Shown here piece after piece: positions 1 to 23,114 of a stretch of DNA of 23,114 bases. Within the stretch, counting starts at the first letter, position 1; each line of letters starts with the position of its first letter. A program made the position numbers and the translations under genes. Where the stretch lies: the IMG/VR virus record IMGVR_UViG_3300045391_005035. One strand, written 5' to 3'. The stretch is from a virus. Under the pieces are notes generated by a model that was given only the letters and a program-made list of their open reading frames with translations, did not search any database and was not told where the DNA came from.

Positions 1-159
1 TACCAGACCGAGAACTCGAAGGCGCCTCACTACGCGCCCGCTGTCTGCGCGTGCGGCGTCACGCTGATGCCCGAGAGCAAGCAGTCCAAGCGGTTCTCGG
101 CGCGAGCGATCTGCTCCGCATGCTTCGTCGGCATGACGGCCCCGCCGGGGTCGGCGTGA
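1..159 (+). CDS. 3' end of a small Cys-rich (Zn-finger-like) protein, 5' truncated
   Basis: Frame 1 is open from base 1: YQTENSKAPHYAPAVCACGVTLMPESKQSKRFSARAICSACFVGMTAPPGSA*. CxC and CxxC pairs; its TGA overlaps the next GTG (GTGA 156-159). Confidence 0.7.
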   Translation, partial: YQTENSKAPHYAPAVCACGVTLMPESKQSKRFSARAICSACFVGMTAPPGSA

Positions 160-914
160 GCGACGACTTCCACACGTGGGATCGCGAAGCGCTCGGCAAG
201 CGCGTGCGTGAGGTGTGGGTCGAGTGGGCCAAGAAGCAGCCCGACCCGAAGCCGTCGTGGCTCGTGACGTGGGACGATCTGGACGAGGGCGACAAGGAGG
301 TCGACCGCCAGATCGGCGAGACCATCGCCAAGGAGAGCAACGCGAAGCTCGAAGCTGACTTCGACGAGCTGGAGAAGGACTACGACGAGCTGGATCTGGA
401 CAACAAACATCTGCGTCGTGTCGACGTCAGCTTGAAGGAGCAGATCATCGGCCTCGAAGCGGAAGTTCGGCGCGTGCGGAGCGAGCGCATCGCCACCTCC
501 GGGCTCCTCGCGTTCGCTCTCGTGGCCCTCGGGTTCTTGTGTTGGTACGCCTGGACGCTCCCCGTCCCCGTCGAATCCCCGCCGCCGCCAGCTCCAGTCG
601 AGTGCCCGCCGGTCGAGGAGTGCGAGGAGTGCGCCGAGTGCGCGGTGGAGGTGCCGCCCACGGTCGGAATGAGTCCGCACGGGTACCACAGCGCCGATGG
701 CCAGCTCCACGACTGGCCGAGTCCTGGCGACTACGAACCGGACCAGTTCGTCGAGGACTGCCATGCGGTCTGCCAGGTTCCCTCGACGTTCGATCGCAAC
801 GCAGAGCCGGGTCGCGTTCTGCTTGTCGATCCGGCGCATCTGGTGTGCGTATGCTTCCACCGAAGCGGGACGTGGCCCGTCGAGCGCTACATCGGCTGGG
901 AGCGCATCTGGTGA
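156..914 (+). CDS. Single-pass membrane protein: N-terminal RyR-repeat-like motif, coiled coil, TM helix, Pro/Cys-rich C-terminus
   Basis: GTG start in GTGA overlap (ORF track starts at 51). PSWLVTWDDLDEGDKEVDR resembles the RyR repeat core (LVP[WY]xxLxExxKxxDR); TM GLLAFALVALGFLCWYAWTL; then SPPPPAP and CPPVEECEECAEC. Confidence 0.75.
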   Translation: MSDDFHTWDREALGKRVREVWVEWAKKQPDPKPSWLVTWDDLDEGDKEVDRQIGETIAKESNAKLEADFDELEKDYDELDLDNKHLRRVDVSLKEQIIGLEAEVRRVRSERIATSGLLAFALVALGFLCWYAWTLPVPVESPPPPAPVECPPVEECEECAECAVEVPPTVGMSPHGYHSADGQLHDWPSPGDYEPDQFVEDCHAVCQVPSTFDRNAEPGRVLLVDPAHLVCVCFHRSGTWPVERYIGWERIW

Positions 915-951
915 GCGACTGTCCGTCTTTCGCGGCGACGCCGAGGCCGCA

Positions 952-1530
952 ATGACCGTAGCGTCCGACCCGACGAAGCCGGTCTCGTGGCTCCTGTGCC
1001 GCAACAGCACCGGCGCCCTGCGGCTCCACGCGTTTTCTGACTCGACGTACGGGCCCCTGTGCGGCAAGGCCGACCGATCCAGCGTCTCCGTCCGCGTCAG
1101 GCGCTCGAAGCTGGAGGGTCGTCGCTGTGCCCTTTGCTCGCGCGTGCAAGAGGCATTCGGTCTGTCGACCGAGCATCCGTGGCGTCATCCGCCAACGGTC
1201 GCAAAGTTCTGGGCCAAGACGATCAGGAAGCCGAATGGATGCTTAGAATGGACCGGTCGCATGCGTGGCTCGAAGCGAGAGAAGTACGGCGGCTTCTCGA
1301 TCACCAACTTCGGTCCAGGACCGCGCCAGGTCGACGTGCCGGCGACGCATTTCGCATTCGCCACGCGAGCTGACCGGTGGCCGGTGCCGTGTGCGCTCCA
1401 CAAGTGCGACAACCCGCCGTGCGTTGACCCGGACCACCTGTTCGAGGGCACGCAGCGCGGCAACATCCGCGACATGATCAACAAAGGGCGCCGGGGCAGA
1501 CCGTTCCCTGGTTCGAGGTCTGTGAAATGA
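952..1530 (+). CDS. HNH endonuclease (phage HNH_3/homing type) with N-terminal Zn-binding segment
   Basis: FWAK..GCLEWTG..YG..H..LHKCDNPPCVDPDHLFEGTQRGNIRDM; ATG 952 follows GAGG; N-terminal H..C..CALC. Confidence 0.88.
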   Translation: MTVASDPTKPVSWLLCRNSTGALRLHAFSDSTYGPLCGKADRSSVSVRVRRSKLEGRRCALCSRVQEAFGLSTEHPWRHPPTVAKFWAKTIRKPNGCLEWTGRMRGSKREKYGGFSITNFGPGPRQVDVPATHFAFATRADRWPVPCALHKCDNPPCVDPDHLFEGTQRGNIRDMINKGRRGRPFPGSRSVK

Positions 1531-2318
1531 GCACATTTCGTCTGTACCAGGGTGATGCGGTGGACCTGATGCGGTCGCTGCCTGACGCGTCGATCGACAT
1601 GGTCGACGTCGACGTTGCCTACGAATCTCTCGAAAAACACCGCGCCGTTGGGACGACCACGCGTCTCAAGAAGAGCGCTGCGTCGTCGAATGATTGGTTC
1701 GAGCTGTTTCGCAACGATCGCTTCCCCGAGTTCTTCGAGCAGGCGTTCCGCGTGCTGAAGAAGAACACGCACCTTTACTTCTTCTGCGATCGCGAGACGT
1801 CCGACGTAGCGATCCCGGTCGCGAAGGCTGCCGGATTCACGTTCTGGAACGACCTCGTCTGGGTGAAGACGAAGGGTCCGACGACGGCCGACTCGCTCGA
1901 CAAGGCGGCCATCAAGATCGGGATGGGCTACCACTACCGCCGCTGCAAGGAGCTGGTGCTCTTCTTCGAAAAGGGGAAGCGGAAACTCAACGACCTAGGC
2001 ATCGGCGACGTGCTGCCGTTCCCGCGCGTGAACAACGGTTACCCAACCGAGAAGCCTGTCGACCTGCACAAGGTACTCATCGGGCAGAGCACCGCCCCCG
2101 GCGAGATCGTGCTCGACCCGTTCATGGGCAGCGCGAGCGCCGGCTCGGCGGCGATCCGGCTCGGCCGATCGTTCATCGGCGGCGACATCAAGGAGAGCGC
2201 GGTCACGCTCTCGCGGCAGCGCTGCCTCGGCGCGGGCGGCAAGGAGGACCCGACGCTCGGGCTCGTGCAGTCCGCGGCTCCGCCGGAGCCCGAGATCGAC
2301 CTGGACGACCTCGTATGA
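1527..2318 (+). CDS. N6-adenine/N4-cytosine DNA methyltransferase, beta class
   Basis: LYQGDA..L..LPDASID, motif IV position DVAY, YPTEKP, motif I VLDPFMGSAS, GRSFIGGDI; motif IV before motif I gives beta order. Confidence 0.9.
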   Translation: MSTFRLYQGDAVDLMRSLPDASIDMVDVDVAYESLEKHRAVGTTTRLKKSAASSNDWFELFRNDRFPEFFEQAFRVLKKNTHLYFFCDRETSDVAIPVAKAAGFTFWNDLVWVKTKGPTTADSLDKAAIKIGMGYHYRRCKELVLFFEKGKRKLNDLGIGDVLPFPRVNNGYPTEKPVDLHKVLIGQSTAPGEIVLDPFMGSASAGSAAIRLGRSFIGGDIKESAVTLSRQRCLGAGGKEDPTLGLVQSAAPPEPEIDLDDLV

Positions 2319-2860
2319 CGCCGCTTGTCCAACGCGCCATCGACTTCGCGACGAAGGCTCACGCCGGTCAGCTCCGCAAAGGCGCCGGCGACCGCCCGTA
2401 CATCGTTCACCCGCTGAGCGTGATGAACCGCTTGCGGCGCCACGGCGTCGCGGACGAGGTCACCCTGGCGGCAGCGGTGCTTCATGACGTCGTCGAGGAT
2501 TGCGCCGTGCTTCCGGAGATACTGGAAGCCGAGTTCGGTGGGGCCGTCGCGAGCGTAGTCGTCGAGGTGTCCGATCCTCCGGGTCTCTCGAAGAACCAGG
2601 CGAAGAAGCGCCAGCTCGCGCACGCGCCGACGATGAGTCTGCGCGCCAGGCTCATCAAGATCTGCGACAAGACCGACAACGTCGACGACGTCGGCAAGCA
2701 CCCGCCTGGATGGGCTCCGGCCGCGATTCGCGGGTACGTGGAGTCGTCGCGCGCGATCGTGCTCGCACTCGGTCTCGATGCGCCGGCATACTCCGGGCTT
2801 CAGCAGGATTTTCGCGAGGCGGCTCAACGCGCCCTGGAGAGCATCGAATGCGCATCGTGA
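2315..2860 (+). CDS. Stand-alone RelA/SpoT-type HD hydrolase (Mesh1/small alarmone hydrolase-like)
   Basis: AIDFATKAHAGQLRK, PYIVHP, AAVLHDVVED, IKICDKTDN; ATG in ATGA overlap with the MTase stop; no synthetase domain. Confidence 0.92.
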   Translation: MTPLVQRAIDFATKAHAGQLRKGAGDRPYIVHPLSVMNRLRRHGVADEVTLAAAVLHDVVEDCAVLPEILEAEFGGAVASVVVEVSDPPGLSKNQAKKRQLAHAPTMSLRARLIKICDKTDNVDDVGKHPPGWAPAAIRGYVESSRAIVLALGLDAPAYSGLQQDFREAAQRALESIECAS

Positions 2861-3048
2861 TCAAGTCAGACACGGGACCGGACGTCGAGGTTCACGTTCA
2901 CTCGAACGGCACCGGGACCGTTCGCGTCGACGACTCGCATGCCGGCTCGTGCAAGTGGCACAAGGACGGGAACCGTCTCCTGCTGATCCTCTCGGACAAC
3001 CAGATCGGTCGTCGTGAGGGACTGACCTTCGAGTTCGACGACAAGTGA
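2848..3048 (+). CDS. Hypothetical 66-aa beta-rich protein
   Basis: MRIVIKSDTGPDVEVHV...FEFDDK; GGAG upstream; stop overlaps next GTG. Confidence 0.7.
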   Translation: MRIVIKSDTGPDVEVHVHSNGTGTVRVDDSHAGSCKWHKDGNRLLLILSDNQIGRREGLTFEFDDK

Positions 3049-3197
3049 CTCGCGAGCGGTACCACACCACGTTCGCGTACTTGTACGGCGCTCTCGCGTT
3101 TGGGTTCGCGGTGCTCCAGCCCAAGGGCTGGGAGCTGCTCGCGATCGTCGTCAGCGCGCTCTGCGCCGCGCACCTTCACGTTCTGGGATGGCGATGA
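3045..3197 (+). CDS. 50-aa two-TM-helix membrane protein (not in ORF track)
   Basis: MTRERYHTTFAYLYGALAFGFAVLQPKGWELLAIVVSALCAAHLHVLGWR*; GTGA overlap at the 5' end and ATGA overlap at the 3' end exactly fill the gap. Confidence 0.75.
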   Translation: MTRERYHTTFAYLYGALAFGFAVLQPKGWELLAIVVSALCAAHLHVLGWR

Positions 3198-3613
3198 AAT
3201 CGGTCGAGCGCCTCGCTGCCTTCGAGGAGACGCTGGCGAAGCTCACGAAGGAGCGCGATGGGCTCCAGCAGGCGCTGGGCGACCCGCTGCTCGTCACGTG
3301 GATCGCAGAACGCGGTCCGGTTCCACGACGCCTCTCCGCGTTCGAGCTAGCCACCGTCAAGCGCATCGCGGCGCTGGAGGCGAAGATCGAGCCGCTCGAA
3401 GACGAGTGCGAGGAGCTGCTGTCCGACGTCGTGTGCGCGCTCGCAGGCATCGACGGCGAGCCAGACGACCCCGAGGTGCTCCTTCGGGCCGCCTTGGTGG
3501 CACTGAATCTGCTCCACAAGAGGGGCGGTCCGCTTCCTGAGAGTCGCGCGGTGATGCGTGCGTTGCTGCGCTACCTCAAGAGTCTAGCCAACGACGAGGA
3601 GGACGATGCGTAA
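3194..3613 (+). CDS. Hypothetical helical/coiled-coil protein
   Basis: ATG 3194 in ATGA overlap; heptad-like LAAFEETLAKLTKERDGL and IAALEAKIEPLEDECEEL. Confidence 0.75.
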   Translation: MKSVERLAAFEETLAKLTKERDGLQQALGDPLLVTWIAERGPVPRRLSAFELATVKRIAALEAKIEPLEDECEELLSDVVCALAGIDGEPDDPEVLLRAALVALNLLHKRGGPLPESRAVMRALLRYLKSLANDEEDDA

Positions 3614-3800
3614 GCGAACTCCGATTCGAGAGCCCGTAGCGTTCCACATCGACCCCAAGCAGCTGGAGCAGCTGAACGCGCTGTCTCACGAACTGCGCGT
3701 GCCGCGAGCTGAGATCATCCGCACCGCGCTCGACATCTACCTGCGAGCTGTCGAGCGCGAGCGAGAGAAGAAGCGGCTCGAACGGTTCGCACACAAATAG
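3606..3800 (+). CDS. Ribbon-helix-helix (CopG/Arc-like) DNA-binding protein
   Basis: Strand VAFHID, helix QLEQLNALSHEL, helix RAEIIRTALDIYL; GAGGAGG upstream. Confidence 0.85.
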   Translation: MRKRTPIREPVAFHIDPKQLEQLNALSHELRVPRAEIIRTALDIYLRAVEREREKKRLERFAHK

Positions 3801-3802
3801 GC

Positions 3803-3842
3803 GAGCGCCCGGTCCAAGGAGGGGGGTGTGGACCGGGCGCTC
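3803..3842. terminator. 14-bp perfect hairpin between convergent genes (terminator-like, no U tract)
   Basis: GAGCGCCCGGTCCA-N12-TGGACCGGGCGCTC immediately after the RHH stop. Confidence 0.6.
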
Positions 3843-3902
3843 TGGTTGCCGACGCCGAAGGGGTATGAAGCGCCGCAACCTTTGAGCCCCCAGACTACAC
3901 GA

Positions 3903-5738
3903 TCATCGGCGCGGGCGCGAGGTCCGCTTCGAGGCTCGCTTCTTCGAGGCTCGCTTGCCTGTGTTGCGGTGCATGCCACGCGCGTCGATGACGTCGATGA
4001 TCTCCGCGGCCGACATGTCCCAGACGTGGTCGTTGGCCTCGCGCCAGTGGAGCGTGGATGCCGTTCGGCTGAGGCCTGAGTCTGGACCCTCAGCCCGCTC
4101 GACCTCTTCCACCATCTGCGGCGTCACGCGCCTCTTGCGCAGCTCGGCGGCCTGGTCGCCGTTCTCGATACCGGCTTCGTGCCACCTCGTCGCCTGCGGC
4201 ACCGAGAACCGGTGGATGAACCACGGGCCGACGTACCACTCGTCGTCGTCTGGGTCGGACGTGAACTCGGCCGCGAGCCATTCCTCGGCGGGGTAGAGCC
4301 ACTGGTTCTCTTCGTCGCCGTGGCCGCCCGCGTCCCAGCCCCAATCGTCGAACAGGATCGACTTGTACACCGGATGCGGCTTGTCCTTCGCAGGATCTTG
4401 CCAACGAGACCACGACGGAACCCGACCCTTCGGATCCTGCCCCGGGATCCGATTGTCCGGACCCGACACCGGCGCGAACATCTCCGTCTGCTCCGACGGA
4501 GGACGCGGAGGATCGCGCTGCGGCGCCAGCTCCATGAGCTTCAGGGTCATGTGCGCGATCTTGATCATCTCTTCGAGCTTCGACGGTACCCCACCGTTCT
4601 CGGTGATCTTGTAGTGGACGGCGTACGGGAACTTCACGTACTCCTCCGGCGTCACGTCGTAGGCGTTGAGAGATCCGGCCAACTCCGCTTCGCTGTACGA
4701 CAGCCCGTGCTTCATCCACTCTGCCGCGTCAGCCGCGCTCGCGGTGTTCTCGTCCCACTCCCGCGCGTACGATTCGAGGTACTCGTCTTCCGCGTCGATG
4801 CCGCCATGTTCCTCCATCGCGTCGACGTACGCTTGAAGGTGCGGTGAGATCTTGTTCGTCGAGATGTCGTTCTCTTCGAGCCACTCGTAGAACTCGTCGA
4901 CATACTTCTGGTACTTCGGCGCCGGCTTCTCGTTCTGCTTGCCCTGCGTTTGCTGCACTCGATCGTTCTTCACCTCGATGGTGACGTGCGGCTGACCCTT
5001 CGCGTCGCGCAGCGAGAAGATCGTCGTCCTGCTGGCGGCGACTTCGCGAGCGTAGCTTCCGACGCAGTGCTGCATCTTGTCGCCCTCAGCGTTGAGCTGC
5101 TCGGCGGTCGTGAGCTTCTGCGCCGTCCATCCGTCCGCTAGCTTCGCGACGACCTGGCCCTGTGGGACTGGACCTTCCTCTTCCTCCCAGCGCTGAGCTT
5201 CGTCCCATGCGGTGTCGAAGTCGTACTGACCGAGGTTTGGCCGCGTCGCCTCGTACCACTGAGAGAGCATCGTGCCGCCACGATGCATCTTACGAAGCGT
5301 TGTTCGATACTCGCGCAACATGTCGGACGGGTCGCTGACGGCGAGCGGCGTCTTCGGGTCCTGCGCCCGCACGAGCTGGTCGTACGACTTCGCGAGGTGC
5401 GTCGCCATCCACGGAAAGATCGGATCGGCGCGATGCCGCGCCTTGAACTGCGGCATCGTGGACACGAGGTCGACGGCTGCGGTGACGAAAGCTGTCGAGG
5501 GATCGTTGATCCCTGGGATGTGCGCGAGGGAGTTGGCGCCCCACTTGTCGAGATCGTCAGCGAACTGTGGATCGGCGTCCTTCACACGATCGCGCATCAC
5601 CTCGACCCACCGGTCGAGGCCGACGGTGTTGGCGACCACCGTGATCATGTCTCGAACGACGACGGGCTTCTTCGTGCCGTACGTCTTCAGGATGAACTTC
5701 AGGCGATCGTTCGTCGGATTCGGTGCGAGCTGCTGCAT
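3903..5738 (-). CDS. PcfJ-like domain protein with Trp-containing helical repeats and basic C-terminal tail
   Basis: LTTAEQLNAEGDKMQHCVGSY..IFSLRD..PHVTIEV..QTQGKQNEKP is the PcfJ signature; tail KRASKKRASKRTSRPRR. Confidence 0.85.
   Translation of the reverse strand: MQQLAPNPTNDRLKFILKTYGTKKPVVVRDMITVVANTVGLDRWVEVMRDRVKDADPQFADDLDKWGANSLAHIPGINDPSTAFVTAAVDLVSTMPQFKARHRADPIFPWMATHLAKSYDQLVRAQDPKTPLAVSDPSDMLREYRTTLRKMHRGGTMLSQWYEATRPNLGQYDFDTAWDEAQRWEEEEGPVPQGQVVAKLADGWTAQKLTTAEQLNAEGDKMQHCVGSYAREVAASRTTIFSLRDAKGQPHVTIEVKNDRVQQTQGKQNEKPAPKYQKYVDEFYEWLEENDISTNKISPHLQAYVDAMEEHGGIDAEDEYLESYAREWDENTASAADAAEWMKHGLSYSEAELAGSLNAYDVTPEEYVKFPYAVHYKITENGGVPSKLEEMIKIAHMTLKLMELAPQRDPPRPPSEQTEMFAPVSGPDNRIPGQDPKGRVPSWSRWQDPAKDKPHPVYKSILFDDWGWDAGGHGDEENQWLYPAEEWLAAEFTSDPDDDEWYVGPWFIHRFSVPQATRWHEAGIENGDQAAELRKRRVTPQMVEEVERAEGPDSGLSRTASTLHWREANDHVWDMSAAEIIDVIDARGMHRNTGKRASKKRASKRTSRPRR
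3927..3956. repeat. 15-bp tandem duplication encoding KRASK-KRASK
   Basis: CTTCGAGGCTCGCTT x2. Confidence 0.9.
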
Positions 5739-5747
5739 CCGAGGATG

Positions 5748-5957
5748 CTACCGCGACGAGACGTATGTCTCCACCAGGTCGGCCAGCTCCGCGTCCTCGA
5801 CGTAGAACGGCTCGACGATCCCGGCGTTCACGATGAGCTGTCCGAGACGCAGGTGGCGCCCCTTCGGCGACTTCCACGCCGCCAGCAGACGTTCGACGAG
5901 CGCTCGCTTCTCCTCGTCCGAGTGGGCTCGACCAGGAATGCGACGCGGCTCTGTCAT
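5748..5957 (-). CDS. Small phage-type protein (W-x-LRLGQL-x-PFYVED motif; possibly YihD/DUF1040-like)
   Basis: LLAAWKSPKGRHLRLGQLIVNA...PFYVEDAEL; ATG 5957 in ATGA overlap with the upstream stop. Family link is from memory. Confidence 0.7.
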   Translation of the reverse strand: MTEPRRIPGRAHSDEEKRALVERLLAAWKSPKGRHLRLGQLIVNAGIVEPFYVEDAELADLVETYVSSR

Positions 5958-6517
5958 CGACGACTCCTGTTCCACAACCACCAGGCGACCAAGCCGACCG
6001 CCACCACGCCACTGACGCCGATACCGATCGCCTGAAGATCCACGTCGCCCATCCCCCGCGCACCGACCATCTCGTGCATGCGCTCACGCGGCACGAACAG
6101 CGCCGACGGCGTCTGCGTCGCGAGCTTCGGTCCGATCCACTCGAACTCGCCCCACACGCCCGCTGGCTGCGCCGGCAGCGGAGGTCGCGCAGGCTCCGCC
6201 TTGCTCCACCCGGTGAACCTCCAGTTGCGCGGGTCGTCGCTCGCGCTCCGGTCGAGCAGATCTTGACTGCGACCAGTCGGCTGAGGAAGCGGCGCGCCTG
6301 GAGGGAAGTAGCGGCCGACGTGCTGTGGACCGCGTACGAGCTGCTTGAAGAAGTCGCCTGTGAGCTGCCAACCCGCACGTGGGTCGTAGACGGTCTCGAC
6401 GATGTCGCTGTCGGGGATCTGATGGAACCACACGCCGTCGCCGGCCGGCTGAAGCGGCGACGCGAGGCCGCGCTTCATGCGCTCGTCGATCGTGATGTAC
6501 GTGGGCATCATCGTCAT
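5954..6517 (-). CDS. C-terminally anchored membrane protein
   Basis: Ends GARGMGDVDLQAIGIGVSGVVAVGLVAWWLWNRSRR (TM helix plus basic stop-transfer); no N-terminal signal peptide. Confidence 0.75.
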   Translation of the reverse strand: MTMMPTYITIDERMKRGLASPLQPAGDGVWFHQIPDSDIVETVYDPRAGWQLTGDFFKQLVRGPQHVGRYFPPGAPLPQPTGRSQDLLDRSASDDPRNWRFTGWSKAEPARPPLPAQPAGVWGEFEWIGPKLATQTPSALFVPRERMHEMVGARGMGDVDLQAIGIGVSGVVAVGLVAWWLWNRSRR

Positions 6518-6533
6518 GATCGATCAGATCCTA

Positions 6534-6824
6534 CTACCGCTCGTCGCTCGGGTCACCGGGCAGCCGCTCGTGCTTGTCGGTGTCCTGACCAAACACGCCG
6601 GACATCGCATCGAGCGCACGATGCGCGTGGTCGCGCGCGAGGATCATCTCCTGCGCGGCGGTCCCCATCGCAGGCAACGCCGACTGCGAGATGCGCTCCT
6701 GCTTGCGCGCGTAGCCGCGGTAGAGCATCCACGCGCGACGCTCTTCGTCCGGCCACGACGCGCTTGCTGCATCGAGGACCGCTTGCGCCTTCGCAACGTC
6801 GGGTGGCATCGGTGCTCGCGGCAT
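6534..6824 (-). CDS. Hypothetical 96-aa helical protein
   Basis: Fits the - strand block without overlap; TACGCT lies 7 nt before the ATG. Confidence 0.65.
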   Translation of the reverse strand: MPRAPMPPDVAKAQAVLDAASASWPDEERRAWMLYRGYARKQERISQSALPAMGTAAQEMILARDHAHRALDAMSGVFGQDTDKHERLPGDPSDER

Positions 6825-6980
6825 GTCGCAAAGCGTAGCCGATGTGCGTCGCGGCAGCTTGCTTCACAAGACGCGTCGTGACGATACACGTAAGTGCCTG
6901 AACCCTGTGCGCACTTTCTCGTCACAGTTGAGACCGCTTGACGCAAGCCGGTCGCGCGGGTCATGGTCGCCCTCCAAACG

Positions 6981-7010
6981 AAAAAAGCCCCGGGACTAAA
7001 CCCGGGGCTT
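6981..7010 (-). terminator. Rho-independent terminator
   Basis: - strand reads AAGCCCCGGG-TTTAGT-CCCGGGGC-TTTTTT. Confidence 0.85.
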
Positions 7011-7088
7011 CATCGGCCGGATGGGGGAGTTAGCGCTCCAACCTCTGGCTGGTACCCGACCCAGGACGAGTGGATCGAGTGGTACTTG
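6981..7088 (-). ncRNA. Predicted ~108-nt antisense (counter-transcribed) RNA
   Basis: Bounded by promoter TGGACA-N17-TATGGT and an intrinsic terminator; folds by eye into three hairpins; no ATG-initiated ORF with a stop inside. Confidence 0.6.
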
Positions 7089-7094
7089 CGACGC

Positions 7095-7123
7095 ACCATA
7101 GGGCGCGGCTGAGCGCGTGTCCA
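7095..7123 (-). promoter_or_regulatory. sigma70-type promoter for the antisense RNA
   Basis: -35 TGGACA (7123-7118), 17-nt spacer, -10 TATGGT (7100-7095). Confidence 0.65.
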
Positions 7124-10100
7124 GCACATTCCATTGGGGTGTGGCTGTGAGCGGCGTACGATCGGCTGTAGCACTTCGGCGTCTGTACGAGCGTTACCGC
7201 ACCACGTCGTCGCTCAAGACGTCGACACGCAAGCCGGGCGAGTGGCTGGCCCTCGACGCTGGCTCTGAAGATGCATTGACGTTCGCGGCGGCTCTCGGAT
7301 TCTCGTCGGACGCGGCGGGATCCGAGAAGCTCGTCAACGCGCTCCCTCCCCTGAATGGTGCCCTCGGCGTCGTTCATGCGATGGACGTCCGTCTCGTTGC
7401 TCACCGCGCTCCCGGGAACACCAAGCTCGACGTTCGCTTCACGCTCGTCCCGAACGGCAAGAGCCTCAAGGGCTCGAAACCGACCCCCAGATCTGCGCTC
7501 CCGACGACCGTCTCCCAGCTCGACCTGCCATCCGAAAAGGTAGACAGGTTCGAAAAGGTAGACAGGCAGGCAAACGACCGCAAACACCGCGGCACAACTG
7601 CTGGCACGGAAGATGCCGATGGGTCGCTTTCCGTCTCGGCGGACGCTACATACGCAACCGGTGGCACACCTTCGAGCGACGAAGCCGTGCCGATGGTTTT
7701 GCCTGACGGGAGCCCGCTGCCGGACTTCTCGGACATGCTCACGATGGATGAGCTGTCCGACATGTGGCGCGAAGGGAAGCTCCCCGATCTCGTCACGGTA
7801 GAGACGCTCTTCGGTGACCTGCGGAACATCGTCCCGCAGATGCTCGAAGACGATCTGGAGATCGACCTCGCCGCCATCGGGGAGCGGCTCAAGTCCCGCA
7901 CGGTTCTGGCGAGCGGTGCTCCTCCGATCGAACCCGTCGCCAGCGATACCGGCGACACGTGGGCGAACGTCTCACGCGATGTTGTCGCGTGGGTGCGAAG
8001 CCACGTCAGAGCGCTTCGGATCGATGGCGCACGAGGGCACCTCACCGTGCTCGCGCCAAGTCCTGGTACCGGCAAGAGCCGCGGCATGATGGAGGCCGCG
8101 GACGAAGAGCAGGGCGCTCGTCGGCGCGTGGGGTACGCGGTGCTCTCGCGGGCGCAGATCCCCGAGGTCGCAGAGCGTCTTCGTGCGACCAATCCGCAGG
8201 TGCGACTCACGGTGATCGAGGGCCGACACAGCGGGAACTGCTCCTACATGGAGCAGATCGAAGTCGCGACGAGCGCCGGCTTCGCGCCGGGATCGACCGT
8301 CTGTCCCAGCTGCGAGAAGTACCCGCGCAGCATGACGGGTCATCGCGACATCTGCCGCTACTACGGGTCGCGCCTCGAAGCGTACCGTGAGCGGCGCAAG
8401 GCCGAGATCCTTCGTTACGCTCCGCCGATCATCCTCACAACACACGCGTCGGCGATCCAGGGCTCGCACATCGTCAAGCGCCGCTTCCAGAGCTTCTGGG
8501 AGTTCGACACGCTTTTCCTGGACGAAGATCCGACGTCGTCGATGGTGACCACGCACGAGATCTCCGAGAGCGCGCTCAACTACTCGCAGCTCGACCACAA
8601 GGGCAATCCAGACGGCCCCACGCTCGGCACGCGCCTGCTGCGCGAGGCGATGGAACGCGCGCTTCGCGAACGCGAAGCCGCTGCTGAGCGCGGATTCGTG
8701 GTCCACCGCGTGGTCCAAGGACAGACCGAGGTAGGCGAAGATCGCATTCACTCGCGCGAGCACGGGTCGTCGTACGCCGGCGGCGATCTGCACGCGCTCC
8801 TGGAGACGATCGCTCGCGGGATGGGCAGCTCACTGCGAGCGCTTGGCAGCTCGACGATCGACGGCATGTCTGGCGCCCCTCCCAAGGGCGAGATCATGAA
8901 CCTCACAGCCGACGAGGTCGCCACCCGCTACCCCAACAGATACCTCGCCGCGCTCTTTGCAACGCTCGAAGAGGAGTCGGTGGCGATCGCGGACGCGAAG
9001 GCCGCAGGCATTGATCTTGAGCCAGCGTACCGCACCCACCTCGACCTGGTTCCAGACGGCGAGGGCAATCATCGAGCGGTGATCCGGCTGCACCTGCTGC
9101 GTGGCTACGCAAACGGCCGCACGAACATCCTCATCGGCGACGCGTACGCGAACACGCAGCACTACGAGGGGCTCTTCGACAGGCACAGGCGCGACGGCGT
9201 CGTGCATGAGCTGAAAAAGCGGGCGATCTGGCCCACGACCTCGTCGCTGATCCGCATCGTCACGCATGCAGGGACGAAGCACCTGCGGAACACCACGCAG
9301 CTCTTCGAGCACCTCGAAGTGAAGGTGCGTCCGGTGCTTGAGCTGGAGCGCGAGCGCAAGATCGTCTTCTACATCCACAAGGAGATGGTCCGGAACCTGA
9401 AGGAATGGCTGGTGGCCCGATGGGCTGAGGCCGTCGACGAGGCGCAGGTCATCGAAGATCACGCGGACACCGCTCCCGAGAAGGAGCGCAAGAACAGGAT
9501 CCTCGACGATCACCTGGAAAAGCTCGGGTACGCGGTGGAGCACTGGGGCGGCGGTCGCGGCAAGGACGTCTACAAGGACTTCGACACGTTCATCGGCGTC
9601 ACCGAATACATGCCCAACGTCGGCGGCATGATCCACGAGGCGAACACCGTCGCGTCACTCGCGGCCCCGGGCAACACGCGCGTCGCACACTGGAACGGAT
9701 ACGCACCCCGCAAGGGCAAGGCGACCTTCGCGAACAGCCTCGCCAACGCAAGCCCGTTCTACCAGGCGGCGTTCCACCGCAAGGCCACAGACGAGCTTGC
9801 GCAGGCAGTGCACCGTATCCGGCCCGCGATCCCGTCGCGAGACGGTCGGCAGAAGCGTGCGTACGTGTTCGGGCACAGCGTTCCGTGGAGCGACGAGCTG
9901 ATCGCTGCGACAGCTGCGACAGCGGTCGTGGACGGAGGCAAAGCTGAGGTCGACCTGGAGACCGAGGCGCTTGGTCGCGGGCCTCGCTTCAGCATCACGG
10001 AGACGCTCGGCCTGGTGAGCGAACGCGAAGTGGCTGGAGCCATCGCAGAGGTGTTCAAGGTGCTCGAATGCTGGTCCCATGCGTTCGCCCACGCACTGCT

Positions 10101-10470
10101 TGGTGTGCCAGCATGGGCCATGCTCGAAGATCTGGTCGTTCGTGGATCAACGACGCATGGCGGCCTCGGTCAGCGTTCGGTTTTGCTTAATATATATCTC
10201 CCCGATGAGGCGAGTCCGATTGCTCAGCGCGTCGAACGTCCTCCTCCGTTCTGGGCGGCCATTGCATCACAGCTCCAGCGGAACAGCTCGATCTACCTTG
10301 CCGGGTTCCGCCGCTTCTGCGCTTCCCTGCCGAACCCATATCCGCGACGCCATCGCAGTTCATGGATGCCTCGCGGCTCGAACGGCTACGAGTTCTACGG
10401 AGATCGCGATCGTTTTCAGGCGGTTCTCGACGCGTTCTACGCGCCGAACGCAGAGAGGCTGAAGTTCTGA
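7117..10470 (+). CDS. Large SF2-like helicase/replication protein with a 4-Cys insert (start uncertain)
   Basis: Walker A APSPGTGKS (8053-8079); C..CPSC..C cluster (~8240-8355); IILTTHA; Walker B FDTLFLDEDP (8503-8532); HWGGGRGKDVYKD; motif VI-like QAVHRIRP (9802-9825). Confidence 0.8.
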   Translation: MSSTFHWGVAVSGVRSAVALRRLYERYRTTSSLKTSTRKPGEWLALDAGSEDALTFAAALGFSSDAAGSEKLVNALPPLNGALGVVHAMDVRLVAHRAPGNTKLDVRFTLVPNGKSLKGSKPTPRSALPTTVSQLDLPSEKVDRFEKVDRQANDRKHRGTTAGTEDADGSLSVSADATYATGGTPSSDEAVPMVLPDGSPLPDFSDMLTMDELSDMWREGKLPDLVTVETLFGDLRNIVPQMLEDDLEIDLAAIGERLKSRTVLASGAPPIEPVASDTGDTWANVSRDVVAWVRSHVRALRIDGARGHLTVLAPSPGTGKSRGMMEAADEEQGARRRVGYAVLSRAQIPEVAERLRATNPQVRLTVIEGRHSGNCSYMEQIEVATSAGFAPGSTVCPSCEKYPRSMTGHRDICRYYGSRLEAYRERRKAEILRYAPPIILTTHASAIQGSHIVKRRFQSFWEFDTLFLDEDPTSSMVTTHEISESALNYSQLDHKGNPDGPTLGTRLLREAMERALREREAAAERGFVVHRVVQGQTEVGEDRIHSREHGSSYAGGDLHALLETIARGMGSSLRALGSSTIDGMSGAPPKGEIMNLTADEVATRYPNRYLAALFATLEEESVAIADAKAAGIDLEPAYRTHLDLVPDGEGNHRAVIRLHLLRGYANGRTNILIGDAYANTQHYEGLFDRHRRDGVVHELKKRAIWPTTSSLIRIVTHAGTKHLRNTTQLFEHLEVKVRPVLELERERKIVFYIHKEMVRNLKEWLVARWAEAVDEAQVIEDHADTAPEKERKNRILDDHLEKLGYAVEHWGGGRGKDVYKDFDTFIGVTEYMPNVGGMIHEANTVASLAAPGNTRVAHWNGYAPRKGKATFANSLANASPFYQAAFHRKATDELAQAVHRIRPAIPSRDGRQKRAYVFGHSVPWSDELIAATAATAVVDGGKAEVDLETEALGRGPRFSITETLGLVSEREVAGAIAEVFKVLECWSHAFAHALLGVPAWAMLEDLVVRGSTTHGGLGQRSVLLNIYLPDEASPIAQRVERPPPFWAAIASQLQRNSSIYLAGFRRFCASLPNPYPRRHRSSWMPRGSNGYEFYGDRDRFQAVLDAFYAPNAERLKF
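7533..7566. repeat. 16-bp direct repeat at 18-bp period inside the helicase N-terminal linker
   Basis: CGAAAAGGTAGACAGG at 7533-7548 and 7551-7566. Confidence 0.9.
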
Positions 10471-11168
10471 TGGCGTACCAATCACGTGCCCGAGCTGCCG
10501 CCAACCGCAAGGCGCCTCCGCCGCCTCCGGAGCTTCGGGAGGCGAGGCTCACGATCCCCGACGCGCTGGTCGCCTGGGCGCGCGAGACGGATCGTCAGAT
10601 CGCCTGGGCGCGTCCGTTCGGCGACGAAGTCGCTGCCATCCTCGCGGAACCGCAGCCGTTGATGCCGAACGTGCTCGCAGTGCTCCTGAACCGTCTCGAC
10701 GCGATCGTCAGCGCGGCGATCGGCGAGGGCCGCTCGGACCTGCTCGGCGGCTTCGATCTCCAGACGGCCGAATGGCTCGGTCTGCATGTGCACATCGAGA
10801 CGGCGCGTGGACACCTGCATGTGGGGCCCGATCCGCGCACGCGATCGTTCGAGGGCGCCTCGGAGCCGCCGTGGACCTACAACGAGCTGCGTGTCGTGTT
10901 TGACGCGAAGGAGCCCGCCGCAGTGGACCTCGCGTGGAAGGCGAAGCAGATGTTGCTCGAAGTGTTCCCGCAGGCACGCATCGAAGAGCTGGTGTTCGAC
11001 AAGCCGATCACCATCTGCGTCGCTTGCGAACAGCCCGCGGGAGGTGTCATGCTCACCACCAACGCGGGCGACGAGTACCACGCAAAGTGCTGGTCGGAGA
11101 TGGTTGCACCCCTCCCAGAGCACCTGCGCGCGATGCTCAAGAAAGCTCCGAAGGCGAAGGCGAGATGA
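10470..11168 (+). CDS. Hypothetical protein with C-terminal CxxC...HxxC (LIM-like) Zn finger
   Basis: TGATG overlap with helicase; CVAC-x16-HAKC. Confidence 0.78.
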   Translation: MAYQSRARAAANRKAPPPPPELREARLTIPDALVAWARETDRQIAWARPFGDEVAAILAEPQPLMPNVLAVLLNRLDAIVSAAIGEGRSDLLGGFDLQTAEWLGLHVHIETARGHLHVGPDPRTRSFEGASEPPWTYNELRVVFDAKEPAAVDLAWKAKQMLLEVFPQARIEELVFDKPITICVACEQPAGGVMLTTNAGDEYHAKCWSEMVAPLPEHLRAMLKKAPKAKAR

Positions 11169-11899
11169 GCGGCACAGGCACCAGGGGCGCGGAGTTCGGC
11201 AAGGTCCAGCCGATTCAGGACGACGCGCTGCTTCGCGTCAGCGGCTTCGATCCCGACAAGGTGATCGACCTCGGAACCGATCCGGACACGCTCGAAAACG
11301 GAACCATCGTCCAGGTCTCGCCGGAGGCCGCGTTCCAGCCCGGCCAGCAGGTGATGTTCTGGCTCACGGTCTACAACGGCCCGCTCGCGAACAAGAACGA
11401 TCCGTACATCTCTCGCGTGCGGCTCAAGCCGTGGTGGAAGCGAGCGACGCTGGAGAAGCGCGGGCCGGGCGATCCGGGCAACACGCAACCAGCAGGCCTG
11501 GGCTGGATCGGTCCCGACGAGCGGCAGTTCGGTTCCGGTCCGATCGCCGCGGCCGACCCCTCCAGCTCAACGCACGCGAGCAACAACCGCCTCGTGTGGT
11601 TCCCGGTGCCGAAGCTCCTCGACATCACCCAGTACCAGACGGCGCCTCCGGACCCGGCTCCTGCGCGTCAGTCGGACAGCCTGTTCCTCGACGACGTGTG
11701 GACGCTGGATCTTCAGGATCCAGGCGCGTACGAGTCGACGAAGGGAATCACGCAGCCTCGCTTCGGTCGCAGCGCGGTCTTCATGTACGTCTCGCACGGC
11801 TACGCGCTCGGGCTGACGCATCAGTTCGACGTCGTGGGCGAGCAAGGCGATGCGCCGCACCTGCTCATCGACCTGACCTGGGCCGTCGGAACGCTCTGA
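11165..11899 (+). CDS. Hypothetical beta-rich protein, possibly virion structural
   Basis: ATGA overlap; alternating strands VMFWLTVY, ISRVRLKPW, AVFMYV, LLIDLTWAVG; directly upstream of the spike cluster. Confidence 0.75.
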   Translation: MSGTGTRGAEFGKVQPIQDDALLRVSGFDPDKVIDLGTDPDTLENGTIVQVSPEAAFQPGQQVMFWLTVYNGPLANKNDPYISRVRLKPWWKRATLEKRGPGDPGNTQPAGLGWIGPDERQFGSGPIAAADPSSSTHASNNRLVWFPVPKLLDITQYQTAPPDPAPARQSDSLFLDDVWTLDLQDPGAYESTKGITQPRFGRSAVFMYVSHGYALGLTHQFDVVGEQGDAPHLLIDLTWAVGTL

Positions 11900-12051
11900 T
11901 GGCCTCGCGCTACCCCAGGCACATCCGCTCCACGTCGGCGACCGCATCGGGTCCGGTCCCGGACGTGAAGTCGATGGCGGTGACGCAGCCGCAGGCGCCG
12001 CAGCCGCAGCCGACCCCGCCGACGCCGAGCAGCGGCACCACGGAAGCGTGA
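11899..12051 (+). CDS. 50-aa Pro/Gln/Thr-rich peptide
   Basis: TGATG overlap; MASRYPRHIRSTS...QPQAPQPQPTPPTPSSGTTEA; ends 9 nt before the next ATG. Confidence 0.6.
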   Translation: MASRYPRHIRSTSATASGPVPDVKSMAVTQPQAPQPQPTPPTPSSGTTEA

Positions 12052-12060
12052 GGCACGACG

Positions 12061-13557
12061 ATGGCGTCGATGTACGAGATCCATATTCCAGCCGGCGGAA
12101 CCGGTGGTGCGCCGCCGGCCGACCCGCAGGATCGCTTCGCGCCGAAGTACCTCGTCGGCAACGTGCCCGAGGGTGACAGCGCGGTCGCGTACTCTGCCAA
12201 CGGCTTCGTGTACATTCCCGATCCAGGCGACGGGACAGGCATCGCCGACGCGCTGTCACAGGCATCGGTGGATCCCGGTGACGTCTGGGTGCGTCCCGGC
12301 ACGTACGACTTCGCTACGGGCGCGATCATCAACGCGCTGACGATTCCAGCGTTCTGCAAGCTGCGAGGCGCAGGCATCTCGACGGTCATCCGTCCGCTCG
12401 CCGGTGGCAACCAGGGCGCGTTCATTCTCGCGCAGGGCGCGGAGATCTCGGACATGACGGTCGCCGCTCCCGCCCTCACCGGCGTCGCCGGAGGGGAGCG
12501 CGGGCTGATCACCTTCGCCGCAGATCAGACGTTCGCACGGCGACTTCTGCTGGGCCTCCAGCCGGATGCCAACAGCACGTTGCGGTATGCGTTGTCGGTT
12601 CAGGCCGGTGGCGCTGGGACCACGCGGTACGTTCGCCTCGAAGACATTGCCTGCAACGTCCAGACGCGGGTGGGCAGCTCGGTCGACCCAGCGGGCATGC
12701 TCGAAGTAGTGCCGGGTGCCGGCGCGGCGATCATCTCGTTCCAGAATCTGCGATCGCAAGGCGGTGACATCGCCGTTCGTGACGCGAGCGCGGTTGGCCA
12801 GGGAATCAATCAGCTGATCGGCCAGAACCTGAGCATCACCGATGCCAACTTCGGCGGCCTCCGGTGGACTGGCGTCGGACAGATCGACGACATCAGCGTC
12901 GTCATCAGCGCGCCGGACGCTGGCGCAACGATGATCGCCATCGCGTCCCGGCCGCAGGTGCCGTCGACGAGTCTTCGGAACGTCTGGCTCGATCCGAAGG
13001 GTGTCGTCAGCGTCGGAGTGAACATCACCAAGGACGTGAACGGCGACGTGGGTCAGAACGCAAGCCTCGACGGCATCAGCGTGTCTGGCAACGGTTCGTT
13101 CGGTGCGACGATCGTCGGTGTTGCGAACGCAGCGTGTCGCGGCATGACGATCCGCAGGCTGTTTTCGGTCGGCGCCACGGCGCTGTCGGTGGCGGGGATC
13201 TCCGAGAAGGGTTCCAACCCCGACATGACGATCGAGGACTGCGTGCTGGAGTTCAACGGCACGTCGGCTCGGAAGGGCATCGAGTCTACTTCGGTACGTG
13301 CGAAGATCCGCGGCAACACGGTCTCCACTCTCGCGTCAGGGTCCGGCGGCCTCGCAACGTGCATCGCGCAGAGCAGCTCGCAGGCGACGATCGTGGGGAA
13401 CACGATCAAGACTCTCAACGCTCTCGACGTCGGAATCGATCTGAGTGGATCTGACAACGGCAACGTGATCGGCAACGTCATGGACATGGCGACCGACGCG
13501 AACTACTGCATCAACATCCCCGTGAGCGCGAACGTCGCGCAGAACGTGGTGGTCTGA
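12061..13557 (+). CDS. Right-handed beta-helix spike-like protein
   Basis: Cap motif GIADAL..GDVWVRPGTY..LRGAGISTVI; C-terminal repeats KIRGNTV, TIVGNTI, NVIGNVM. Confidence 0.8.
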   Translation: MASMYEIHIPAGGTGGAPPADPQDRFAPKYLVGNVPEGDSAVAYSANGFVYIPDPGDGTGIADALSQASVDPGDVWVRPGTYDFATGAIINALTIPAFCKLRGAGISTVIRPLAGGNQGAFILAQGAEISDMTVAAPALTGVAGGERGLITFAADQTFARRLLLGLQPDANSTLRYALSVQAGGAGTTRYVRLEDIACNVQTRVGSSVDPAGMLEVVPGAGAAIISFQNLRSQGGDIAVRDASAVGQGINQLIGQNLSITDANFGGLRWTGVGQIDDISVVISAPDAGATMIAIASRPQVPSTSLRNVWLDPKGVVSVGVNITKDVNGDVGQNASLDGISVSGNGSFGATIVGVANAACRGMTIRRLFSVGATALSVAGISEKGSNPDMTIEDCVLEFNGTSARKGIESTSVRAKIRGNTVSTLASGSGGLATCIAQSSSQATIVGNTIKTLNALDVGIDLSGSDNGNVIGNVMDMATDANYCINIPVSANVAQNVVV

Positions 13558-13558
13558 A

Positions 13559-15631
13559 ATGGCTCTGAGTACACCCGGCGCATCGACCTCGTTCCCGGCG
13601 GGGCAGAAGCGGCAGCAGTTCTCGCCGTACTGGGGTGTCTACGCGAGTGCGGTGACGCTTCCGAACGCGTCTGGCAATGCGCTCGCAGCGGCGAACTTTC
13701 GTCTCGAAGCCGGTGACCAGGCGTACGTCACGGGGGTCGGTTTCTACACGTGCACGAGCCCCGGCACGGCTGGCGGTTCGGACGCCGTGTGGACGTTGAT
13801 CCCGTCCGGTGGTGGCGGCGGCACGGACAACCACATCGTGCGTTGGGACGGCACGAGCGCCTTCCAAGACGGCGTCGCGATCGAGACGGATGCTGGTGAG
13901 ATCCAGGTCGGCAGCGGCTTGGTCGGCACGCCGTCACTGACGTTCGTTGCGGAGCCGACTCTCGGGTTTTGGCGGTCCGCCGCTGGCACGCTTGCGATGG
14001 CGCTCGGCGGAGCGTCGTACTGGTACTGGAACTCGACCGGCTACTTCGCGAACCAGAACTCGCTCATCCTTGGAAGCGCGGTTACGAACGGTAACCTTCG
14101 CCTCGGAGGCCAGGCGACAACTGGCGCTGCGCCGCCGATCATCATCTACAATCAGCAGACGTTCACCGGTGGCCTGGCAACGTCGCAGGTGGCGCTGCGC
14201 ATCAATGCCGACGTCAACCAGACTTCGACGGCGGATTTCACGGCGCAGCGAATCAATCTGTTCGGCGCCGGCGGCGCCGGTGCGCCTACGTTCGGCGGCG
14301 GCGGCGGCTTCTTCTTCGACTGCCAGACGAACGGTACGACGCAGTTCAGCGTCACCAGTACCGGGAGCGTGCGGGCCAGCACCGGCTACTTCTTCACGAC
14401 CGCAACGACGATGGGGTTCTACAACTTCGGGAACACCCAGACACGTTGGACGCTCGGCGGTACCGACTACGTCGTCTTCAGCACCTCTGGCTTCACGATG
14501 CTCCAGGGCACCGGTATGAGTGCCGGCACCGCAAACCAGGGCACGTACATCTATGGCAACGTCAGCAGCACGGCAGCCATCGGTGTCGATCACGGCAACC
14601 TGAATGCGTTTCAGGGAGCCTCCACCACCGCGCAGGTCGGCAACCGCATGGTCGCTGGCGTGAACCAGAGCGCGAGCGCGAGCTTCACGGCGCTTCAGAT
14701 CTCGATGGGCCTGCTGACCACGGGCGTCGGCGGGGCCCCGGTGTTCGGCGGTGGCGGAGGGTTCTTCCTCGATCTCCAGACAAACGGGACCTCGGTCTCG
14801 AAGTGGACTGCGGCCGGACGCATTCAGGCCGGAGACGGAACTATCGCGCTACCGTCGCTCACGTACCTCTCCGAGCCGACGACCGGGTGGTCTCGTCCAT
14901 CAGCTGGACAGATGTCCTTGTCGAACGGCGGAACGCAGAGCGTTGTTTGGACGGCGGCCGGACAGTTCGTGAAGAACGGCTACGTCATCTCGACCAACGG
15001 GGTAGGCGCGAACGAGATCTACGGCCTTTCCGGCGGCTTCACGACCGCAGCCGAAGGTCCGGTCTACGTCTACAACAACGCACAGTTCAGCGCGAGCACC
15101 GGCGTCAGCCAGAAGGGTTTTCGAATCTACTCGGACGTGAACCAGACGGGCGCCGCGTCGTTCACGAGCCTCTACGTCAATCAGTCACTCACCACCGGCA
15201 CCACCGGATCGCCCGTGTTCGGATCCGGCGGCGGATGGCTCGCCGACTTTAGCTCTGGCGGCGCTACCAAGTTCTCCGTCTCCTCTGACGGCGGCGTGGC
15301 GAAGACGGCGATCTCACCGGCGGTGATGGCGGCCACCGAGAACGACTACGCTGGCGCGGCGCGCGCTGGCTTTACGCGCCTCACGCCGAACGCATTGAAC
15401 ACGGTCGTCACCGGCCTCTCCGCGACGAACATTCGTGACGGCCACCGCCTCACCGTGATCAACATCGGCAACAAGACGCTGACCTTCAATCACCAGGACG
15501 CGGGCTCGGCAGCGGCAAACCGGATCATTACGTCGACTGGTGCGGCGATCGTCTTGACGCAAGATCAGACGGTTGAGTTCATGTACGACCTGACGACGGC
15601 GCGTTGGCGCCAGATCGCTCTCATCGCGTAA
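13559..15631 (+). CDS. Gly/Thr-rich fibre protein with three internal ~155-aa repeats
   Basis: TDNHIVRWDG and PSLTF..PTLGFWR fibre motifs; PxFGxGGG(F/W) at 14285, 14738 and 15212; terminal domain DGHRLTVINIG..SAAANR..YD..RW. Confidence 0.82.
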   Translation: MALSTPGASTSFPAGQKRQQFSPYWGVYASAVTLPNASGNALAAANFRLEAGDQAYVTGVGFYTCTSPGTAGGSDAVWTLIPSGGGGGTDNHIVRWDGTSAFQDGVAIETDAGEIQVGSGLVGTPSLTFVAEPTLGFWRSAAGTLAMALGGASYWYWNSTGYFANQNSLILGSAVTNGNLRLGGQATTGAAPPIIIYNQQTFTGGLATSQVALRINADVNQTSTADFTAQRINLFGAGGAGAPTFGGGGGFFFDCQTNGTTQFSVTSTGSVRASTGYFFTTATTMGFYNFGNTQTRWTLGGTDYVVFSTSGFTMLQGTGMSAGTANQGTYIYGNVSSTAAIGVDHGNLNAFQGASTTAQVGNRMVAGVNQSASASFTALQISMGLLTTGVGGAPVFGGGGGFFLDLQTNGTSVSKWTAAGRIQAGDGTIALPSLTYLSEPTTGWSRPSAGQMSLSNGGTQSVVWTAAGQFVKNGYVISTNGVGANEIYGLSGGFTTAAEGPVYVYNNAQFSASTGVSQKGFRIYSDVNQTGAASFTSLYVNQSLTTGTTGSPVFGSGGGWLADFSSGGATKFSVSSDGGVAKTAISPAVMAATENDYAGAARAGFTRLTPNALNTVVTGLSATNIRDGHRLTVINIGNKTLTFNHQDAGSAAANRIITSTGAAIVLTQDQTVEFMYDLTTARWRQIALIA

Positions 15632-15644
15632 CTGGAGATAGACA

Positions 15645-16070
15645 ATGAGCAGACAGCAGACGGAGTTCGTCCGAGAGCTTCTTGAGCGGAGCGAACGCGT
15701 TGCAGCGCTCTTCCCAGTGAACGATGTCACGAATAGCCACGCGAACGCGTTGCGTCACATTGCGCAGCAGTTGGAGACGCTGATCCCGAAGGACGAGGAT
15801 GTGGCCGTTGCAGTGACGTTTGCGAGCGCACTCGGAGTAGCGAGTCTCGACGAACTCGATCAGGCTGTCAGGGACAAGCTGCTTGATGCAGCGAAGGAGA
15901 AGCGTCGCGGTGATGAGGCGAAGGCGGAGGCGGAGCGCCTGCGACTCGAAGCGAAGGCGGAGGCGGAGCGCCTGCGACTCGAAGCGGAGGCGGAGGCGGA
16001 GCGCCTGCGACTCGAAGCGGAGGCTGCGAGGACGGACGCCGTCACGGCGGTAGAGGGAGAAAAGACGTGA
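15645..16070 (+). CDS. Helical protein with 11-aa tandem repeats
   Basis: GGAG RBS; (A[K/E]AEAERLRLE)x3. Confidence 0.8.
   Translation: MSRQQTEFVRELLERSERVAALFPVNDVTNSHANALRHIAQQLETLIPKDEDVAVAVTFASALGVASLDELDQAVRDKLLDAAKEKRRGDEAKAEAERLRLEAKAEAERLRLEAEAEAERLRLEAEAARTDAVTAVEGEKT
15918..16024. repeat. 33-bp tandem repeat x3 plus partial copy
   Basis: GCGAAGGCGGAGGCGGAGCGCCTGCGACTCGAA at 15918, 15951 and 15984 (one mismatch in the third copy). Confidence 0.95.
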
Positions 16071-16399
16071 GCAAGGCCAAGAGTCCGATCCACGAGCCCA
16101 AGGCGCCTGCGGCGCGATCCGTCGAGCCACAGAAGGAACAGCTCGACGTCTGGAAGATGCCGGACGTGGTGCTGATGCGTCTTCAGAATCTGCTTCTCCA
16201 AGGCGAGCGCGATGCAGCCATGGAGCGTGAGGCGCAGACGACACTGCGCGCAGTGGCAATGCGTAAGCAGCAGCTCGAACAGCAGATCGTCAGCGTGCAG
16301 CAGCAGATCAAGGACGGCTGCGAAGAGAACGGTCAGTACGAGATCGTCGGCGGAATGAACCTCGACACCGGCGAAGTGCAGAGACGCCGCAAGGCATGA
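16067..16399 (+). CDS. Small coiled-coil protein (possible fibre chaperone)
   Basis: GTGA overlap; LMRLQNLLLQ..KQQLEQQIVSVQQQIK; ends NLDTGEV; located just after a fibre gene. Confidence 0.75.
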   Translation: MSKAKSPIHEPKAPAARSVEPQKEQLDVWKMPDVVLMRLQNLLLQGERDAAMEREAQTTLRAVAMRKQQLEQQIVSVQQQIKDGCEENGQYEIVGGMNLDTGEVQRRRKA

Positions 16400-16459
16400 C
16401 ACCAGAGCCGTCTCCGCGGTCGTGGCGGACGTTGCGGCTTGCGACAACAGTGAGACGCA

Positions 16460-18031
16460 ATGAGCTTCGTATCTGGACAGAGACCTGTTGCTCCATGGGC
16501 GGATCACCACTGGTGGGGCATCTTTTCGAGCGCTGACTCTTTGCCAAATACGGCTGGGTTCAGCGCGTCCGGATATGCGGGCGACGTCCAGCGTGGAGAT
16601 CTAGCCTGGGCCGACGACGCCGGTCAGCTCTACGTCTGCGCCGATCCTACGCCCGGCGCCGCCGTGTGGCAGCAGGTGTCGGTAGGACCGATTCCGGTCA
16701 TCCCGGGTGGGCAGATCGCATTCAGCCAGTTCGATCCAGGCGTCGGCGTTGCCAACCGATGGAACGTCGCAATGACAGCTGCTCAGGCGCGCATGCAGCT
16801 GTCCCCGTACACGCTGCTGCTGGACGGTTCGTTTTCGTTCACCCAGAAGGTGGTGCTCGCGGTTCCGATGTTCATCGTCGGCACGACCGGCGCAGAGATG
16901 GCGTGGAGCGTCAGCGGCGACGCTGGCATCGAGATTCAGCCAAGCGCCGCCGGGACAGCCATTTCGTTCGTAGCGCTGACGGGCCCCACGCCGTTCGACG
17001 GGCAGGCGGACATCGGACTTCTGATCCACGGCGCCAGGTGCATCTTCTCGAACATGTACGTCTCGAACTGGGGCGGCATTGGCATTAGCGTCAACGCGGA
17101 CATCAACCTCGGAACCAACGCGAACGAGTGCTCGTTCACCAAGGTACAGCTCGTTCTCTGCGGAAACAGCTTGGCGCATCAGACTGGTAGCAACGCCGGC
17201 ATGTATTTCAACGGGGGCGACTCCAACGGATGCACCATGATCGGGTGCGACGCGACCGATTCACGTCGTGGATTCTACGACTCCAGCTTCCTGGGCAACA
17301 CGTTCCTGGGGTGCTCCGTGGAGGGATGCAACGACAGGTTCACGAAGAATCCGAACGATCCGACGGTCGGCTACGGCTTCATCACCGACGACGGGAACGC
17401 GCGATCGCAGTTCTTCGGCTGCTACATGGAAGGCGACTCGCAGGGCGACATCATCCTGCCGTCAATGGTCTTCGGCGGCATCGTTTCCAACCGTGGCAAC
17501 GCCACGACGTTCACGTCGGGCGCGGTGACGCCAACGCTGGCCCTCTCGCGCTCGTACGTGAATCCGATCGATGGCGTCCCAACCGAAGCAGCAGTTGCGC
17601 TCGGAGCCATTGGATCGGAAGCCGGACTTGTCGAGTCCGTCTCGGTAATCAACACGAGCACCGGTATCCCGATTCAGGAGCCAATGAAGCTCTACTGGGG
17701 GAAGCACGCGTGGACCCCGGACTGGTGGACCTGGACCTACGCCGGACTCGATATCGGCGACTTCATGCGCATGAAGAAGGCGCAGCTGTGGTTTCCCGGA
17801 GATCTGTACCTGGGCTACCTCGCTGGCACCAACTACGGTATGCGTCAGGTGATCGGCGGCGCCAACCCGTCTGTGGTTCCAGACAGCGCGCAGAACGGAG
17901 AGCCGTGGCGCGTCGGAGACACGTGGATCGTCGCCACGCCAGCGCCTGGCGCGCCGAGTTCGTATCGATGCACCAGTGTTGACAACCTGGGCGTGCCCAC
18001 GTGGAAAGTGGACAGGAGGGTCGATCCGTGA
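16460..18031 (+). CDS. Beta-helix spike protein A
   Basis: N-terminal module shared with the 13559 fibre; Asn/Cys-ladder beta-helix (NANEC, GGDSNGC, DSSFLGNTF); C-terminal PWRVGD..YRCT..GVPTWK. Confidence 0.82.
   Translation: MSFVSGQRPVAPWADHHWWGIFSSADSLPNTAGFSASGYAGDVQRGDLAWADDAGQLYVCADPTPGAAVWQQVSVGPIPVIPGGQIAFSQFDPGVGVANRWNVAMTAAQARMQLSPYTLLLDGSFSFTQKVVLAVPMFIVGTTGAEMAWSVSGDAGIEIQPSAAGTAISFVALTGPTPFDGQADIGLLIHGARCIFSNMYVSNWGGIGISVNADINLGTNANECSFTKVQLVLCGNSLAHQTGSNAGMYFNGGDSNGCTMIGCDATDSRRGFYDSSFLGNTFLGCSVEGCNDRFTKNPNDPTVGYGFITDDGNARSQFFGCYMEGDSQGDIILPSMVFGGIVSNRGNATTFTSGAVTPTLALSRSYVNPIDGVPTEAAVALGAIGSEAGLVESVSVINTSTGIPIQEPMKLYWGKHAWTPDWWTWTYAGLDIGDFMRMKKAQLWFPGDLYLGYLAGTNYGMRQVIGGANPSVVPDSAQNGEPWRVGDTWIVATPAPGAPSSYRCTSVDNLGVPTWKVDRRVDP
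17327..17385. repeat. 59-bp repeat, copy 1 (spike A)
   Basis: 58/59 identical to 19045-19103 (single synonymous T/C). Confidence 0.92.
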
Positions 18032-18267
18032 AGGCAGCTACATACGCCGAGTTCGTTCTGTGGTTTCACTCGCGCACGTGGCCGTCGGACGTGGTCGCGC
18101 GCATCAGGTCGCTGGACGACGGGGCGATCACAGAACTGGGAAACGCCGAAGAGGCCGTTGCGAAGGCTGAGGCGGTCCGTGGCAGCTACTTCATCGAGGT
18201 GATGAAGCCGTCGTCGAACCGACCCGGACGTTTCGTCACGCTCGATGCGTTGCTCGTCAAGATCTGA
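18028..18267 (+). CDS. Hypothetical 79-aa protein
   Basis: AGGAGG at 18014-18019; GTGA overlap with the spike A stop. Confidence 0.72.
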   Translation: MKAATYAEFVLWFHSRTWPSDVVARIRSLDDGAITELGNAEEAVAKAEAVRGSYFIEVMKPSSNRPGRFVTLDALLVKI

Positions 18268-18294
18268 TGCGTCGATGACGAAACAGGGGCCATC

Positions 18295-19695
18295 ATGAGC
18301 GGTCTGCCATTCAAGACGACGCCTGCGCGTTCGTCACTGTACGACGACATCGTCGAGCCGAAGCTCGGCGCTACGACCGTACAAGAGGCGATCGATGCGT
18401 TGAAGCAGCAGGCCCCGGGTCCCACCGCGACGCGGACACTGGCATCCTTCGATCCGGGCCCGCAAGACCCACGACGATGGAATACCGCCCTCGAATCAGC
18501 CGAGGCGGCGATGGCTGTCGACCCGTTCGTGCTGCTGATCGATGCCACCTACTCGCTCACAGAGCAGTGGGTGCTCTCGCGTCAGATGATCGTGACCGGG
18601 GCCCAGATCGGCAGCTTGCAGTGGACCGTGTCTGGCAATGCCGGCATTCGCATTCCACACGCAGCGTCGTACACGTCGATCGAGGGCCTCGGCATCGGTG
18701 GACCGCATCCATTCTACGGCGCGTTCGATGTCGGCATGCTGATCGAGGGAGCGCGCTGTCGACTAAATCGCGTCGTGTTCAGCAACTGGAACGGCATCGG
18801 CCTGCATCTCGATGCGGCAGTGCAGTCAGGTACAGATGCGAACCAGTGTGTCTTCTACGACCTCATCGTCGCTTTGTGCGGAAACAATCTCGGGATCCAA
18901 GACGGCACGAACGCCGGCATCCGACTTGTCGGAGGTGACGCGAACGGTTGTCTGTTTTCTGGCTGCGTGATCGTCGATTGTCGGCGCGGCGTACTCGACC
19001 AGAGTTTCCTCGGCAACACGTACGTCATGTGCACCGTGGAATCGTGCAACGACAGGTTCACGAAGAACCCGAACGATCCGACGGTCGGCTACGGCTTCAT
19101 CACGACGAACGCCAATGCGCGCAGCACGTTCTGCGGCTGCTATACGGAGAGCGACTCGGAGAGCGACGTGGTCCGTCCCGCGATCATCGTGGGCGGGATC
19201 TCCGCTGACCAGCCAAATCGCGGCACTGCGCCGCGCATCGGCCAAGGGATCTATCCGGGATACGGCATCGGCAGCGATGTCGGTGGCGTCTTCATGGGCA
19301 CCGCTGACGGCATCCCGGCCGACAATCTGATCGCATACTTCTCCACGGGGCTCGCACTGCCGGTGTACACCGTGTACGGTCGCAGTGGGCGCCCGTGGTT
19401 CTCCTGGAACTATGCGAACCTGGGCGTGGGCGACATCTGGCGCTGGAAACCGTACGGCGTCTGGACGCCATACGACTTCCACCGAGGCGATCCGAACTCG
19501 CTCGTGGGCGGCCTTCGTGAGGTCGTAGCCGCCGACACCGCGAGCGCCGCAACAAGCGACGGTCTTCCGTGGCAGGTGGGCGACCGGCTGATCATCCGAG
19601 CGCCAGCGTCAGGTCAGCCGAGCACGTACCGATGCACCGCTGTGGACGGGCAGGGCGTGCCCACGTGGAAGGTCGAGAGCACCGTCGCGCCGTAG
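18295..19695 (+). CDS. Beta-helix spike protein B (paralog of spike A)
   Basis: Collinear with spike A from (Q/S)FDPG onward; different N-terminus YDDIVEPKLGATTVQEAIDAL, a trimeric-fibre anchor-like motif. Confidence 0.82.
   Translation: MSGLPFKTTPARSSLYDDIVEPKLGATTVQEAIDALKQQAPGPTATRTLASFDPGPQDPRRWNTALESAEAAMAVDPFVLLIDATYSLTEQWVLSRQMIVTGAQIGSLQWTVSGNAGIRIPHAASYTSIEGLGIGGPHPFYGAFDVGMLIEGARCRLNRVVFSNWNGIGLHLDAAVQSGTDANQCVFYDLIVALCGNNLGIQDGTNAGIRLVGGDANGCLFSGCVIVDCRRGVLDQSFLGNTYVMCTVESCNDRFTKNPNDPTVGYGFITTNANARSTFCGCYTESDSESDVVRPAIIVGGISADQPNRGTAPRIGQGIYPGYGIGSDVGGVFMGTADGIPADNLIAYFSTGLALPVYTVYGRSGRPWFSWNYANLGVGDIWRWKPYGVWTPYDFHRGDPNSLVGGLREVVAADTASAATSDGLPWQVGDRLIIRAPASGQPSTYRCTAVDGQGVPTWKVESTVAP
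19045..19103. repeat. 59-bp repeat, copy 2 (spike B)
   Basis: 58/59 identical to 17327-17385. Confidence 0.92.
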
Positions 19696-19777
19696 GCTGA
19701 CCCGGCTGTGCCGCCGTGTCGCGCTTGAAGTTCGTGGGGTTGCGTGGGGTGCGTATGTTGTGTAAGCACGCGCCTGC

Positions 19778-20809
19778 ATGAAGAACCACGTGTATCTCGC
19801 TGCGGCGCTGTCTCTGTCGTGCGCGACGCCGGATCAGCTCGACGCGCATCGCATCGAGCCTCTGGTGGCGGACGCGGCGAACCCGCCGTCGGCGCCAGAT
19901 CCCGTGGCTATTCCGACGGCAGAGCAGCTCGACGAGCAGATCGCAGCGCGCATGGCGCAGATCGCCGAAGAACAGCGCGCGGCGACCGCCGCGCTCCCGT
20001 CGGTGACGCAAGCTGAGTCGCCGCCAACGGAGACCGCGGTCCAGCGCGCCCTCAACGGCTACGGCGAGTGCTACAGCGAGCTGCGCTCCGTGCGCCGTCA
20101 CTGCCGGGCGAGGTTCGTAAGGACGTTGTCCGAGACGACGCTCATTCGTCGCATGGGCAACGAGCCGGGTCTTCTCGAAGCAACGCAGACGGTGCTCGGG
20201 CGCATCATCCTGTCGGAAGCGAACTGGTTGCACGACGAACGTCGCGACCGCTTCTTCCCCGAGCAGAACCATGCGGAACGAGACGCGCCTGGCATCTACG
20301 CGGTGCTGCGGCGCACACGGAGAAGCGGTGAGACGCTGCTCGGAGCGATGCGTCGGCATGCGCCGCACGTCAGCGAAGCGCGACCGATCACCGGGCGGCT
20401 CACGGGACGCCGCATGGCGTGGATCGTCCGGCTCCAGATGGACTGCGATCGTCCGCATGGGTTCCCGGAGACAGATCGCGCTGGGAATCCGATCGACTGG
20501 GATGACGACGGCTACCGCGAGCGATGCGAAAATCTGTTCGCGTACGCAGGTCGCCTGCTTAGCGGCGAAGAATCGCTGGGCGTCTGGGAGACCGCGCCGG
20601 TGACGACGTGGGGCGGGCGCTGCGAGGACGAGGGAGGCGCATGCGACGATCACCTCGGCAGCCATCGCGGTCTCGTGCCGTGGGAACCTCCGTCGGGACC
20701 GCTGCCCGCCAACCGGTTCTGGTGCAGGCCTGGCACCGATGGTTGTGATGGTCCGCCGCTGGCGGTTGGAGGAGCGTCGAGCAGTTCTGCACCCGAGAGC
20801 GCTCGCTGA
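19778..20809 (+). CDS. Predicted lipoprotein with SleB/Hydrolase_2-like motif and Cys-rich C-terminus (putative lytic enzyme)
   Basis: MKNHVYLAAALSLSC lipobox-like signal; Pro/Ala linker; VLGRIILSEA..IYAVLRR resembles SleB LAR.IY.EA..VA.V..NR. CDS is solid, function tentative. Confidence 0.6.
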   Translation: MKNHVYLAAALSLSCATPDQLDAHRIEPLVADAANPPSAPDPVAIPTAEQLDEQIAARMAQIAEEQRAATAALPSVTQAESPPTETAVQRALNGYGECYSELRSVRRHCRARFVRTLSETTLIRRMGNEPGLLEATQTVLGRIILSEANWLHDERRDRFFPEQNHAERDAPGIYAVLRRTRRSGETLLGAMRRHAPHVSEARPITGRLTGRRMAWIVRLQMDCDRPHGFPETDRAGNPIDWDDDGYRERCENLFAYAGRLLSGEESLGVWETAPVTTWGGRCEDEGGACDDHLGSHRGLVPWEPPSGPLPANRFWCRPGTDGCDGPPLAVGGASSSSAPESAR

Positions 20810-20815
20810 CGCGAC

Positions 20816-20844
20816 TTGTCCGACAGGTTCTTGCGGCGTAGTCT
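20816..20844 (+). promoter_or_regulatory. sigma70-type promoter, leaderless start
   Basis: TTGTCC-N17-TAGTCT-N6-ATG(20851); no Shine-Dalgarno. Confidence 0.65.
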
Positions 20845-20850
20845 CGCTGC

Positions 20851-21279
20851 ATGGCGAAAAACATCTTCTCCGAGGACCGAGGCGTCGTCGACGATGCGTT
20901 CCAGAACGCGGGCGACATCGTCGACGATGCGCGTACCGGTCTGCACGAGGACGTGAAGGAGGCGGTGCACACCGGCGGCGTGCTGGTGATGAGCGACTGC
21001 CCCTACTGCGGTCTCCAGTGGAAGGGCATCATCAAGTGGCCCGAGATCATGGGCTTCTTCCTCGGGCAGCAGGTCCAGAACACGCAGGCGACCCCGAAGG
21101 GCGTCGGCATCGCGTTCGGATGTCGGAAGTGCTCGCGCGTCTCGCCCATGGTGATCCCGTGGGACGACGTCGACCGCTACGTCGCACGCGGCGTGAAGAT
21201 CAAGGTCCTACCGCAGGACATCTACCGCGCTCGGGATCAGATCCTCGCCGAGCGCTCGAAGATGCAGGTTCGGCGATGA
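20851..21279 (+). CDS. Zn-ribbon protein
   Basis: CPYC...CRKC; acidic N-terminus. Confidence 0.8.
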   Translation: MAKNIFSEDRGVVDDAFQNAGDIVDDARTGLHEDVKEAVHTGGVLVMSDCPYCGLQWKGIIKWPEIMGFFLGQQVQNTQATPKGVGIAFGCRKCSRVSPMVIPWDDVDRYVARGVKIKVLPQDIYRARDQILAERSKMQVRR

Positions 21280-21500
21280 GCGCTGGCTGCAAGGCTCACG
21301 GCTTCCGCGAGCCGTGCAGCGAGTGTGCGCTCGACGCGATGGCACCGACAGCCGAGGAGCGTGCGTACGTCGAGCAGGAGCGCAGGCGACATCAGCTCTG
21401 GGCCGACGGCGTGTACAAGGCAGCGTTATTCAACGCAGCGCAGTGTCTGCGTTGGCGGCGCCAGCTGACGTCGAACGCGCGAAACCATGTCGGCGAGTGA
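21276..21500 (+). CDS. Small CxxH/CxxC protein
   Basis: ATGA overlap; CKAH-x5-CSEC. Confidence 0.65.
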   Translation: MSAGCKAHGFREPCSECALDAMAPTAEERAYVEQERRRHQLWADGVYKAALFNAAQCLRWRRQLTSNARNHVGE

Positions 21501-21672
21501 CGCGCTGCTCGTGAAGACGAAGTGCGCCGACTGCGGTGATGAGCGGACGCGAGACTGCCTGCACTGGGATGCAGAGTGCAACTACCCGGGGCCGTTCTGC
21601 CGAAAGTGCGATTCGCCGGACCTGGAGCGAGTCCCTATCGAGCCGGAGGCCACTTCCCGCCGAGTGTCTTGA
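21487..21672 (+). CDS. Small Zn-ribbon protein
   Basis: KCADCG...CRKCDSPDLERV; overlaps the convergent gene by 38 nt. Confidence 0.68.
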   Translation: MSASDALLVKTKCADCGDERTRDCLHWDAECNYPGPFCRKCDSPDLERVPIEPEATSRRVS

Positions 21673-22117
21673 GCTGGCGCGCCGCAGCGTCTGCGTACCC
21701 CTTCAGCACGCCGTGTGCGTAGAGAATGGTGCCGCGGTCGGCGATCGTTAGCCCCGCCGCCTCGGCCGCCCGATCGATCATCAGCAGTCGCACGGCCCAC
21801 CCCTCGAAGAACGGGACGTCGCCGGCGCAGAGCGCGTTGTAGGCGGCGCGCTCGTGCGTCTCGTAGAGCAGCTTCCCCCATCGGACGGCGAACTCGGGGA
21901 GGCGGTTGTACGGGATCCCTCTGGCGACCCAGATCGCGTCGCGCAGCTTGCGCCACGCAGCGAGGAACCCGTACGCCGACTTCGCTCGCTTGAAGGCCGG
22001 CGGGAGGTGATCCGCGTCGAGCTTCTTCGGCATGTGGAACGGCGTCTGCGTCGCACGCTTGGTGTCGTCGACGTCCCATGTTTCGTCGAGGATCTTCGCG
22101 ACGGCCGCGTCGGTCAC
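21635..22117 (-). CDS. Hypothetical 160-aa helical protein
   Basis: GTG 22117 in GTGA overlap with the WDGH gene stop (ORF track extends to 22459). Confidence 0.72.
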   Translation of the reverse strand: MTDAAVAKILDETWDVDDTKRATQTPFHMPKKLDADHLPPAFKRAKSAYGFLAAWRKLRDAIWVARGIPYNRLPEFAVRWGKLLYETHERAAYNALCAGDVPFFEGWAVRLLMIDRAAEAAGLTIADRGTILYAHGVLKGYADAAARQLKTLGGKWPPAR

Positions 22118-22440
22118 AGACGGCCCGATCGCACGACGCGACTGGCGGCCCACACCATCAGCCGATCGTACTTCTCCTGCGTCGTGTGTCCGTCCCACGT
22201 GTTCGGCCCGTTCGGGATGTTCGACGCGAGGTCGCGTCGCTGCTCCCGAGTGAAGTGCCAGGAGCACTGCCCCGTCGGCAGGTCGATGAACAACACCGGC
22301 CATTCTGGCTCCTTCTCGTCGAGCGCGAACCAGACCTTGAGCCCCTGGCTCATGGCGATGTTCGCGATGGCCACTACAACGATCGCACGCTCCTCGTAGG
22401 CGACATTGCGCGCCGCTATGGCCGCGGATACGGACGTCAC
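22114..22440 (-). CDS. WDGH-motif phage protein
   Basis: YEER..LFIDLPTGQCSWH..WDGHTTQEKYDRL; GTG 22440 in GTGA overlap with the phosphatase stop. Confidence 0.8.
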   Translation of the reverse strand: MTSVSAAIAARNVAYEERAIVVVAIANIAMSQGLKVWFALDEKEPEWPVLFIDLPTGQCSWHFTREQRRDLASNIPNGPNTWDGHTTQEKYDRLMVWAASRVVRSGRL

Positions 22441-22907
22441 GCTGCACGTCCGTATGCACGGAGGTACTGCTCGAACATCGTGTTCGAGAGCGCGATGTCG
22501 CCGCCGGCGAGCTTGCGGTTGCGGCGGATGATGGTGATCGCCTGCTCCGGCGTCCAGCCTGGGTACAGCTTGAGCAGCGTCAGGCCCATCACGAGACCCG
22601 ATCGGTTCTTGCCCTGCATGCAGGTGATCAGGACGCGCTTGTTGTAGCTCGCGTGCTGCGCGCACTGTTGCGCGAGCATGTGGAGCTGCCTGCCGATCTC
22701 CCGCGGAACCGGGCGGTAGATGTCGTCGTCCATCGGGCCGTACAGCGCCAGCTTACCCGGCGGACATTTGATCTTCGGCTGGGCTTCCTCGGCCATGTAG
22801 ACGACGACGTCGAAGGCCTGGAAGAGTCCTGGATGTGCGCCTGGGTAGCCGCCCTGGGCGAGGCGCCCGGGAATAATCCACGAATAGTCCGAGTACGTTT
22901 TCGACAC
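22437..22907 (-). CDS. Dual-specificity/PTP-family (CX5R) phosphatase
   Basis: SWIIPGRLAQGGYP, general-acid loop PMDD, P-loop VLITCMQGKNRSG, AITIIRRNR..ALSNTMF; GTG start placed by the leaderless promoter. Confidence 0.88.
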   Translation of the reverse strand: MSKTYSDYSWIIPGRLAQGGYPGAHPGLFQAFDVVVYMAEEAQPKIKCPPGKLALYGPMDDDIYRPVPREIGRQLHMLAQQCAQHASYNKRVLITCMQGKNRSGLVMGLTLLKLYPGWTPEQAITIIRRNRKLAGGDIALSNTMFEQYLRAYGRAA

Positions 22908-22913
22908 GTGACC

Positions 22914-22958
22914 AGAGTAATCGCCGCGGAGGTGTCTGACAAGTTCGCGTGCTACGCT
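22914..22958. promoter_or_regulatory. Overlapping divergent promoters with central TGTCTGACA palindrome
   Basis: - strand TTGTCA(22942-22937)-N17-TACTCT(22919-22914)-N6-GTG; + strand extended -10 TGcTACGCT(22950-22958)-N7-GTG(22966). Confidence 0.65.
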
Positions 22959-22965
22959 GGTTCGC

Positions 22966-23114
22966 GTGAGCGCACCGATTCGCCTGTCGTTCGCCTGCGA
23001 AGGATGCGGATCTCGCATCCCGCTCTGCATCGAGCGCGAGTTGCCTGGCGGCATCAACCCCGACGTGCTCGCGTACTCCGACGAGTATCGCGCGGTGCTG
23101 TGCGGGCAATGCCG
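22966..23114 (+). CDS. 5' part of a Zn-ribbon protein, 3' truncated (not in ORF track)
   Basis: MSAPIRLSFACEGCGSRIPLCIERELPGGINPDVLAYSDEYRAVLCGQC..., open to the window end; two CxxC. Confidence 0.68.
   Translation, partial: MSAPIRLSFACEGCGSRIPLCIERELPGGINPDVLAYSDEYRAVLCGQC

What the first reader, a model, noticed from the sequence alone, without database searches (positions are those of the whole stretch)
6938..7123. Predicted antisense RNA controlling a helicase gene: plasmid-style copy control in a virus
Seen: a - strand terminator with no - strand gene feeding it, plus a near-consensus - strand promoter (TGGACA-N17-TATGGT) whose -35 overlaps the helicase GTG. Together they define a ~108-nt RNA with hairpin 1 (GUACC/CGAUCCA pairing UGGGUCG/GGUAC, loop CUCGUCC), hairpin 2 (GGAG-CGCUAA-CUCC) and the terminator. 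A weaker + strand promoter (TTGACG 6938-N18-CATGGT) would give a helicase leader fully complementary to it. Established: counter-transcribed RNAs regulate rep genes in plasmids. Inference: an undescribed ctRNA-helicase replicon, possibly maintaining a plasmid-like prophage. This is my best candidate for a new system.
Basis: partly seen in the sequence, partly recalled or inferred. Interest (0 to 1): 0.75.

Follow-up and report, generated by a model that had tools for sequence, protein, structure and literature searches.

The report
Antisense switch gating a viral helicase
Large uncultured virus-like genomes from soil and sediment metagenomes carry, in front of an unusual DNA helicase gene, a conserved small antisense RNA plus a hidden mini-gene arranged as in the copy-number switch of plasmid R1, which suggests they ration their own replication like plasmids; no RNA or experiment shows this yet.

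Summary
Sense promoter, opposing promoter, three-hairpin antisense RNA (~110 nt) and terminator-like hairpin recur upstream of the homologous helicase in 23 distinct loci (28-70% protein identity), three of them outside the training set. Promoter hexamers are kept while spacers are randomised; stems covary; G-U pairs favour the antisense strand 84:11. This overlap is in 23/23 loci, and the antisense promoter lies inside the leader, not over the helicase start. The middle loop carries a YUNR kissing motif in 17/21 loci and has flipped between sense and antisense strands several times. That is the R1 CopA/tap/repA layout, without sequence kinship (no Rfam hit), on an XPD/DinG-fold helicase. Copy control of a plasmid-like prophage stays inference: complete relatives have an orphan ParB-like gene and a Xer-like recombinase but no ParA, and no origin was found. 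The scan noted similar antisense/leader/helicase layouts on other DNA (unchecked notes).

The parts
6938..6967 (+). Sense promoter (-35 at 6938-6943, N18, -10 at 6962-6967) for the leader-helicase mRNA
   Evidence: TTGAC invariant in 20/20 aligned loci (anchor of the alignment), -10 conserved, spacer variable; also in held-out L043
6976..7088 (-). Predicted antisense RNA, about 110-113 nt, three hairpins (ends inferred, not mapped)
   Evidence: Fold z -4.8 in the window, z -2.0 to -6.7 in 20 loci; covariation; CM finds held-out L043 at 53.6 bits
6976..7011 (-). Hairpin 3: intrinsic terminator-like stem with U-rich tail (tail imperfect in several relatives)
   Evidence: 99% of cells paired, 8 of 11 pairs with two-sided change
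7016..7049 (.). Hairpin 2: bulged stem; loop 7030-7035 reads UUAGCG in the mRNA and CGCUAA in the antisense RNA (putative kissing loop)
   Evidence: YUNR at the loop's 5' end on one strand in 17/21 loci; orientation flips on the helicase tree
7051..7085 (-). Hairpin 1 of the antisense RNA; complementary to the ribosome-binding region and start codon of the leader ORF
   Evidence: weaker on the sense strand (mean -12.9 vs -17.8 kcal/mol)
7079..7150 (+). Leader ORF, 23 codons (GTG start), stop overlapping the helicase start by 4 nt; Tap-like
   Evidence: 17-29 codons with the same overlap in 20/20 loci and in L043, L021, L052; 0 stops in 456 codons vs 24 and 30 in the other frames
7095..7123 (-). 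Antisense promoter (-35 7123-7118, N17, -10 7100-7095), embedded in the leader ORF
   Evidence: 22 loci: hexamer identity 0.70 and 0.69 vs spacer 0.32, spacer always 17
7122..7147 (+). Hairpin that sequesters the helicase ribosome-binding region
   Evidence: helicase start regions fold at mean -17.2 vs -13.6 kcal/mol for 100 neighbouring genes (p 2e-4, related sequences)
7147..10470 (+). 1107-aa SF2 helicase of XPD/DinG fold with four invariant Cys; extra N- and C-terminal domains unassigned
   Evidence: Foldseek E 1e-12 to DinG/XPD; no Pfam, PHROG or NCBIfam hit
10470..11168 (+). Conserved 232-aa gene overlapping the helicase stop by 1 nt, with a C-terminal Cys/His cluster; probable partner, function not determined
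   Evidence: 54% identical to the gene in the same place in L003; same place in most close relatives; overlap

Best explanation
An R1-like antisense switch rations the helicase. The + promoter makes an mRNA with a structured leader, a 23-codon leader ORF and the helicase gene. The helicase's own ribosome-binding site is folded away, so it is translated mainly when a ribosome finishes the leader ORF and restarts at the overlapping start codon. A promoter inside the leader ORF fires the other way and makes a ~110-nt three-hairpin RNA. This RNA first contacts the mRNA through the middle loop (U-turn motif), then pairs over the leader's ribosome-binding site and start codon and blocks its translation, and so the helicase's. 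Shown by sequence comparison: both promoters, RNA structure and its strand, leader ORF, overlap, sequestering hairpin, loop motif, helicase fold. Inferred from established plasmid biology: that the RNA is made, binds and represses. Further inferred, and weaker (about 0.45): that the helicase is the rate-limiting replication initiator and the circuit sets copy number of an extrachromosomal state. The confidence given is for the regulatory mechanism.
For: Whole layout in 23/23 distinct loci, including L043, L021 and L052 that were not used to define it. Promoter hexamers conserved, spacer near random, always 17 nt; background rate of such sites 5e-4 to under 1e-4 per base. -35 sits +41/+44/+47 from the leader start in 20 of 22 loci, i.e. 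indels come in codons. Structure: 94.8% cells paired, 20/27 pairs with two-sided changes, 0/500 shuffles, slid controls 36-61%. G-U on antisense 84 vs 11 on sense; antisense more stable in 19/21. Leader frame has no stops; start-plus-TGA overlap 21/21 vs 27/75 background, with varying second residues. YUNR in 11 of 14 distinct loops vs about 0.1 expected per loop; L027's loop is the UUGGCG motif named for ColIb-P9 (reference title in PMC10724649). R1 mechanism: PMC5717011; YUNR on either sense or antisense loop: PMC4485353. For a replication role: one copy per genome, inteins in three homologues, no PolA or PolB in four large relatives, next to primase and exonuclease genes in L052.
Against: No transcript or functional data. 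The loci are related, so counts are not independent trials, and the structural alignment was fitted to the structure. The window itself is one of two loci where the sense strand folds slightly better. Four loci lack YUNR (L008, L009, L010, L020). The U tail is imperfect in several relatives. No origin, iterons or synonymous-site dip in or near the helicase. XPD/DinG helicases are known as repair and CRISPR-accessory enzymes, not initiators (own knowledge; titles), and relatives carry a second SF2 helicase beside an AEP primase. No ParA or actin-like partition ATPase in four relatives.
Confidence: 0.75

Rival explanations
1. Same antisense-leader switch, but it serves a lysis/lysogeny or timing decision of an integrating virus (as lambda OOP or P22 Sar do), keeping the helicase off in the prophage or early infection; it is not a copy-number loop. 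This is a rival for the purpose, not for the mechanism.
For: All four large relatives encode a tyrosine recombinase; G004 has a tRNA-Arg gene about 300 bp from it, a common attP setting; no ParA or actin-like ATPase; a second helicase-primase module exists.
Against: The recombinase is about 350 aa with best matches to XerA/C/D models, which also fits dimer resolution; all four carry a ParB-like gene; no host-flanked copy was found among 185,579 genomes, only one 3.4-kb MAG contig; an apparently unregulated antisense promoter fits dosage sensing.
Confidence: 0.35
2. ColE1- or pSYSA-like: the sense transcript is a replication primer and the three-hairpin antisense RNA blocks primer formation; the leader ORF is secondary.
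For: Size (~110 nt) and three stem-loops resemble RNA I, and pSYSA has an antisense RNA plus small ORF upstream of a primase-helicase Rep (PMC9978351).
Against: The exact stop-start overlap in 23/23 loci and the sequestered helicase start are needed for coupling, not for priming; in pSYSA the small ORF's translation was dispensable and it is separated from the rep gene by a spacer.
Confidence: 0.08
3. Antisense-driven transcription attenuation (pT181/pIP501 type) or plain transcriptional interference between convergent promoters; the RNA's pairing over the leader start is incidental.
For: Convergent promoters are real; hairpin 3 is followed by 2-4 U on the sense strand in several relatives.
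Against: No + strand terminator between promoter and helicase; hairpin 3 lies at the very 5' end and has A-C mismatches on the sense strand; interference alone would not conserve stems, loop motif and overlap.
Confidence: 0.08
4. The hairpins act as DNA (origin or operator for the helicase or a dimeric repressor) and no RNA is involved.
For: The loop inverts freely between lineages, as a spacer between palindromic protein-binding arms would; no other origin was found.
Against: Stems covary instead of keeping sequence, tolerate G-U on one strand only, sit between a promoter and a U-tailed hairpin, and the loop keeps UUNG whichever way it faces.
Confidence: 0.05

Closest known systems
Plasmid R1 (IncFII) CopA / tap / repA
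   Same: Antisense RNA opposite the leader region blocks translation of a short leader ORF to which the downstream replication gene is coupled (PMC5717011); similar leader length (Tap about 24 codons, own knowledge); kissing loop with U-turn motif (PMC4485353).
   Different: No sequence match to CopA in Rfam; three hairpins; gated gene is an 1107-aa XPD/DinG-fold helicase with no plasmid homologue; no CopB-type gene in the cassette; origin not found; carrier is a 100-300 kb virus-like genome.
I-complex and IncL/M plasmids (ColIb-P9 Inc/repY/repZ, IncB RNAI)
   Same: Antisense stem-loop, leader peptide, coupling, and the UUGGCG-type loop (identical in L027; one base different in the window).
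   Different: No activating pseudoknot: a locus's own loop pairs with its downstream leader no better than foreign loops (4.8 vs 5.0 nt).
Synechocystis pSYSA asRNA1 / ssr7036 / CyRepA1 (PMC9978351)
   Same: Three-stem antisense RNA and a small ORF in front of a ~1000-aa helicase-containing gene that is the Rep of a ~100-kb replicon; the best precedent for a helicase as Rep.
   Different: There the RNA lies over the coding part of a 64-aa ORF that does not overlap the rep start, translation was not needed, and CyRepA1 has a primase domain; here no primase domain was recognised.
RNA-based origins of extrachromosomal mycobacterial prophages (PMC7157519)
   Same: Viruses that use small RNAs to run a plasmid-like prophage state.
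   Different: Those need no protein and sit beside parABS; here a protein gene is gated and no ParA was found.
Phage lambda OOP and P22 Sar antisense RNAs (own knowledge)
   Same: Short phage RNAs from their own promoter to a terminator, opposite a regulatory or replication-region transcript.
   Different: They target cII or ant directly; no coupled leader ORF in front of a helicase.
XPD/DinG SF2 helicases
   Same: Fold, Walker A/B, motif VI, four invariant Cys between them.
   Different: 9-14% identity; extra ~130-aa N-terminal domain, long disordered linker and C-terminal domain; replication-gene-like setting.

Membership tests
R1-type antisense / leader-peptide control (works-like) | Opposing promoter and terminator defining a structured antisense RNA over the leader | tested here: met
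   (sequence level)
R1-type antisense / leader-peptide control (works-like) | Short leader ORF overlapping the start of the controlled gene | tested here: met
   23/23 loci
R1-type antisense / leader-peptide control (works-like) | Antisense RNA covers the leader's translation start, and the controlled gene's own start is sequestered | tested here: met
   sequestration is a modest folding difference
R1-type antisense / leader-peptide control (works-like) | YUNR motif in a recognition loop of sense or antisense RNA | tested here: met
   17/21 loci, 11/14 distinct loops
R1-type antisense / leader-peptide control (works-like) | RNA is expressed, binds the mRNA and represses | not testable with these tools
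   Needs RNA data or a reporter
IncFII replicon (membership) | RNA belongs to the Rfam CopA family | tested here: not met
   No relevant Rfam match at E up to 5 in the window or E up to 1 in five relatives
IncFII replicon (membership) | Controlled gene is a RepA-family initiator | tested here: not met
   XPD/DinG fold; no match in 72,556 plasmids
I-complex plasmid control | Long-range pseudoknot between target loop and rep start region | tested here: not met
pT181/pIP501 attenuation | Inducible sense-strand terminator just before the controlled gene | tested here: not met
   None by pattern scan or in the folds; weak terminators could be missed
ColE1/pSYSA primer control | Sense RNA acts as replication primer at a nearby origin | not testable with these tools
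   No origin located
CyRepA1-type Rep | Primase domain fused to the helicase | tested here: inconclusive
   No Pfam hit; N-terminal domain was not folded and searched alone
XPD/DinG helicases | SF2 fold of the XPD/DinG type | tested here: met
XPD/DinG helicases | Four-Cys Fe-S site between Walker A and B | tested here: met
   C375, C396, C399, C413 (numbered from 7117) invariant in 26 sequences; metal binding itself not shown
Phage-plasmid | Virion genes | tested here: inconclusive
   Relatives are IMG/VR records with a muramidase endolysin and a highly conserved 257-aa beta-sandwich protein whose weak best matches are jelly-roll capsid proteins (E 0.012, Z about 5); not in the window itself
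Phage-plasmid | Partition ATPase (ParA, actin-like) | tested here: not met
   0 of 4 relatives; tubulin-type not searched
Phage-plasmid | ParB-like protein and resolvase-like recombinase | tested here: met
   4 of 4 relatives; the recombinase may equally be an integrase
Phage-plasmid | Maintained extrachromosomally in a host | not testable with these tools
   No cultured host; G004 has direct terminal repeats, G002's helicase runs across its contig ends

The most novel reading that the evidence does not exclude
A lineage of 100-300 kb tailless (jelly-roll capsid) bacterial viruses lives as low-copy plasmids whose replication initiator is an Fe-S XPD/DinG-type helicase, rationed by an independently evolved CopA/Tap-like circuit; the variable, repeatedly inverted kissing loop defines incompatibility or superinfection-exclusion groups among them.
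Probability: 0.3. Interest if true: 0.85.

Novelty: new variant of a known kind. Interest (0 to 1): 0.62.

Why it matters
It gives a new, well-supported antisense RNA family and shows the R1 copy-control logic, described for enterobacterial plasmids, built from unrelated parts in large uncultured virus-like genomes. It points to an XPD/DinG-fold helicase as a dosage-limited, possibly initiating replication protein, a role not established for that family. The repeated inversion of the loop between mRNA and antisense RNA is a natural test of the U-turn rule that the motif may sit on either partner. The 210-bp cassette uses sigma-70-like promoters, so it can be tested in E. coli reporters, and its diverged variants are candidate orthogonal RNA switches.

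Tried and rejected
Rfam: only two chance miRNA-family hits in the window, none in five relatives. No RNA holder listed among sequencing runs; DNA contigs of X1 (possibly the source) span 6500-7800 and X2 covers 6500-7175 without differences, so the sequence is not an assembly error, but the runs may be one campaign. GTG 7117 as helicase start: rejected, not conserved. A - strand protein gene feeding the terminator: the 54-aa and 185-aa ORFs over the region were not pursued because the promoter/terminator spacing and covariation explain the element as RNA. Leader peptide as a type I toxin: rejected, peptides are neither conserved nor hydrophobic. Pseudoknot: negative. Extra copies or trans targets of the RNA: one copy per genome. 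Origin search: no iterons, flat synonymous conservation, GC skew of G001 does not point to the locus. No helicase homologue in GenBank phages or PLSDB plasmids. Terminase_6N, ParA, ParB_N, actin-like, PolA, PolB not found in four relatives; no HK97 capsid, portal or terminase among the top PHROG/Pfam families of 109 ORFs of G001 (lists are cut at 25). The CM misses the distant clade (L021, L052) although the layout is there. Fold search of the capsid candidate was weak. Literature searches found no description of this RNA or of such control on a viral XPD/DinG helicase; the library lacks most subscription papers. No own genome was held. Host not determined.

Full report
Observation. The quoted promoters, hairpins and terminator are in the sequence. 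The - strand promoter is the only sigma-70-like site in 8 kb and the terminator is the strongest of four; by count alone neither exceeds shuffles, so the window by itself proves little. The predicted RNA folds into three hairpins at -52.1 kcal/mol, z -4.8. Rfam has no relevant match. Public DNA contigs confirm the letters.

The gene. The ORF ending at 10470 has no Pfam, PHROG, NCBIfam or PDB sequence hit. It has 29 close and about 70 total homologues, all from metagenomes, three with inteins. Walker A, a DEDP Walker B, motif VI and four Cys are invariant. The AlphaFold model (pLDDT 75) matches DinG, CasDinG and XPD best, E 1e-12. So 'helicase' holds, of XPD/DinG fold, with added domains.

Conservation of the upstream element. 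I fetched loci by three routes and kept 20 distinct ones after removing duplicates. All have, in order, a + promoter, a terminator-like hairpin facing the - strand, a middle hairpin, a third hairpin and a - strand promoter. Scanning each 310-nt upstream region blind, the best - strand promoter fell at the same place in all 20, always with a 17-nt spacer although 16-18 were allowed. Over 22 loci the hexamers are 0.70 and 0.69 identical and the spacer 0.32; T1 and G3 of the -35 and T1 of the -10 are invariant without being imposed by the scan. Such sites occur at 5e-4 per base or less in a relative's genome.

The RNA and its strand. Each antisense sequence folds into the same three hairpins, z -2.0 to -6.7. 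On a structure-fitted alignment of 21 sequences 94.8% of cells pair, 20 of 27 pairs show two-sided changes, no shuffle reaches this and slid partners fall to 36-61%; relatedness and fitting inflate these numbers. G-U pairs occur 84 times on the - strand against 11 that would be G-U on the + strand, and the - strand is more stable in 19 of 21 loci, the window being an exception. A covariance model found a locus it was not built from, L043 in a 298-kb record, at 53.6 bits, and every predicted feature was there. There is one copy per genome.

The conserved helicase start is GTG 7147, not 7117. In all 20 loci that start codon is followed by A, so that a TGA overlaps it, and this TGA ends an open frame of 17-29 codons beginning in the 3' arm of hairpin 1. 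In the window it is 7079-7150. The frame has no stop in 456 codons against 24 and 30 in the other frames; the overlap pattern is 21/21 against 27/75 for neighbouring genes, with Ser, Thr, Met or Ile as second residue. The antisense -35 lies 41, 44 or 47 nt after the leader start in 20 of 22 loci (L019 taken from its second start), so length changes come in codons. The peptides are not conserved, so translation matters, not the product. The helicase start region folds more strongly than those of 100 neighbouring genes. Two distant loci that the RNA model cannot see, L021 and L052 (28-33% helicase identity), still show a terminator-like hairpin, an N17 antisense promoter at +41 and +40, and a 22- or 19-codon leader overlapping a TTG start. 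The layout thus holds in 23 of 23 loci examined.

The loop. The middle loop begins with YUNR on one of the two strands in 17 of 21 loci and 11 of 14 distinct loops. It faces the mRNA in the window, L004, L006, L025 and L043, and the antisense RNA in twelve others. On the helicase tree these states are interleaved, with starred sister pairs of opposite state, which needs about four or more inversions if the region follows the gene. [quoted passage not shown] L027 carries the UUGGCG loop named for ColIb-P9 (reference list of PMC10724649). No pseudoknot partner was found.

Mechanism. [quoted passage not shown] I infer the same here with confidence about 0.75: the antisense RNA kisses the middle loop, pairs over the leader's start, and so shuts the only efficient route to helicase translation. 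Expression and repression are not shown.

Purpose. Carriers are 106-298 kb records in IMG/VR. G001 encodes a muramidase, an AEP primase, a second SF2 helicase, an exonuclease and a tyrosine recombinase. Four relatives lack PolA, PolB, ParA, an actin-like ATPase and Terminase_6N but all have a ParB-like gene and a Xer-like recombinase. Three have a very conserved 257-aa protein with weak jelly-roll capsid matches, so they are probably tailless viruses; this is suggestive only and the gene is outside the window. Dependence on the host polymerase, inteins and dosage-type control fit an initiator-helicase, and pSYSA offers a precedent for antisense RNA + small ORF + helicase-type Rep (PMC9978351). 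Against it, no origin was found and a tRNA gene beside the recombinase of G004 hints at integration. I put copy control of an extrachromosomal state at about 0.45 and a lysogeny or timing role at about 0.35.

Comparison and novelty. It works like R1 CopA/tap/repA but is not a member of the IncFII or I-complex families: RNA and protein are unrelated and there is no pseudoknot. RNA-run plasmid prophages are known in mycobacteriophages but by another route (PMC7157519). My paper searches found no description of this element. Unchecked notes of this scan report similar antisense/leader/helicase layouts in other phages, so the theme may be recurrent; I did not test them and reached my reading before seeing them. 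Verdict: real feature, new variant of a known kind, interest 0.62.

Noticed in passing
G001:119250-120020 (L041:5250-6020, - strand); also G002, G004: Highly conserved 257-aa beta-sandwich protein (251 homologues, the best 120 at 61-81%) with weak jelly-roll capsid matches; with no HK97 capsid or terminase found, these 150-300 kb genomes may be an undescribed group of large tailless viruses.
   Followed up: partly
window 6825-6937: Left part of the intergenic gap holds GTGAC/GTCAC-type inverted motifs, also in L001, L002, L003, L006, L026, but the whole stretch is missing in L004, L008, L024, L025, L027; possible operator or divergent promoter region.
   Followed up: no
window 10470-11168: 232-aa gene coupled to the helicase stop, conserved in place, with a Cys/His cluster; candidate partner protein.
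   Followed up: partly
L009, L010, L019 and L007 upstream of the cassette; window 3188-3613: In this clade the cassette follows directly on a + strand gene resembling the window's 141-aa ORF at 3188-3613, instead of the divergent PcfJ block, so the cassette does not depend on the divergent genes.
   Followed up: no
L012, P0009, P0026, P0029: Helicase homologues carry inteins (Hom_end or LAGLIDADG type).
   Followed up: no
L032:2839-2912 (G004): Intact tRNA-Arg(CCT) gene about 300 bp from the tyrosine recombinase; possible attP or virus-encoded tRNA.
   Followed up: partly
L048-L051: Orphan ParB-like gene (about 306 aa) without a neighbouring ParA in all four large relatives.
   Followed up: partly
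L022: The only hit among prokaryote genomes is a 3.4-kb contig in a Phycisphaeraceae MAG; too short to trust as a host assignment.
   Followed up: no
window 3903-5738 and 3606-3800: PcfJ-domain protein with a basic C-terminal tail, converging on a ribbon-helix-helix gene; both conserved in place in close relatives.
   Followed up: partly
window 15968-16052: Three tandem 33-nt repeats in the 141-aa ORF at 15645-16070 (source of a chance Rfam miRNA hit).
   Followed up: no
window 16460-18031 and 18295-19695: Two adjacent paralogous beta-helix-like proteins sharing internal and C-terminal segments.
   Followed up: no
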